Counted from the stretch's first letter, positions 1 to 64,000 are shown. The stretch: 64,000 nucleotides of DNA from an uncultured Armatimonadia bacterium (GCA_964555935.1 CAZKUN010000007.1:22474-86473), one strand, 5' to 3'. Notes: generated from the sequence alone by a model not told the origin. Numbers and translations are program-made.

Positions 1-55
1 ACCTGATACCGCGTCCCATCCGGTGCAACCGCCAAGGCCCGCTCCCTATCTCTAC

Positions 56-1639
56 CTACGCCGATCCGTTCGCGATCAATAGGCCGTAGTGATAGCTATC
101 TGTCAGCGCCTGCCAGGACGCCCAGATGATGTTTTCGTGCGCGCCAACGGTCATCCAGTGCTCGGTGCCGTTGGTCGACGTGATGGTGACTCTTACCTTC
201 GACGCTGTGCCCTGCTTGCCACTGACAACGCGGACCTTGAAGTCCGTCAGTCGCAGGTCCGCCAGCCCTGGGAATCGGTCGCCGATCGCCTGGCGCACGG
301 CGCTGTCGAGCGCGTGAACCGGGCCGTCGCCGTCCGCAACGCCGCTGACTTGATCGCCATTGATCTTAAGCTGGAGCGCCGCCTCGGAGAAGACCTCCTC
401 AGCGTCGCGCGCCGTCTCTTTCACTAGCACCGTCAGCCGGTTCACGTTGAACAGCTTCGACCGGCCCTCGACGACCTCGCGAGCGAGCAGCTCAAAACTC
501 GCCTCCGCCGTCTCAAACTCAAAGCCCTCGTGCTCGAGTTCCTTCACCCGCGCCAGGATCTCCCTGACCTCCGGCGATTTCTTCGTCATGTCGGGATAGA
601 GGTGCTTGATCTTCTCAACGATCGCCGCGGCTCCCGCCTGGTCTGACAGAATCAGCCGCCGCTCGCCGCCGACCGACGCCGGCGGGACATGCTCAAACGA
701 CTCCGCGATCTTGGAGATCCCGTCCTGGTGCATTCCTGCTTTGTGCGCGAAGGCCGATTCGCCCACATACGGCTGGCGCGCGTCGTGGTCGCGCATGGCG
801 ATCTCCGCCACCATCCGCGATGTGCTCGCCATCCGGTGCAGCCCATCCTCGGCCACCAGGCACTCGTGCCCCATCTTGAGCGCCAGGTTCGGCACCACGA
901 CGCACAGGTCCGCGTTGCCGCAACGCTCGCCGTAGCCGTTGATGGTGCCCTGGACCTGAACGCAGCCCGCTTGAACCGCCGCCAGACTGCTGGCGACCGC
1001 GCAGCCCGAATCGTTGTGCGTGTGGATGCCCATCGGCACGTCGACGGCCTCAAGCGACTGGTGGGTCGCCTCGACGATTTCGTCCAACATCCGGCCGCCG
1101 TTGGTGTCGCAGAGGATGATCCGTTCTGCTCCGCCCCGCTGCGCCGCGCGCAGCGTCTCAAGGGCATATTCCGCGTCGGATCGCCAGCCATCGAAGAAAT
1201 GCTCCGCGTCGTAGAAGACCTGCCGACCGCTAGCCTTAAGGAACGCGACCGAATCCTCGATCATCATCAGGTTCTCATCACGGCTGCATCGCAGAACGTG
1301 CTCGACATGCAGGTCCCACGACTTGCCGAAGATTGTGATGACGGGCGCGTCGCTGCTGATGAGGGCCGCTAGTTGCGGATCGTCGGCCGCCTCGACGCCC
1401 GCCCGGCGCGTGCTGCCAAACGCCGCGAGCTTCACGTGCTTCAGATCGAGTTCGCGCGCCACCGCGAAGAACTCCGTGTCTCGCGGGCTGCTCGGATTCG
1501 GCCAGCCGCCCTCGACGTAGTCGACGCCAAGTTCGTCCAGCAACTGGGTAATCCGGCGCTTGTCCTCAACGCTGAAACTGATGCCCTCGCCCTGGGCGCC
1601 GTCTCTTAGGGTCGTGTCGTAGACTTCGATTCTGCTCAT
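56..1639 (-). CDS. cimA: (R)-citramalate synthase / 2-isopropylmalate synthase family (long form with C-terminal LeuA-type regulatory domain)
   Basis: N-terminal IEVYDTTLRDGAQ HMGL-like motif, HTHND metal-binding motif, about 527 aa with C-terminal dimerisation/regulatory region. ORF track extends to 1687; MSRIEV start at 1639 matches family N-termini. Confidence 0.85.
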   Translation of the reverse strand: MSRIEVYDTTLRDGAQGEGISFSVEDKRRITQLLDELGVDYVEGGWPNPSSPRDTEFFAVARELDLKHVKLAAFGSTRRAGVEAADDPQLAALISSDAPVITIFGKSWDLHVEHVLRCSRDENLMMIEDSVAFLKASGRQVFYDAEHFFDGWRSDAEYALETLRAAQRGGAERIILCDTNGGRMLDEIVEATHQSLEAVDVPMGIHTHNDSGCAVASSLAAVQAGCVQVQGTINGYGERCGNADLCVVVPNLALKMGHECLVAEDGLHRMASTSRMVAEIAMRDHDARQPYVGESAFAHKAGMHQDGISKIAESFEHVPPASVGGERRLILSDQAGAAAIVEKIKHLYPDMTKKSPEVREILARVKELEHEGFEFETAEASFELLAREVVEGRSKLFNVNRLTVLVKETARDAEEVFSEAALQLKINGDQVSGVADGDGPVHALDSAVRQAIGDRFPGLADLRLTDFKVRVVSGKQGTASKVRVTITSTNGTEHWMTVGAHENIIWASWQALTDSYHYGLLIANGSA

Positions 1640-2103
1640 GGATTCGTCTCGCTTACGCGTCGGTGACGCCGGACCAACGGGCAACAAAAAAGCAGCTCAT
1701 CTCTTCTCAGAGACGAGCCGCTTGGTGCGAGGCCCGCGGTACCACTCTGTTTGGCCCGGCGCGTCTGGGCCCACTTGCTCCGCACGGGAGAGACAGCTCT
1801 CCGACACGGCCCTCGGGATAACGGTCGAGGATCCGGCGGAGCCTACTGAAGCCAGTAGCTGGTTCGGTCCGCGGCTCAGGGGTGATATCGGCGAGCGGCC
1901 TATCCTGCCGGGATCTCAGCGCCCCCGGCTCTCTGTAAGGGCCTTCCGCTCCGACACGCCCCATCTCAGCCAATGCGTTCGATTGTAGAGTTGCTTATAC
2001 CACAATACCCCTCGTCGGGCAAGGGGAGCCCCTCGCCGCGCGGAGGTCAATCCGGCTGCCGACGCGAAGCCCGACGCACAGCCGAAGCCCTCGACCGCGG
2101 TCC

Positions 2104-3525
2104 ATGGAGGCGTCCCTGATGCTACCTATCGTGACGATGCTTGTCTGCCTTCTGTTAGCCATCACTGCTGTGGCGGGCGCTGAGCCGCCTAGTGCCGTAG
2201 TGGAGGTCGAGGAAGATGTCTACACCTACGAGCCAGCCGACAACGGCGCCGGGCCGCTGTGGTGCCATGGCTCGACGTGCCTCGTGAGGATCGGCGACCG
2301 CGTGCTGGCTTCCGGTCTTGAGACCATCGAGGGCATGAAGCCGATGAACAACGTCCGCTGGACGCTCTGGACGCGCGATGCCGACCGGTGGCGTTTGGTC
2401 CGCACGGATGAGGCGAACCGCACGCGGGAGCCCGCGCCGATGGCGACCTATGAAGGCGGGCCCGCGTTCCTGTCGGTCAACCCGACCCTCGCCACGCCGG
2501 GCGAGTACGGCGGCCCGGCCGTTCCCCAGATTCTCCAACTCGACGTCGCCGACCCCGATGCCGAGGCGGTAACCCTCCTCCCGACATGGGATGGCGAGCC
2601 GGCGTTTACCGAGCACTCATACCGCAGCTTCGTGGCCGATGGACCGGGCCGCGAGTTGGCGCTCTTCCAGAACATCGGCTACAACCACGTGGAATGGGCG
2701 TTCCGCGATAGCGCCGGCGAGTGGTCCGCGCAGGGGAAGCTCGAGTGGCCATTCGGCGCGGAATACGACAAGCCCCAGCCGATCCGGGTCTGCTACCCGA
2801 CTGTCGCGATGAAGGACCGCGCCGTCCACTTCTGCGGTGTCAGCGACATCATCGAGCCGTATGACAGATGGCGCGAATACAAGGAAGAACTCACCGGGCG
2901 CAAGTGGGACTACGATTTCCGCCGGCTGTTCTACGTTCAATCGGCCGATATCTCCACCGGCGAATTCGGCGAGTGGGTTGAGGTCTCCAGCCGCGACAGC
3001 ACCTGCGGCTGGATCATGCCTTGCGACCTCTGGATCGCGCCGGATGGCGCGGCGCACATCATCTGGAACGAGCGAGCGCTTGATGAGCGGCTCAAGGAGG
3101 AGTTCTTCCCCGAGGAGAAGCAGCGCCACCAGCTCAACTACGCGGTGGTCCGCGAAGGCAAGGTAGTGATGAAGCGTACGCTGCAAGAGGGTGGCGACGG
3201 CTTGCCGCCGGAGACGCCGGGGCGCGGGCGATTCCACGTCACGCCCGACGGTCGCTTGCTCGTCTTCTACCACATGAGTGGATCGAGGCCCGACGGCGCC
3301 GGGTTCGCGGAGAATCGCTTGCTGGAGATCTACCCGGACGGCACGATCAGTTCGCCGACAGTGGTCGATCTAGGCAATCCGTTCACCTCCTTCTTCACCG
3401 CCACCCCACGGGCTGGTTCCGCGCCGTCGGACGTCCTGGATGTGTTTGGTGAGTGCGCCAACACCCAGCGGACGCTGCGCTACGCGCGGATCCGGATTGA
3501 GCCCGCGGGCACGGACGGCAGGTAG
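2104..3525 (+). CDS. hypothetical secreted protein (N-terminal signal peptide), possibly beta-propeller/glycosidase-like
   Basis: Hydrophobic N-terminus MLPIVTMLVCLLLAITAVAGA followed by AEPP. Aromatic-rich, non-repetitive composition; antisense ORFs are Arg/Ala-rich artefacts. Confidence 0.55.
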   Translation: MEASLMLPIVTMLVCLLLAITAVAGAEPPSAVVEVEEDVYTYEPADNGAGPLWCHGSTCLVRIGDRVLASGLETIEGMKPMNNVRWTLWTRDADRWRLVRTDEANRTREPAPMATYEGGPAFLSVNPTLATPGEYGGPAVPQILQLDVADPDAEAVTLLPTWDGEPAFTEHSYRSFVADGPGRELALFQNIGYNHVEWAFRDSAGEWSAQGKLEWPFGAEYDKPQPIRVCYPTVAMKDRAVHFCGVSDIIEPYDRWREYKEELTGRKWDYDFRRLFYVQSADISTGEFGEWVEVSSRDSTCGWIMPCDLWIAPDGAAHIIWNERALDERLKEEFFPEEKQRHQLNYAVVREGKVVMKRTLQEGGDGLPPETPGRGRFHVTPDGRLLVFYHMSGSRPDGAGFAENRLLEIYPDGTISSPTVVDLGNPFTSFFTATPRAGSAPSDVLDVFGECANTQRTLRYARIRIEPAGTDGR

Positions 3526-3591
3526 GTCCCTCGCATCCCGAGGGCGAAGCTCGTCCACGTCGGATGCCATAGGAAAGCGAGCACAGACGCC

Positions 3592-4461
3592 ATGGCCGTG
3601 ACGCAGGTCGATTCGGACTCTCTGCACGGGCTGGGTATGAGGTCCGCCGATGCGGAGGGCATCAGGAAGACACTGCTGCGCGGCCGCGGCGTCATCTTCG
3701 TATGTGGTCCCCGGGGAAGCGGTCGACACTCGGCGATGTACAGCATTCTCTGCTCGGTCAACCACGAATCCCAGAGCCTCATCCTTGGCGATACGTCCGT
3801 GCAAGACTGCCTCGATGGCGTCAGCCAGACGCAGCTTCAACCAGGCGAGCGCCTGGCCGACTGGATGCAAACGGCCATGCGCGCCGACGCCGACGTTGTG
3901 ATGGTCAAGCCGCTCGATACCATCGCCGACGCCATCAGCGTCGTTCGCGCCGCCGGTCGGCGCATCGTGCTGGTCGGCTCGGACGCCGAGAGCAGCCTCG
4001 GACCGCTATGCGAGATGATGGACATGGGCGCGAGCCCGGAGGTGATCTGCAACTCCGTTACCCTCGTCATCGCCACTCGCATCGTGCCGCGTCTCTGCCC
4101 GTACTGCCGCCGCGAGATCAAGCTCCCGACCGAGGTGCTGGCGCCGTTTGCGCCGCTCCAGCAGATCACGCACGACACGCGCGCGTTTGAGAGTCCCGGC
4201 TGTGATTCATGCGCGAAGACGGGTCGTCGCGGCTGGGTTGGCCTGTATGAGGTCCGGGAGGTCGGGCCGCAACTGCAGAGCATCCTGGGCGGGGATTACT
4301 CTCCCAAGTCTCTCACCGACGCGAGCATGTGCACGACCGCGATGTCGATCATGTCCCACGCGCTCGAGAAGTCCCAGGCCGGCCTGGTCGATCTCCGCGA
4401 TCTCCTCCCGCTCGTTAACAGCTGCCCCTTCGACAACGATATCCGCTTCTGGGAGAACTGA
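3592..4461 (+). CDS. GspE/PilB-family secretion ATPase C-terminal domain only, catalytically degenerate (pseudo-ATPase)
   Basis: Aligns by eye to the GspE ATPase core. Walker A is GPRGSGRHS instead of GPTGSGKTT. Walker B/Asp box is DADVVMVKPLD and the His box is replaced. The tetracysteine CPYC...CDSC Zn motif typical of GspE is retained. Confidence 0.6.
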   Translation: MAVTQVDSDSLHGLGMRSADAEGIRKTLLRGRGVIFVCGPRGSGRHSAMYSILCSVNHESQSLILGDTSVQDCLDGVSQTQLQPGERLADWMQTAMRADADVVMVKPLDTIADAISVVRAAGRRIVLVGSDAESSLGPLCEMMDMGASPEVICNSVTLVIATRIVPRLCPYCRREIKLPTEVLAPFAPLQQITHDTRAFESPGCDSCAKTGRRGWVGLYEVREVGPQLQSILGGDYSPKSLTDASMCTTAMSIMSHALEKSQAGLVDLRDLLPLVNSCPFDNDIRFWEN

Positions 4462-4482
4462 CGCCCGAAGGGATGACCTGCC

Positions 4483-5859
4483 ATGGCCGATCCCCTCGCC
4501 GGCCGCGCGGATGAGTATCTACGTCTCCAGGAGGAGCTGTTCGTCCACGAGCCGGACGGGCTGCTCTACAACTGGATCAACTTGCGGACGCGAAAGCCCT
4601 TCCGCGCCGATGAGCTGCCTGACGACATCGTCTATCGCTGTCGTTCAGGCATGCCCGACGCGCTGACGTGGATCAACGGCGAGAACACGATCTGCAAGAC
4701 GGGCTTCTACCTCGCCGCGATGAGCATGGCGTATGAGCTGACGGGCGAGGAGCGCTACCTCGCGATCGCCCAGCGCCAGTTCGGGGCCATCTACACCATC
4801 TTCGAGTTGACCGCCGAGCTGCTGGGAGAGACAGGCTGGATTCCCAAGGCCTTCGGCTGGATCCCCCAATGCGCGTATTCCCACGACATGAATGGCGACC
4901 AGATGGATCCGGTCATGGCCGCGCTGCTTCAGTACTCGCGCGTTGCGCCGGAGCCGGATCGCGGCCGGGCGGCTGAGGTCGTTACGGCGGTCGTCGACAT
5001 GCTCATGCGCTGGGATTACTGCGTGACATTCCCGTTCACTGGGGGGATGTCGGGTGGACGAGGGAGCCTGTGGGACACCCCCAACATCAACGAGCAACCG
5101 GCGTTACTGACGTGGTTGCTGCTGGCTGAGGAGATCAGCGGCGAGTCGCGATATCGTGACGAATACGAGCGCGTGCTCGCGGCGGGGCACAAGGGCAATC
5201 TGCTGAACCTCACGCGCGTACAGATGTCGGCGCTAGCGCGCGAGGCTCGTCTTGAGAACGTAGCGGATCTGGCGCATTTCGCCGGGATTCCCGCCATGGA
5301 CGAGCCGGAGGTGGCCTCTCTCCCGCCTGGCGAGAAGCCCGAGGACTACGTGCTGGCGGGCGGCGGGTGGTACGTCAACGGTCACGCCTGCCGGTACTTG
5401 GCGGACCGAGACGAGCAGCGCGCCGATCACTGGCGCGGGCAGTTGCGCCGCTGGTGGGAGGACGAGATCTCCTGCACCTACGTCGCCGAACACCGTGCGG
5501 GCTACCTCTCCGTCTACCGGAATCCGACCACCGGAAGGCTGCACCACTTCACGCCCCGCATCATCGAGGGGATCCCGCCGATTCGCCGCAACTTCCTGAG
5601 CTGGTGCAAGGGCAACTGGCTGCATACCGGCGATTACTGGGCGGCGATGGCGCTCTACGCCTGGGAGCTGCTTGGCGAGGATAGCATGAAGCAAATGGTG
5701 CTGGGCCATCTCACCCAGGCGACGCCCGAGGACATGGTGTGGATCAAGGACCCGTCCGGCGAGCTGCCGCCGCAGAGCGCGTACCTCGCCGACTGCTTCT
5801 TCGGCCCAAGCGTGTGGCTGTACGTCTACTGGCGCGCGCGCAAGGTGGGGTTGCTCTGA
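4483..5859 (+). CDS. hypothetical cytoplasmic protein (Trp/Tyr-rich, possibly alpha/alpha-toroid glycosidase-like)
   Basis: 458-aa ORF with protein-like composition. Antisense ORF 5233..5880 is Arg-rich artefact. Consensus RBS-like spacing; no signal peptide. Confidence 0.5.
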   Translation: MADPLAGRADEYLRLQEELFVHEPDGLLYNWINLRTRKPFRADELPDDIVYRCRSGMPDALTWINGENTICKTGFYLAAMSMAYELTGEERYLAIAQRQFGAIYTIFELTAELLGETGWIPKAFGWIPQCAYSHDMNGDQMDPVMAALLQYSRVAPEPDRGRAAEVVTAVVDMLMRWDYCVTFPFTGGMSGGRGSLWDTPNINEQPALLTWLLLAEEISGESRYRDEYERVLAAGHKGNLLNLTRVQMSALAREARLENVADLAHFAGIPAMDEPEVASLPPGEKPEDYVLAGGGWYVNGHACRYLADRDEQRADHWRGQLRRWWEDEISCTYVAEHRAGYLSVYRNPTTGRLHHFTPRIIEGIPPIRRNFLSWCKGNWLHTGDYWAAMALYAWELLGEDSMKQMVLGHLTQATPEDMVWIKDPSGELPPQSAYLADCFFGPSVWLYVYWRARKVGLL

Positions 5860-5942
5860 GAACCGCGAAGAGCCTCCCACCCCTGGGAAGCTCTCCTACC
5901 GCATCGGCCGTCCGGATGGGCGTTGCTGGTCGATCGGGCCGA

Positions 5943-6341
5943 TCAGTAGTTCGCGATGACGAAGAAGATGCAGTAGATGGTCGCGTAGCCGAACACCGTC
6001 ACCCACAGCGCCCGGCGCACGAGCCCGCAGCGTTCGAACTTCAGCTTGTTGAACAGCCAGATGGGCATGATGGTCAGACAGGCCTTGACCGCGACGAACG
6101 CCGTCACTCCGCCGGATTCCCAGACCCAACGCATTAACGGGTTGTACTCTTCCATCATCCCGTTCATCAGCATATACACGGAACTGATGGTGTCAGCCAC
6201 CGAGATCAGCACGAAGATGATCATCGGCAGAAGGAGCGTCCTGACTTCGGCGTCAGTTGGACCCTCACCGGTTGTAGGGTTATCGCTCACTCGATCAAGC
6301 ACCGCCGTCGTAATTCCGTCGCTGCAACTCATCGGCATCAA
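5943..6341 (-). CDS. small integral membrane protein (DUF5658-like)
   Basis: Three to four predicted TM helices (LLLPMIIFVLISVA, GGVTAFVAVKACLTIMPIWLF, ALWVTVFGYATIYCIFFVIANY). Confidence 0.5.
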   Translation of the reverse strand: MMPMSCSDGITTAVLDRVSDNPTTGEGPTDAEVRTLLLPMIIFVLISVADTISSVYMLMNGMMEEYNPLMRWVWESGGVTAFVAVKACLTIMPIWLFNKLKFERCGLVRRALWVTVFGYATIYCIFFVIANY

Positions 6342-6453
6342 TGCTCCTCAGACAGAGCTAGGACCTTCAGCATCGTAGTGGGACCCCATAGTCCCCGATG
6401 GGGGAGAATTCCGCATTAAGGCGACCTGAATTGTTTGCAACAGTTGTGCGGGG

Positions 6454-6948
6454 CTAGCCGGTAGCCTCGCGATCCGAGGGCACATCGTCGTCTTCAGGCT
6501 CTGAGGGCGGCGGTCTGGGTGGCTGGGGCATGGTGGCGTGCTGCGCGCGGCCGCCCTCGTGGACGACGTACGCAAGGACGGGGCCATCGAGATCGATGTC
6601 CACCGTACCGTAGAATGCCACTGCCCGCCAACCAGTCGGCGCTCCCGCCGGCATCCGATGGCTAAATACAACGCGCATCGGAGCGCTGTGCAGTGCCCCA
6701 TCGCGTTCAGTGACGATCTCGACGGCGCTGATCTTCGTGGGGTGGGCGGCCAGGCCAACAACCAAGCCGCGCCCAGCCCGCATAGGGATAGCGAACCGGC
6801 CGTCGCCGAATCGCGGCGTAAGGTACTCAATCATCGGCGCCACGGCGAGGGCGTCCGCACGCTTGTCCCTCGCTTGCCACGCGAACAGCCCAACGCTCGC
6901 CGCGACCGCTCCTACAATCGACCACGCCGCCCATCGAGCCCGCCGCAC
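6454..6948 (-). CDS. hypothetical membrane-anchored protein
   Basis: N-terminal TM (WAAWSIVGAVAASVGLFAW) then soluble domain with Pro/acidic tail. Opposite-strand ORF is Arg-rich. Confidence 0.45.
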   Translation of the reverse strand: MRRARWAAWSIVGAVAASVGLFAWQARDKRADALAVAPMIEYLTPRFGDGRFAIPMRAGRGLVVGLAAHPTKISAVEIVTERDGALHSAPMRVVFSHRMPAGAPTGWRAVAFYGTVDIDLDGPVLAYVVHEGGRAQHATMPQPPRPPPSEPEDDDVPSDREATG

Positions 6949-7095
6949 GGCTCATTCCCCCCGTCCGAGATCGGTTACGCCCGCCTTCTCTAGCCCCGAC
7001 CAAAGACCTCCGCCAGCCCATCGCTCGCGGGCAGTGACAATCACATTGGTGAAAACTCGCGGATTCACGGTATACACGTACCAGTACCGAGTGCA

Positions 7096-8802
7096 ATGCT
7101 GCGCTGGGTCGACAGCGTAACAGGCCGAACGCTGACACGCTACTCGCCTCGCAGAAGGAGGCCCGCCCTGACCGCGGACGCCAGAATTGCCCCAACCAAG
7201 TGGCGCATCAGAGGCAGCCTCCCTAAGGTACTGCCGGCCGTGCGGCCGGTCTTCCTCGCAGGGCTCGTTCTCGTCGAGCAGAGCATGACGTCCACGGCGC
7301 TGGTGGTCGCCGCGCTGTACGTGGCGCTCGCGTGTGCCGCCGAGGGCTATCCCGCGAAGGGACGCGGCACCCGATCGGCCATCACCGGGGTGTTCATCCT
7401 CGCCGACATCGTCTGGCTCGTCATCGCCATCGACCACTTCGGATTCATCCCAGTGCTCCTGCCGTTTGGCTACGCCGTCGCAGCCGGCGTGGTTGCGGCG
7501 TGTGTGTCATGGACGCTCGGGATTGAGGTCCCGTTGCTGGCCACCATCATCTACTACTGCGCGGCGCTGGTTTACTGCAGCGTGATGAACCAGGTGCTTG
7601 CAGGAGAGGCGACGGTCTACCTGGCCGCCGCCCTGACGCTGGCCGGGGGCCTGCTGGGATACGTTGGCGGGGAGGTCTACCGCCTCGACCGCAGCCGTCG
7701 CGCCCACGATCGATTGAGATTGCTCAGTTCAGCCGACAGCGAAATGGCTGAGGCCGAAGGCGATGGCGAGCTGTTCGTGACGATCTCGACCGCAGCCGCG
7801 AACATCGCTGAGGCCAGCCGCGTGTGGCTCATGCGCGTCGACGATGAGACGGGCATGATGCATCTAGAGACGCGAGCACGCGACTCGCGCAAGCTCTACA
7901 GCGCCCGATCAGTATCGGCCACCGAGGGCATCGCGGGTGAAGCTGTCCTGAAGGGGCGGGGCCTCATCATCAACGATGCCGCACCCCGTTCGAGACGGCT
8001 GTCAGACTTCGAGCAGCAGTTCGCCGACCACCACGTTATTGCCGTGCCGATTCCCGATGTCGATGGCACGATCGGCGTGATTCTCGCGACCCGCAAGCGC
8101 TCGCAGCCGGGGTTCACAACCACTGAACTCGACCTGCTGACAATGCTCGCCAGCGCCGGGGGCGCCAAGCTTCAGACCGCGCGCCTGCTTCGCCGGCTGC
8201 AGGTCTCCGCGACGCGCGATTCGCTGACGGGGCTGTATAACCACGGCACGTTCCTCGAGGAACTCCAGCGTCAGATCGAGCAAACGGCGGCCCGGAACGA
8301 CCACTTCAGCCTCATCGTCTTGGACATGGACAAATTCAAGCAGATCAACGACACCGAGGGCCACATCGAGGGCGACCGGGTCCTCATGGCCCTGGCCCGG
8401 AAGCTCCAGGATCACTTCCGTCTGACCGACTTCATCGCGCGCTGTGGTGGCGATGAGTTTGCCGTCCTGCTTCCCGGGATGAAGCGTGAGGACGCCCTGC
8501 CGATCGCCGACCGCGCGGCTGCGGCGATGGAGCAGATCGGCAAGGACCTCCGACTTCGCACGCCGACAACGGCGAGTTGGGGGATCGCGTCTTTCCCCGA
8601 CGACGCGCGAACTGACAAGGAACTCTACCGGAAGGCTGACGCCCGGCTCTACATCGCCAAGCGCGCTGGCGGCGGACGCCTCGAGAGCGCGGGCGATGCC
8701 AGCTCTCCGCCCGACGAATCCCGCGATATGTCCCGCGCGCCCGTCAGCCTTGAGCCGACCGACTCGGCCGACGGCACGCCGGCCGTCCGCAGCGCCGGGT
8801 AG
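7096..8802 (+). CDS. membrane-bound diguanylate cyclase (TM region - GAF - GGDEF)
   Basis: C-terminal GGDEF domain with intact RLTD I-site five residues before RCGGDEF. GAF-like central region and multi-TM N-terminus. Alternative ATG start at 7285 (MTSTALVVAAL). Confidence 0.8.
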   Translation: MLRWVDSVTGRTLTRYSPRRRRPALTADARIAPTKWRIRGSLPKVLPAVRPVFLAGLVLVEQSMTSTALVVAALYVALACAAEGYPAKGRGTRSAITGVFILADIVWLVIAIDHFGFIPVLLPFGYAVAAGVVAACVSWTLGIEVPLLATIIYYCAALVYCSVMNQVLAGEATVYLAAALTLAGGLLGYVGGEVYRLDRSRRAHDRLRLLSSADSEMAEAEGDGELFVTISTAAANIAEASRVWLMRVDDETGMMHLETRARDSRKLYSARSVSATEGIAGEAVLKGRGLIINDAAPRSRRLSDFEQQFADHHVIAVPIPDVDGTIGVILATRKRSQPGFTTTELDLLTMLASAGGAKLQTARLLRRLQVSATRDSLTGLYNHGTFLEELQRQIEQTAARNDHFSLIVLDMDKFKQINDTEGHIEGDRVLMALARKLQDHFRLTDFIARCGGDEFAVLLPGMKREDALPIADRAAAAMEQIGKDLRLRTPTTASWGIASFPDDARTDKELYRKADARLYIAKRAGGGRLESAGDASSPPDESRDMSRAPVSLEPTDSADGTPAVRSAG

Positions 8803-8807
8803 GCGCC

Positions 8808-11800
8808 TTACCTGGTCACGACCTCAATCTCCGATAGCCACATCAGGTCCGGCCGGTCCTTCGACCCCTTGCCGGCGGGCTGTAGAATCCGCACCCGCCT
8901 TACTGGGTCGCCCGGTAGCTGTATCGTCACCAGCCCAGCTTCCCCACCCGCCCCAAACGTCTGCCCTGCCACGGCGGCCCAGGCATCGTCGCGCGGCGCC
9001 TCGGCGACAAGTTGCCGCGGCACGTGCAGTGTCTTCCCATCTAGCCCCGCCCACAGACGGATCTGCGTCACCCGCGTCGGCGCCGGGAAGCGCAACTCGA
9101 TCCAGTGCGCGCCCTGGTGCTCGTTCGACGCCCACGCCACCTTCGTCCAGTCAGGGGTCTTTGGGTTGATCTTCCCGTCGGTCAGCACGGTCGGCGTGTA
9201 GCCGCCGAAGTTGCCCTCAACGACGACGATGGTGCCCTGTGGCATCTTGCCGGTGGTCGCTTTGTACTGCTTGGGGCCAGTGGTGACGCGGGGCGCGCTG
9301 AGGGCGACCAATTCAGTCAACCGTGACGCGCGCTGGGGGGGGCGAGCCTTGGCCTCCACGCACGCCTTCGCCAATTCGGTGTGGAAGCGCAGATCCTCGG
9401 CGTCTCGCCGGGCGCGCTCAGTGTCCGCGCCCCAGTCCGTGCCCTGCACGATCTGGTCCATTTCGTCAAGAGCCGCGAACCGCGCGTCCCAGTCGAGCTG
9501 GTCAAATCGTGCGTCCGCCCCGCCGCCGATCTGGGCGCACAGTTCAACCAGACGCTCCGCCTCCGCGCTCGTGCCGGCGAGCGGACGTGGTTCGCCGCCG
9601 CCCTCGAATCCTGGACGCGATAGCAGCCCGTCTTCCGGGGCCTCCGCCAGCGCGACATGCACGTCATCGAAATACGCGGTGCCCGTGTGTCCACCACGGA
9701 ACAGCACGTAGACGTTGATGTTGCGGATTGGTTTCTCGGGCGCGATGGCGATCTCGCCGCGCTCCCAATCATGCGTCCCGGTGGCAAACTCGATCGTCTG
9801 CCCGTAGATCGCCGTGCCGTCGGTGTAGTAGCAGTCCACGTAGACGGCGTAATTGTTGTTCGGATCGCCGGTTACGCCCTCGGCTTTGCTCCACGCGGAC
9901 ACAACGATATCGCGAGGCTCCTCGTGGTTGACCGTCACGGTCTGCGTGGCCCCCGCCGCGCCCGCCTCGTCCTTCTCCACGCGCAGGCAGTGGTCGCTGC
10001 CACGCCCTGGCGACCCAATGCTCGCGCCGGCGCGGTATGGGGCCCATGGCGCGAGTTGCTCGCGGCCCTCGCGGCACGCGGACACGTAGGCGTTGCGACG
10101 CTTGGCGACATCCGCAGCGCGACGCAGCGCCGCGCGGGCCTGGGGGATGGGGTAACCGACAGCCCAGACCTGAAGGTCCTCGCCGGTCATCTCAGTGGCG
10201 AGCGTCCCTGCGATACGCTCGACGCGGCCGGTCAGCAGCTCCACGCCTAGCAGAGGCGGCTTCGGATCCGCCTCGCCGCGGTACGGGATGTCGTCTAAGA
10301 CAACGCGCTGGGCCTGCGCCTCCGCCACGTCTGCCCTGGGATCCGTGGAAAGCGTGAGGTACTGCAAGTGCTCCTCCGCCAGATCGCTGCCGGTTGAGAT
10401 GTAGTGGGGCGCTTCCATCGGTCCGAATGACTCCACGAACGCATCGCCCTCGGTGATCTGGCCAATTGGCACGGCGTCCCAACTCGCTACGAGGAGTTCT
10501 CTCGCCACCGGCATGTATCGCCTGAAGAGCGCTCGGTCGCGGTCGTACCACTCCGGATGCACCCAGTAACTAGAGCCTGGATTCGCGCCCGACGGGGTGA
10601 TGTCGAAGAACCCGAAGAGAATCGCGTATGCGGTGCATCGGCGCATGTATGTCTCGAGCTGCGCCTGCGTGATCTGGTCGAAGTCGCCCTTCACGAGTGT
10701 GCAGAATGGCTTTGAGCCAAGCAACCCGCGAATCAGCCGACACGTGTCGCGCCGCAGGTAGATGCTCATCTCCGCGCCCGGGACGTCGATGTACGGGCCA
10801 ACGAACGGGAACGAGGCGAGGCTTGAGTCGTTGAGCATCGTCTTCTTTCGCACCGGCGTCAGCCCCGGTATGTTGAGCTGTTCGTGGATGTGACGAGCCC
10901 ACTCGACGCTGCTCCACAGGTTGTAGTTGACCGGGCGGCCAAGCGTCCCGTCCCACAGCAGCAGATGGTCAGCCGCCCTCAAGTGCTCGGGCGCGTAATC
11001 CAGCCCGGCGGCGATGCCGTCGTAGTAGACGCCATCGATCCCCGCTGGCCATTCCTCCGCGTTGACGCGCGCCAGGAGTCGATCAGCCATCGCCTTACCG
11101 TACGGGAGGTCGGGATCGACACACGCCTGACAGAAGAAGTCGCCATACGTCCGCTCCGCCCGGTAGGCGATTCTTCCCTCCGCCGTCTGGATCCCGCAGG
11201 TCTCCCACGTGCCCTCAAGGCCCGTATGGCCCTTGGCGACCACCTCGAATGCGGCGACGACATCCTCGTATGACGGTTGCGGCTCCGAGCCGCGCTCGTA
11301 TCCATCGACATTCGCGAACTCGCCCGCGCAGTGGAAGTAGACGAAGGTCTCAGCGCCGAGATTATCGTCAAACGACGCGTTGGCTCCACCCTCCTGGAAT
11401 CCGAAGCCGAACTCGTCGACATTCTGGATCTTGCCCAGGTCGGCGAACGGCATCCAACCGCCATAGTCGCGCCACCCGAGCGGACCCGATGCCGACCCGC
11501 CAACTCGGTTCGTCCGCGCTAGCGCCTCCCGCATCGACCGGCCCTCGGCCGCAGGCCCCGCCACGTATATCAGCTCAAACTCCGCCTCGCGGCTAGGGTC
11601 GGTGAACTCGCTCAGTGCCAGGTCGACCTCCGCCGACAGTCGCGGAGAGTCGCCGCCGACCGCGGAGAATCGGACGAGCGCAAGTTGCCTCATATCCCTG
11701 GCAAGCGCCAGGTACTCGCCGCCCTTCTCCACGGCCCCCAGTGGATATGTCGAGTAGCGTCCGTATTCGGGCTTCTCAGCCTCATCATCGAAGTACGGCA

Positions 11801-12203
11801 GGCCTGGCAACCCGCGCAGAGCCGTCGTGTTCGACAGCGGCTCTTCCCCGAGCGGCGCCGCCGTATCGAGGTCGTGCATCCACGCCCACTCGCCCGGCGC
11901 GAGCGGCAGAGACAGCCGCACGGTGAGGCCCCGATCCACGCCCGAGGTGTCGGCCAGGCGGACGCGAATCTGGGTCGGCCGGCCAGCCGCTTCCTCGTCC
12001 GGCGGAGCGTAGATGACGGACAGATCCAGCCCGCTCCCCTCCGGCGTGGCGCTGAGTTCGCCGCCATCGGTGAGCTTTGTCGCGGAGTCAGATATGCTGA
12101 ACGCCTGCTGCTCGGCGACGTCGACGATCGTCCACTCAAGGTCTGTCGGTTGCGCGAACGACGCCGTGGCAGCGAGTATCAGGCTGAACATGAGCGCCTC
12201 CAT
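8808..12203 (-). CDS. large secreted protein with CBM4/9-like module and C-terminal F5/8 type C (discoidin) domain
   Basis: Signal peptide MFSLILAATASFAQP. Internal segment resembles CBM_4_9. C-terminus resembles a discoidin domain (GAHWIELRF...IRLW). Start trimmed to MEALMF at 12203. Confidence 0.7.
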   Translation of the reverse strand: MEALMFSLILAATASFAQPTDLEWTIVDVAEQQAFSISDSATKLTDGGELSATPEGSGLDLSVIYAPPDEEAAGRPTQIRVRLADTSGVDRGLTVRLSLPLAPGEWAWMHDLDTAAPLGEEPLSNTTALRGLPGLPYFDDEAEKPEYGRYSTYPLGAVEKGGEYLALARDMRQLALVRFSAVGGDSPRLSAEVDLALSEFTDPSREAEFELIYVAGPAAEGRSMREALARTNRVGGSASGPLGWRDYGGWMPFADLGKIQNVDEFGFGFQEGGANASFDDNLGAETFVYFHCAGEFANVDGYERGSEPQPSYEDVVAAFEVVAKGHTGLEGTWETCGIQTAEGRIAYRAERTYGDFFCQACVDPDLPYGKAMADRLLARVNAEEWPAGIDGVYYDGIAAGLDYAPEHLRAADHLLLWDGTLGRPVNYNLWSSVEWARHIHEQLNIPGLTPVRKKTMLNDSSLASFPFVGPYIDVPGAEMSIYLRRDTCRLIRGLLGSKPFCTLVKGDFDQITQAQLETYMRRCTAYAILFGFFDITPSGANPGSSYWVHPEWYDRDRALFRRYMPVARELLVASWDAVPIGQITEGDAFVESFGPMEAPHYISTGSDLAEEHLQYLTLSTDPRADVAEAQAQRVVLDDIPYRGEADPKPPLLGVELLTGRVERIAGTLATEMTGEDLQVWAVGYPIPQARAALRRAADVAKRRNAYVSACREGREQLAPWAPYRAGASIGSPGRGSDHCLRVEKDEAGAAGATQTVTVNHEEPRDIVVSAWSKAEGVTGDPNNNYAVYVDCYYTDGTAIYGQTIEFATGTHDWERGEIAIAPEKPIRNINVYVLFRGGHTGTAYFDDVHVALAEAPEDGLLSRPGFEGGGEPRPLAGTSAEAERLVELCAQIGGGADARFDQLDWDARFAALDEMDQIVQGTDWGADTERARRDAEDLRFHTELAKACVEAKARPPQRASRLTELVALSAPRVTTGPKQYKATTGKMPQGTIVVVEGNFGGYTPTVLTDGKINPKTPDWTKVAWASNEHQGAHWIELRFPAPTRVTQIRLWAGLDGKTLHVPRQLVAEAPRDDAWAAVAGQTFGAGGEAGLVTIQLPGDPVRRVRILQPAGKGSKDRPDLMWLSEIEVVTR

Positions 12204-12303
12204 TGGGGGGTGGATACCACTTCTCCCCCCGATTCCCATCGCCTCCTGTCATTCTCGTGCAGGCAAGGTGGGCGGCTCGCGTCGAATACTCAGGCCGTGT
12301 GAG

Positions 12304-14628
12304 GTGATCCACGTGGACGGCATCGACAGGACCTACCACTGCGACGTGCTCGTCATCGGTTCAGGCGTCTCCGGGTACTGCGCGGCGATCCAAGCCGGGC
12401 GCTGTGGCGCGAAGACGATCCTGATCGAGAAGGACGAGGTGCTGGGCGGCAACTCGGGCCCGAATCTCGGCGTCGGAATAACCGGCGCGGACCGCTACAA
12501 CGACTACGCGGGCGAGACGGGGATCATCCAGGAGCTGCAGGAGGAGGGCTGCTGGATCGACGCGATCACCCACGTCTCTCCCGGCTCGATGGGCTACACG
12601 ATCCACCGTCGGTTCGAGGCGGTCGTGCAAGAGCACCTAAAGCGCGCCGGCGTCACGATCCTCAAGCGCCACTGCGCCCGCCGACCGATCATGGATGGCG
12701 ACCGCATCGCGGCGGTCGTCTGCGAGGACAGCGCGGCGTTCCAGACAGCGCGCATCGATGTGGGCGGCTTCGTCATCGAGGGCTCGGGCGACGGCGAGAT
12801 CGCCGCGTTGGCGGGGGCGGAGTTCGACTTCGGCAGCGAATCGCGGGACGAGTTCGGCGAGCGTTCGGCTCCGGAGCAGCGGACGAACCAGGTCCAGGGC
12901 ACGAGCCTCGTCGCCATCGCCCACCCCACGGGCCGCGACATCCGCTTCGTGCCGCCCGCCGGGACGCCCGAACACGTGCCGCGCGTCTGGCATGGGCGCA
13001 TGTCGAGTTGGCTGAGTCACCATGACGGATGGTTCGCGCCGGGCAAGGATCTGTTCTTCCTGTACGTTACCGAGACCGGCGGGCACATGGACACCGTGCG
13101 CGACGACGGCGACATCTACGAGATGCTCCTGAGGCAGCTCTGGGCCGAGTGGGACCACATCAAGAACGGTCCCCACGCCGAGGAGGCGCGCGAGTGGGAT
13201 CTGCTCTGGGTCAGCCCCAAAGCCGGCAAGCGCGAGAGCCGCCGGTTCATGGGCGACTACGTGCTGACGCAGACGGATGTCGAAGACGGCGTCCGGTTCG
13301 CCGATGACATCACCTACGGGGGCCACGATCTCGACGATCATATGCCGCTCGGCGAGGGCAGCAATATCTTCGCCCATAGCATCCCGCCGCTCTTTGGCGT
13401 GCCCTACCGCTGCTGCTATTCGCGTAACCTCAGCAACCTGTTCCTGGCGGGACGGCTGATCAGCGCCACTCACATCGCTCACTCCAGTACGCGCATCATG
13501 CGGACCGGCGCCGCGATCGGCCAGGCGGTCGGGCTCGCAGCCTCGCTTTGCCTGGAGCACCACTGCACTCCGCGCGCGCTCGACGAAGAGCACATCGACG
13601 AGTTGCAGCAATCACTCATCGCCCGCGACGCGACGATCCTCGGCGTGAGGCGTGAGGACAGCACGGATCTCGCGCGTTCCGCGACGGCTTCGGCGTCGAG
13701 CGAGGTCCGCTTCAACGACCAGGAGCCTGGCACGCTCGTGCCGCTGATCGCACGGGCGGGTGTGGTGCTGTGGGACTGGCCGGAGAATCTCAACACGGTC
13801 AGCCTGTTCCTCCGCAACGATTCCGACCAAGCTCAAGAGCTGCGGCTGAGGATCCTGAGAGCGCGTCGCGAGGGCAAATGGATCGTGCCGGATGACTGGC
13901 ACCAGTTCCATTGGAACGACCTGCGCGACGAGGCCTTCGCGGAGATTCACTCGGCGACTGCGGAGTTGCCCGCCGGACACCACGGCTGGTTCGAGATCGA
14001 TCTCGCCAGTGTCGAGCTGGGCGAGAAAGACGCGGCGAGTGATGACGACCGGGTGCTGATCGCGCTGGACCAGAACGCCAACGTGTCCTGGGCTGTGGCA
14101 ACGCGCCGGAGCGAGATCGCGACAATGGTCGAGCACAGCCATCACCGCCCGCAGTGGGCATCGATGAACGCGATGGCGACGATGCGCCTCGACCCCGCGC
14201 CGTCGGTCGGCGAGGCGACGAATGCCATCAACGGCCACCACCGCCGCACCAGTCGAGCGCCGCTGAACATGTGGATGTCTGATCCCGAGGCCGGGCTGCC
14301 GCAAGAACTCATCCTGGAGTGGCCTGAGGCCCAGAGCTTCGATCAGGTCACGGTTACCTTCGACAACCTCGCGCGGCTCACGAGCGAGAACCCGTGGCAC
14401 AGTGGGAGCCGCGTCGTGCCGTTCCTGGCGAAGGCGTATGACATCAGTGTCTGGGCGGATGGCGAGTGGGCGGAGGTCGTGAGTGAGGACGACAACTTCC
14501 ACCGTCGGCGTACCCATCGGGTTGGTCCGATCCACGCGAGCAAGCTCCGGCTGCGCGTCCTGTCGACGCATGGCGAAGGGTTTGGCGCGAGGGTCTACGA
14601 ACTGAGCGTGCATGATGCGCAGAAGTGA
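12304..14628 (+). CDS. FAD-dependent oxidoreductase (FAD_oxidored family) with C-terminal discoidin-like domain
   Basis: Rossmann dinucleotide motif DVLVIGSGVSGYCAAIQAGRCGAKTILIEKDEVLGGN. C-terminal about 150 aa discoidin-like. ORF-track N-terminal extension overlaps the upstream convergent gene, so GTG 12304 (or 12313) is used as start. Confidence 0.75.
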   Translation: MIHVDGIDRTYHCDVLVIGSGVSGYCAAIQAGRCGAKTILIEKDEVLGGNSGPNLGVGITGADRYNDYAGETGIIQELQEEGCWIDAITHVSPGSMGYTIHRRFEAVVQEHLKRAGVTILKRHCARRPIMDGDRIAAVVCEDSAAFQTARIDVGGFVIEGSGDGEIAALAGAEFDFGSESRDEFGERSAPEQRTNQVQGTSLVAIAHPTGRDIRFVPPAGTPEHVPRVWHGRMSSWLSHHDGWFAPGKDLFFLYVTETGGHMDTVRDDGDIYEMLLRQLWAEWDHIKNGPHAEEAREWDLLWVSPKAGKRESRRFMGDYVLTQTDVEDGVRFADDITYGGHDLDDHMPLGEGSNIFAHSIPPLFGVPYRCCYSRNLSNLFLAGRLISATHIAHSSTRIMRTGAAIGQAVGLAASLCLEHHCTPRALDEEHIDELQQSLIARDATILGVRREDSTDLARSATASASSEVRFNDQEPGTLVPLIARAGVVLWDWPENLNTVSLFLRNDSDQAQELRLRILRARREGKWIVPDDWHQFHWNDLRDEAFAEIHSATAELPAGHHGWFEIDLASVELGEKDAASDDDRVLIALDQNANVSWAVATRRSEIATMVEHSHHRPQWASMNAMATMRLDPAPSVGEATNAINGHHRRTSRAPLNMWMSDPEAGLPQELILEWPEAQSFDQVTVTFDNLARLTSENPWHSGSRVVPFLAKAYDISVWADGEWAEVVSEDDNFHRRRTHRVGPIHASKLRLRVLSTHGEGFGARVYELSVHDAQK

Positions 14629-14642
14629 TTGAGAGGCAAGCA

Positions 14643-15743
14643 ATGACATCACGCGAACGCATGATCACCGCCATGTTGAACGAGCAGCCGGACATGGTGC
14701 CCGTCGCGCCCGATACCTCGAACATGATCCCCTCCCGGCTGACTGGGAAGCGGTTCTGGGACGTGTATCTCTACAAGGATCCGCCGCTGTGGCAGGCCTA
14801 TATCCACACCTGCAAGCACTTCGGCTTCGACGGCTGGCTACCCAGCATCGGCGCGCAGACGCGCATGCAAAACGTCGCAATCGTTAAGCGTACCGATGAA
14901 CGGATCGTCGTTCAGCCCTATTCCGAGGCGAACGGCAAGCGCGCCTGGGTCCCGCTGGTTCACGTTTACTACGTCGCCGACCCGCCGACCCACAACGTCC
15001 CTTGTGAGAGGATCGGCCTGCCGCGCGTGCCGGAGACTTGGGAGGACTTCGTCGACGAGTCGGAGGAGTTGACGGAGGAGGAAGCCCTGCGCGCCGCTAG
15101 AGAGTTGATGGGGGACGCGGGCGTACTTGGGATGAATGTCGGCATCCCCGGCCTGCACGGGGAGGCGGGGATCTACGAGTATTACGATGACTACACGACC
15201 GTGAAGGACCGCGCGCTGGCGCACGAGCAGACCGTTGAGGAACGCGCGCGCCAGGTCTGTGAGATGGGGCCTGACTTCGTCTTCATCGGTTACTCGGGGT
15301 GTCTCACGTTCCAGACGCCGGAGATGTTCCGAGACCTCGGCCTTCCGAGCCTTCAGATCATCACGCGCGTCGCGAAGGAGTATGGCCTCCCCAGCCAGAT
15401 TCACTCCTGCGGGCCCGAGGCGGCGCTGGTGGAGATCGCCGCGAAGGAATCGGACCTCACGAACATCAACCCGCTTGAGCGCCCGCCAATGGGCGACTGC
15501 AAGCTCGATGAGATCAAACGCGACTTCGGCGCGGACATCAGCCTCATGGGCAACCTCCACACGACGGAGGTCATGCTCCACGGGACGCCCGATCTCGTGC
15601 GCGAAGAGAGCAAGTGGTGTCTCGATGTCGCGGCTGAGGGTGGCGGGTTCATCCTCTCGACCGGCGACCAGTGCGGGCGCGATACTCCGGACGAGAACAT
15701 CCATGCCATGATCGAGGTGGCGAGAGAGTGTGGGAAGTACTGA
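14643..15743 (+). CDS. uroporphyrinogen decarboxylase (URO-D)-like family protein (MtaA/CmuA-like methyltransferase fold)
   Basis: URO-D-like length and conserved pattern. RBS gagagg 5-6 nt before ATG 14643. ORF-track GTG 14625 overlaps the upstream stop. Confidence 0.7.
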   Translation: MTSRERMITAMLNEQPDMVPVAPDTSNMIPSRLTGKRFWDVYLYKDPPLWQAYIHTCKHFGFDGWLPSIGAQTRMQNVAIVKRTDERIVVQPYSEANGKRAWVPLVHVYYVADPPTHNVPCERIGLPRVPETWEDFVDESEELTEEEALRAARELMGDAGVLGMNVGIPGLHGEAGIYEYYDDYTTVKDRALAHEQTVEERARQVCEMGPDFVFIGYSGCLTFQTPEMFRDLGLPSLQIITRVAKEYGLPSQIHSCGPEAALVEIAAKESDLTNINPLERPPMGDCKLDEIKRDFGADISLMGNLHTTEVMLHGTPDLVREESKWCLDVAAEGGGFILSTGDQCGRDTPDENIHAMIEVARECGKY

Positions 15744-15828
15744 CGGGGCGTAGGGCAAGAGAACTCCAGGCGCAGGCCGACCGGCCTGCGCCTGGTCGAT
15801 TCATGTGCCACGCGGAACGAGCGTTGGC

Positions 15829-16227
15829 TTAGAGCGCTTCGAGCGCCTTCTCCGGATCATCCACGCCCAGCACTGCCACGCCCTCCGCGGCCGTGGGCGA
15901 GACGCTGCAGTAGACGTAGTTGATGTTGATGTCCGCCGCCGTCAGCTTGGCCGCCAGATCGCCCAACGCGCCCGGCTCGTTGGGGATCTCGACCACGAGC
16001 ACCTTCTGACGCGTCGGCGACATCCCCGCCTTCTTCAGCGCCTGATTGGCCTTCGTGATGCTATCGGTGATGATGCGCACGATTGCGGCGTCCGTGCCAT
16101 CGGCCACCGAGATCCCGAGGATATTCGCGCCGGCCTTCTCGAGCGTTCGCGCCAGTCTCTCCAGCTCGCCCGGCTTATTCTCCAGCATGATCGTGAGCTG
16201 AGATGCGTACGGTCCCTTCGCGGGCAT
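15829..16227 (-). CDS. tandem ACT-domain protein
   Basis: Two ACT-like beta-alpha-beta-beta-alpha-beta repeats (LTIMLENKPGELERLARTLEKAGANI; VLVVEIPNEPGALGDLAAKLTAADINI). Confidence 0.7.
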   Translation of the reverse strand: MPAKGPYASQLTIMLENKPGELERLARTLEKAGANILGISVADGTDAAIVRIITDSITKANQALKKAGMSPTRQKVLVVEIPNEPGALGDLAAKLTAADININYVYCSVSPTAAEGVAVLGVDDPEKALEAL

Positions 16228-16257
16228 AGAAGTCTCCCTCCTGGGTTGGCCCGACCG

Positions 16258-17925
16258 CTAATCGGCGATCGGCAATACGATCCGCGACGGCTGCGTGCTC
16301 GTGTGAATTAACGTCTGGCGCGCCACGCGCAGTTCCGCGTCCATCAGGTCATTCGCGCCCGTGTTGTGGTTGCGGTCGAAGTCTGGGAAGTTGCTGCTGG
16401 TGATTTCCAGGCGGATGCGGTGCCCCTCGGCGAAGCGGATGGCCGTGGGAGTCATCCGGATGCGGAACTCGCACGCCTCGCCGGGGGTGAGCAGCTCCTC
16501 CACGTCATATCCGTTGCGGTGTCGCGCCCTGACCATGCCGTAGGAGACGTCCAGCGCGGGGCCGTCCGGGTCCTCGTCGACCAGTCGTACGAAGAAGTCC
16601 GTATCCGGCGCGCTCGACGCGGCGTGAAGCACTACCTCCGGGCATCCTGCGATCTCCAACGCCTCCGTCAGCGGGTCGGTCCGGTAGTTGATGATGTCTT
16701 GTCGATGGTCGAGTTGGCGCCGGTCGGACGCCCCCGCGAAGAGCGCCCGGTTCCAGAGCGTCGGCACGGGGTCGTTCGGATCGTAGTCGTACTCATCCGG
16801 AGGCTCATCGCCCGGCGCCTCGCTTGAGAGCCCCGCCTCGCCGCGCAAGTACAGCGTCGTCTCGTCCGGTTCTTCCGGCGGCCACGTGTCGGCATTCCGC
16901 CACTCGCCCGCGCCCATCACGAAGTACCGCACTGCCGGCTCGCGGTCGATGCCGCTGTCGATTCCCTTCAGCCAGTGATCGAACCACTGGATTGTCATGC
17001 CGTCCTTGTCGATCGCCGCTTGCGGCCCATAGTCGATCTCGCCGACCTTCCGCGCGCCAAGGGATACGTGGTTCCACGGGCCGATGACGAGCTTGGTCTG
17101 TTCGCGGGCCAGAGCCGTGCGCCCGTTCTTCTGCATGCCCGGCAGGTGACCGACCGTCCCGCCGCAGTGATCGTACCAGCCACTGAAGTCGAGGTTCGGG
17201 ACATCAATCTCAGCATGCGCCTCATCGAACCGCCACGCCCGCCGGTTCGGCTCGCGCAACCAGCTCTCGGCTTGCTCAGCGAGGCGCTTTGGGAAGTACT
17301 TGCAGATGTCGATCCACGGCATGAACCCCAGCCAGCGGCCGTGCTCCAGCTCCTCCCAGATCGCCGAGGCCTCCGCCGGGGCGTGTGGCGGCGGCAGCCC
17401 CTCGCGCTTGCGCAGATCCGGCGCGATGGTCGTCATCCACCACCGGATGCGCCGACCGGGCCGGAACGCGCCGGGCCAGTCGACCTCTGTTAACTCCACC
17501 GGGATCGAGTTCGCGCACATCGCCTTCAGACTTGGGGGACGCAGCCGCGCCGCCTGCCACTGCATCCACGCGTTGTAGGAGACGCCCATCGTTCCGACAT
17601 CCCCGTTGCAGTAGGGTTGATCCGCCAGCCACTCGATCGAGTCGTATCCGTCTTGTCCATCCAGCGTCTCCTCGCTGAAGATGGTGAACTCGCCGTCGGA
17701 CGCATAGCGCCCGCGGGTGTCCTGGCTCACCACCACATACCCGGCCCGCACGTATCGCTCGAAGCCAGCCGCCGGCTTGCCGTAAGGCGTCCGCATGAGC
17801 AGGCCCGGGAATTGGCCCGGTGAATCCGGTCGAAATACGTGCCCTCGCAGCACGACTCCATCTCGCATAGGCATCTCGACATCGGTCTCGGTGATGATCC
17901 CCAGCGCGCCGCTCGGCTGATCCAT
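16258..17925 (-). CDS. CocE/NonD family alpha/beta hydrolase (X-Pro dipeptidyl-peptidase S15-like)
   Basis: LLMRTPYGK, GYVVVSQDTRG and GVSYNAW nucleophile-elbow region, plus C-terminal beta-sandwich domain. Confidence 0.8.
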   Translation of the reverse strand: MDQPSGALGIITETDVEMPMRDGVVLRGHVFRPDSPGQFPGLLMRTPYGKPAAGFERYVRAGYVVVSQDTRGRYASDGEFTIFSEETLDGQDGYDSIEWLADQPYCNGDVGTMGVSYNAWMQWQAARLRPPSLKAMCANSIPVELTEVDWPGAFRPGRRIRWWMTTIAPDLRKREGLPPPHAPAEASAIWEELEHGRWLGFMPWIDICKYFPKRLAEQAESWLREPNRRAWRFDEAHAEIDVPNLDFSGWYDHCGGTVGHLPGMQKNGRTALAREQTKLVIGPWNHVSLGARKVGEIDYGPQAAIDKDGMTIQWFDHWLKGIDSGIDREPAVRYFVMGAGEWRNADTWPPEEPDETTLYLRGEAGLSSEAPGDEPPDEYDYDPNDPVPTLWNRALFAGASDRRQLDHRQDIINYRTDPLTEALEIAGCPEVVLHAASSAPDTDFFVRLVDEDPDGPALDVSYGMVRARHRNGYDVEELLTPGEACEFRIRMTPTAIRFAEGHRIRLEITSSNFPDFDRNHNTGANDLMDAELRVARQTLIHTSTQPSRIVLPIAD

Positions 17926-17940
17926 GGTGGAGTCCCTCCC

Positions 17941-17983
17941 AGGAAAACGCAGACCGGGAGAGGCCTTCGATGGCCCCTCCCGG
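17941..17983 (-). terminator. ileS rho-independent terminator candidate
   Basis: 12-bp stem with one mismatch (17954..17965 / 17972..17983, loop TTCGAT). On the minus strand it is followed by GCGUUUUCC. About 30 nt after the ileS stop. Confidence 0.45.
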
Positions 17984-18010
17984 TGAACCTTCCGATGCGA
18001 TCGAGCGCGC

Positions 18011-21000
18011 CTAGGCTTTCGCCAACTGCACCACCATCTCCATGTCGTTGAGGGTGATCGACTCGCCCTCGGCGGCCTCGACGATATCCAGTGCCTCGGC
18101 CAACGTTTCGCCCTGGATCGTCTCGGCGTACTCGGTGCAGACGGACGTCAGCCCCTCGTCGCCGCTCACCTTCAGGTGGATGCGGTCGGTGAGGTCAAGG
18201 CCCGCATTCTTGCGCAGGACTTGGATCCGCCGCACGATGTCACGCGCGAGACCCTCGCGGACCAGCGCCTCAGTTAGCGTGACGTTTAGCGCGATGGAGA
18301 CCTGTCCCGCCTCGGCCGTCATTATGCCTTCTCGGTCGACTGATTCGATCTCCACCATCTCCGGCGTGATCTCGGCGGTCTCGCCGCCAACGGTGATCGT
18401 GATGTTCTCGCCCGTCGCCAGCGGCTGAACCTCGTCCGCGCTGAGGTCGGCGATCACTGCCGCGGCCGCCTGTGACTTCTGTCGGAAGACAGGTCCGAGG
18501 GCGCGGTGGTTCGGGTTGGCCTTCACGGTCTTCAGCTCGCCAAGATCATCGACCAGCTTGATGTCCTTCACGTTGACCTCGTCGACGATGTCGCCCCGGA
18601 ACTTCTCGAGCCATGGGCGGCTCTCCTCGGGCATGACGACGAGCAACTCGCTTAGCGGCTGGCGCACGCGCATCTGGGCGTCGTTGCGCGCCGAGGAAGC
18701 GAGGTTGATGACCTGCTGGATGTCTTCCACCACCGCCTCGAGTTCACCGTCGATGAGATCCGGTCTCGCCACGGGGAAGGCCGTGTGGTGGACGCTCTCA
18801 GGCGCCGATTTATCCACGCCCCGCACGAGGGTCTGGTACATCTCCTCGGCCATGAACGGCATGAACGGCGCCGCCGTGCGGATGAGCGTGCAGATGACGT
18901 GGTAGAGAGTGTTGTATGCCGCTTGCTTGTCGGGGCTATCGCCAGCCTTCCACATCCGCCGGCGGCTGCGCCGGATGTACCAGCGAGAGACGTCATCCCA
19001 TAGCGCCTCGATGGCGTCCGCGGCGCGACGCACCTCGAAGGTCTCGAGCCCCTTGCGGACGTCCTCGACGGTCCTGTACGTGCGCGAGAGGATCCACTTG
19101 TCCGGCAGCGTCAGCGCCTCGGTCGGCGGCTCGTCGTACTTGCCGAGAGTCGGCTCGTCGACGTTGGCGTACATGATGAGGAACCGGTAGGAGTTCCAGA
19201 GCAGCGTGAGACGCCTCACGATATCGCGCCCGATGCCGAAGCCAAATCGCTGCGGTTGGTCGGTGGACTGGGTCAGGTACGACCAGCGCATGACGTCGCC
19301 GCCCATCTTGTCCTGCGCGTCGTCGAGCCAGATCGCGTTGCCCCAACTCTTGTGCATCTCCCGGCCGTCCTCGGCCAGCACTTTCTCGTATGTCAGGCAC
19401 TGCTTGTAGGGCGCGCGGCCGTCGATGGCGACGCCCATGATTAGCAGCGCGTAGAACCAAAGCCGGATCTGCTCCTGCATCTCGACCACGAGATCCGCTG
19501 GGTACCACGTATCAAAGAGGTCCCTCGTCGTCAGGTACCCCAGGGTCGAGAACGGCACGATCCCCGCGTCGAGCCAGCAGTCGCCGACCTCCACCACGCG
19601 GGTGACCTCGGCGCCGCACTTCGGGCAGGCGATCTTCACGTCGTCGATCCACGGGCGGTGCAGTTCGGGCAGATCATCAACCGGCGCGGTCGCGAGTTCC
19701 TTCAGCTCATCGAGGCTGCCGATGACGGTGATCTCACCGCACTCGCACGCGTAAAACGGCAGCGGCAAGCCCCAAAAGCGCTTGCGGGAGATGCACCAGT
19801 CGCCCATGCCCTCCAGCCAGTTCGCCATCCGCGCCTGAGCGTAGTCGGGTTGCCATGCAACCGTCGCGTTGGCGTCGAGAAGCTGCTGGCGGATCTCATC
19901 CACGCCGATGAACCACTCGTCGACGAGCCGGAAGATGAGTTCCTCGCTGCAGCGCCAGCAGTGCGGATAGCGGTGCTCGTACTGCTCGGTCTTGTAGAGG
20001 TAGCCCTTGGCTTCCAGGCTCTCGAAGACCGTCTCCGCGACCTCGCTGACGTACGCTCCGGACATGTCGCCGAAGGTGTCGAGGTACAGTCCCGCCTCGT
20101 CCGTCGCACCGATGACGGGGAGGTCGATCTCTTTCGACAGTTCGTAGTCCTCGAGCCCGCATCCGGGCGCGACATGCACGACGCCGGTTCCTTCAGTGGC
20201 CTCGACTTGATCCCAGACGACGACCTTGTGTTCGATGCCGTCCTGCGCCGCGATCTCGTCGAACGGGCCGCTGTAGGATCTGCCCGCAAGCTCGCCACCC
20301 TTAACGACTTCGACGACCTCGTGCTCGCCCTTGAGTATGTCGAGGCGTTCGGTGGCAACCCATAACAGCTCGTCGCCCTGCCTGACTTTGGAATACTCGA
20401 GGTCCTCGCCGACCGCCAGCGCTACGTTCGCCGCGAGGGTCCAGGGCGTCGTTGTCCAAACCAGGATCTTCTCTTCGCCGCCATCCAGCGGCAGCTTGAT
20501 GAAGACGGCGGTATGCGTGGTGTCCTTGTACGAATCGAGCATCTCGTGCTGGCTGAGGCTTGTCCCGCAGCGCGCGCACCAGGGCATCGGGCGATAGGCG
20601 CGATGCAGCCAGCCCTTCTCAAAGCAGCCCTTCAGGAAGTGCCAGATGTACTCGATGTTCGTGTCGGAGAGCGTGTAGTAATCCTCGCCCCAGCTCATCC
20701 ATTGGCCGAGTTCGATGGATTGCTCGAGCTGCAGCTTCGAGAACTTCTCCACCCGGGCACGACAGGCGCGGGAGAACTTGTCGAGGCCATACTCCTCGAT
20801 GTCTCGCTTCGTCTTTAGGCCGAGTTCCTTCTCGACCTCGACTTCGACCCACAGACCGTGGCAGTCGAATCCGTTCTGATAGCGCTGCTGGAAGCCTTGC
20901 ATGGCCTTGTAGCGCAGGTAGACGTCCTTGTAGGTCCGGCCGCGCGCGTGATGCACGCCCATCGGATTGTTGGCGGTGATGGGACCGTCAATGAACGAGT

Positions 21001-21124
21001 GGATAGGCCCTTCCGCGTTCTTCTCAAGCAGCTTCTCGAACGCGTTGGTCTCCTCCCAGAACTTGAGCGTGTCAAGCTGGGTCTGCCTGAAATCGGGCTC
21101 ATCCCTGACGGGGTTGAACAGCAT
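18011..21124 (-). CDS. ileS: isoleucine--tRNA ligase (type 2, about 1037 aa)
   Basis: Class I aaRS HIGH region (PMGVHHARG), KMSKS variant (MHKSWGN), CP1 editing domain and Zn-binding Cys cluster. Clear IleS family. Confidence 0.95.
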   Translation of the reverse strand: MLFNPVRDEPDFRQTQLDTLKFWEETNAFEKLLEKNAEGPIHSFIDGPITANNPMGVHHARGRTYKDVYLRYKAMQGFQQRYQNGFDCHGLWVEVEVEKELGLKTKRDIEEYGLDKFSRACRARVEKFSKLQLEQSIELGQWMSWGEDYYTLSDTNIEYIWHFLKGCFEKGWLHRAYRPMPWCARCGTSLSQHEMLDSYKDTTHTAVFIKLPLDGGEEKILVWTTTPWTLAANVALAVGEDLEYSKVRQGDELLWVATERLDILKGEHEVVEVVKGGELAGRSYSGPFDEIAAQDGIEHKVVVWDQVEATEGTGVVHVAPGCGLEDYELSKEIDLPVIGATDEAGLYLDTFGDMSGAYVSEVAETVFESLEAKGYLYKTEQYEHRYPHCWRCSEELIFRLVDEWFIGVDEIRQQLLDANATVAWQPDYAQARMANWLEGMGDWCISRKRFWGLPLPFYACECGEITVIGSLDELKELATAPVDDLPELHRPWIDDVKIACPKCGAEVTRVVEVGDCWLDAGIVPFSTLGYLTTRDLFDTWYPADLVVEMQEQIRLWFYALLIMGVAIDGRAPYKQCLTYEKVLAEDGREMHKSWGNAIWLDDAQDKMGGDVMRWSYLTQSTDQPQRFGFGIGRDIVRRLTLLWNSYRFLIMYANVDEPTLGKYDEPPTEALTLPDKWILSRTYRTVEDVRKGLETFEVRRAADAIEALWDDVSRWYIRRSRRRMWKAGDSPDKQAAYNTLYHVICTLIRTAAPFMPFMAEEMYQTLVRGVDKSAPESVHHTAFPVARPDLIDGELEAVVEDIQQVINLASSARNDAQMRVRQPLSELLVVMPEESRPWLEKFRGDIVDEVNVKDIKLVDDLGELKTVKANPNHRALGPVFRQKSQAAAAVIADLSADEVQPLATGENITITVGGETAEITPEMVEIESVDREGIMTAEAGQVSIALNVTLTEALVREGLARDIVRRIQVLRKNAGLDLTDRIHLKVSGDEGLTSVCTEYAETIQGETLAEALDIVEAAEGESITLNDMEMVVQLAKA

Positions 21125-21368
21125 GGTCTCTCACCGATCCTGCTCAGAAGTGTGTTGGCGCGTCGAGCCGCGTAGCGACGGGCTTCCAGCCCGTCGGCCG
21201 TGCGGTATCGCCTCGCATTGCCAAGTATACGTTGGGAAGCGCCTCAGGGGCACAGTATATTTCCGCGCCGATTACGAGTCAACCGGGGTCCGCCGCCCCA
21301 CGCGGAAGGTCCATACCCCCATTCACCCGAACCTCCCGCCGCTGTCGAATGCCCTTCTGTTGAGGTCA

Positions 21369-21938
21369 ATGACCATGCGCAAGGTACTGCTTGTGATCGG
21401 CGACGCCGCGGAGGTCACCGATACGTTGTACCCCTACTTCCGCGTCCAGGAAGACGGCTACGAGTGCGTCGTCGCTGCGCCGGAGAAGCGCGTCTATCAT
21501 CTCGTCCAGCACGACCTGCACCCGGACTGGGACATTACGATCGAATCGAAGGGCTACAACTTCCCTAGCGACATCGCGTTCCGCGACATCGACTGCGACG
21601 AATATACCGGCCTGATCATCTCGGGCGGGCGCGCGCCGGAGTACTTGCGCTACGACCAGGATCTCATGGCCGTCACGCGCCACTTCGCCGAGACGGGCAA
21701 GCCCATCGCCTCCGTTTGCCATGGCATCGAGATCATCGCCGCCGCCGATATCATCAAGGGCCGGCGCGTCACGACCGTCGCCAAGTGCCAGTATGACGCT
21801 GAGTTCTCCGGCGGCATCTACGAGGACAGCGAGGTCGTCGTCGACGGCAACCTCGTGACCGCCCGCACGTTCTGGGACAACGCGCCGTGGATGCGCGAGT
21901 TCATGAAGATCCTGAACGCCGCCCGCGACGCTTCGTAA
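21369..21938 (+). CDS. DJ-1/PfpI family protein (class I glutamine amidotransferase-like)
   Basis: VLLVIGD N-terminus and nucleophile elbow IASVCHG. Size about 190 aa. ATG 21369 (MTMRKVLL). Confidence 0.8.
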   Translation: MTMRKVLLVIGDAAEVTDTLYPYFRVQEDGYECVVAAPEKRVYHLVQHDLHPDWDITIESKGYNFPSDIAFRDIDCDEYTGLIISGGRAPEYLRYDQDLMAVTRHFAETGKPIASVCHGIEIIAAADIIKGRRVTTVAKCQYDAEFSGGIYEDSEVVVDGNLVTARTFWDNAPWMREFMKILNAARDAS

Positions 21939-21956
21939 TCACGTAGGAGTGACACC

Positions 21957-23153
21957 ATGGAACCACTGAACCTGATGCTTATCGGAGCCGGAATGATGGG
22001 CGCTCGCCACCTGCGCGGGCATGCTGAACTCGAGCGGACGAAGCCGGGCAGCCTGAAGCTCCGCGCGATCTGCGAGCCGCAGGAAGACGTCGCCGCCTCC
22101 GTCGCCGCCGAGGCCCAGGAACTCTTCGGCTACGCGGTCCCGACCTACCCGTCGACAGATGACGCACTCGCCGCCGAAGACGGCATCGAGGCGGCGGATG
22201 TCGTGACCGGCAACCGCTCGCACGACCCGATTGCCGTGCCACTGCTCGAATCGGGCATCCATGTCATGATCGAGAAGCCGCTCGGGCTCACCATCGAGCG
22301 CGCTCAGCGCATCATCAACGCCGCTCGCGAGTCTGATCGCGTGCTGGCCGTCGCCGAGAACAACCGGCGCGATCCGATCAACCGCCTCTGCCGACACATC
22401 ATCGAGAGCGGCCTGATCGGCGAGCCACAGCTCGTAATCCAGGCGCAGGTCAACGTCGGCCGCAACATCCTCGCCTCCGTCTGGCGTCACGCAACGTCAA
22501 TGGGTGGGTTGGCACTCGACATCGGCATCCACCAGGGCTACATGCTGGAGATGCTCCTCGGGCCGATCGACACGATTTACGCCCAGAGCCGCCAGGTCTG
22601 GCCGACCCGTTTGGACCCCCAGAAGAACGAGATTCCCGTGGAGTCGGATGATGTCTTCACTGCCACCGTGCTCTTTGAGAGCGGCGTCCGGGGCACGTGG
22701 ACGATGGACTTCGCCGGCGTCGGCAAGGGCATGTATCAGCGCGACGTCTTCGGCACGCTGGGAACGCTTGAGACCACCTCCGGACGCTCGGGCAATCCGC
22801 CGAAGGTGAAGCTCGAGGGCGAGGAGTTGCAGGGCGATGCGCTGCTCGAGCGCGTGCCTGAGTTTGAGCTGAACGAGATCGACACGGCGCTCTGGGGCGG
22901 CAAGCTCGCGAGCTACTCCCAGGAGGGTCCGATCACCGACCGCAAGCTGATCGCCGCGGAGCTTGATGACTTCATCACCTCGGTCCGCACGGGCTGCGAG
23001 CCCGAGGTGCCGGGCGAATTGGGAATCCGGGGTGTCGCCATCATCTATTCCCTGCTCGAATCATGCGCCAGTGGCTGCCCCGTGAGAGTGGATGACGTGC
23101 TCTCGGGCGAGGTCCGTTGCGTGCAGGATACCGTCGAAGCCGCCGGAGGCTAG
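21957..23153 (+). CDS. Gfo/Idh/MocA family oxidoreductase
   Basis: N-terminal Rossmann LIGAGMMGARH, EKP motif (IEKPLG). aggag RBS 8 nt upstream. Confidence 0.8.
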   Translation: MEPLNLMLIGAGMMGARHLRGHAELERTKPGSLKLRAICEPQEDVAASVAAEAQELFGYAVPTYPSTDDALAAEDGIEAADVVTGNRSHDPIAVPLLESGIHVMIEKPLGLTIERAQRIINAARESDRVLAVAENNRRDPINRLCRHIIESGLIGEPQLVIQAQVNVGRNILASVWRHATSMGGLALDIGIHQGYMLEMLLGPIDTIYAQSRQVWPTRLDPQKNEIPVESDDVFTATVLFESGVRGTWTMDFAGVGKGMYQRDVFGTLGTLETTSGRSGNPPKVKLEGEELQGDALLERVPEFELNEIDTALWGGKLASYSQEGPITDRKLIAAELDDFITSVRTGCEPEVPGELGIRGVAIIYSLLESCASGCPVRVDDVLSGEVRCVQDTVEAAGG

Positions 23154-23167
23154 GCCGAGACCAACAG

Positions 23168-23971
23168 ATGCTATCGCTCGTCGTCACCACATCCCGGGCG
23201 GAGAACCCGCAACTGCATCCCATCTGTCAGATGTGGGCTGAGCGGTTGCGCGTCCCCTTTGTCATCCGGCGGGATCGCTCCGTCGCCGCGATCTGTCGCG
23301 ATGAGGGCGTCGACGGTACGCTGGTGATCTCGGTCGACCGGCCGCCCACGTTCCTCTCAGCCGACCAAAGCATCCGGTACTACTACCACCCGGGCATGGC
23401 GCTGACGCGCATCCGCAACATCGTCCGCGGCATGGGCGATCCGATGGTTCGCGCGATGAAACTCGGTGAGGGAGACAGCGTCCTCGACTGCACGCTCGGC
23501 CGGGCATCGGACGCGCTCGTCGCGGCGCACGTGGTGGGCGAGACCGGGCGCGTGGTCGGGTTCGAGGCCTCGCCGGTGCTTGCTGAGCTGACCATTGACG
23601 GGCTGAAAGTCTACGAGCCCACCAAGGCAGCGCTCGCGCCCGTTTTCCGCGCCATCGACGCGCGCTCGGGCGATGCTCGCGAGTTCCTCCGCGAGTCCGA
23701 TGACGGGAGCTTCGATGTTGTCTACTTCGACCCCATCTTCGGTGATCCGGTAGACGCCTCGTCGCAGATGCAACCGCTGAGACCGCTGGCGGACCCGCAG
23801 CCGCTGGCGCCCGAGACGGTCGTCGATGCCCGCCGCGTGGCGCGGCGCTCCGTGGTCATTAAAGAGCGCGTCGAGGCCTCGCTGTGGGCGGAGCTGGGCA
23901 TCGTTGACATCTTCCGCGGCAACAAGAGCACCATTGCCTACGGCGCGCTTCCGGCCGTGGGCGCAGACTGA
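23168..23971 (+). CDS. class I SAM-dependent methyltransferase, RsmJ (16S rRNA m2G1516) -like
   Basis: Matches RsmJ/YhiQ blocks by recall: VLDCTLGRASDA, VVGFEASPVLAELTIDGL, VVYFDPIF. Start at MLSLVV (23168). Confidence 0.65.
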   Translation: MLSLVVTTSRAENPQLHPICQMWAERLRVPFVIRRDRSVAAICRDEGVDGTLVISVDRPPTFLSADQSIRYYYHPGMALTRIRNIVRGMGDPMVRAMKLGEGDSVLDCTLGRASDALVAAHVVGETGRVVGFEASPVLAELTIDGLKVYEPTKAALAPVFRAIDARSGDAREFLRESDDGSFDVVYFDPIFGDPVDASSQMQPLRPLADPQPLAPETVVDARRVARRSVVIKERVEASLWAELGIVDIFRGNKSTIAYGALPAVGAD

Positions 23972-23980
23972 GAGGCAGAA

Positions 23981-24265
23981 ATGGCTATTCGCGCGCTTCT
24001 GATTCATCCTGATGATCACGTTGCGGTTGTCACTGAAGACGTCGCTGTTGGCGACGCGGTGCTCGCCGAATCGTCCTCGGGATCCATCGAGATCACCGCT
24101 ACGATGGAGATCCTCGCCGGCCACAAGATCGCGGCGCGCGCCGTCGCGACGGGCGAGCCCGTTCTGAAATACAGTGAGAAGATCGGCCTCGCGATCCAGG
24201 ACATCGCCGTCGGCGACCATGTCCACATGCACAACCTCGCTAGCGACCGGGTGAAGGTGGACTGA
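23981..24265 (+). CDS. SAF-domain protein (UxaA/altronate dehydratase N-terminal small-subunit-like)
   Basis: 94 aa. IHPDDHVAVV...GHKIAARAV..GEPVLKY...IAVGDHVHMHNL pattern of SAF domain. Confidence 0.6.
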   Translation: MAIRALLIHPDDHVAVVTEDVAVGDAVLAESSSGSIEITATMEILAGHKIAARAVATGEPVLKYSEKIGLAIQDIAVGDHVHMHNLASDRVKVD

Positions 24266-24304
24266 GCGCCGCAGCGAAGGGCCGACGCCACAGGAGTTCG
24301 ATCC

Positions 24305-24544
24305 GTGCAAGATGAGTTGCCGTTTGACATCCCAGAGCCTCAGAAGCGCAAGCGCCGCCCGCGCCGGAAGCGCCGGGTCGTCTCGCCCAAGCGCGTGCCG
24401 GTGCAGCTCGCCATGTTCCGGGTGCCCGATCTCACGAAGTGCGGCTTCTGCGGCGTCGCCGTCACGGTGCTCGAGGAGATGGCCGCTTGCCAGGAATGTG
24501 GGGGGATAATTACGCGCCCCGAGCCTGATGACTTCGACGACTGA
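24305..24544 (+). CDS. small highly basic protein with C-terminal CxxC...CxxC zinc-ribbon and acidic tail
   Basis: 79 aa. GTG start with aggag 9 nt upstream. KRKRRPRRKRR stretch, then CGFCG...CQECGG, then PEPDDFDD. Stop is 12 nt before the radical SAM gene. Confidence 0.5.
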   Translation: MQDELPFDIPEPQKRKRRPRRKRRVVSPKRVPVQLAMFRVPDLTKCGFCGVAVTVLEEMAACQECGGIITRPEPDDFDD

Positions 24545-24556
24545 CGGAGGCCCCCA

Positions 24557-25600
24557 ATGCCCAACCCCGAGCCCGATCGAAGCGTCCCCATCGCGGAAGT
24601 CATCGAGCAAGTCGGCGTCGCCCGCGCCATCCAGATCAAACATGTCGCCAGTGTCCTCTACACCTATCGCTGCACCCTCCGCTGCCGCCACTGCCTCTTC
24701 AACTGCGCGCCTGATCGGCCTAACGTCCACGTCAGCCTGGAGGACGGGCTTGACTTCCTCCGCCAACTCCACGCGACAGGCCGCTGCATACACATCGCCG
24801 GCGGCGAGGCGTTGATGTACTACCACGAAGTGCTGGAGTTGTGCCGCGAGGCCGACAGGGAAGGCATCGCGCCGCACTTCATCGAGACGAACGCCACCTG
24901 GTGTGTCAACGGGGACGTCGCCCGCAAGCGCCTGCTTGAACTGCAGGACGCCGGCGTGCAAGGACTGCTTATCAGCGCCTGCCCGCACCATCAGCACGAG
25001 TGCCCGCCGGAGCGTTTCCGCACGTGTTACGAGACGGCCGTTGAGGTCTTCGGTGACCGCAATGTTGCGTCGTCTGACGTGCCGATGGAGACGCTGCGCA
25101 ATTACCACGAGATAGCCATGGACGACGAGAAGCTAGGCGAGTATGTCCGGCTCAACAACCCCTGCCTGGTCGGCCGCGCGGGGGAGCGCCTCGCGCGGTA
25201 CCTGCCGGAGCGGCCCATCGACGACCTCGCGCATGACAGCATGTGGAAGGGCGCCAGCGAGGATGCATCGTGTCGCAAGGAGTTCGACGGGCACGACATG
25301 TGGGAGATCCACATCGACCCGTACGGCAACTACCAGACTTGCTGCGGGATCATCTTCGGGAACACCAAGAACGAATCCCTCGCCGAGGTCCTCGAGCGTG
25401 GCGTCCATACCGCGAATCCTCTGACGGCCGCCGTCCACGCGAAGGGGCCGATGGGTCTGCTTGAGATAGCCGTCGAGAAGGGCTACCAGCCCCGCGAGGG
25501 CTACCAGCAGAAGTGCGGCATGTGCTGGGAGATCCGCAAGTTCCTCCGGCCCTTCTATCCAGACATCCTTGGCCCTGCTGAGATCTACCAGGGCGACTAG
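24557..25600 (+). CDS. radical SAM enzyme with SPASM/twitch-like C-terminal region
   Basis: CxxxCxxC (CTLRCRHC). C-terminal IDPYGNYQTCCG resembles the SPASM v-D-P-x-G-x-v-x-P-C block. Further Cys pairs (CGMC). ggagg RBS. Confidence 0.8.
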   Translation: MPNPEPDRSVPIAEVIEQVGVARAIQIKHVASVLYTYRCTLRCRHCLFNCAPDRPNVHVSLEDGLDFLRQLHATGRCIHIAGGEALMYYHEVLELCREADREGIAPHFIETNATWCVNGDVARKRLLELQDAGVQGLLISACPHHQHECPPERFRTCYETAVEVFGDRNVASSDVPMETLRNYHEIAMDDEKLGEYVRLNNPCLVGRAGERLARYLPERPIDDLAHDSMWKGASEDASCRKEFDGHDMWEIHIDPYGNYQTCCGIIFGNTKNESLAEVLERGVHTANPLTAAVHAKGPMGLLEIAVEKGYQPREGYQQKCGMCWEIRKFLRPFYPDILGPAEIYQGD

Positions 25601-25672
25601 CGCCCTCCCTTTCGCTCCCCAGATGGCACTGCTGCCGCTCCCAGGCGTTGAAGGTTCTGTGGAGGCGTTACC

Positions 25673-26905
25673 ATGAAACACCTGCGGCGCGCGTTCCTCG
25701 TGGCGGCGGCGATCTTTGCGGGCACGATGCTCGCGGCCGACCCGATCGAGATGGCTGGCGGCCGACGCCAGCGCATGAATGGCTATGTCGTTCTTCACCT
25801 CGAAGGCACCCCAGAGCAGATGGGCCGACAGCACGGCCTCTTGATGAAGTCCGAGGTCCAGCGGATGATTCGCGACCTGCTGCTAAAGGGCGAGTGCGAT
25901 ACCGAGGCCGAGCATCGCCGGCTAGTCAAGGGCGCGATGGTGATGGAGAAGTACCTCGGCCGCGAGTACCGTCAGGAGTTGCGGGCGCTGGCCGACGCGG
26001 CCGACGTCGAGTACGAGGACCTCGTTCTCGCTCAGCTCTTCGGCGACGTTCAACGCGCGAGCAAGAAGAGCTACTCCACGTCCTCCTCCAGCGACGATGA
26101 CTTCAGCGGCAGCGACCCCTGGCAGTGCACGTCCTACGCCGTCTTTGGGCCCGCCACAGCGACCGGCGAGTGCATCGTCGGTCGCAATATGGATTTCTGG
26201 GACCAGGGAGTCAGCGAGTGGGGCGCCGTGCTCATCCACTTCAAGCCTGACAATGGTATCCCGTTCGTCACCACCTCGTGGGCCGGCATCGTCAACGGCT
26301 GGACCGCGATGAACTTGGAGGGAGTCGTCAGCGCGAACAACAGCTCCTTCGACGGCAAGTCTGACTCCCTCGAGGGCATCAGCACCTGCTTCATGGTCCG
26401 CAAGATTGCCCAGTTCGCCCATGATGTCGAGGAGGGCGTGCAGATCATCAAAGACACCCCTCGCTCCTGCGGGACGAACATCATCGTCGCCGGTGGGAAT
26501 CCCGCCAACGCGGCGATCGTCGAGTTCGACCACGAGGAAGTCGCCGTCCGCTGGGCTGAGAATGGCGCTATTTGCGCGGCCAACGATTTCGAGAAGCTAT
26601 ACCAACGCGAGTCGGCAACCGGCTACACGTCGTACTACTCGCGCGCGGGTCGGCTCCGCGAACTGATCGAGGAGAACTTCGGCGAGATCACCCGTGGCGA
26701 CAACTTCGCTGCCGCCGAGGGCGTGCCGCTGCGCTACATCAACCTGCACTCGGCGCTGCTGTTTCCGAAGGACCTCCGCTTCAACGTCTCGATGTCGCTC
26801 AAGCCCGCGGCCGACCATTGGTATCGGCCCTTCCGCCTCACGCCCAATGGCGTCGAGCCCGTCCCCCTCGATGAGGGATGGAGGGAGACGCTGCCGACTC
26901 CGTGA
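25673..26905 (+). CDS. secreted C45-family Ntn-hydrolase (acyl-CoA:6-APA acyltransferase-like)
   Basis: Signal peptide. Internal nucleophile context WQCTSYAVFGP...GRNMDFWD typical of autoproteolytic C45/AAT-like enzymes. Confidence 0.65.
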   Translation: MKHLRRAFLVAAAIFAGTMLAADPIEMAGGRRQRMNGYVVLHLEGTPEQMGRQHGLLMKSEVQRMIRDLLLKGECDTEAEHRRLVKGAMVMEKYLGREYRQELRALADAADVEYEDLVLAQLFGDVQRASKKSYSTSSSSDDDFSGSDPWQCTSYAVFGPATATGECIVGRNMDFWDQGVSEWGAVLIHFKPDNGIPFVTTSWAGIVNGWTAMNLEGVVSANNSSFDGKSDSLEGISTCFMVRKIAQFAHDVEEGVQIIKDTPRSCGTNIIVAGGNPANAAIVEFDHEEVAVRWAENGAICAANDFEKLYQRESATGYTSYYSRAGRLRELIEENFGEITRGDNFAAAEGVPLRYINLHSALLFPKDLRFNVSMSLKPAADHWYRPFRLTPNGVEPVPLDEGWRETLPTP

Positions 26906-26916
26906 ATCTGGGGTCC

Positions 26917-27855
26917 ATGACACCTCGCGAGCGCGTTCTGACAGCGTTGGCTCACGAAGAGCCCGACCGCGTCCCCCACAACCTCCGGCCCTCCCATGAG
27001 TTGCTGACGATGCTCTCTGAGCGCGTGAGTGAGGTCGATTTCTCCGAGCACTTCGCTCACGACGTCCGCTTCGTACACATCCCCCTCGCTCCCAAGCCCG
27101 ACGACGTGCCCGACATCGACTGGGCGCCCGAGCCGTCGGCCGAGGCCATCGCCGAGGTCGCCAAGGTCGTCGATGCGTTCCACGAGCGGGGCTTGGCGGT
27201 CTGCGGTGGCTACGCGTGCGGCGTCTACGAGCAGGCGAAGCACTGGCTCGGCGACGAGGCCACGATGATGGGGCCACACGACGACCCCGCTAAGTTCGGC
27301 GAGTTCCTCGACCGAATCACCGAGTGGAAGGCCGCCGTCTATGGCGGCTACGCGGCGGCGGGCACGGACATCGTCTGGATGGGCGATGACCTCGGCTCGC
27401 AGCGCTCGCTCATCATGAGTCCCGAGCATTACCGCGAGTGGTACAAGCCTCGCCACGAGAGAATTGCGGACTACATCCGCTCCATCAGTCCCGACGCGAA
27501 GGTCGCCTTCCACTGCTGCGGCCACGTGACGCCGCTGGTCCGCGACCTCATCGAGGTCGGCATCGACGTGCTTGAAGCCGTCCAGGCCGAGACGATGGAT
27601 ATTGCCCACCTCAAGCGCGAGTTCGGTGCGGACATCTCGTTCTGGGGCGGCGTCGGTGCGCAAAGCGTCCTCGCCCGCACCACGCCCGAGCAAGTCACCG
27701 AGGGCGTTCGCGAGACGCTCCGCATCATGGCGCCCGGCGGTGGCTACATCGCGGCGCCGTGTCACACGCTGACCGACGAGGTGCCGTGGGAGAGCGTCAT
27801 CGCCTTCCACCAGACCATCACCGACCACGGCACGTACCCAAATCCGGGAGGATAG
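26917..27855 (+). CDS. URO-D-like family protein (paralog 2)
   Basis: MTPRERVLTALAHEEPDRVPH N-terminus and overall URO-D-like architecture. Start at ATG 26917. Confidence 0.7.
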   Translation: MTPRERVLTALAHEEPDRVPHNLRPSHELLTMLSERVSEVDFSEHFAHDVRFVHIPLAPKPDDVPDIDWAPEPSAEAIAEVAKVVDAFHERGLAVCGGYACGVYEQAKHWLGDEATMMGPHDDPAKFGEFLDRITEWKAAVYGGYAAAGTDIVWMGDDLGSQRSLIMSPEHYREWYKPRHERIADYIRSISPDAKVAFHCCGHVTPLVRDLIEVGIDVLEAVQAETMDIAHLKREFGADISFWGGVGAQSVLARTTPEQVTEGVRETLRIMAPGGGYIAAPCHTLTDEVPWESVIAFHQTITDHGTYPNPGG

Positions 27856-27858
27856 CCC

Positions 27859-29007
27859 ATGCCCGAAACACTCACCCACCGCGACCGCCTGCTCCGCTCC
27901 GCAAGGGGCGAATCGGTTGACCGCGTGCCCATCGATCCGCCGATCGCCTTCGACCGCATCGCGTGGGACGAGAAGGGCTCAGACGCGGCGCCGCATGGAG
28001 ATCCGCTGTGGGTTGAGGTCGCGGAGCGGTGCGCCGAGCACTGCGATGTCTTCGTCGGAATGCCCGCGTGCGGCGCGCTGTTTGATCGGCGCTTCCTCCT
28101 CACGCCGGGCAAGTTCATTGAGCGCCTGCCGGTGGAGAAAGAGGGCGAGTGGACCGTCATCAGGCACGTCGTCCACACGCCCAAGGGCGACCTCACCACC
28201 ACCGACAAGATCCAGGCCGGCGTCTCAACGGGTTGGTACACGGAGCCGCTGGTGAAGACGCCCGATGACGCCGAGGCGCTTCTCAGCGTTCCCTACGAGT
28301 TCACTCCCGTCGACCTCTCGCCGGCCAGGAGTTACGTCGAGAAGGTCGGCGACCGAAGCGTCGCCCACATTGGTGTCTCGACACCCCTTGTCAGCGTCTC
28401 GCGGCTGATGCACTTCGACGAACTGCTGCTGTGGTGCCATACCGAGCGTGAACTCGTGCATCGACTGATCGACACGATGACCGAGCGGATCGAACTGGGG
28501 CTGAGGTACGTGCTCGACGCGGGGCTGGGCGAGATGATGTGGCTCGGCGGATCAGAGCAGGCCACGCCGCCGATGATGGGGCCGGAGATGTACGACGAGT
28601 TCGTGACCCAGTACGACAGCCGGATCATCGACCTCATGCACAATTACGATGGCTTGGTCCATGTCCACTGTCACGGGAAGATCTCGGGGATTCTCGACCG
28701 TCTGCTCGACATGGACGTCGACATGACCGATCCTGTCGAGCCGCCACCTGATGGCGACATCACCATGGCCGAGGCCAAGAAGCGTTGCGCCGGCCGCATG
28801 ACTCTGATGGGCAACATCGAGTTCCGCGAGCTTGAGTTCTCCTCACCCAAGCGCATCCGCGAACTTATCAGGACCGCCATCCTCGACGGCGGCGCGGAGC
28901 GGACGTACCTCTACCCATCCGCCACGCCGATCCAGGCCCTCACGCCACAATACCGCGACAATGCCATTGCCTACATCGAAGCCGGCCTCGAGTTTGGCGC
29001 CTCGTAG
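27859..29007 (+). CDS. URO-D-like family protein (paralog 3)
   Basis: LTHRDRLLRSARGESVDRVPIDPP N-terminus typical of the URO-D/MtaA-like family. 3-nt gap after previous gene. Confidence 0.7.
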   Translation: MPETLTHRDRLLRSARGESVDRVPIDPPIAFDRIAWDEKGSDAAPHGDPLWVEVAERCAEHCDVFVGMPACGALFDRRFLLTPGKFIERLPVEKEGEWTVIRHVVHTPKGDLTTTDKIQAGVSTGWYTEPLVKTPDDAEALLSVPYEFTPVDLSPARSYVEKVGDRSVAHIGVSTPLVSVSRLMHFDELLLWCHTERELVHRLIDTMTERIELGLRYVLDAGLGEMMWLGGSEQATPPMMGPEMYDEFVTQYDSRIIDLMHNYDGLVHVHCHGKISGILDRLLDMDVDMTDPVEPPPDGDITMAEAKKRCAGRMTLMGNIEFRELEFSSPKRIRELIRTAILDGGAERTYLYPSATPIQALTPQYRDNAIAYIEAGLEFGAS

Positions 29008-29038
29008 GGGCGCGATTCATCGCGCCCTGCCTTCGTCT

Positions 29039-31630
29039 CTACTCCACGCTCACGCTGCCGTGGACTGTGAAAGCCTCGATCAGGCGGCCCGTGTGCCACC
29101 CGATCGCGTAGGCGGCGAACTCCACCGCGTATTCACCTCGTGGCAGGTCGGCGTTGTCCTCGGGGTGGTAGCGGAATCGGGCCCGGCTCTGCTCGGTGAT
29201 GGGAGCGCCGCGTCGGAGCACGTGCGCGTCGTTGATCTGCCCACGCAGGGCGATCTCGGCCTTGCTTCCGTCCGTCGCAGTTCCTACCACCGTCAGCGTT
29301 GAGTGACTCCCTTCGGCGTACCATCCCCGTACGGCAGGCGAGTAGGCCGAGGAGGCCAGTACCCTCTCGCGGTCCACCGGCACGTAGTAGTGGACGCCGC
29401 TCTTGCCTTCCATAATTTCCTGAGCATAGTCAATGCTCGATTCGCCGAGGGCGAGCTTCTTCGTGCTGATGAAGGCGGTCGGGTCGCCCAGCTCTCGCCA
29501 TTGGTTCGGGTCACGCCCAGGAGCGGCCGTCGGCGTGCTGGTCAGAGCCTGGTAGTACCTGCCGTCCCGGCTGTAAGTGTGGCCGAGTTCGATCTCGAGG
29601 CTCGGCGTGTAGCGATGAATGCGGCCGTAGTAGTCCTCCATCGCTCCTTGCAGCGCCTCCGGCTCGAGGTACCCGTTGGGCACGAGGATGGCCTGCATGT
29701 CCCGAAGTCGCAGGGCTGCCTGGCCGAGGTCGTGGTCCTTGCCGACAATGATCGGTGGCGGCATTTCACGCTCGAGCGGCTCCAGCGCGCGGCTGTCCAG
29801 CGTCACCCGCGTGTCGCCGTCTCCGTAGTTCAGTTCGGCGCGCGCGTGTGACGTCGCCGCGTCCAGGTTGATGTGAAACTGGTTCATCACGCTGTCGTTC
29901 AGGCGCGTGTCGGGAAGCGGGAAGCTGAGGACGTTGCCGTCGGCGTCGGTCACGTCAAGCGTGCAGCGCGAGGCGGCCAGTTGGGGGCTGTGCCCGCGGA
30001 TGGTCTCCGGGCTGAACACGTTGCCCCAGTTGCCGTGGAGCGCGGGGTAGATGTAGGAGGTGAGCGCGTGCTCCGGCTCTGGGTCGTACACGCCCACGAG
30101 TGTCATCACGGGCACGCCGATCTTGTCGGGCTTCGGCGTGGGGGCGTCGAGTTCGACCATCCGCTGGCTGTCGGGATCCCAACGGCTGTAGCCGGTGGAG
30201 CTGGCGCTGTCGAGCACTCCGGATTGGGCCGTGATATTGGCCTGGATCAGCTTTAACGAGTACGGCGTGTGGTGGGTGAACACGCTGGTGGGTCCCATGG
30301 GCGCTCCGCCGGCCATGGCATCCCTGCCGAAGAGGTAGGGGATGTCGCCCTCGACGGCTCCGCCATTCCAGGCCACGTTAGCGACGAGACGGTGCTTGAA
30401 CAGGTTGTAGCCCCACCCGCCATTGCGCGCGTGGTTGCTCAGCTCGCCGCCTGGGTAGTGCCCGAGCCCGTGGTCGTGGCCGTACTCATGCGAGTATTCG
30501 TTGCCGGTTGTGGACTGCAGCGTGAGCTGTCCGCCGCCGCCGCTGAGGCCGTGGACCACGAACTGATCCTGCGGATTGCCGTCGTCATCGATCCTCGTGT
30601 AGACGCCTGCGCTCGTGTGGAGCGTTGTTTGGCGGTAAGGACGCGGCTGATCCTGGTTGCCGCCGACAGTCGCGAGCACGCCGACGTTGGCGTTGTTGAT
30701 GCCGGTTGAGACCATCCCCTTGGCAATGTTCTCGCGCATGTCGCCGGCGTAGACGCCCGCTCCTTCGAACGTGCTGCGCTGGGTGTAGACGTTCCCGTTC
30801 GGCAGCACCACCTTCTCAAAGTGGATCGGGAGGTACTGAGCGGCCACGAACTTGGCGATGGGCACGGTCTGGAAGTAGTCGAGCGCGAGCTCCGCGGCGA
30901 TGCTGCTGCCGGGGCGTGACCACTGGTTGGTCGGGACGTTGGCCGGGTCGGTCAACATGCCCAGTTCTATGTTCTGGACCACCAACTCGATGGGAGCGCC
31001 GAACTCAAAGGCGTCAGCCGGCAGCGTGGCGCTCTGTCCGGCAGCGTTTCGCACGGTGATACTCATGCCGGGATGCATGAAAGTCCAGGGGATCACGGCG
31101 TTCCAGGCTCGCTTGTTGAAGACCATCGGCTTGCGGCCGTCGGTGTTATTGAAGTCACTGTGAGCGCCGTTCTCGGGTGGCAGCAGGTCGAGGGTCAAAC
31201 TCTCGCCCCGGCTGTTGACGATGATCGCTTGCAGCTCCTGGTGGTCGGAATCGACGGGGGTGAAGAGAACGTAGGCGCCCCGATCGGTCACCAAAAGCGG
31301 CCGTTCCTGGTCTGCTCGATTCGGGCCTACGAGAGTGCTCTGAAGGAAGGCGATCTCGCCGTTCAGCTCGCCCTCGACATTGGGTGTCAGGGGCAGATTG
31401 GCAGTGAAATCGATGGCCTCGGCCCAGTAGGGCGGTTCGGCCGGCGGGGCCGGCCTCGCTCGGCGCGCTGCCTTGCGTCCGCGGCCACCGTAGGGGCGCC
31501 GGCGTTCCTGGGCGCCAACCCGGCCAACCAGTACACAGCCGGTCAGCATCACGAGGGAGATCATCACAACGCACGCGCGACGCAACGTCGCTCCAATCTG
31601 GTGGTATCGGGGATGCGCGCGTCCGGTCAT
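29039..31630 (-). CDS. secreted zinc metallopeptidase, M66 (StcE)-like HExxHxxGxxH
   Basis: Motif SHEYGHDHGLGH. N-terminal hydrophobic segment (MISLVMLTGCVLVG, possible lipobox). About 860 aa. Confidence 0.65.
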   Translation of the reverse strand: MTGRAHPRYHQIGATLRRACVVMISLVMLTGCVLVGRVGAQERRRPYGGRGRKAARRARPAPPAEPPYWAEAIDFTANLPLTPNVEGELNGEIAFLQSTLVGPNRADQERPLLVTDRGAYVLFTPVDSDHQELQAIIVNSRGESLTLDLLPPENGAHSDFNNTDGRKPMVFNKRAWNAVIPWTFMHPGMSITVRNAAGQSATLPADAFEFGAPIELVVQNIELGMLTDPANVPTNQWSRPGSSIAAELALDYFQTVPIAKFVAAQYLPIHFEKVVLPNGNVYTQRSTFEGAGVYAGDMRENIAKGMVSTGINNANVGVLATVGGNQDQPRPYRQTTLHTSAGVYTRIDDDGNPQDQFVVHGLSGGGGQLTLQSTTGNEYSHEYGHDHGLGHYPGGELSNHARNGGWGYNLFKHRLVANVAWNGGAVEGDIPYLFGRDAMAGGAPMGPTSVFTHHTPYSLKLIQANITAQSGVLDSASSTGYSRWDPDSQRMVELDAPTPKPDKIGVPVMTLVGVYDPEPEHALTSYIYPALHGNWGNVFSPETIRGHSPQLAASRCTLDVTDADGNVLSFPLPDTRLNDSVMNQFHINLDAATSHARAELNYGDGDTRVTLDSRALEPLEREMPPPIIVGKDHDLGQAALRLRDMQAILVPNGYLEPEALQGAMEDYYGRIHRYTPSLEIELGHTYSRDGRYYQALTSTPTAAPGRDPNQWRELGDPTAFISTKKLALGESSIDYAQEIMEGKSGVHYYVPVDRERVLASSAYSPAVRGWYAEGSHSTLTVVGTATDGSKAEIALRGQINDAHVLRRGAPITEQSRARFRYHPEDNADLPRGEYAVEFAAYAIGWHTGRLIEAFTVHGSVSVE

Positions 31631-31775
31631 TGTTTTGGGTCCCTTCGCCGGCGATCTCTCGCGCCGGTGACTGTCGCTTCTTCAGTCTAACCGATCTCTG
31701 AGGAAACTCGAGGAGTTTCCACGACGGGCCCGGATGCTGGGGCTCCAAACCCACAACGGTTGCTCCGACGCCCTT

Positions 31776-32825
31776 CTACTCTCCTACCGGCTTGCTCGTT
31801 ATCAGCCCAATCCCCCGCCCCTTGTCGCCGACCGCGCAATAGTGCATGTAGTGCATGTCGGTCCTTGGATCATGCACCAGCGAGATCTTGTGGGCGTATG
31901 TCCGGTCGATCCCGCTCGGGTTCCCGCCGGCCTTGTAGAGCGGCTCCGGGTGAACGGTCCAACCGCGCAAGTCGGGCGAGAACGCCGCCATAATGTGCGC
32001 GCCGCCTCGCCCCACACCGAAGTAGAACATCACCCAGTGGTCGCCGTCGCGGAAGACCTTGCCGTCCGAGCAGAATGCCTCGTCATACCCGCCGGGCGTG
32101 TTGCGGACAATCGGGTTGTCGGCGTGTCGCGTCCAGTTGAGTAGGTCGCCTGAGGTAGCGAGGCCCATCTGCTCCGTGCCGCCGTTCGCGGCGTTGTAGA
32201 AGTTCAGGAACTCGCCCTCATGCTCCACCAGCCACGGCTGGTAGATGCAGTCCTTCTCCCATTCGCCGACCTCGGGCTCGTGTACTGAGAGGATGTAGCT
32301 CTCCTTGGCCCTGCGCCACGTCAGCCCGTCGTCGCTGCAGGCCACGCCCTCGTAGCCCGGCCGAAGTTCGTAGCCTCCCTGCCGAGGGTAGGCGCCGTAG
32401 AGCGACCAGTAGACGCCGTCCCGCTGCTTCAACACTCGCGGCGAATCGATGTCATACGATTCGTACAGATACGCCCCCAGCACGCGGCCGCCATTGTCGA
32501 ATTCGCCCCCCGGTCCATACCCCATCGCGAGGCGCGGGTCGGTCCAGCTGACAAGGTCGGTGCTCTCGGCCACGAACGACTGGTATCCCTGCCCATCGAA
32601 CCCGATGAAGCTCATGTACCAACGCTCGTCGCCGGGGATCTGATAGACCGTCGGGCAGTCGACCATATGCACGCCATCGAAGCCGGGGATGCCCGGATCA
32701 GCGGGGATCACGTGCTCCGGGTAGTAGTGCCAGTTCCGGTACGGCTCAGACCAGGCGTCAAGTGTCGCCATGTCGATGGCCCCCGTCGGCAGCAGGTTCA
32801 GGAGCAGGGCTGTCGCGAGTCCCAT
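31776..32825 (-). CDS. 5-bladed beta-propeller glycoside hydrolase/phosphorylase-like (GH43/GH130-like)
   Basis: Repeated W/Y/G-rich blades, DNPIV and DG motifs, about 350 aa. Start placed at MGLATA (32825) just past the upstream sulfatase stop. Confidence 0.5.
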   Translation of the reverse strand: MGLATALLLNLLPTGAIDMATLDAWSEPYRNWHYYPEHVIPADPGIPGFDGVHMVDCPTVYQIPGDERWYMSFIGFDGQGYQSFVAESTDLVSWTDPRLAMGYGPGGEFDNGGRVLGAYLYESYDIDSPRVLKQRDGVYWSLYGAYPRQGGYELRPGYEGVACSDDGLTWRRAKESYILSVHEPEVGEWEKDCIYQPWLVEHEGEFLNFYNAANGGTEQMGLATSGDLLNWTRHADNPIVRNTPGGYDEAFCSDGKVFRDGDHWVMFYFGVGRGGAHIMAAFSPDLRGWTVHPEPLYKAGGNPSGIDRTYAHKISLVHDPRTDMHYMHYCAVGDKGRGIGLITSKPVGE

Positions 32826-32827
32826 GA

Positions 32828-34327
32828 TTACGCTCCCGGCGGGCGCGAGTACTCCCACCCCGCATGCAGCCACGAACTCAGCTCCGTGCACAACTCCTGG
32901 TTCTCCGCGCGGTCTGCGATGTTCACGTTCTCGCCCGGATCGTCTTGGTGATCGTATAGCTCCCGCGCCAGCACCCTCTGCTCGTCCTCGATCCACTCGG
33001 TGTACCGATACCGGTCCGTCCGCATCGAGTACCCCATCTTGTTTCGGCCGCGCGGGTATTGGCTGAACGCCGCGCGCTTCCACTCGCGGGTCGGATCGTC
33101 CATCAGCGGCGCGAGGCTCGTCCCCTCAAGGTGATCCGGCAGCGCCAGCCCGGCCAGCTCCGTGACCGTCGGGTAGATGTCTACGAACTCACACAGCGCG
33201 TCCGTCGGCTGGCCCTTCGCCTTCTGGTCGGGCGAGGCGATGAGTAGCGGTGAGTGAGTGCTTGTCTCGTAGTTGCAGTGCTTGCACCAGAGCCCGTGTT
33301 CGCCGAGTTGCCAGCCGTGGTCGCCCCAGAATGCGATGACCGTGTTCTCCCGCAGACCGAGCGCATCCAGTTCATCCATCAGCCGTCCGAGTTGCGCGTC
33401 GATGAAGCTCACGCAGGCGTAGTAGCCGTGGATCAGCTCGCGCGCCTGCTCATCGCTAAGCGGGCCCTTCTTCGGGATCTGATGGTACTGGCGCAGCTCG
33501 CCCCAGGTGTGCAGCGCGATATCGGGCGCTCCCTCGGGGCGGAACGGGTTGTCGGCGAGGTTGATCTCATCGCGCGGGTAGAGGTCCCAGTAGCGCTTCG
33601 GAGCCGCGAAGGCGAGGTGAGGTTTCAGGAAGCCGACGCCCAGGAAGAAACTCTCTTCAGCCTCCTTGTGCGCGCGGAGCGCCTCGATCGCCTTGTCTGC
33701 GATCTGGCCATCGGCGTAGGCGTTGTCGGGCAGGTCGCCGGCTTCGGTGGCGGGGCCGCGCACGCGCTTGCGCTTCTCCGGATCCGTTTCGGCCTTGCGA
33801 AGTCGGTCGAGTAGCGCCAGGTTCTCCTCGGTCACGACTCCGGGGAACTGGTTCTGCGCGACCCATGGTTCAGACGACCATCCAGGGGGATCCTCGCGCT
33901 TGCCATGGTGGTAGATCTTCCCCAGCGACGTGCTGATGTACCCGTTCTCGCGGAAGAGCTGTGGCAGCGTCATGACGTCGGGCATCGTCGTGCGCAGCGG
34001 CGTTTGGAGGTCATGCACGCCCGTCGTGTTCGGTCGGCACCCGCTCAGCACGCTCGCCCGCGATGGCGCGCAGACGGCTTGCTGACAGTACGTCCGCCGA
34101 AACAGCGTCCCTTCGGCGGCCAGCCGGTCGATGTTCGGCGAGACGATCTGGCTGTGCCCGTGACATTTGAACTGCGGCCTGAGATCATCGACCGCAATGA
34201 AGAGCACGTTGTGGCCCGGCCGCTCCCGGCGTCGCGCTTTCAGTCCGCCGGCCATCGCCAGCGCCCCAACGCCGATTCCCGTCACCCCCATCGCTATCGC
34301 CTCCCGTCGAGTGACCCTCGTTGCCAT
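32828..34327 (-). CDS. arylsulfatase family (Cys-type, Tat signal)
   Basis: Formylglycine motif CAPSRASVLSG. Tat-type N-terminus RREAIAMGVTGIGVGALA. Start at MATRV (34327). Confidence 0.85.
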   Translation of the reverse strand: MATRVTRREAIAMGVTGIGVGALAMAGGLKARRRERPGHNVLFIAVDDLRPQFKCHGHSQIVSPNIDRLAAEGTLFRRTYCQQAVCAPSRASVLSGCRPNTTGVHDLQTPLRTTMPDVMTLPQLFRENGYISTSLGKIYHHGKREDPPGWSSEPWVAQNQFPGVVTEENLALLDRLRKAETDPEKRKRVRGPATEAGDLPDNAYADGQIADKAIEALRAHKEAEESFFLGVGFLKPHLAFAAPKRYWDLYPRDEINLADNPFRPEGAPDIALHTWGELRQYHQIPKKGPLSDEQARELIHGYYACVSFIDAQLGRLMDELDALGLRENTVIAFWGDHGWQLGEHGLWCKHCNYETSTHSPLLIASPDQKAKGQPTDALCEFVDIYPTVTELAGLALPDHLEGTSLAPLMDDPTREWKRAAFSQYPRGRNKMGYSMRTDRYRYTEWIEDEQRVLARELYDHQDDPGENVNIADRAENQELCTELSSWLHAGWEYSRPPGA

Positions 34328-34435
34328 GCTCCGTCCCTCCGTGCGTTCTGGCCTTATCTTATTGCGCGGGAGGAAGCGCCGCACCTTCGGCCGAAGTCGG
34401 TGCCATCCGGCGACGCCGCACGAGGGAGCCTCCCC

Positions 34436-35890
34436 ATGAGCGACCGGCCGAACATCCTCCTCATCATGTCCGACCAGCATCACCCGCACGTCCTTGGGTG
34501 CGAGGGCGACAGCGTCGTCCGCACGCCGAACCTCGACGGGCTGGCCGGTCGCGGCGTGCTGTTTGAGAACTGCTATTGCCCTAGCCCTCTCTGCGTGCCG
34601 TCGCGGATGAGCTTCATGACCTCCCGTCACCCGCACCGCAACGAGGTCTGGACAAACGCTTGCTCGTTGCCCTCGGACGTGCCCACCTTCGCCCACGCGC
34701 TTGGCGCCGCGGGATACGAGACCGTCCTCGGCGGGCGGATGCACTTCGTTGGGGCGGACCAGCGCCACGGCTTCGAGAAGCGCCTCATCGGCCAGCTCTG
34801 CTCCGGTCACATCGGCGGCCGCAATCGGGGGATCCTAGACGAGCTGTTTCCCGGAGCGGGTCAGAGCCTCCCGGCCGTTCAGATCTCAGGCCCAGGTCGC
34901 ACCGGTTACCAGGCCTACGATGAGGCCGTCACTGAGGGCTGTACCGAGTTCCTCCGCGACCGCTCGGACGACCGCCCGCTGTGCCTGGTGGCGGGATTCG
35001 TCATGCCCCACTGCCCGTTCATTTGCCCGCCCGATGACTGGGACTACTACCTCGACCGCGTCACGCTGCCCGACGTGCCCGATGGCTACCACGAATCGCT
35101 CCACCCGGCCATGAGGCGCTGGCGCGAAGGCCGCCGCGTTGTCGATCTCACCGATGACGAGATTCGGCGCGCGCGTGCGGGTTACTATGGGCTCGTCACT
35201 CACCTCGACCGCATGGTCGGCGAGCTGCTCGATACTCTCAACGAATCCGGTCTGGCCGATAACACCATCGTCATCTACACGAGCGACCACGGGGAAATGG
35301 CCGGCGAGCATGGCATGTGGTGGAAGAGCAGCTTCTACGAGGGCTCGGCATCGGTGCCCCTGATCGTCTCCGCGCCCGGGCGATTCGCGGAGGGCGCGCG
35401 CATGGCTAACATCACTAACCTCATCGACCTGGGGCCAACGATGGCCGACCTCGCCGGCGCGGACCCAATCCCCGGCGTCGATGGTCGCAGCCTCGCGCCG
35501 GTCCTGCGCGGCGAAGCAACCGAGTGGCTCGACGAGACCTTCAGCGAGCACTACCCCTCACAAGGCTTGCCGCCCACGCGCATGATCCGTAGCGGGCCGT
35601 GGAAGCTCACGCACTTTGAGGGGGAGAGGCCGCAGCTTTTCAACCTCGATGACGATCCGGACGAGTGGAGCGATCTCGGCGAGGATCCGGCCCACGCCGA
35701 TGTGCGGGAGCGATTGCAGGCGCGCGTGCTCGAGGGTTGGTCGGGCGAGCACATGGAGCAGACCCTCGCGGCGCGGCAGCAGGGGAATCGTCTGCTGACC
35801 CAGTGGTACCAACGCCTCCGCCCCGAGGAACCCGAGCAGTGGGTCGCCGATGCGGAAGACAACGTCTACCCCGAGGCGCGCATTCCGTAA
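34436..35890 (+). CDS. sulfatase family (Cys-type), no signal peptide
   Basis: PNILLIMSDQ N-terminus and CVPSRMSFMTS formylglycine motif. ORF-track upstream extension is antisense to the neighbouring gene. Confidence 0.85.
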   Translation: MSDRPNILLIMSDQHHPHVLGCEGDSVVRTPNLDGLAGRGVLFENCYCPSPLCVPSRMSFMTSRHPHRNEVWTNACSLPSDVPTFAHALGAAGYETVLGGRMHFVGADQRHGFEKRLIGQLCSGHIGGRNRGILDELFPGAGQSLPAVQISGPGRTGYQAYDEAVTEGCTEFLRDRSDDRPLCLVAGFVMPHCPFICPPDDWDYYLDRVTLPDVPDGYHESLHPAMRRWREGRRVVDLTDDEIRRARAGYYGLVTHLDRMVGELLDTLNESGLADNTIVIYTSDHGEMAGEHGMWWKSSFYEGSASVPLIVSAPGRFAEGARMANITNLIDLGPTMADLAGADPIPGVDGRSLAPVLRGEATEWLDETFSEHYPSQGLPPTRMIRSGPWKLTHFEGERPQLFNLDDDPDEWSDLGEDPAHADVRERLQARVLEGWSGEHMEQTLAARQQGNRLLTQWYQRLRPEEPEQWVADAEDNVYPEARIP

Positions 35891-35924
35891 GCTCCCGCGT
35901 CTGCGGGCGCGGCGGCCAAGGAAC

Positions 35925-37532
35925 TCACAGTTCCCGCACCGCCACCTGCACCTGCGCGGGGTCGCTCGGCGCGGTGAATACCACCTCCGCGTCCCCGAAC
36001 ACGTATCGAAGCTCGTCCGGCCTCCCCAGACACGGCGCCAGCAGGTCGCGCACGGCTGGGAGGGTGACGTCGTCGGTGACGATCCAGCGCCCGCTGCCGG
36101 TGGGATGCACCGCATAGCCCTCCGGGCCTACGCCGGACAGTTCGCGGGGAGCCAATCGGCTCGTGGAGACCACCGTCAGTCCGGCCTCGGCCAGTGCCTG
36201 CAGAGCCGCCAAGCACTCCGGCTCCACCCGCTTGCCCACCAAGAAGACCAGCCGAGCGCTGCGGTACAGCTCTGGGTCGGCGGCGGTATGGTCGTAGACG
36301 GCCACGTTGTTGGCGGGGAACAACACGCGGTACGGAATTCCCAAAGGGGTGTTGTAGTTGAGTGCCAGCGTAGGGATCGTGCCGTGCGAGACCACGTGCC
36401 ACACCTTCAGCCAGTAGCGCGTCTCCTCATCGGGGACCAGATTGCTCGCGCCGTAAAGGTTGCGCCGGATCCAGGGGCCGGGGTTCTCCTGCCCCCAGTC
36501 GGAGTCCGGGAACCGAACGATGATCACCTCGGGCGCGAACTCCTCGAAGCGAAGCTGCCGCGGGTGCCCGGGCAGGTATTCACGGATGAACTGGCGCGCC
36601 ACGCGTCCGTAGGCGGAGAGTTCCGCCTGTCCGTCCTTCGCTGCGTACAAGCTCCCCTGGTAGCTGAAGTTCTCGATATACGTGCGCTCCGCGCCCGTCC
36701 AGTACGAGATGAGCAGCGCCGAGCGCAGTTCCTCCGGCGAGTGTCCGGGGTAGCCGGGCATGCCCCACAGGTCCACCGAAGTCCAGTGCTGCACGCCGTA
36801 CTGCTTGGCCGCGCCCATCGCCATCGCGAGGGTCACCGGAGTGATGGTCTCCTTCAGGAGCTTCGGCATCTGAACCAGTCCCGCGCGGGCGAATAGGTGC
36901 TGCAGGTCCGGGAGGACGCTCTCGGTGCCGACGACAGGCGTCTGGCCTGGCTCGCCCGCGCGTTTGGCGAAGCCCGGGAACACGCGCTCCATGAGCGTCT
37001 GCAGGTTGAGCAGATTGCCCGCGTAGGCGCCCTCCAGCGTGTCGCCTTCCGCGTCGTAGAAGTGCGGCTCAAAGGAGCGCGCGGCCGTAACCCAGATACC
37101 GTTACAGATCCAGTGTTCGCACTCGTCAAAGCAGAACCCGAGGAAGCGCGGAGTGGCGAGGCAGCGCTGCACGTACTCGGGCGGTGGTTGGAAGAACCCG
37201 CCCGGTTTGCGGTACAGCGTGGGGTCCCCCGGCTCTCGCCCCGACGGCGAGTTCTCCTGGTTGATCAGGAAGCTGTGCCCGTGCTGTGCCGCCCAGCGGT
37301 CGAGGCGATCAACGTCCTCCACCGTTGGCGCGCCCCAAAAGTGGTGCATCAGGAAGTCGAACCCGATTTGCTCGAAGGCATCCTGCGCGACCGGGTCGTC
37401 GTAGATGTACTTCTTGGAGCCGGCCACATCCACTCCCACGGGCATGGGGTTCGCGGCGGGCTCGGCACGCCCCACGCCCGCAACCACGACCACCAACGCT
37501 GCAACGATCAGTACCCAGGGCACGGTCAGCAT
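35925..37532 (-). CDS. hypothetical secreted protein (signal peptide), possibly glycosidase-like TIM barrel
   Basis: Signal peptide MLTVPWVLIVAALVVVVAGVGRA. Aromatic-rich. Antisense ORFs are Arg-rich. Confidence 0.55.
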   Translation of the reverse strand: MLTVPWVLIVAALVVVVAGVGRAEPAANPMPVGVDVAGSKKYIYDDPVAQDAFEQIGFDFLMHHFWGAPTVEDVDRLDRWAAQHGHSFLINQENSPSGREPGDPTLYRKPGGFFQPPPEYVQRCLATPRFLGFCFDECEHWICNGIWVTAARSFEPHFYDAEGDTLEGAYAGNLLNLQTLMERVFPGFAKRAGEPGQTPVVGTESVLPDLQHLFARAGLVQMPKLLKETITPVTLAMAMGAAKQYGVQHWTSVDLWGMPGYPGHSPEELRSALLISYWTGAERTYIENFSYQGSLYAAKDGQAELSAYGRVARQFIREYLPGHPRQLRFEEFAPEVIIVRFPDSDWGQENPGPWIRRNLYGASNLVPDEETRYWLKVWHVVSHGTIPTLALNYNTPLGIPYRVLFPANNVAVYDHTAADPELYRSARLVFLVGKRVEPECLAALQALAEAGLTVVSTSRLAPRELSGVGPEGYAVHPTGSGRWIVTDDVTLPAVRDLLAPCLGRPDELRYVFGDAEVVFTAPSDPAQVQVAVREL

Positions 37533-37631
37533 GCCTCCTGTGTCGGCGCGAATTCGGCGAGTGGTCGCAAGGTTCTGGGGCCATCCGTGCAGTCTCGCAC
37601 CTTGTCTGGTCAGACGGCCCTGTCCCCTCCG

Positions 37632-38348
37632 TCAGATCCGGTAGAGCGGCTGCGGCGGACCCGATTCATCGATCGCCCATGGCACCCACACCAGCCCGAA
37701 CGCGCGCATCATCGTGTCGCTCTTGCGCGGCGGCACGGTTAGTTCCGCCACTTCGAACTCGCTTGGGTCAGGCTGCGCCTGGAGGTCGGCGATGGCGAGC
37801 CGACATTCCTCCTCCAGAGCATCCAGATTCGCTTGCTCTTCGACCAACGTCTCCTTCGCCCTGCCCACGTCGTCGCGTTGCTGCATCGAGCGCCCCGCGC
37901 CTCGCAACGCGCTTGTCGCGCGGCTGACGTTGCGTTGGCTGGTGAGCTTGCGCCCAAAGAGCGCGCCGACCAGCGTCGCCCCAACCGAGATGGTTGCCTG
38001 CAGCGCGTGCTGGTTCGCCTCCGATTTCTCTCTCGAGACCTTATCCTCGGCGCGGCGGATGCGGTCGCGGATCTGCTTGATCTTCGATTCGTACCTTGTC
38101 CGCAGCTTCGCGACCTCGAGGTCGCGCTTCTCTCGCTCCAGGTGGCTCAGCCCCGCGCGGAACGTCCCCTCGTCCTCACCTGGTTTGCTCGTTCTTTTTA
38201 GCGCGGCGCACGTGAGGAGCGTCACCGGCAGGCAGCGGTATATGTAGTCAACGCAGCCCTTCTGCCACGCCTTGTAGCTCTTGGCCCGGCTGGCTGCGGC
38301 CGGTACGGAGCCGTACTCCGCGGCTAGCTGCGCCGGATGGCGATCCAA
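37632..38348 (-). CDS. hypothetical coiled-coil protein
   Basis: K/E/R-rich heptad-like central region (EREKRDLEVAKLRTRYESKIKQIRDRIRRAEDKV), Cys-containing N-terminus. 90 nt downstream of the YjgR-like ATPase on the same strand. Confidence 0.45.
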   Translation of the reverse strand: MDRHPAQLAAEYGSVPAAASRAKSYKAWQKGCVDYIYRCLPVTLLTCAALKRTSKPGEDEGTFRAGLSHLEREKRDLEVAKLRTRYESKIKQIRDRIRRAEDKVSREKSEANQHALQATISVGATLVGALFGRKLTSQRNVSRATSALRGAGRSMQQRDDVGRAKETLVEEQANLDALEEECRLAIADLQAQPDPSEFEVAELTVPPRKSDTMMRAFGLVWVPWAIDESGPPQPLYRI

Positions 38349-38438
38349 GGCGATGTCCTGAGCGTTGATGGGCTGCGCGTCATCCCAAGCTACCGCGCCA
38401 CCTTCATCAGGGACGCTCGCCAGCAGAACGACACCGCG

Positions 38439-40085
38439 CTACTCGTCGAGTTTCACGCCCACTCGCACGTAATGCGCCTGCGCTGAGGCAATGATCTGGG
38501 GCCGGTACATGATCCGCGCGGAGGATGGGGGAGACGCGGCAATTGGGAGGAAGTACTGCTCGACCTCCGCCGGCATGGGCGGGCGATCGTTTGCCGGCTC
38601 CGGCTCGGGTACGGGTGGTGCCGCGGCCGCCGGCGTTTGCACGGGCGCGGGGGCGGCCGTTGTGGGTGTGGCTTGGAGGCCGGCGGTCAACTGCTGGATC
38701 TGCGACCGCGTCAGCGGCCCGCGAAGGTAAGACATCGCCCACCGCGTGTGGAAGACTACGGGCGCCTCCTCGTGAACGTTGTGCATCAGGAAGACGCGCT
38801 TGCCCAGGCCTGATAGCACGTCGTCGATCTGGGCCCGGTTGAAGCCGCCGCCCGCCGTGGCCGCAACGCCCTCAAGGCCATCCAACACTCGCGCCTTGTC
38901 CCGCTCGGTCTGCAGCCGTCCGATGAACCATGTCCCCGTGTTCGCCAGGCCCTTGTAATCCAGGTCCACTGGGTTCTGCGTCGCCAGCAGGATGCCCAGG
39001 CCAAATGCTCTCGCCTGCTTCAGCAGCATCAGCATCGGGCGCTTGCACGGCGGCGTCGCGACGGGCGGGAAGTAACCGAAGATCTCGTCCATGTATAGCA
39101 GCGCGCGCAGGCTTGATGTCCCGGGTTGGCGCCGCACCCACGCCAGCACCTCATTCAGCAGGAGCGTCAGGAAGAACATCCGCTCGGCATCGGAGAGATG
39201 CGCGATGTTGATGATGGAAAGCCGCGGCCGGCCATCCGGCGCGTGAAGCAGGAGGTCGACATCCATCGGATCGCCCTCGAGCCATGCGCTGAAGCCTGGC
39301 GATGCCAGCAGGTTATTGAGACTCACCGCCAGGTCGAAGCGATCCTTCGATGGATACACCGACTCCAGATCCAGCACACCAACGCGGTCAAACGGCGGGT
39401 CTTGGATATCGCGCACGAGCGACGGCAGGTCGAGATCCTTGCCTTCGCTCCACGCGCGGTGCACGATGTTCGAAAGCAAGATGTGTTCGCGGCTGCGAAC
39501 GGGATCCGGGTCCAGCCCAACCAGCGCCAACAGGCCCGATACCGCGCCCTGCACGCGATCGTTGAGGGCCTCGGAATCTCCAGCCAACTCCGGCCCCGGC
39601 GCGCTGAACGACTTCAGCACGTTCAGCGGCACGCCCGTCGTGCTTCCCGGGGTGTAGACCACGGTATCCGAGGCTGCCTTCAGCCTCGCAATTCGCTCTC
39701 CGTCCTGATCCCATTCGGCGAGGCCCTCGCGCCACTGAGTAGCGGTCTCCTTGGCGAAATCGTCGGGCGTCATGCCCGCGCGAGCCGCCTGGTCGTCGTC
39801 GATCCACGGGCGGAAGTCCTCCGGCCGAAGCTCGGGGAACGTCAGCATCAGGTTGCCGAGATCGCCCTTCACGTCGATGACGATCGCCGGCACCCCATCG
39901 ATCGCCGCCTCCTCGAGCAGCGACACGCACAGCCCCGTCTTGCCGCTCCCCGTCATCCCCACGCAAATGCCGTGCGTTGTCAGATCCTTCGAGTCGTACA
40001 GCAGCAGATCATCCAGGATCTTCCCGGCGGTCATATCGTATTCGCGACCCAGGTAGAGCGAGCCCAGCTTCTCGTAATCGTGCAT
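38439..40085 (-). CDS. YjgR/DUF853-type HerA-FtsK superfamily P-loop ATPase
   Basis: GMTGSGKTG Walker A followed by [13 protein letters not shown], matching the E. coli YjgR GATGTGKT...ADVKGDL pattern by recall. Pro/Ala-rich linker near C-terminus. Confidence 0.7.
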
Positions 40086-40118
40086 GCCTGGCTTGATCCT
40101 CCCGCTGGTGTCTTCGGT

Positions 40119-41756
40119 TCACGCGCCTGCGAATGGAATGTCGCCGAACGCCTCGAGGTAGCTCGCGACGTTGCCTGCGCCGGCTCCCGCCACGAGGCTG
40201 AGATAGTCCGGGGTCAGGAAGTCGATGGGGATCTGCGATTCCCACACGACGTCTTCATCATCGTCGAGCGCGAGTCGGCCAAATGAATCGCCATAGTTCC
40301 TCTGCAGGAGGCTGGCGGCGACGCCCGCATACTCCGACGGCGGCGCGTTCGGGCCAGGTGGCATCCCGCCGATCTGGCAGTAAGTGTAGACCATGCCCTT
40401 GTAGATCTTCGTCCGGATTACGACGTCGTTGTCGTATGGCACCTCAAACAGGTTCTCGCCCTCGGTGTACTTGAGGCCCGATTGGTCGAGGAGGCCCTTC
40501 AGTTGGGCGAGCTGCGTTGTCTCGTCGCCTTCGGGGAAGAGGTGCTCGACGGAACTCAGCTCCTGCCCGTCTAGAAGCTGCTGCCAGCGAGCGGCCTCAT
40601 TCGCGCCGGCCATGGCGAGAGACGCGACGTGTCCGGGCGTCACCGCGAAGATCGGCACCAGCTCTTCCCAGTACATCATCTTCCCGCCGTCCGTCTCGTT
40701 CACCGTGTACTTGCCGACGGGCGCGTCGTATGTGAGTCGCAACGCATCGAAGGCGTAACCATCCTGCTCCTCGACGGTGTTGCCTGGCAGCGGCCCCAGC
40801 GACGTGAAGATCCGCAGGAACTCCTGCAGCTCCTGGGCCGCCACTGTCGTGCCGTTGTCGAAGTCCATCGAGTACAAGCCCGGCACCATCTCCTCGTACT
40901 TGAGCCCAGCGTCGTCAAGCAGCCTGGCGACGGGGCTGGTGGAGGTGTCGACCACCAGCGGCTTGGGATCGTCGCTCGGGTCTGACTTGAGCCAGTCGCG
41001 CAACACGTTCGAGGGTATGGCGAGTTTCGTATCGCCGTAGCTCACGCGCAGACGCAGCACGGTAACTGCTATCACCTTGCCGTCGGCATCGACGATCGGC
41101 CCGCCGCTGTTGCCGTTCTCGATGTCGGCGTCATGTTCGATCATCTTGCGATTGTCCCATATCCGGTGCGCCGAGACCGTCCCGCTGCGTATCGACAACT
41201 CGGGCATGCCCAACGGATGCCCGCACGCGTAGACGCGCGACGTCTCCTTTGCTGCGTCGGAGTCGTTGAGTTGCAGGTGCGCGTCCGGAGTCCGGCTGAC
41301 GCGCAACAGCGCGAGATCGAGTTCTTGGTTCTCACGGACGACCTCGGCGTCAACCGATTCTTCCTGGGAGGTTCCGGCGTGAAGCACTAGCCGCACGACG
41401 CGGTTAGTGCCCGTGAGTGGAGTCCCGTCCTCGTCATGCTGGGTCATGCTGATGACATGAGCGTTGGTTACGGCGTAGCCATCGTCAGAGATAAAGAACC
41501 CGCTGCCAGTGCCGTCCCAGCGTTGCCCACCGGCCAAGTCGAGCGTCAACTCAACCAACACGACCGCGTCCTTGACGCGATCGACTGTGTCGTCGGACAG
41601 TTCGCCTGACGACGTGGCAGGGGTCGGGGTGGTAGTGGTGGTCGGCCCCGTGCCGCCGTCATTTGCTGGAGGAACCGTGGGGCACCCGCTCAGCGCGACA
41701 GCGACGATCACCATCGGAACCAGCGCAGCCATCTTCACTGCTGATAAACGCCTCAT
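40119..41756 (-). CDS. trypsin-like serine protease lipoprotein (S1/HtrA-like catalytic domain plus C-terminal unknown domain)
   Basis: Lipobox LSGC. His block AVTNAHV and Ser block GNSGGPIV. No obvious PDZ; about 250-aa C-terminal extension. Confidence 0.7.
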   Translation of the reverse strand: MRRLSAVKMAALVPMVIVAVALSGCPTVPPANDGGTGPTTTTTPTPATSSGELSDDTVDRVKDAVVLVELTLDLAGGQRWDGTGSGFFISDDGYAVTNAHVISMTQHDEDGTPLTGTNRVVRLVLHAGTSQEESVDAEVVRENQELDLALLRVSRTPDAHLQLNDSDAAKETSRVYACGHPLGMPELSIRSGTVSAHRIWDNRKMIEHDADIENGNSGGPIVDADGKVIAVTVLRLRVSYGDTKLAIPSNVLRDWLKSDPSDDPKPLVVDTSTSPVARLLDDAGLKYEEMVPGLYSMDFDNGTTVAAQELQEFLRIFTSLGPLPGNTVEEQDGYAFDALRLTYDAPVGKYTVNETDGGKMMYWEELVPIFAVTPGHVASLAMAGANEAARWQQLLDGQELSSVEHLFPEGDETTQLAQLKGLLDQSGLKYTEGENLFEVPYDNDVVIRTKIYKGMVYTYCQIGGMPPGPNAPPSEYAGVAASLLQRNYGDSFGRLALDDDEDVVWESQIPIDFLTPDYLSLVAGAGAGNVASYLEAFGDIPFAGA

Positions 41757-41907
41757 CTGTATCCGCCCCCCAAAGTGCTACACCGTCGTTTACCAAGCAA
41801 CCCATACCTTGACCACCAAAGTTCCAGCATCCTGCCCAAAACGAAACAGGCCACGGGCGTGAGCCGCGTGGCCTGTCATGGATGCGTGGGGGTCTATTGG
41901 ACTCGCG

Positions 41908-42828
41908 CTAGAAGGTGCGGGTAAGCTGGTCTTGGTTCGCGCCATCCGGATCGGCGACCCAAAGCTGGCGGTCACGCGTGAAACAGATGCGCGTGCCGTC
42001 TGGCTTCCACTGCGGGTAACCGTCCGAGCGACCGTCGCTGGTAATCTGCGTCAAACCCGTGCCGTCCGGCGCGATGCTCCAGATATCGAAGTCGCCCGCG
42101 CGGTTGGACGCGAAGAGGATCTTCGTGCCATCCGGCGACCACGCCGGATGCTCGTCGCGCGAGGTCGACGTGGTGATCTGTGTCAACCCGCCGGTCGTCA
42201 GGTCGACGATCCAGATGTCCGTGTTGCCTGCCCGGTCCGACTGGAAAGCCACGCGGTTGCCGTCCGGGGCGAAGGAAGCCCACTGGTCGTTGGCCGTGTC
42301 GGTGGTGACGGGCGTCTGGGTGGCGGGCGTCGCCAGCGCCAGGATGTAGATGTCGTTGTTGCCGTCGCGGTTCGTCGTGAACAGCAGCCGGTCGCCCGTT
42401 GGCGACCAGGCGGGCTGCCCGTCTGATGCCGGATCGGTGGTGAGTTGGTCGAGGCGATTACGGTCCCCGCCCTGCGCGTTGATGAGGTAGATATCCTCGC
42501 TCACCGAGCGCCTCGAGCCGATCGCGACTGTCGCGCCATCAGGGCTGTACGTGGGGTGGAAGCCGCCCTCGTCCGTGAGGTCGGCGTCATTGTCCGACGG
42601 CGTGAGCGCTGTAACAGAGCCGCCCCGCTCGTTGATTGTGCTGACGTAGCGCAGGCCGTTGCCGCCGAAGCTGGCGAAGGCGACAAGCCCGGTTGGTCCG
42701 AACCCGCAGCGCTCCGACAGAGTGAAGAACGCGACGCTCTCGCCGCTCGAACTGCATCCGGCAAGTACAACAGACGCAAACAGTGGTATAAGGACTATGG
42801 ACGCCAGTACCAGGGACCTTCTCGTCAT
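41908..42828 (-). CDS. TolB-like PD40 beta-propeller lipoprotein
   Basis: Lipobox VLAGCSSS. Repeated PD40 units (P.WSPDG...F.S.R.G..DI...). Confidence 0.7.
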   Translation of the reverse strand: MTRRSLVLASIVLIPLFASVVLAGCSSSGESVAFFTLSERCGFGPTGLVAFASFGGNGLRYVSTINERGGSVTALTPSDNDADLTDEGGFHPTYSPDGATVAIGSRRSVSEDIYLINAQGGDRNRLDQLTTDPASDGQPAWSPTGDRLLFTTNRDGNNDIYILALATPATQTPVTTDTANDQWASFAPDGNRVAFQSDRAGNTDIWIVDLTTGGLTQITTSTSRDEHPAWSPDGTKILFASNRAGDFDIWSIAPDGTGLTQITSDGRSDGYPQWKPDGTRICFTRDRQLWVADPDGANQDQLTRTF

Positions 42829-43198
42829 GAAAGCACTCCCTTTGCCCCGGCTGTCTCGGGGCTGGGCAACGTGTAAGCCGTTAGTGCGCCGTCAGGGATC
42901 AGATATCCTGCCGGGTGCAGTGCGCCTGTTATATGGACATTGCTGAGCGCCCTTAGTTTCGCGCCAGATTATAGCCCGTCCCGTAGGGAGGGTCAAGGGA
43001 ACGTAAGAGCCGCCGGGAGCACTTATCAGAGTAGGAGAACGCCCGAAATGCACTCGCAACATCTCACACAACATCAGGTGGGTCTCCGCCTCCCCCGCAA
43101 CGCGGTGGAGGGCGTCGGGTTGTCAACGCAGGATGGTTGTGCTACTATCACCCGCGTTTGGCGTGGTCGGGGGCCCTTAAGCATCTGGGGGGAATCAC

Positions 43199-44278
43199 GT
43201 GGAGCCTGACCGACCCTTTGGAGACGGAGTTCGCGCCGAGCGGGTCCTGATCATCGACAGCGATCCGGCGGTCCGCCACGCCATCAGGCAAGGCCTCTTG
43301 CGCGATGGCTTTGACGTAATCGAGGCCGACGATGGCTACGATGGACGGGCCAAAGCCCTCTCTGAATCCCCATCGGTTGTCCTTCTTGAGCTGGTCCTGC
43401 CCCGAATGAGCGGCCTGGAGGTCTGCCAGCGTCTCAAGGAGGGGATCACCACTCAGCAGATACCGATAATCGTCCTGACCCAGCGCAATCGCGTTGAGGA
43501 CAAGTTGCGCGCGATAGAGGCTGGTGCGGACGATTACCTCTCAAAGCCCGTCGACGTCCGCGAGGTCTGCGCGCGGATTCGCGGTATCATCCGCCGCTCG
43601 AAGCGCGACCGAGGCGCCAGCCCGCTTACTGGTCTGCCGGGCAACGTCGTGCTCGAGCAAGAGATCGCCGAGCGCGTCGCCAAGCCCGGCCAGCTCGCGG
43701 TTGTTCACCTCGATCTCAACAACTTCAAGCCGTACAACGACTACTATAGCTACAAGCGAGGCGATCAAGTCCTGCGCCTGACCGCCCAACTCATTACCGA
43801 AGCCGCTCGCGGAAGCGGTGATCCGGATACGTTTGTCTCTCACCTTGGCGGCGACGATTTCTTCGTCGTCACTACGCCGGATCGCGCCGACGCCATCGCG
43901 AACCGCGCGCTCCAGGGGTTCGACGCCCTCATCCCGCTGCATTACGACGATGAGGACCGTCGCGTCGGCTACATTACGGCCGCCAACAGACAGGGACTCG
44001 AGCAGAACTTCCCGCTCATGTCCCTCGCCGCGTGCATCGCCACGAACGAGGCGCCCCACATCACCCACCCCGGCCAGATAGCTCAGACGCTGACCGAGCT
44101 AAAGAGCGTTGCCAAGCGTGCCGGGCGCAGTGCCGTGGTTCGCGACCGAAGGGGTTCAGTCCGGAAGGGGGCCGCGCAGCCCGGGGCGAATACTCCCGCG
44201 GATGAGAGTACGCCGGATGGTGCGGACGACTCCGAGCACGCAGCGGCCGAGGCGTCTAGCACGGAGCGAGTTTACTAA
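43199..44278 (+). CDS. response regulator with REC domain and variant GGDEF domain (GGDDF)
   Basis: REC (ERVLIIDSD...D, K of PVD). Output domain has HLGGDDFFVV in place of GGDEF/GGEEF and lacks an RxxD I-site. GTG start. Confidence 0.75.
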   Translation: MEPDRPFGDGVRAERVLIIDSDPAVRHAIRQGLLRDGFDVIEADDGYDGRAKALSESPSVVLLELVLPRMSGLEVCQRLKEGITTQQIPIIVLTQRNRVEDKLRAIEAGADDYLSKPVDVREVCARIRGIIRRSKRDRGASPLTGLPGNVVLEQEIAERVAKPGQLAVVHLDLNNFKPYNDYYSYKRGDQVLRLTAQLITEAARGSGDPDTFVSHLGGDDFFVVTTPDRADAIANRALQGFDALIPLHYDDEDRRVGYITAANRQGLEQNFPLMSLAACIATNEAPHITHPGQIAQTLTELKSVAKRAGRSAVVRDRRGSVRKGAAQPGANTPADESTPDGADDSEHAAAEASSTERVY

Positions 44279-44299
44279 CGATGGGGAGGCCCGGGGTAC

Positions 44300-44713
44300 A
44301 TGGCCAGTAAGATCCTGATGGTCGACGACGAGCGCGACCTGGTCTTTGCGACCAAGCTGTATCTGGAGGCAGAAGACTACGAGGTCCTGCCGGCCTATGA
44401 TGGCGCCCAGGCGCTGGAGCTTCTTGAGGATCCGGCGAACAGGCCGGATCTTATCATCCTGGACGTATTCATGCCGCGGATGTCGGGCTGGGACGTGCTG
44501 CGGATGGTGCGAGGCCGTGACGAGTGGCGCGCCATCCCCGTCATCATGCTCACCGCCGCCGGTCAGGACGCCGACAAGGCCCGCGGTTGGGATCTTGGCG
44601 TCGATTGGTACCAGACAAAACCATTTGACCCTAAGGATCTGCTTGTCGTCTTGGAGCGCGTCATCTCCGCGGCCGGCGAGCAAGCTGACGAAGACCGCCT
44701 TCTCGACCAGTGA
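44300..44713 (+). CDS. single-domain response regulator (CheY-like)
   Basis: ILMVDDE, phospho-acceptor Asp in LIILD, conserved T and K (QTKPF). Confidence 0.85.
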   Translation: MASKILMVDDERDLVFATKLYLEAEDYEVLPAYDGAQALELLEDPANRPDLIILDVFMPRMSGWDVLRMVRGRDEWRAIPVIMLTAAGQDADKARGWDLGVDWYQTKPFDPKDLLVVLERVISAAGEQADEDRLLDQ

Positions 44714-44820
44714 TAGGTTCTCCCAGAGGCACTCGCTCGTCCCTTAAGCGCCCTGCCGCGAATGCCGCGCCGGTCGCCTGATCTGGGGGCTTTGGCATCA
44801 CCACCGGAATCCTCATCGCC

Positions 44821-45663
44821 TTGGCCGCCGCCTGCTGCGTAGCCGTGGCGCACGCGATGGCCAAGGACGTCCTCCACAAGCTTCCACTCACCCAGTTCTA
44901 CGCCGTCAGGACGGGCGCTGGAGCCATCGTCTCGTTCGCCGCCGTGGTTCTCCTGGGCGACCTGCCCGTGCTGCTCAGCATGTCCGCGCCCGCGCTGCTG
45001 ATCGTCTTCGGCGCCGGCTTGCTTGTGCCGCTGCTGGTCAACCTACTCTCGTTCTGGTCGATGCGCCGCATGCCCCTCAACGTCCACGCGCCGCTGTTTC
45101 GCACCTACGTCGTCAGCGTGTTCATCCTCTCGCTCTTCTTCCTCAAGGATGAAGTCTGGACGCCACTCTCCGCTAGCGCGGTCATCGTGACTTTCATCGG
45201 AGTGGTCGCGTTCACAGCGGCCAAGAAGCCCGACCGGCACCACAAGACACCCCTAAAGGCGATCATCGTCTGCCTCATCGGGGCGTTCTGCTTCGCGGTC
45301 GGCAAGATCCTCTGGAAGAAAATGGGGGCCGTCGCGTCGCCGGCGATCATCACCTTCGCCGGCACGATGACCTGCGCGGTCATCTTCAACATCGCCTACG
45401 CCGTCGACCGACCGGAGACGGGCCCGGTTAAGGACCAGCTCATAGCCATCATCTCGGGCATTCTCGTCTTCGTCGGCGGAAACATGCTTGTGATCACGGC
45501 GCTCCAACACGCGCCGACCGCCGTCGTCAGTGCCATCCACTCCACCAGCGCCCTCTTGATCGCCGCGCTCGCCTTCGTGTTTCTGGGCGAGCGATGGACG
45601 AGATGGCAGGCCATGGCGGCGCTCATCATCGTCGCCGGCCTCGTGATGCTCTTCTTCAGGTGA
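44821..45663 (+). CDS. DMT superfamily (EamA-like) transporter
   Basis: About 9-10 TM helices in two EamA-like halves. Starts with TTG in ORF track (an ATG exists at 44857). Confidence 0.7.
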   Translation: MAAACCVAVAHAMAKDVLHKLPLTQFYAVRTGAGAIVSFAAVVLLGDLPVLLSMSAPALLIVFGAGLLVPLLVNLLSFWSMRRMPLNVHAPLFRTYVVSVFILSLFFLKDEVWTPLSASAVIVTFIGVVAFTAAKKPDRHHKTPLKAIIVCLIGAFCFAVGKILWKKMGAVASPAIITFAGTMTCAVIFNIAYAVDRPETGPVKDQLIAIISGILVFVGGNMLVITALQHAPTAVVSAIHSTSALLIAALAFVFLGERWTRWQAMAALIIVAGLVMLFFR

Positions 45664-45666
45664 GCC

Positions 45667-46602
45667 CTACGGAACTTGCAGCGTCCCCACTCGGCCGCCG
45701 TCCATCACGCTAACCGTGCGCGTCGCGGCGTCCCAGCCCACCTCAGCGCCCAGCGCCTCGGCCACGAACCGCATCGGCACGAAGGTCCGGCTGCCCTTGA
45801 TCTCCGGCGGAGCGTCTAGCCTGACGGTCTCGCCATCGACGTGGCCCACCGTGTTGCCGATCTCGATCTCAACCCGGTTGTCGCCGCGCGTCGCCGTGAT
45901 TCGTTTGGCGGCGGAGTTGTACTTCACATCCGCGCCCAGCCATTCGAATATCGCCCTCAGCGGCACCAGCGTCCGACCGCCCTCAATGTACGGATCCGCG
46001 TCTGATGGGATCGAATCGCCCGCGCCCGCCGTCGGCGCCGCCCATCCGGTCGCTCCCGGCAGCAGGAAACTCACCAACGCCAGCGGCCGAGCATCGCGAT
46101 CCGGGAATCGCAGCTTGAATGGGATCTTCTCATCCGTGCCGATGAGGTCGGCCAGGATGTCATGCACGTCCGGGTTCGGACAGGCGAAGTGCTGGCCATA
46201 GAACTCGTACAGCCCGTCGCCCTCGTCGGAGATGCTCGTGCCCGTCAGCGCGATCTCAAACACGGTGCCCGCCGCCACCGGCGTCTTGTCCACGATCTGT
46301 ATCAGCGCGTAAGGCGGCGCAGCCTCGACAGTCCGCTCCTCAATCCTCAACTCGTACGTGAAGCCCCACTCGTAGTTGAAACCCTCAATCTGACCCGAAA
46401 GCGGCTCCGGCGCGCCGCCCCGAGTGGCGCTCGCCAGCAGACATAGCGTCCCGTCCGAGCACTCCTGCTGATACGGCGCTACGTATATTGTCTTCTCAAC
46501 CGCCGCATCCGCCGGCCCTGCCAAGACAAGCCCGACAACGGCGAGGGCAATGGCGAATGCAGTCAGGATCATCGGCAGTCGTGACTTCGCATCGTTGGTC
46601 AT
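45667..46602 (-). CDS. secreted protein with C-terminal copper-amine-oxidase N-terminal-like (stalk) domain
   Basis: Signal peptide. C-terminal LVPLRAIFEWLGADVKY...FVPMRFVAEALGAEVGWD pattern of Cu_amine_oxidN1-type domain. Confidence 0.6.
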   Translation of the reverse strand: MTNDAKSRLPMILTAFAIALAVVGLVLAGPADAAVEKTIYVAPYQQECSDGTLCLLASATRGGAPEPLSGQIEGFNYEWGFTYELRIEERTVEAAPPYALIQIVDKTPVAAGTVFEIALTGTSISDEGDGLYEFYGQHFACPNPDVHDILADLIGTDEKIPFKLRFPDRDARPLALVSFLLPGATGWAAPTAGAGDSIPSDADPYIEGGRTLVPLRAIFEWLGADVKYNSAAKRITATRGDNRVEIEIGNTVGHVDGETVRLDAPPEIKGSRTFVPMRFVAEALGAEVGWDAATRTVSVMDGGRVGTLQVP

Positions 46603-46692
46603 CAGAAATACCTCTGCTGGCGTGCGACACAGTCTGGTGGCTCTGGTTCTCAGAACACCATTCCCGCCCGTGTCGTCACGCCGATCGAAGAA

Positions 46693-49600
46693 TCACTCTA
46701 TCTCAAAGGGGACGTGTGTCGTGGCGCTCCAGTTCCCTGCGTTGTCGCGCGCCCGGATGTGGAAGCAGTAATGCCCGGGCTCAAGGCCCGTGAATTCCGT
46801 CGACGTATCGGTGCCGGTAATCGTCTCCGGCGGCACTGTCGCGTTGTCTGAATCTAGCGCCCAACTATAGCCGCTCACGCCGCTCGCGTCCGACGGCGCG
46901 GACCATCTGAGGCCGGCGCTTTCGGCCGTGCGCGAGTACATCGCGTAGTCGTCGATGATGACCGCCCCATCGGCATTCGGCACCCTCAGGTTCAGGAACA
47001 GCCGGTGCGGATCCTGGTTCGCGCCGACGGCCTTCGCGAGGTCCACCGTTGCTGTCTGCCACTCATCGCTGACGCTGAGGCTCCCCAGTTGCGCCCACGC
47101 CTCGCTCGAGCCGTTGAACGCCGTCGCCATCAGCGCCATCGACCCGCCGCGCGCATTCTCCCCCCGGTACCTGAATCGCAGCATCGGGAAGCGTCTCCAC
47201 TCCTCGCCGAAGTCCTCCAGCATCCCGTAGACAGAGCCACTTCGGTCGCGCAGATCAGTCAGCTCGATGCACCCGGGGCCCGTCGCGCCGCCTGAGTCGA
47301 GGCGTCTCACCTGACAGCTCAGAAAGTTGCCCCACTCGCCGACATTGTCCTCAAACCCGTTCGCGGCCATCACCTCGACGGGCACGTAACTCACCACCGG
47401 AGCCGGCGGGGGCTCCGTGTCGGCCGCGTGGTCGACGGTCCAACTCCATTCCAGCGGCGCCATCTCGTTGCCAGCCAAGTCCCCCGCCGCGAGCGTGCAA
47501 GCAACGGTCGCGCCGTCACTCGCGATCGGCCCTGGCGACGTGAACGAAACCTGCCCAGACGCCGCGTCGTGCGTCAGCTCGCGATCCACGATGGAGTAGA
47601 CCGCCTCGCCCACCGTCAGCCGAATGTCGGCCGGGCTGATGCCTGACCCCTCATCAGTCAGCGTCGCCGAGATCACTCTCGTGCACGCCGCCTCGCTGGG
47701 CGCCGGGCTGACGTTCTGAGCCGTCGGCGGCGCTTCATCGGTCGGCACCTCGGTCGCCGGCACGAGGTCCACGTTGTCGAGCCAATAGCACGTGCCGCGC
47801 CGGTTGCCGGGCCAGCCGGTGCTCGCGAACGCGATCCGCGTCACCGGGAGCGATGCCTGTCCCGGGAATGCCTTCTTCAGCAAGCCCAGCAGATCCACCG
47901 TCGCCGAGTGCCACGCGTCATCCGCCGTCGCCTCGATGTCGCCGATCACGGGCCAAGTGGTGTCGCTGTCAGTGAATCGGATCTGCCGTTTCGATCCATC
48001 GACCTCGACAACGATGTCCACCCGGGCCTCGTCGTCGATGCGGTAATCGAACCGTAGCGTCGGGTAGCGCGTCGCCTCGAATGGCACCCCGGTGAGCTCC
48101 GCGCCGAAAGGTCCGCCAATCTTCGCGTTCTGCACTTCCTCGCACCAGTCGCCGTCGCGCGCCTCGCGAGCAATCCTGATCTCAGCTCCTGAATCCACGC
48201 CCCAGGGCTTCAGCGCCATGTCTTGGGGCGCGTTGTCGGGGGGGGGCGCTGTGGGCCCCGTCCTGAATGCCAGATTGCGGAGTTGGTACGTCGCTCCGGC
48301 CCAGTTGCCGCCGATCCCGGCGTGTAGGTACCCTTCGCGCGAGCGGCTCCCGAAGCGCAGCGCCTCCAGCACGGGCGCGTCGGAGTAGGGGAGGAGCATC
48401 CCGCCGAGATCTACTGTCGCGCGGTGCCACTTCCCATCCGGCTTCGCCTCGATGTCGCCCACTGTCTCGATGCCGCGGATCATTTCCACCGGCCCGGTCA
48501 TGCGCGCGCGGAACGTCCGCCCGTCGACGATGGGAAACGCGTCGATCTTCACGCCTTCGGGGATCGCGTATTCGAATTCGAGGATTGGGGTCGTGGCGAG
48601 GTCGATGTCGCCCGTCGGCGCCTCAACCGCAAACGTCCCTCCCGCCGCCACGTTGGTGATCGTGACGCCCTGTCCGCCGCTCGCCACGCGCGACCCTGAG
48701 CTGATCGATCGCCATCCGGCTTCTGATGCCGAGCCCACTTCCGCGCCCCGGCCATGCTCAGGAGCTTTCGGGCGCTCATAGTACACGCGCGCTCGCGCGA
48801 TTGTCAGTCCGTTCTCCACCGTCCATATCCCAACCGCGCCGCCTGGGAGTGGGGCTGCGTCCTCGTATTCGGCCACCAGCTTCCCGTCGACAAACAGGCG
48901 CGCCGCGTTGCCCGCGCGCTCGGCGCGAACATGCCACCACTCCTTATGGAGCTGGCTTGCCTCCGGCCCGCTGATGACTTGGCTCCCAAGCCCGTCGAGG
49001 ATGTCGGGCAACGTCAGATCAGGCGTCTGGGTGACCACCTCGCCCTGTCGGAATATGCCGCTCGCCCGGTTCTTCCAGCCACCGAGCACGAAGCTGTAGC
49101 CCGTGCCGGGCGTCTCGTTCTGCGCGCAGAGCGTCACGAAGATGTTGCTCGGACCCTGATAGAACGGCGCCCACGGCTGGTCCATCGGGATACCGGCAAA
49201 GAACTCCACCACAACATCGCCCTCGAACTCGTCTCGCGTCCAGATCGCCGCCATCTCGGGGTCGCGGCCGTTGAACCACGCCCACCGTGGCGTGCATGCC
49301 CATCGGCTGCGCACGCGCCAGTCGCCCTGCCCAATGCTCCACTCCGTCGGCGCCGAGCGGAATGCCGAGTCGATCACGTTCGCCGATGCGATCGACAGCG
49401 CTCGTGTTTGAGATGCCGGGCCGGAGAAGCCCACCTTGCCGCCACCTAGCGGCGCGTCGTCCTCGAAGCCCAACACGGTCGCCCCGTCCGCCACCGCCTC
49501 CACGGTCGCGCCGCGCCGGCGCAATCGCAGGTCTGAGGTCCTGGCAACCGAGCCTGTCGCCTTCACCTCGGCGCCTCTGGAGAGTTCCAGCGCGAGCGCA

Positions 49601-50889
49601 TCGCCCTCGCCTGGACTCATCGCCAGCCGGTATCCTGCCTGCGCGTCTGGCGGCGGCTGCGATGTCTGCCCGTCGCTCGGCACGCAGATGTGCAGCGTGG
49701 AGGGCTGCGCGAGGGCCTTTTCGTCAGCGTCCCATATCAACTCAACGTCGCCCCAGAAGTAGCCGGCGTGCCAGGCCGAATCTCCAGCGCGCTTCCACTG
49801 GCTGTTCTCATCAGACCACTCCTGCATGTAGTGGTCGTTGAGAAACGAACTCGTCGCCGCGTCGTCCGCCCGCGCGAGCACGGTACGCGGCGTCTGCTTC
49901 GCCCCGGGGTAGATCGCCACGTCATCGAACGCAACCGGCGTCGCGCCGGTGACGGTCAGCAGCGCCTTGCCATGGGCGAGTCCCGGCGCGTCGGCGGCGA
50001 TCACCTCCACGCCGTCGATCGTGCCCGTCACTCGCCCCTCCACAGCCGAGATCGACATGCGGTGCCACTCGTCGGCGTCCATCCGCCATTCCGACTTGGC
50101 AAGTGCCTTGTCTTTCCCCCCGGTTCGCGCGACGATCTCAACGCGCCCGTTAGGACGCTCGGCGTACGTGAATCGCAGCGCGTGGTAGTTCGCGTTATCG
50201 TGCAGCCCCAGTCCCACCCCAAACGCCGTCGCTTCCGCGTCCGGCCGGACTGACGCCTCGACGGTGTGGTCCTCCCAGAACCAATCGCCCGCCGACGCCA
50301 CGGCGTCCGTCTTCTCCGCGCCAGACCCCGCGAACTGAAACGCGTTTGCGCTGAATGCCGCCACGCCGGTCGCCGACAGAGCCCACTCGCCCGCTTCCGC
50401 CGCCCACGGGTTCTCCTCGTCGTCGCCGCGCATGAAGTCATCAGCGAACACGGCCTCGCCGACGGGCTGGCACCAGATCGCCTCCAGGTCCTCCGGTTGC
50501 CCGTCGACCACGCCCCACGTCCCCCCAACGGGCACGTCGCACTTGCCGCGAGCGATCGTCGTCGCGCCATACGCCACCGACACGCGCCCGTCCCGCACCT
50601 TCAGCACGATGTCGCCCGACGCAACCGGCTTGCGCGACTTGCCCCGCGCCACAACGGCGTCGGCGCCGTCGCGTCGGATGGTCACGGTGCATGAGGTCGG
50701 CTTCAGCTCAAATCCGAGGGAGTTGCTCTCGTCGAGGCGTGACGCGAGGATCGTCAGCCCGGCTCGCTCGTTGACGAGATCTGCCGGGACTACGAGGTTG
50801 TAAGGAGCCTCACACGCGTCGCCCGACAGCGCCGGCGTGGGCGATGCAGCATGAGCGGGCATCAGCAACAGCAGCACGGCGAGAAGCAT
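46693..50889 (-). CDS. giant secreted surface protein (about 1398 aa) with ConA/LamG-like regions and C-terminal fibronectin type III domain
   Basis: Signal peptide MLLAVLLLLMPAHAAS. C-terminal Fn3-like (GYSWALD...LEPGHYCFHIRARDNAGNWS). Long beta-rich body. Confidence 0.7.
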   Translation of the reverse strand: MLLAVLLLLMPAHAASPTPALSGDACEAPYNLVVPADLVNERAGLTILASRLDESNSLGFELKPTSCTVTIRRDGADAVVARGKSRKPVASGDIVLKVRDGRVSVAYGATTIARGKCDVPVGGTWGVVDGQPEDLEAIWCQPVGEAVFADDFMRGDDEENPWAAEAGEWALSATGVAAFSANAFQFAGSGAEKTDAVASAGDWFWEDHTVEASVRPDAEATAFGVGLGLHDNANYHALRFTYAERPNGRVEIVARTGGKDKALAKSEWRMDADEWHRMSISAVEGRVTGTIDGVEVIAADAPGLAHGKALLTVTGATPVAFDDVAIYPGAKQTPRTVLARADDAATSSFLNDHYMQEWSDENSQWKRAGDSAWHAGYFWGDVELIWDADEKALAQPSTLHICVPSDGQTSQPPPDAQAGYRLAMSPGEGDALALELSRGAEVKATGSVARTSDLRLRRRGATVEAVADGATVLGFEDDAPLGGGKVGFSGPASQTRALSIASANVIDSAFRSAPTEWSIGQGDWRVRSRWACTPRWAWFNGRDPEMAAIWTRDEFEGDVVVEFFAGIPMDQPWAPFYQGPSNIFVTLCAQNETPGTGYSFVLGGWKNRASGIFRQGEVVTQTPDLTLPDILDGLGSQVISGPEASQLHKEWWHVRAERAGNAARLFVDGKLVAEYEDAAPLPGGAVGIWTVENGLTIARARVYYERPKAPEHGRGAEVGSASEAGWRSISSGSRVASGGQGVTITNVAAGGTFAVEAPTGDIDLATTPILEFEYAIPEGVKIDAFPIVDGRTFRARMTGPVEMIRGIETVGDIEAKPDGKWHRATVDLGGMLLPYSDAPVLEALRFGSRSREGYLHAGIGGNWAGATYQLRNLAFRTGPTAPPPDNAPQDMALKPWGVDSGAEIRIAREARDGDWCEEVQNAKIGGPFGAELTGVPFEATRYPTLRFDYRIDDEARVDIVVEVDGSKRQIRFTDSDTTWPVIGDIEATADDAWHSATVDLLGLLKKAFPGQASLPVTRIAFASTGWPGNRRGTCYWLDNVDLVPATEVPTDEAPPTAQNVSPAPSEAACTRVISATLTDEGSGISPADIRLTVGEAVYSIVDRELTHDAASGQVSFTSPGPIASDGATVACTLAAGDLAGNEMAPLEWSWTVDHAADTEPPPAPVVSYVPVEVMAANGFEDNVGEWGNFLSCQVRRLDSGGATGPGCIELTDLRDRSGSVYGMLEDFGEEWRRFPMLRFRYRGENARGGSMALMATAFNGSSEAWAQLGSLSVSDEWQTATVDLAKAVGANQDPHRLFLNLRVPNADGAVIIDDYAMYSRTAESAGLRWSAPSDASGVSGYSWALDSDNATVPPETITGTDTSTEFTGLEPGHYCFHIRARDNAGNWSATTHVPFEIE

Positions 50890-50988
50890 TGGCGTGAGTG
50901 ATCTCCGGGCGCGGCGTGCTTGTTCTCAACAAACTGGTCCCCGGAGAGTTCGTTCGCGGTCGTCTCGGACCTTGTTTGTCGTCGCCTC

Positions 50989-52485
50989 CTACACGCTCAT
51001 CCACGCTGGATCGCACACGCGCGCGACCTCGATCGGTGAGGTGATGCCCTCCAACGCCTTGCGGATCCCATCCGCGAAGAGCGTCGTCATGCCGCCCGCC
51101 ACGCCCGCCGCGTGGACGGCCTCGAGGTCGGCCCCCTGGGCGATCAGGCTGGCTACCTCCGGCTCCACGGCCAGCACCTCGAACAGCGCCGTCTGGCGCC
51201 AGAACCCCACCCCTCGGCAGCGCTCGCAACCCGCGCCCTGGACAAACGTCGCGTCTGCCTGCCATTCGAGGCCTCCCGCCTCGGCTCGACGTCTCCACGC
51301 CGACACGGTCTCGTCGTCCACGGGCAGCTTCTCGCGGCAGTGCTCGCAGACTTTCCGCACCAGTCGCTGGTTGACCGATGCGATGAGGCTGTGGCCGAAG
51401 AGAAACGGCTCGATGCCGGCGTCGAGCACCCGCTGGATGTTGCCGAGCGCATCATTGGCGTGAAGCTGGACCAGCACGAGGTGACCGGTCAGCCCGGCCT
51501 CGACCGCCAAGTTCGCAGACTCGCGATCGGGGACATCGCCTATGGCGATGATGTCGGGATCGGCCCGCATGACGCTTTGGAGCGCGTTCGCAACCGAGAG
51601 CCCAGCGCGCGGGTTCGTCTGGACCTGAACGGCGCCCGGCAGAAGGTGATAGACGGTGCTCTCGACCGTTATCACCGCGTTCTCGTCGGACTGGGCGTGC
51701 ATGACCGCGGAGTAGAGCACGGTGGTCTTCCCCGAACCGGTGGGGCCGCCGAAGATGATGATCCCCGTCGGTTGGACCAAGGCCCGCTCGAGCCGCTCGC
51801 GGTCGGGATCGGACATGCCGAGATCGCCGAGGGAGAGATCGAGAAGACTCTCCGAGACGATCCTCAACGATAGCTTCTCGCCGAGCGGAGTGGGCAGCGA
51901 CTGGACGATGGCACTGAGTGCGTGACCGCCGTGGAGCGTCTCCTGGATGCGGCCCATCTGAGCGCTGGCCCGATCGGCAATGTCCATGCCGGCGAGGAGC
52001 TTCAGACGCCCGACCAACGCGGCGAACACATCGCGCGGGAGATCGGTCACGGTTCGGAGCACGCCGTCGATCCGCAAGCGCAGCCGCCCGCCAGAGCGCG
52101 ATGGGTCGAGATGAACGTCGCTGGAGGGGGGCATCACGGCGGCCAGCAACACCCTATGGGCGAGGGAGGCGACGCCGTCGCGGGCGTCGTCAGGGCTGGC
52201 GCCGAGCGGCAACTCCCCGCCCGCCGCTCCCTCGGGCGCCCATCCCATGACGGCCTCGACGGCGGCCTCGACCGCCTCTTCGTCCGCCGGAGAGCCAGCC
52301 GGATCGGGGCTCTCTAGGAATCGCTCAAGGTCGGCCCGGTACATCCGCCACTGCCGGCCCGCCTTGAACGCTTTGATTCTCCCCTGCGCGATCCATCGGT
52401 AGAGCGTCGTCCGCGTCGTGTTGAGGAAGTCCTGCGCTTGCCTGAAGTCCAGCACATCTCCGCCAGCCTCCATGTCCCGGTCCAT
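50989..52485 (-). CDS. GspE/PilB-family secretion ATPase with N-terminal excisionase/MerR-type HTH DNA-binding domain
   Basis: N-terminus LNTTRTTLYRWIAQGRIKAFKAGRQWRMYRADLERFL (HTH_17-like). GspE N2 region follows. Walker A GGPTGSGKTT, Asp/His boxes, tetracysteine CEHC...CERC. GGAGG RBS. Confidence 0.85.
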   Translation of the reverse strand: MDRDMEAGGDVLDFRQAQDFLNTTRTTLYRWIAQGRIKAFKAGRQWRMYRADLERFLESPDPAGSPADEEAVEAAVEAVMGWAPEGAAGGELPLGASPDDARDGVASLAHRVLLAAVMPPSSDVHLDPSRSGGRLRLRIDGVLRTVTDLPRDVFAALVGRLKLLAGMDIADRASAQMGRIQETLHGGHALSAIVQSLPTPLGEKLSLRIVSESLLDLSLGDLGMSDPDRERLERALVQPTGIIIFGGPTGSGKTTVLYSAVMHAQSDENAVITVESTVYHLLPGAVQVQTNPRAGLSVANALQSVMRADPDIIAIGDVPDRESANLAVEAGLTGHLVLVQLHANDALGNIQRVLDAGIEPFLFGHSLIASVNQRLVRKVCEHCREKLPVDDETVSAWRRRAEAGGLEWQADATFVQGAGCERCRGVGFWRQTALFEVLAVEPEVASLIAQGADLEAVHAAGVAGGMTTLFADGIRKALEGITSPIEVARVCDPAWMSV

Positions 52486-52495
52486 TGCCCGGCCT

Positions 52496-52560
52496 CCGTA
52501 CTATCCATAGATATCTATAAGATACTAATAACCTTTATGGGTATAAACGTCAACCCCTTT
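52496..52560. promoter_or_regulatory. AT-rich island with 12-bp perfect palindrome ATAGATATCTAT (52507..52518) flanked by CCATA/TATGG inverted repeats
   Basis: Seen directly. The only markedly AT-rich stretch in the window. 22-65 nt upstream of the HTH-GspE start, in a divergent intergenic region. Confidence 0.5.
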
Positions 52561-52609
52561 CCCACACAGGACAACAGAACGTCCACTGGGAACTCCACCA
52601 CACGCTCAC

Positions 52610-53284
52610 ATGAAGCACCCCAACTCACTCCCACCACCCCCCATGACCGACCACCTCATCGACGCCGATGAGCGACTTCGGCTGCACTGGGCGGTGGTGC
52701 CCGGCGGGTTGGTGGTTTTCGGGTTGCTGGCAGTGGCGCAACACGGGCTGAGCACATTGCTCGGAGGCGGGCCGCCGCGTTACCCGACGGCGGCGATAGC
52801 GCCGGCGATCTTCATGGTCGGAGGGGCGTATCTCGCGGATCAGTTTCTGCCCGCAACGGGGCTGATCGGGAGGTGGGGAGCGGGGATGGGCTCGGGTGCG
52901 CTGCTCTCGTTCGGGGGAGTATCGCTGCTGCCAGCCATCTGCTGCTCGGCCAACGGCAACACCGGCTGGGTTCCGCTCCTGGTGCTGTCGCTCCTGCTGG
53001 GCGCGATGGGAACGATCGCGGGTGGGCTGATGGCCGTCGCGGCCCGAGCGGAGCGGGGGCGTCTGCCGCGGATGATGCTCGCGCCGGCGCTGGCGGTCGT
53101 GCCGTTCATGGTCTTCACGCCCTGGCTCTACATGCTGACGCAGGGAGGGAACACGCCGCTGACGGCGTGGTTCGTGGCGAACTACCAAGCGCTTTGGGTG
53201 GCAACCGGCGCGGGGGTGGTCTGGTCGGCGGCGGTCGGTCTGGTCGCGTCCTTCGGCCTCTGGATGACGGAGCGCCCTCGCTGA
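52610..53284 (+). CDS. hypothetical integral membrane protein
   Basis: Five to six hydrophobic helices, Gly/Ala-rich. Antisense ORF is Arg-rich. Confidence 0.5.
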   Translation: MKHPNSLPPPPMTDHLIDADERLRLHWAVVPGGLVVFGLLAVAQHGLSTLLGGGPPRYPTAAIAPAIFMVGGAYLADQFLPATGLIGRWGAGMGSGALLSFGGVSLLPAICCSANGNTGWVPLLVLSLLLGAMGTIAGGLMAVAARAERGRLPRMMLAPALAVVPFMVFTPWLYMLTQGGNTPLTAWFVANYQALWVATGAGVVWSAAVGLVASFGLWMTERPR

Positions 53285-53354
53285 ATCGAAAGCGGCGAGG
53301 CCAATCGGCCTCGCCGCTTTCGCACTGTAGGAGGGGTTTCAACCCCGACCGCCG

Positions 53355-53984
53355 TTACTCGCCTTGCGCGACCGCCCAGAGGCACCCGCGCTTCAGCATG
53401 AGCTGGAATGTCTCGTTCTTGCACGCCTCGGGGTCATGCCCGAGCGCGATATACACGACCGTGCCCTCGCCCCACGTCTTCGTCCACGCCACCGGCATCT
53501 TGTCGCCCTGCCAGAGCGCCGACGCGAGGATGTCCACGCGCGGATCGTAATCGGTGATGTACTGCTCGTCCTTCACGCAGAACTCGCTAAGACCCTCGGT
53601 GATCGGGTGCTCCGGATCGACCACGCTGACCTGGTAATCGCGATACGCCGGGTGCGTGATGAACCATCCGCCGACCATCGCCCGATACTCCGGGCAACCG
53701 CGGAAGCTGTCTCCCGCCGAGTGGATCCCAAGGTACGCCTTCCCGGACGCGACCCAGTTCAGCAGGCCATTCTTCTGCGCGTCGGATATTTCGCCGACCG
53801 TGTAGTAGAACACGATCAGGTCGTACTCATCCAAGCCCGGCGCCTCCAGCACCGACAGGTCCTCGTCGACGCGCGTGACGTCCAGCTCCTCCATCCCTCG
53901 CAGCACCGGCTCGACAACATCCGCGCAGCCTATCGCATCGTGGATCTCTCCACCGGCAAATAACAGCGTCTTGATCTTAGACAC
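53355..53984 (-). CDS. ThuA family protein (class I glutamine amidotransferase-like)
   Basis: About 210 aa. KTLLFAGG N-terminus and conserved GIHSA and GHD blocks typical of ThuA. Confidence 0.75.
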   Translation of the reverse strand: MSKIKTLLFAGGEIHDAIGCADVVEPVLRGMEELDVTRVDEDLSVLEAPGLDEYDLIVFYYTVGEISDAQKNGLLNWVASGKAYLGIHSAGDSFRGCPEYRAMVGGWFITHPAYRDYQVSVVDPEHPITEGLSEFCVKDEQYITDYDPRVDILASALWQGDKMPVAWTKTWGEGTVVYIALGHDPEACKNETFQLMLKRGCLWAVAQGE

Positions 53985-54152
53985 GGTGTATCTTCCTTTC
54001 TTCCCTCACCCAGGAAACTCGTAGAGTTGCCAGGGCGAGGGTTCCGTATCTTGCAGGGCTTGCCCTTCACCGTGAGGAACGAGCAGAACCACATCACGAG
54101 CACCAAACGCGGCGGCTTTACGTCGCTGTGCGAGTTGACAAGGAGACCCTCG

Positions 54153-55232
54153 ATGGCTGACAAGCTGCGCTGCGGAATCATCGGCACGGGCATGATCGGC
54201 AAGACCCATGTCAACCGCTACAACGACATCGCCGAGGCTGAGATCGTCGCGGTCTGCGACCTCAGGGAAGACGAGGCCCAGCGAGTCGCCGCCGCGAATG
54301 GCATCCCCGCCGTCTACGTCGACTACAAGGAGATGCTGAAGATCGAGGAGATCGACATCATCGATGTCTGCCTCCCGAACGAACTCCACTGCCCCGTCAC
54401 CTGCGATGCGCTCAAGGCCGGCAAGCACGTCTACTGCGAGAAGCCCATGGCCAACAGCGCGGCCGAGGCCCGAAAAATGCTCAAGACCGCCGAAGAGACC
54501 GGCAATACGCTCATGATCCAGCTCGGCACTCTCTTCGGCAACGATGCCCACGCCGCCAAGCGCGTGATAGACGCCGGAATGCTCGGCAAGATCTACTACG
54601 CCAAGTCCAGCTACTACCGTCGCCGCGGCCGGTGCTACGTTGATGGCTACGCGACCCCCGCCTTCGTGCAGAAGGAGGTCGCCGGTGGCGGCGCGCTCGC
54701 CGACATGGGCGTCTACCACCTCGGGCTGATGGTCTGGTTGCTTGGAAACCCGGAAGTGAAGACGGTCTCCGCCAGCACCTTCCAGGAAATCCCGATGGAC
54801 AAGAAGCGCGCCAAGGAGTCCGGCTACAGCGTCGAAGAGTTCGCCACGGGCTTCATCCGCTTCGAGGGCGACATCACCATGTTCTTCGAGGAAGCGTGGG
54901 CCACGCACATGGAGGGCGAGGGCACAGGTTTCCGCGTCTTCGGCTCCGAGGGCGGCGTGCGGGTCGATCCCTTCGCCTTCTACACCGACATCGGCGGCAT
55001 GCAGGCGGACGTCAACTTCAACGTCGGCATGTACGAGGGCCGCGAGGGTCTGATTCAGGGCGATGAGCACAAGGCCATGCGCAACCAGCAGATGAACCTC
55101 GTCTGGCACCTGCTTGGCCGCGTGCCGCTGATCGACACCGCGCCGATCGCCTGCAAAGTCGCCGAGATCACCGAAGCCATGTACAAGTCATCCGACGCCG
55201 ACCGCGAGGTCAGAGTCCCGAAACGGAAGTAG
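54153..55232 (+). CDS. Gfo/Idh/MocA family oxidoreductase (paralog 2)
   Basis: GIIGTGMIGKTH Rossmann motif and EKP motif. aggag RBS 8 nt upstream of ATG 54153. ORF-track upstream extension discarded. Confidence 0.8.
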   Translation: MADKLRCGIIGTGMIGKTHVNRYNDIAEAEIVAVCDLREDEAQRVAAANGIPAVYVDYKEMLKIEEIDIIDVCLPNELHCPVTCDALKAGKHVYCEKPMANSAAEARKMLKTAEETGNTLMIQLGTLFGNDAHAAKRVIDAGMLGKIYYAKSSYYRRRGRCYVDGYATPAFVQKEVAGGGALADMGVYHLGLMVWLLGNPEVKTVSASTFQEIPMDKKRAKESGYSVEEFATGFIRFEGDITMFFEEAWATHMEGEGTGFRVFGSEGGVRVDPFAFYTDIGGMQADVNFNVGMYEGREGLIQGDEHKAMRNQQMNLVWHLLGRVPLIDTAPIACKVAEITEAMYKSSDADREVRVPKRK

Positions 55233-55247
55233 GCAAGAGCCAACCAC

Positions 55248-56531
55248 ATGACAACCGTACTTGATAGAGATAAGGAAGCGCTGAAGAATGTCGAGCTGAT
55301 GATCCTCGAGCAGGACATGCCGAGCGAGAAGCTCGATGATCCGGCGGCGGCGATGCGAGAGGCCGTTTGCTCATCAGGCCTCCCCGCGCGCATCAAGCCG
55401 GGCATGAGCGTATGCATCGGCGCCGGCAGCCGCGGCATCGCCAACATGCCGATCATGCTGCGGACAGTCGCCGAGATCGTCCGCGAGCAGGGCGCGGAGC
55501 CCTTCTTCATCCCCGCGATGGGCAGTCACGGCGGCGCGACCGCCGGGGGCCAGTTGGAGTTGCTCGGCGACCTCGGTGTCACCGTCGAATCGGTGGGGGC
55601 TCCGATTCGGGCGACGATGGACACCGTCCAGCTCGGGGAGACGCCCCAGGGCGTGCCCGTCTTCATGGACAGGTACGCTGCCGCCGCCGATGGCGTCATA
55701 GCCGTCAACCGCATCAAGTCTCACACAGACCATCGCGGCGTGACCGAGAGCGGCCCCACCAAGATGCTCGCCATCGGTTTCGGCAAGCAGCAGATGGCCT
55801 CGCGGGTTCACCCGTACGGCGCCGATGGGCTGACGAACATCATCCCCGCCGCGGCCGAGATCATGCTCCGCGAGCGCCCCGTGCTCGGCGGTATCGCCAT
55901 CATCGACAACGCCTACGCCCAGACCGCCGAGATCCACGTGCTCGAACTCGATGGTTGGCGCGAGGCCGAAATCAAGCTCCTCAAACGCTCCAAGGAACTC
56001 GCCGGGAGCCTGCCGTTTGATGTCATCGACGTCTGCGTCCTGATGCGCATCGGCAAGGAGATCAGCGGCACCTGTCTCGATGCCAATGTCGTCGCTCGCA
56101 TCATGATGGATGGCGTCGAGGAGCCGCCCTCGCCCAAGATTCACACCCTCGCCGCGCTCGATCTCACCGATGCCTCCCACGGCAACGCGGTCGGAATCGG
56201 GCTCTGCGACGTGACGGTCAAGCGCCTGGCTGACAAGATCGACTTCGACGCGATGTACACAAACGCCATCACGGCAACATTCTTCAACCGCTGCAAGCTG
56301 CCGATGGTCCTGCCGACCGACGAGCGCCTGCTTCAAGTCTCTCTCGGCACGCTCGACGACCATCGCCGCGTGGCGCCGAGGCTGTGCATCATCGAGGACA
56401 CGCTGAAGCTCGACCGCCTGTGGGTCTCGCCCGCGCTGGCCGAGGATGCCAAGGACAATGCCAACGTCCGCGTCGTCTCGGGCCCGCACCCGCTCGCATT
56501 TGACGATGAGGGCGCGCTGAGCCTGCCGTAG
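55248..56531 (+). CDS. LarA-like (DUF2088, lactate racemase N-terminal domain) / DUF362-like protein
   Basis: IKPG...GAGSRGIANMP and NRIKSHTDHRGVTESGPTKM resemble the LarA KPG and HxxxxGxSGGxK blocks by recall. No larB/C/E nearby. Confidence 0.5.
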   Translation: MTTVLDRDKEALKNVELMILEQDMPSEKLDDPAAAMREAVCSSGLPARIKPGMSVCIGAGSRGIANMPIMLRTVAEIVREQGAEPFFIPAMGSHGGATAGGQLELLGDLGVTVESVGAPIRATMDTVQLGETPQGVPVFMDRYAAAADGVIAVNRIKSHTDHRGVTESGPTKMLAIGFGKQQMASRVHPYGADGLTNIIPAAAEIMLRERPVLGGIAIIDNAYAQTAEIHVLELDGWREAEIKLLKRSKELAGSLPFDVIDVCVLMRIGKEISGTCLDANVVARIMMDGVEEPPSPKIHTLAALDLTDASHGNAVGIGLCDVTVKRLADKIDFDAMYTNAITATFFNRCKLPMVLPTDERLLQVSLGTLDDHRRVAPRLCIIEDTLKLDRLWVSPALAEDAKDNANVRVVSGPHPLAFDDEGALSLP

Positions 56532-56546
56532 CGAGGAGCGACGAAA

Positions 56547-58127
56547 ATGGTCGCGTGTAGACTATCGATTGCCCTCGCGGCCCTGTCGGTCGCGACCCTT
56601 GCAGCCGCCCAACGCCCGCTGCCTTGGAGGGGACCGGACATGCCCAAGATGACGGGTCTGATCCAGAACCAGGACTGCACCGACTTCTTCGGCCAGCACG
56701 ACGTCGCCGGCGGCGACGGCGGCGCGATGCTCGACGCCTACATCGACACCCTCGCCGAGGCGGGCGTGACGGTGATGATGGTCAACACCAACGCGCGCAA
56801 GACCAACTACAAGAGCGATGTCTGGGAGTCGTTCTGGGACGGCTACGATCCCGAAGGCGCCGACGACCAGCCCATCTTCGCGTCGATTCCCGCCGACCGC
56901 AGGGACGGCTATCGGAAGCTGATCCATAGCATGTGGGCGCTGGACGACCAAGGCGTCGATTACCCCGCCCGGGCCGCTGAGCACTGCCGCGCGCGAGGGA
57001 TCTCGCCGTGGATCACCCTCCGCATGAACGACGTGCATGATAACGACAACCTCGCCCACCCCTTCCACGGCGAGCTGTGGCGAGACGCGAAGTACCATCG
57101 AGGCGGGCCGCCGACTTACTATTCTCGCGGCCTCGATTACGCTCACCCGGAGGTCCGAGAGACTTACCGCACCCTCGTCTCGGAGACCCTTTCGCGCTAC
57201 GATATCGACGGACTCGAACTCGACTTCATGCGCGAGCCATACCTCTTCAAGCCCGGCGCCGAAGAGGAGGGCGCGAAGATCCTCCGCGAGTGGCTGCGTG
57301 GCGTCCGCCGCCTCGTTCACGACGCGAGCGTCCGGCGCGGGCACCCAATCTACCTCGGCGTCCGCGTCCCGTCGCGGATCGATGTCGCCCAGAGCTGGGG
57401 CCTCGACGCCGTCGGCTGGGCGAAGGACGGTCTGGTCGACCTCGTCGTGCCCACGCCCCGCTGGTCGACACTGGAGTACGACATGCCACTGGCCGAGTGG
57501 CGCGAAGCCCTCGACGGCACGGGAGTCACGCTGGCGGGCGGGCTTGAGGTGCTGCACAGGCCGCTGCCGAACGGTCCGCCGGTCCATGTCTCAACCGCGC
57601 AAGCCGCGGGCGCGGCCGCCTCGGTACTTGCGGGCGGCGCGGATGTGGTGTACCTCTTCAACTACTTCGCGCGCGACGGCTCCCACCCGGCGTGGTCGCG
57701 CGAGGATTACATCCGCACGCTGGACGCCATGTCGTCGCTCGTCGCGCTGAACGCCCTGCCCCGTCGTCACGCCATCACCTGGCGAGACATCACCGGTCGC
57801 GACGAGGCGTATGCTCCGCCGTTCCCGGCGGAGGGTGAGACGCTGGAGTTCGCCCTGCCGACCAGCCCGCCGCCACCCGAGGGAGCCTCGGCGTCGGTTG
57901 AGATCACCCTCGCGCAACCTCCCTCCGCGGAAGCCCCGGCCGAACTCTCGGTCAACGACCAGCCCTGCGAGTTCGATGGGCAGACGGCCAAAGGTGACGC
58001 CGAGACGGTTCTGAGATACACTGTCTCTGTCTCGGCCCTCGGCGCCGACCCGCATGACCGCATCACGATCCGCGCGACCGGCGGCAGCATCCGCGTCGTC
58101 GGCGTCGAGATCGCGATCACGCCATAG
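56547..58127 (+). CDS. secreted glycoside-hydrolase-like TIM-barrel protein (GH-like, DUF4015/GHL-type)
   Basis: Signal peptide. Acidic catalytic-type motifs (GLELDFMREP). Aromatic-rich. Confidence 0.55.
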   Translation: MVACRLSIALAALSVATLAAAQRPLPWRGPDMPKMTGLIQNQDCTDFFGQHDVAGGDGGAMLDAYIDTLAEAGVTVMMVNTNARKTNYKSDVWESFWDGYDPEGADDQPIFASIPADRRDGYRKLIHSMWALDDQGVDYPARAAEHCRARGISPWITLRMNDVHDNDNLAHPFHGELWRDAKYHRGGPPTYYSRGLDYAHPEVRETYRTLVSETLSRYDIDGLELDFMREPYLFKPGAEEEGAKILREWLRGVRRLVHDASVRRGHPIYLGVRVPSRIDVAQSWGLDAVGWAKDGLVDLVVPTPRWSTLEYDMPLAEWREALDGTGVTLAGGLEVLHRPLPNGPPVHVSTAQAAGAAASVLAGGADVVYLFNYFARDGSHPAWSREDYIRTLDAMSSLVALNALPRRHAITWRDITGRDEAYAPPFPAEGETLEFALPTSPPPPEGASASVEITLAQPPSAEAPAELSVNDQPCEFDGQTAKGDAETVLRYTVSVSALGADPHDRITIRATGGSIRVVGVEIAITP

Positions 58128-58150
58128 CCGCTCAAGGAGGACGCAACGCA

Positions 58151-58996
58151 ATGGAGTTCCGAGTGAGGCTGGCGCAGATAACGCCGACGCTGGGCGATGT
58201 CGAGGCCAATCTCGAACGGCACCTGGAGATCATCGGCGACGCGGAAAGCGCCGACATCGACCTCGTCGTCTTCCCGGAGATGAGCCTCTGCGGCTACCAT
58301 GTCCGCGATCTCGCGGCGGAGGTCGCGCTGGTCGATGGTTCGCCTCAACTGGGCGCGCTCGCCGCTGCTACCACCAAGACCTCCGCCGTCGTGGGCTATG
58401 TCGCGGAGTCGCTGAGTTACGAGTTGCACGTGGCGGCCGGCTACTTCGACACGGGGAATCTCCTGCACGTGCACCACAAGATCTACCTGCCGACTTACGG
58501 CATGTTCGACGAGCAACGCTACTTCGCTAACGGGCACCACGTCCGCGCCTTCGACGCGCGCCTTGCGCCCATGGGGATGCTCATCTGTGAGGACGTCTGG
58601 CACCCGTCAAACCCCTACATCCTCGCCCACGACGGCGCGCAGGTGATCGTCGTCATCGCCAACAGCCCCGCCCGAGGCCCGCGTGACGGCAGCTGGGACA
58701 CCGCGGAGGCGTATGAGGCGATGCTCCGCACGTACGCCGAGCTGTTCGGGTGCTATGTCATCTTCGTGAATCGCGTCGGCTATGAAGAGGGCATTCACTT
58801 TTGGGGTGGCTCGCGCGTCATCGCTCCCAGCGGCGCTGAGGCTGCCCGCGCGCCACTGGGCGAGGAAGCTCTCGTCGATGCCACCATCGATCTCGAGCAA
58901 GTGCGACTGGCCCGCATCGCCACGCCGCTCCTGGCCGACGAAAACCTGGACCTGACCATTCGAGAGTTGAAGAGGATTCGCGATGAGCGCGCTTGA
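58151..58996 (+). CDS. carbon-nitrogen hydrolase (nitrilase superfamily); glutaminase subunit of split NAD+ synthetase
   Basis: E-K-C triad context: [24 protein letters not shown]. Ends 14 nt inside the next ORF. Confidence 0.8.
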
Positions 58997-59804
58997 CATC
59001 GACTGCCCTCTGGTTGAGCAGACCCTCTGCGGTTTCATCAACGAGGAGATCGGCAAATTCGGCGTGGGCAAGGCCGTCTTCGGCATGTCCGGCGGGATCG
59101 ACTCCACCGTCTCCGCCTACCTTGCCGCGCGGGCTCTCGGGCCTGAGAACGTGCTGGGCATTATCATGCCATACAAACTCAGCAACCCCGAAAGCCAGGC
59201 GCACGCCGAACTGGCCGCCGTCGACCTCGGCATCGAGACGCTGGTTGTCGACATCACCCCAATGATCGATGCCTACTTTGAGGTCTTCCCCGACGCCGAC
59301 AACTCCCGGCGCGGCAACAAGATGGCTCGCGAGCGCATGACGATCCTCTACGATCACTCCGCTCGCCTGGGTGCCATGGTCCTTGGGACCAGCAATAAGA
59401 CCGAGATCCTCCTCGGCTACACGACGATCTGGGGCGACATGGCCAGCGCCATCAACCCGATCGGTGACCTCTACAAGACCCAGCTCTGGCAGCTTGCCCG
59501 CCATCTCAACGTGCCCGCGCCCATCATCGACAAGAAACCCTCGGCCGACCTCTGGGAGGGCCAGACCGACGAGGGAGAGTTGGGATTCACCTACGAGGAT
59601 GTCGACAAAGTCTTCTACGAGCTAATCGACCGCCGCCGCAAGGTTGATGAGATCGTCGCCGATGGCTTCGACCGGGCTTTCGTCGAGAAAGCCTATCGCA
59701 TGGTCCGCGATTCACAATACAAGCGGCGCATGCCTCTCATCGCGAAGCTCTCACACCGCAGCATGGACCGCGACTTTCGTTACTCGCGCGACTGGGGTCG
59801 GTAG
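58983..59804 (+). CDS. nadE: NAD+ synthetase (NadE) synthetase domain
   Basis: PP-loop SGGIDS. NadE blocks GTSNKTE, YGD, P-loop context. Start overlaps the CN-hydrolase stop. Confidence 0.85.
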
Positions 59805-59826
59805 TCGCGCCGACCAGGACTCAGTC

Positions 59827-60096
59827 ATGCCCTTCTCTCGTGACACGTCCCCCGAAGCTCGCGCCATCCTCATCAAGAGGATGCGTGAGATGACGCCAAC
59901 CGAGAAGTCGCGCCAGATGTGGGCGCTCACCCATACAGCGCGAGAGCTGTCACTTTCCGGCATCCGGCACCGTTACCCCGACGCAACCGACGATGAGATC
60001 CGTTGGCGCTTTACCGCTCTGCTGCATGGTAGGGACACGGCGCGGAAGATGTACGGATGGGACCCGGACGAGACCGGAGGCGATCATGACGGCTGA
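59827..60096 (+). CDS. hypothetical small protein (89 aa), translationally coupled to the downstream nucleotidyltransferase
   Basis: ATG 59827. Stop overlaps the downstream ATG (ATGA-type overlap at 60086..60096). Confidence 0.4.
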   Translation: MPFSRDTSPEARAILIKRMREMTPTEKSRQMWALTHTARELSLSGIRHRYPDATDDEIRWRFTALLHGRDTARKMYGWDPDETGGDHDG

Positions 60097-60480
60097 GCAA
60101 GACGCCGCCCTCCGAGTCCTGGAGATACTCGAGGACATGGGTGTCGGCTACGTCGTCGGGGGATCGTACGCCAGCTCTGTGCACGGCGTGCCTCGCTCAA
60201 CGAACGACTTGGACCTCACGGCGGCGAGGTCTCCGATGTTCAGTGGCGCGACGTGCTCCAAGTGCTCGTAGCGCAGGCCAGCCGGCTCGACATGGGGTAC
60301 CTTCATCAGGAAGCACAGCGGATGGGTCTGGACGTTCTGCTCATCGCTGCTCTGGACGAGGCCGAGCAGGCGCGCCAGACCGAATGGCCGGAGCCGTCTT
60401 CGCCCTCATGCCCGACCCGAGGATGTGGTAAGACTTCCGTACAGGTCACCACACCGTTACGAGGGCGCGTGGGCGCATGA
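60086..60480 (+). pseudogene. minimal nucleotidyltransferase (MNT-like) interrupted by a frameshift near 60225-60250
   Basis: Frame 2 encodes GGSYASSVHGVPRSTNDLDL (NTase G[GS]x9-13DxD core) and stops at 60271. Frame 1 from about 60202 continues with a typical family C-terminus DVQWRDVLQVLVAQASRLDMGYLHQEAQRMGLDVLL. Confidence 0.5.
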
Positions 60481-62036
60481 AACTCCGTCGCTTGCTGATC
60501 GCCGCGTACGTCATTGCCGGCGCCTTCGGGCTCGCGGCGACCGTATTCTGGCTGCGTCCGGGGCACGCGGCGCCCGATACCGTCCGATTGGCGCCCTTGG
60601 GCCTCGGTTTCGCGCTCGTGGCCGCCCTCACCACCGCGAACCTCCTCGTGCGCTGGCTGCGCTGGCACCTCCTGACGCGGTGTCTGGGGCTGTCCGTGCC
60701 CACGCGGTTGAGCGTCCGTCTCTACGCGGTCACGCTACCCACGCTGGCCACTCCGTTCTCCGCAGGCGAACTCATACGCGTCGCCCTATTGGCCCGGCAC
60801 CATCCTGGTCGGCGGGTTGGCCGCGCGGCCACGGCCGTCTGGATGCTTGAGCGGCTGTCCGACGTGATCGCCTTGGGCTTCTTCGTGCTAGTCGCGGTTC
60901 AGGCGTGGTCGCTGGTTGCCGCAGGCCTGCTGATGCTGGGAGCCCTGGGCTACCTGCTCCGGAATCGTCACGCGCTTCTCGAGCCCGCGTCGCTTGTTGG
61001 CATCGCCACGAGTACGGTCTTCGCATGGTCGCTGCCCATCGCTGGGCTCTGGGCGATGTTTGCCTTGCTCGGGGAGCCTATCACGGCCGCCGCCGCCGCG
61101 TATGGCTTCTCGAAGGGGACGCTCTGCGGCGGGTTGACGGGAGTGCCGATGGGTGCCGGCGTTGCCGGCTCGGCGATGATCGTCCACCTCCGAGCCGCTG
61201 GAGCCGCGGCGAGCCTGACCCCGATCGCCATCGCCGCATTTCGCGCCGCCACGGCGTGGTACGCCGTTGCGTTGGGGGCCCTGGTGCTCGTGCTGTGGCG
61301 CCGCGAGATCAGCGCCGGAGCCCCGGTTGGGTCGCGCCACTTCGACGAACTCGCACCAGCGTATTCGGAGGAAATCCCCGAGCATGTCCGCGCGCGACTG
61401 CTCGAGCGCAAGACAAGCGCCATGCGTGACGGCTTGGGCGATCTCCCCCCTCAATCCACGCACGGTCTAGACATCGGCTGCGGCCAGGGATGGTACGCGG
61501 AGGCAATGGGCTCTGAGGGCTATGATATGCTCGCCTGCGATGCCTCGTCCGGCCAGATTGGCGCCGCGCGAGCCGCTGATGGTGTCGACGCCGTCGTCGG
61601 CGACGCCACGGCATTGCCCTTTGATGCCGGCCGCTTCGACTTCGCCTACAGCATCAACATGATCCACCACATCGGTGATGCGGGCGCCCAGGAAGAAGCC
61701 CTCCGCGAGGCAATTCGCGTTCTGAAGCCGGGCGGCCGTTTCTTCCTGCACGAAATCAACACGGAGAACCCGCTCTTCCGCTTCTATATGGGTTACGTCT
61801 TCCCGCTCGTCCGCCGGATCGACGAGGGCACCGAGCGGTGGGTCCGCCCATCTCGCCTGCCTGAGGTGGACGGCGCCACGTGGTCGACGCAGGTCCGCTA
61901 CATGACCTTCATCCCAGACTTCGTACCCGCATCACTCATGCCGCTTGCCGCCAGGCTCGAATCTTGGCTTGAGCGTTCGTCGCTGCGCCAGTGGAGCGCG
62001 CACTACATCGCCTGCCTCACGAAGGAGGCGGGTTAG
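60477..62036 (+). CDS. fusion: flippase-like multi-TM domain (lysylphosphatidylglycerol-synthase TM region / UPF0104-like) plus class I SAM methyltransferase (Methyltransf_11)
   Basis: About 300-aa polytopic N-terminus. C-terminal LDIGCGQGWY motif I, acidic motif II (CDAS), VLKPGGRF motif. Confidence 0.7.
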   Translation: MKLRRLLIAAYVIAGAFGLAATVFWLRPGHAAPDTVRLAPLGLGFALVAALTTANLLVRWLRWHLLTRCLGLSVPTRLSVRLYAVTLPTLATPFSAGELIRVALLARHHPGRRVGRAATAVWMLERLSDVIALGFFVLVAVQAWSLVAAGLLMLGALGYLLRNRHALLEPASLVGIATSTVFAWSLPIAGLWAMFALLGEPITAAAAAYGFSKGTLCGGLTGVPMGAGVAGSAMIVHLRAAGAAASLTPIAIAAFRAATAWYAVALGALVLVLWRREISAGAPVGSRHFDELAPAYSEEIPEHVRARLLERKTSAMRDGLGDLPPQSTHGLDIGCGQGWYAEAMGSEGYDMLACDASSGQIGAARAADGVDAVVGDATALPFDAGRFDFAYSINMIHHIGDAGAQEEALREAIRVLKPGGRFFLHEINTENPLFRFYMGYVFPLVRRIDEGTERWVRPSRLPEVDGATWSTQVRYMTFIPDFVPASLMPLAARLESWLERSSLRQWSAHYIACLTKEAG

Positions 62037-62037
62037 C

Positions 62038-63573
62038 GTGCTGAGACGGCTCATACTCGTGCTCGCCTGGGCCCTTGCGATCGCCTGGGCCGTCACCTCC
62101 CTGTGGCACCCGTTTGGCCGCGACCAGGGCATCTTCGCCTGGGTGGGCGACACCATCTGCGACGGCGGCATGCCCTATCGCGATGCGTGGGAAGTCAAGG
62201 GCCCGCTCGCCGTCTACCCCTACGCGCTGACCCAAGCTGTCTTCGGCCGACAGATGTGGGCTATCCGCGTCCTCGACCTCATCCTCCTCGCCCTGGCTGC
62301 CGGGTCGCTCTACCTAATCGCGCGTCGCTTGTCGGGCGCCTTCGGAGGGCATGTGGCGGCGATTCTGCTGGTCATCTGGTACGGCACTCATGATTACTGG
62401 AACACCGCCCAGCCTGATGGCGCGGCGGCAATGCTTATGGTGCCGGCGATCGCGGCTCTGCTGTTGGGGTCCGAGCGCAGGTCGACGATCTGTCTCGGCG
62501 TGTCGGGTATCCTGGTGGCCGCGTGCGTCCTGCTCAAGCCGATCTATGGCGCGTTCCTCGCGCTCCCCATTGGATGGATCGTCCTGACAGCCCGCGGCGC
62601 GCGTCGATCCTCCGGATTGCTCGCATGCGCGTCTGGCTTTGTTGGCACCATCGGGCTCGTGGCGGCATGGTTTGCCTATCGAGGCGCGCTGGGCGACCTC
62701 ATCGAGGTCCAGTTCTCATTCAACCGGATCGTCCACCTCGCTGCCCACAAGCGCACCTTCGCCATGGCTCTTGGCGAGACGCTGGTCCATGGCAAGACCT
62801 ACTACGCCGCCGTCGCCGCGCCGCTCGCGGTCATCGGGCTTGGGTCCCTGGCGCGCAAGGACAGCCCGGCGCTCGCGCTGATCGCCGGCTGGGCTGCGAT
62901 AGCCCTCGCGTGCGTGTTCATCCAGGATAAGTTCTACGATTACCACTGGCTCATCATTCTCCCCCCACTCGCGCTGGTGGCGGCCCTTGGGGTCGCCGCT
63001 GCCGAGGGCCTGATCGAGCGCCCCTCCCAGTCGGATCCGCCCCGCTCACCCGTCGTGTCGCCATGCATCCTGGCCGTCGTGTTGGTCTTCACGGCTGGGC
63101 GCTTGGTGGGCACGGTGGAGCCCTTCGCGCGCGCGATCAAGACCGGCTCCTTTGCCAACTACTACGAGGGATTCGGCGGAGTGGGGGACTTCTCGTACGC
63201 CGCCGACCGCCAGGTCGCCGACTATCTGGGACGCCATTCCGCTGAGAATGACGCCGTCCTGGTGTGGGGTTTCGAGCCGATCATCAACTACCTCAGCGCT
63301 CGCCGAGTGCCGACCCGGTTCGGGTACAATTACCCCCTGACGCGCGGCGCGCAGAACCCATTCAACGAATCATACCGTCGCGAGTTCATGGAGGAACTGG
63401 CCGCATCGCCGCCGCTGTACATTGTCGTCGCCGACCAAGACGCCAACAACCTCATGCCGAAGACATCGAAGGAGTTTCTGCACGAGTTCCCCGAGTTGGA
63501 GTCCTACATCCACGACCACTATCAGCTCGAAGTGACGATCGAGGACTTCGACCTCCACCGCCGATCCCCGTAA
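62038..63573 (+). CDS. GT-C fold membrane glycosyltransferase (ArnT/PMT, GT39/GT83-like)
   Basis: GTG 62038 with gaaggagg RBS 10 nt upstream. Polytopic N-terminus with first-loop D-rich motif (RDQGIFAWVGDTICDGGMPYRD). Soluble C-terminal domain. Confidence 0.65.
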   Translation: MLRRLILVLAWALAIAWAVTSLWHPFGRDQGIFAWVGDTICDGGMPYRDAWEVKGPLAVYPYALTQAVFGRQMWAIRVLDLILLALAAGSLYLIARRLSGAFGGHVAAILLVIWYGTHDYWNTAQPDGAAAMLMVPAIAALLLGSERRSTICLGVSGILVAACVLLKPIYGAFLALPIGWIVLTARGARRSSGLLACASGFVGTIGLVAAWFAYRGALGDLIEVQFSFNRIVHLAAHKRTFAMALGETLVHGKTYYAAVAAPLAVIGLGSLARKDSPALALIAGWAAIALACVFIQDKFYDYHWLIILPPLALVAALGVAAAEGLIERPSQSDPPRSPVVSPCILAVVLVFTAGRLVGTVEPFARAIKTGSFANYYEGFGGVGDFSYAADRQVADYLGRHSAENDAVLVWGFEPIINYLSARRVPTRFGYNYPLTRGAQNPFNESYRREFMEELAASPPLYIVVADQDANNLMPKTSKEFLHEFPELESYIHDHYQLEVTIEDFDLHRRSP

Positions 63574-63733
63574 GAGAGGTCTCCGCCCGCGACGTTGGAA
63601 TACGTGCAGGTGGGCGGGAACGCCGGCCCCAAATCCGGGGCCTTCACAGTGTGAACCGCGTACCGGCACCCGCCGTGAGTTGGCTGGCTGCACCAGCACG
63701 CTCCGCATGGGCCGACTGCCGCGACAGACGAGA

Positions 63734-63766
63734 AAGGGCTCTCCCCGCGCATCGAGGAGAGCCCTT
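63734..63766. terminator. 11-bp perfect-stem hairpin (AAGGGCTCTCC / GGAGAGCCCTT, 11-nt loop) between convergent genes
   Basis: Seen directly. Lies between the GT-C gene stop (63573, +) and the H-X9-DG gene stop (63819, -). Flanking U-richness is only modest on either strand. Confidence 0.4.
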
Positions 63767-63818
63767 GCACCTGTTGTCTGGAGCGACCGGCTCAAGAGTT
63801 CCTGCCAGCACCCGTCAG

Positions 63819-64000
63819 CTACGGTCCGGCGTACTTATTGCTGGTGAGCGTGTCGAACTCCCAGTACTGCACCTTATTTCGGAACTTGACGTGCCCGTCG
63901 ACGAAGACAAAGTTGTTGCCCCCGTTGTGAATGGCATAGGCCGGATTGCCAGCGTGGAAGTTGGTGACCCAGGGAATGCCCCACGTTCTGGGGCAGACGC
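63819..64000 (-). CDS. C-terminal fragment of H-X9-DG (DUF1559) prepilin-like protein; 5' part lies outside the window
   Basis: Reverse translation from the window edge gives ...AIHNGGNNFVFVDGHVKFRNKVQYWEFDTLTSNKYAGP*. H-x9-DG spacing is exact. Stop at 63819-63821. Confidence 0.6.
   Translation of the reverse strand, partial: VCPRTWGIPWVTNFHAGNPAYAIHNGGNNFVFVDGHVKFRNKVQYWEFDTLTSNKYAGP

Follow-up and report, generated by a model that had tools for sequence, protein, structure and literature searches.

A gene that joins a flippase-like membrane domain to a SAM-dependent methyltransferase, together with the ArnT-like GT-C glycosyltransferase gene behind it, may constitute a translationally coupled modify-and-flip module for extracytoplasmic envelope glycosylation with a methylated polyprenyl-phosphate-sugar. 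We put this reading forward tentatively, at somewhat less than an even chance. The polyprenyl-phosphate-sugar would come from a synthase of GT2 or UbiA type whose gene lies elsewhere in the genome, and the cytosolic methyltransferase domain would methylate the lipid-linked head group, most likely by O-methylation of the sugar. The fused MprF-type (PplT) scramblase or flippase domain would then move the methylated lipid to the outer leaflet, where the GT-C enzyme would take it as donor and transfer the (methyl-)sugar to an envelope acceptor. The features are listed below by their coordinates in the window, the whole 64-kb stretch of DNA that was analyzed.

60477..62036, + strand: flippase-like + methyltransferase fusion gene, ATG start, 519 aa, single ORF
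60477..61316, + strand: flippase-like membrane domain, residues 1–280 (PF03706 at residues 20–157, TIGR00374 at residues 169–279)
61338..61757, + strand: linker helices and Rossmann core, residues 288–427 (Methyltransf_11, invariant residues, PDB profile, Foldseek)
61758..62033, + strand: family-specific C-terminal lid, residues 428–519 (column identity, invariant residues)
62021..62028, + strand: ribosome-binding site GAAGGAGG, inside the fusion gene at its 3' end and 9 nt upstream of the GTG
62038..63573, + strand: ArnT-like GT-C glycosyltransferase gene, GTG start, 511 aa, PMT_2
62122..62124, + strand: codon for D29 of the GT-C protein, the invariant Asp of P-x-G-R-D-Q-G directly after TM1
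63736..63764, no strand assigned: GC-rich hairpin GGGCTCTCC-11 nt-GGAGAGCCC (RNA fold), flanked by the stop codons of the GT-C gene and of a convergent gene

A conserved two-domain family

The fusion ORF runs uninterrupted across both domains to a TAG stop codon (62034–62036). The full two-domain architecture was found in about 628 clusters at 50% identity (E ≤ 1e-30), the best-scoring of which were nearly all 500–600 aa long with both domains covered, and over 100 independent clusters of varied origin had in common a two-domain length of 520–580 aa. This bacterial family was present in at least 159 species from roughly ten phyla. The architecture was common to 145 homologs, 80 genomic loci encoded it as one ORF, and shorter family matches still carried the PplT motifs. 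The AF2 model was of high confidence (pLDDT 91.7, pTM 0.89), the pTM value suggesting that the domains keep a fixed position relative to each other. Invariance over the ~628 clusters argues against a frameshift or assembly artefact, a possibility that the sequence-only reading had raised against itself. An assembly, frameshift or annotation error joining two separate genes was rejected on the uninterrupted ORF, the >100 independent clusters, the 80 single-ORF loci and the confident model, and its probability is negligible. The fusion is confirmed as real and as conserved across many phyla, far beyond chance.

The family appears to be uncharacterized, and the literature yielded no functional study of any member. 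The earlier statement that the fusion is undescribed nevertheless calls for qualification: the PplT preprint lists PplT + SAM-methyltransferase among the rarer architectures, giving no function, and hundreds of copies are deposited in public databases under no other name than 'methyltransferase domain-containing protein'.

Membrane domain, methyltransferase core and lid

The membrane region belongs to PF03706 (LPG_synthase_TM) and not, as the sequence-only reading had allowed, to another family. The match scored 47.8 bits (E 1.8e-12, Pfam cut-off 33.4) and covered profile positions 9–158 of 302. The TIGR00374 'flippase-like domain' alignment covered positions 208–318 of 323 at 32.4 bits, below the NCBIfam cut-off of 43.2, and most of 120 listed homologs had a precomputed PF03706 match. 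According to the model, this domain would consist of six transmembrane helices and two re-entrant hairpins, its N- and C-termini both facing the cytoplasm. Across 41 homologs, the loops assigned to the cytosol carried on average 2.6–5.9 K+R, vs 0.2–1.3 for those assigned to the periplasm; these positive-inside statistics predict a cytosolic methyltransferase domain, as had been expected. The cytosol is where SAM is available.

Three motifs characterize the membrane domain: N-L-x-x-R-W-x-R-W-H-x-L-x-R (R59, R62, W63, R68), T-P-F-x-x-G-E (T92, P93, G97, E98) and E-R-x-x-D (E125, R126, D129). Their charged residues (R59, R62, R68, E98, E125, R126 and D129) lie in or beside membrane helices and vary little or not at all between phyla; six of them (R59, R62, R68, E98, R126 and D129) are the sole, indirect pointer to lipid translocation. 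The same domain could instead be an anchor or lipid-binding platform for a lipid methyltransferase without transport, whose product would remain in the inner leaflet or be moved by another protein, e.g., DedA. Flippase activity is not readable from sequence, and the fusion-family profile did not detect the solved MprF structures, whose sequence relation to the fusion was detectable only via the Pfam family model; moreover, DedA/VTT proteins, candidate lipid transporters, occurred near the fusion gene in eight of the 81 loci of relatives. We nevertheless hold mere anchoring to be quite improbable: the conservation of the charged residues exceeds the needs of a passive anchor, and in every characterized fusion (MprF, AglD) the lipid made by the partner enzyme acts on the opposite side of the membrane.

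By profile, fold, motif I and the acidic residue after strand 2, the C-terminal half is a class I SAM-dependent methyltransferase, as previously assigned. The Methyltransf_11 profile (PF08241) matched residues 331–424 above its gathering score (E 6.2e-21). The SAM-binding residues are conserved: LDIGCGQGWY spans residues 331–340, and in motif I (G330-L-D332-I-G334-C-G336-Q-G338) G330, D332, G334, C335, G336 and G338 were invariant in 41 homologs; the acidic residue D355 was invariant as well. The linker helices, assigned to the cytosol, carry H-F-D-x-I-A-x-x-Y.... In the AF2 model, residues 329–427 formed alternating strands and helices, and Foldseek returned class I methyltransferases with 2avn, 2gs9 and 1vlm as top matches (target-normalized TM-score ≤ 0.78).

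The core is generic, its PDB relatives spanning N-, C- and O-methyltransferases, and this weakens the modify-and-flip reading. Its NCBIfam matches all lie far under the equivalog cut-offs. In PDB profile searches, its closest characterized relatives were the sugar 4'-O-methyltransferases RebM (E 5e-23) and AtmM (E 7e-22), which share the Methyltransf_11 Rossmann core and the HH motif after strand 4; the H397-H398 pair, invariant in the family, aligned with their LHH. Unlike the fusion, RebM and AtmM are soluble, act on glycosylated indolocarbazoles and have neither the family-specific lid nor the membrane domain. The histidines of RebM are catalytic.

The C-terminal lid, presumed to form the substrate pocket, is the best-conserved region (mean column identity 0.64; Rossmann core 0.59, membrane domain 0.45), which indicates one specific substrate. 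It reads N-P-L-F-R-F-Y-M-G-Y-V-F-P-L ... D-E-G-T-E-R-W ... F-x-P-D-F ... L-E-x-x-L-E ... S-A-H-Y, two lid motifs having been used as family-specific search patterns, and E426, N431, F434, Y437, Y440, P443, G451, E453, F478, P480, E495, L498, E499 and H509 are invariant in the lid region. Being rich in aromatic and hydrophobic residues, it looks to be located at the membrane interface. The predicted cytosolic placement, the conservation of the lid and the alignment of the HH pair with RebM/AtmM favor the modify-and-flip reading.

The GT-C gene and the neighborhoods of relatives

The GTG start at 62038 lies 1 nt past the fusion stop and behind a strong ribosome-binding site, as originally noted, a spacing that implies translational coupling; it was favored over an upstream TTG at 61945 because it matches the N-termini of 34 homologs. 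The encoded protein, first read as GT39/GT83-type, proved consistent with that class: residues 54–190 matched PMT_2 (PF13231; E 2.7e-9, 37.9 bits, Pfam cut-off 26.1), and its homologs (n = 94) were named GT39, ArnT-family or RgtA/B/C/D-like. PF03706, Methyltransf_11 and PMT_2 all exceed their Pfam thresholds in genes 1 nt apart, which favors the proposed module. The high-confidence AF2 model (pLDDT 92.1, pTM 0.92) has the GT-C layout of a polytopic N-terminal module and a predicted external C-terminal domain. Its best Foldseek match was ArnT with undecaprenyl phosphate (5f15, E 4.8e-8, TMq 0.62; also 5ezm), followed by STT3, PglB, AglB, AftA, DPY19, ALG9/12 and AftD. These structural neighbors all use lipid-phosphate-linked donors, so that by analogy the donor would be a polyprenyl-phosphate-linked sugar, and this order of matches likewise supports the modify-and-flip reading. 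Invariant in 35 homologs were D29, D49, K54, Q125, K167 and Q296; D29 and D49 supply the conserved acidic residue expected in the first external loop, and D29, judged by other GT-C enzymes, is a candidate catalytic or donor-binding Asp. Downstream, the two-gene operon probably ends at the hairpin at 63736..63764, which has no T-run after it and was not called by a consensus terminator scan.

Coupling of the fusion gene to polytopic membrane proteins recurs across phyla. A large polytopic protein (≥ 400 aa, ≥ 7 predicted TM helices) directly adjoined the fusion gene in 46 of 81 loci; such partners made up 31% of the ±1 genes vs 6% of genes at a distance of at least five positions (odds ratio 6.6, p = 3e-14). 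In about 30 of the 46 cases the two genes shared a strand and were spaced by −4 to +8 nt, and the order fusion-then-GT-C was repeated in L081, L029, L002, L005 and L038. Where Pfam or NCBIfam could identify the partners, they were GT-C enzymes of several families (PMT_2, PMT, GT87, 'LA_3751/LA_3752 putative glycosyltransferase' and a weak ALG10-like match). That so many different transferases share one fusion partner is easier to reconcile with a shared supply of donor than with a shared acceptor. For c1 and c3, the commonest partner families, no tie to GT-C emerged from Pfam, hhalign or PDB profiles, the sole pointers being an NCBIfam name below threshold and loop motifs that contain Asp; this weakens the proposal.

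Donor synthases were also found nearby. GT2 proteins with C-terminal TM helices occurred near the fusion gene in 14 of the 81 loci and UbiA-HAD fusions in four, a polyprenyl-phosphate-sugar synthase of either type lay within 10 kb in 18, and the gene order in Acidobacteriota was GT2 – fusion – polytopic protein. The invariant fusion, the adjoining polytopic/GT-C partners and the GT2, UbiA-HAD and DedA neighbors in relatives thus favor a modify-and-flip module. In the 64-kb window itself, searches of six-frame ORFs with HMMs built from the GT2, UbiA-HAD and DedA neighbors of relatives, and by tblastn, found no GT2, UbiA or DedA gene, so that the window carries, at most, a two-component remnant that depends on a synthase encoded elsewhere. 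The methylate-flip-transfer logic first proposed for these genes gains support from the repeated coupling to polytopic/GT-C partners and sometimes to synthases, but the link to GT-C is not universal, adjacency being missing in ~40% of loci. This gap, the lack of synthase and DedA genes in the window and the neighbor found at locus L087 weaken the modify-and-flip reading.

At L087, the coupled downstream gene, overlapping the fusion gene by 4 nt, encodes a CDP-alcohol phosphatidyltransferase, a phospholipid-type enzyme. It brings up an MprF-like phospholipid or aminolipid methyltransferase-flippase, which would N- or O-methylate a head group (e.g., of PE) and expose the product in the outer leaflet through the PplT domain, the neighboring GT-C being unrelated or using the flipped lipid as acceptor. 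We regard this as unlikely, though deserving of weight. The experimentally supported substrates of PplT/MprF domains are all glycerolipids, a point that also weighs against a sugar-lipid substrate, and in E. coli, the PplT protein interacts with enzymes of phospholipid synthesis. Phosphoethanolamine N-methyltransferase 5wp5 (E 1.1e-19) and PE N-methyltransferase 8ys9 (E 2.7e-12) are among the PDB relatives of the core, and some loci, such as L088, have no GT-C near the fusion gene. However, the CDP-alcohol phosphatidyltransferase is a one-off, with none in the other 80 loci, the main conserved neighbors are polytopic proteins (several of them GT-C), polyprenyl-phosphate-sugar synthases and DedA, and sugar O-methyltransferases score equal to or above the lipid N-methyltransferases.

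Comparison with characterized systems

The modify-and-flip reading is favored by several precedents: MprF, AglD/AglS/AglP, GpgSDF and HexSDF. MprF, like the fusion, has an N-terminal PF03706/PplT membrane domain and a C-terminal cytosolic lipid head-group enzyme whose product ends up in the outer leaflet; the scramblase PaMprF is promiscuous. Its enzyme, however, is a tRNA-dependent DUF2156 aminoacyl transferase, whereas in the fusion protein, a SAM methyltransferase, Pfam found no match to the DUF2156/PF09924 aminoacyl-PG synthase domain, the C-terminal domain being Methyltransf_11. MprF also has an extra block of membrane helices absent from the fusion, in which the methyltransferase follows directly after residue 280, and the conserved partner of the fusion is a GT-C glycosyltransferase.

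In Haloferax volcanii AglD, a PplT/UPF0104 membrane domain is likewise fused to a cytosolic polyprenyl-phosphate-sugar enzyme, AglS is the outer-face transferase using the Dol-P-mannose made by AglD, and AglP is a SAM methyltransferase in the AglD/AglS/AglR dolichol-phosphate pathway; archaeal UPF0104 genes neighbor PMT/STT3-like enzymes. The differences are that the enzyme fused in AglD is an N-terminal GT2 synthase and not a C-terminal methyltransferase, and that AglP is a separate soluble protein, whereas the present family is bacterial and fused. GpgSDF (P. aeruginosa) and HexSDF (C. difficile) combine a UPF0104/PplT flippase with a glycosyltransferase and a head-group-tailoring enzyme that acts before flipping. 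Clusters of the HpnI/K/L type follow the same tailor-then-flip logic. In all of these, however, the flippase stands alone, the deacetylase is separate, and the glycolipids are end products with no GT-C step after them.

Three-component systems (GtrA/GtrB/Gtr*, ArnC-ArnD-ArnEF-ArnT and polyprenyl-phosphoribose) share the pairing of a GT-C with a dedicated lipid-donor flippase, and their lipid-linked donor can undergo cytosolic modification before flipping, as in the deformylation by ArnD in the Arn pathway. We know of no methylation step in these periplasmic glycosylation systems. Their flippase is GtrA, SMR or MATE, whereas here it is of the PplT family and fused to a methyltransferase, and the synthase component is missing from the window. 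Since three-component flippases come from so many unrelated families, a PplT protein is plausible in the GtrA/ArnEF role, and the fusion might then combine two independent activities, with PplT flipping an unmethylated polyprenyl-phosphate-sugar for the GT-C and the methyltransferase acting on another target at the membrane surface (a cytoplasmic glycan precursor, the precursor of the acceptor or a protein). AglP, which methylates a sugar inside a dolichol-phosphate-linked oligosaccharide and not the monosaccharide donor, would fit such a division, as would the L085 cluster, where a Wzx-like flippase and a second methyltransferase point to more complex glycan assembly nearby. We think independent activities improbable on balance, though worth keeping in view: the direct hand-over of one lipid accounts more easily for a fusion invariant over ~628 clusters, for the pTM of its model and for a most conserved segment that is an aromatic/hydrophobic lid.

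The fusion protein, its family and its predicted topology

The fusion gene (window 60477-62036, plus strand) is one uninterrupted ORF of 519 aa with an ATG start. Pfam assigned the MprF-type flippase-like domain LPG_synthase_TM (PF03706, UPF0104; here PplT) to residues 20-157 (E 1.8e-12, above the gathering score) and Methyltransf_11 to residues 331-424 (E 6.2e-21), and the NCBIfam 'flippase-like domain' TIGR00374 matched residues 169-279 below its cut-off. The two-domain protein proposed in the sequence-only reading is thus present in the sequence, as is its motif I, LDIGCGQGWY, at residues 331-340.

A word-indexed search matched 145 proteins; among the 120 listed, almost all were 520-580 aa long, most carried both PF03706 and the methyltransferase domain, and the top identity to the fusion was just 49%. 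These homologs, named 'methyltransferase domain-containing protein' or 'UbiE/UbiG-like' at source, came from Vicinamibacterales, Luteolibacter arcticus, Kiritimatiellae, Planctomycetota, Myxococcales, Binatia, and others. When 1.84 billion representatives were searched exhaustively with a profile, 628 clusters matched at E<=1e-30, the best-scoring of which spanned profile positions ~6-534, covering both domains; the shorter matches inspected retained the membrane-domain motifs and therefore revealed no alternative N-terminal domain. Scanning one genome per GTDB species identified 159 genomes encoding a fusion relative. Conservation across homologs, species genomes, and clusters led us to reject an assembly or frameshift artefact. 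The belief that the fusion had not been described holds insofar as a literature search found no paper on a characterised member, but databases and one census already contain the architecture. The preprint that named the MprF flippase domain 'PplT' includes SAM-dependent methyltransferase in its list of less common fusion partners and gives it no function. The family is real, conserved, widespread, and uncharacterised.

In an alignment of 41 sequences (A1), R59, R62, W63, R68, G97, and R126 of the membrane domain were invariant and T92, P93, E98, E125, and D129 nearly so. The SAM-binding core was invariant at G330, D332, G334, C335, G336, G338, D355, H397, and H398, and the family-specific C-terminal lid at E426, N431, F434, Y437, Y440, P443, G451, E453, F478, P480, E495, L498, E499, and H509. 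Mean column identity was highest in the lid (0.64), followed by the Rossmann core (0.59) and the membrane domain (0.45).

The AlphaFold model of the fusion was confident (pLDDT 91.7, pTM 0.89) and placed helices up to residue 280, two cytosolic linker helices at 288-320, the Rossmann core at 329-427, and a helix/strand lid at 432-516. We infer that the membrane domain consists of six transmembrane helices and two re-entrant hairpins with the tips TPFSAGE and GGLTGVPMG. Across 41 homologs, the mean number of Lys and Arg residues per loop was 5.9 (59-81), 3.1 (105-117), 3.1 (162-169), and 2.6 (276-287), against 1.3 (27-37), 0.6 (141-143), 0.2 (198-203), and 0.2 (241-247). This distribution supports a predicted topology with both termini and the methyltransferase in the cytoplasm, where the methyltransferase had been expected. 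Foldseek against the PDB retrieved only generic class I methyltransferases, with 2avn, 2gs9, and 1vlm the best matches over the whole domain, followed by TleD, AtmM, RebM, and phosphoethanolamine N-methyltransferases; a PDB profile search agreed. In the profile alignments, the invariant HH pair aligned with the LHH of the sugar 4'-O-methyltransferases RebM and AtmM; we take the aligned RebM histidines to be catalytic.

The adjacent glycosyltransferase and the two-gene operon

The fusion gene ends with TAG at 62034-62036 and, after a gap of 1 nt, the GT-C gene begins with GTG at 62038, with GAAGGAGG upstream at 62021-62028; a second gene at this distance had been noticed from the DNA itself. 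An alignment with 34 homologs favoured this GTG over the upstream TTG at 61945. The surroundings are as follows.

Features around the fusion gene (window coordinates)
55248-56531, Lar_N/DUF362-like ORF, about 4 kb upstream of the fusion gene
56547-58127, plus strand, secreted GHL10-like putative glycoside hydrolase, three predicted genes and a remnant upstream of the fusion gene
58151-58996, plus strand, CN_hydrolase (glutaminase-type), upstream of the fusion gene
58983-59804, plus strand, NAD_synthase, a separate gene overlapping CN_hydrolase by 14 nt
59827-60096, plus strand, antitoxin-like ORF of 89 aa, weak sub-threshold Rv0078B-antitoxin-like match (E 0.013)
60086-60271, plus strand, nucleotidyltransferase-like ORF, weak sub-threshold DUF2204 and aminoglycoside-adenylyltransferase matches
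62038-63573, plus strand, GT-C of 511 aa, PMT_2 match above threshold (E 2.7e-9)
63736-63764, GC-rich 9-bp hairpin 3' of the GT-C stop, between two convergent stops
63819-64000, minus strand, 3' end of a convergent gene (stop 63819-63821)

Since the upstream genes and the remnant on one side and the hairpin and the convergent gene on the other bound them, the fusion and GT-C genes are a two-gene operon. Between NadE and the fusion gene, the stretch 59827-60430 may be what is left of a toxin-antitoxin pair; its nucleotidyltransferase-like ORF overlaps the 89-aa ORF and appears frameshifted or internally deleted, because its C-terminal part runs on in another frame to ~60430.

The assignment of the second gene to GT39/GT83-type GT-C enzymes is borne out by the PMT_2 match and by structure. 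The model (pLDDT 92.1, pTM 0.92) best matched undecaprenyl phosphate-bound ArnT of Cupriavidus metallidurans (5f15, E 4.8e-8, TMq 0.62), followed by STT3, PglB, AglB, AftA, DPY19, ALG9/12, AftD, and Pmt4. Its homologs (n=94) were named GT39, ArnT-family, or RgtA/B/C/D-like. Invariant residues were D29, in a P-x-G-R-D-Q-G motif right after TM1, D49, K54, Q125, K167, and Q296, consistent with a GT-C whose first external loop is acidic.

Gene neighbourhoods in relatives and the proposed function

ORFs were called in 80 fetched loci of fusion-gene relatives and in the window, and their products were clustered by BLAST. Calling was crude: the longest ORF was taken, with scoring by GC at each of the three codon positions. 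Starts were often over-extended, and transmembrane helices were counted with a simple Kyte-Doolittle hydropathy threshold. On these terms, a polytopic protein (at least 400 aa and at least 7 predicted TM helices) directly adjoined the fusion gene in 46/81 loci; such proteins made up 31% of the +/-1 genes and 6% of genes at a distance of at least five positions (Fisher odds ratio 6.6, p=3e-14). Some 30 of the adjoining partner genes shared the strand of the fusion gene at a spacing of -4 to +8 nt, and an ATGA-type overlap was typical. Apparent GT2-PplT-methyltransferase triple fusions were dismissed, the long ORFs being due to over-extended starts.

The polytopic partners were mixed, comprising PMT_2 proteins with TPR repeats, PMT/PMT_2 types, GT87 (in the cultured Luteolibacter arcticus, L086), and a weak ALG10-like family. 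A fusion gene followed by a window-type GT-C within 1-3 nt was also found in L029, L081, L002, L005, and L038. This GT-C subfamily is not an obligate partner, being adjacent in just 5/80 related loci (by tblastn or clustering), and three of four more distant homologs of the window GT-C were not beside a fusion gene. In six Pirellulales/Sedimentisphaerales loci (L011, L014, L017, L018, L019, and L021), a 708-aa PMT_2+TPR GT-C abuts the fusion gene upstream, with a gap by our own ORF calls of 0 nt in 5/6 and of 82 nt in L021; a DUF362 protein then follows in all of these except L011. Acidobacteriota showed the order PMT-like (minus strand), DedA, GT2, fusion, c1, and GDSL paralogs, c1 being a polytopic protein family, and L085 also carried heptose-type and galactofuranose sugar-nucleotide synthesis genes. 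GT2 enzymes with C-terminal TM helices, which we take to be polyprenyl-phosphate-sugar synthases, occurred in 14 loci, DedA/VTT proteins in 8, and UbiA-HAD fusions in 4. The last are presumably polyprenyl-phosphate phosphoribosyltransferases of the type found in arabinan and ribofuranose three-component systems.

HAD phosphatase-UbiA prenyltransferase fusion in a related locus
L029:6448-8058, minus strand, within a few genes of the fusion gene

This HAD-UbiA gene adjoins a window-like pair of fusion gene and GT-C; the others lie near the fusion gene in L069, L066, and L053.

On the best-supported reading, the fusion would feed extracytoplasmic glycosylation as a 'modify-and-flip' supplier. Its methyltransferase would work in the cytosol on a head group anchored to a lipid, with the sugar of a polyprenyl-phosphate-sugar as the most plausible methyl acceptor; the PplT domain fused to it would then bring the methylated lipid to the outer leaflet, where the coupled GT-C would pass the exposed group on to an envelope acceptor. 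Many GT-C families are paired with one highly conserved methyltransferase lid, a pattern better explained by a shared donor than by a shared acceptor. A pathway of methylation followed by flipping or transfer, suggested in the sequence-only reading, finds partial support in the coupling of the fusion to large polytopic membrane proteins, which include many GT-C enzymes.

Known systems offer parallels. PMT/STT3-like enzymes and AglD-like GT2s have been noted in archaeal UPF0104 gene neighbourhoods; in Haloferax, AglD loads mannose onto dolichol phosphate, the mannose is delivered to the outside and AglS transfers it, and the pathway includes the methyltransferase AglP. In both GpgSDF and HexSDF, a glycosyltransferase and a deacetylase go together with a UPF0104 flippase. 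PaMprF shows promiscuous scramblase activity in vitro, and three-component systems use flippases from several unrelated families. The module described here is a variation on this three-component, MprF-like logic, in which the methyltransferase is fused to the flippase.

Several points weaken the modify-and-flip reading. The window contains no polyprenyl-phosphate-sugar synthase or DedA gene detectable in six-frame ORFs over 64 kb with HMMs of the relatives' GT2, UbiA-HAD, and DedA proteins, and tblastn gave no synthase match either; GT-C linkage is incomplete, with no GT-C in the Kiritimatiellia locus L088; the methyltransferase core is generic; and demonstrated PplT substrates are glycerolipids only. 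The fusion could instead merely tether two independent activities, or its membrane domain could serve only as an anchor. It could also be a phospholipid or aminolipid methyltransferase-flippase; the main hint, for at least one branch, is the gene below, which takes the place of the GT-C.

Alternative neighbour of the fusion gene
L087:10617-11435, CDP-alcohol phosphatidyltransferase gene, coupled downstream of the fusion gene with a 4-nt overlap

Against a phospholipid role, this neighbour is a one-off: the enzyme was rejected as a recurrent partner, being found in L087 and in none of the other 80 loci. If that role were nevertheless correct, the fusion would be a new lipid-methylating MprF analogue, comparably interesting to membrane biologists.

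Should the modify-and-flip model hold, it would extend the MprF principle, in which a lipid is altered at its head group and then flipped by a fused domain, from phospholipid charge modification to glycan-donor supply, define the kind of substrate handled by one branch of the large, mostly uncharacterised PplT/UPF0104 family, and provide a route for O-methyl sugars into envelope glycans built outside the cytoplasm, without SAM there. A stronger form is possible, if somewhat doubtful: the first dedicated 'lipid-linked sugar methyltransferase-flippase', O-methylating a polyprenyl-phosphate monosaccharide at the cytosolic face and handing it directly to its own MprF-type scramblase domain, with interchangeable GT-Cs placing methyl sugars on envelope polymers outside the cytoplasm. 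In that case, three-component glycosylation would have a fourth component that had gone unrecognised, with carriers in Planctomycetota, Acidobacteriota, Gemmatimonadota, Verrucomicrobiota, Myxococcota, Chloroflexota, and Leptospiraceae. The steady coupling to large polytopic partners, many of them GT-C, makes the hypothesis directly testable, and a two-gene module, clear point-mutation targets, and the cultured carrier Luteolibacter arcticus offer an experimental handle.

Partner families without Pfam assignment and minor neighbours

At least two abundant polytopic partner families lack a Pfam assignment and are flagged as candidate new GT-C families; these are c1 and c3, the commonest partners of all.

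Members of the two families
c1: L075:11521-14232, L057:2693-5407, L085:10698-13373, and others, directly downstream of the fusion gene in Acidobacteriota
c3: L052:11626-13713, L054:7833-9920, L041:7626-9869, and 11 further loci

The c1 proteins (~900 aa, 12-14 TM helices) carry a GGDEPHY loop motif, seen as an invariant G-D-E-P-x-Y-L in alignment A5, and a C-terminal extension that clusters with stand-alone GDSL/SGNH-type lipase paralogs (plus an HYR domain) encoded downstream. The c3 proteins (~696 aa, ~12 TM helices) carry an NGDGAHAFE motif within an invariant N-G-D-G-x-H-A-x-E loop (alignment A4), and immediately adjoin the fusion gene in 13 loci, often with a 4-nt overlap (e.g. in Gemmatimonadota, Planctomycetota, and Chloroflexota). 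Neither family matched Pfam, PDB profile searches with both were empty, c3 had no NCBIfam match, and local hhalign tied together only the PMT_2-type clusters c11, c13, c15, and c25. The remaining GT-C hints are these Asp-containing loop motifs and the sole name attached to c1, a sub-threshold NCBIfam match to the Leptospira 'LA_3751/LA_3752 putative glycosyltransferase' family. We regard c3 as a candidate GT-C-like family.

Among the minor neighbours in the window, the CN_hydrolase and NAD_synthase pair looks like a split glutamine-dependent NAD synthetase. The last 59 residues of the convergent gene (...NFVFVDGHVKF...) weakly matched the C-terminal H-X9-DG part of DUF1559/SBP_bac_10 (E 0.017); the DUF1559 family is typical of Planctomycetota, a hint as to the window's phylum. 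The window DUF362-like ORF had no detectable homology to the DUF362 neighbours in the planctomycete loci. The proximity of the glycoside hydrolase may be a coincidence or a link to glycan turnover; two Vicinamibacterales loci (L003:5447-7693 and L004:11614-13836) likewise encode GHL6/GH42M/GHL10-like proteins, there convergent to the fusion gene.
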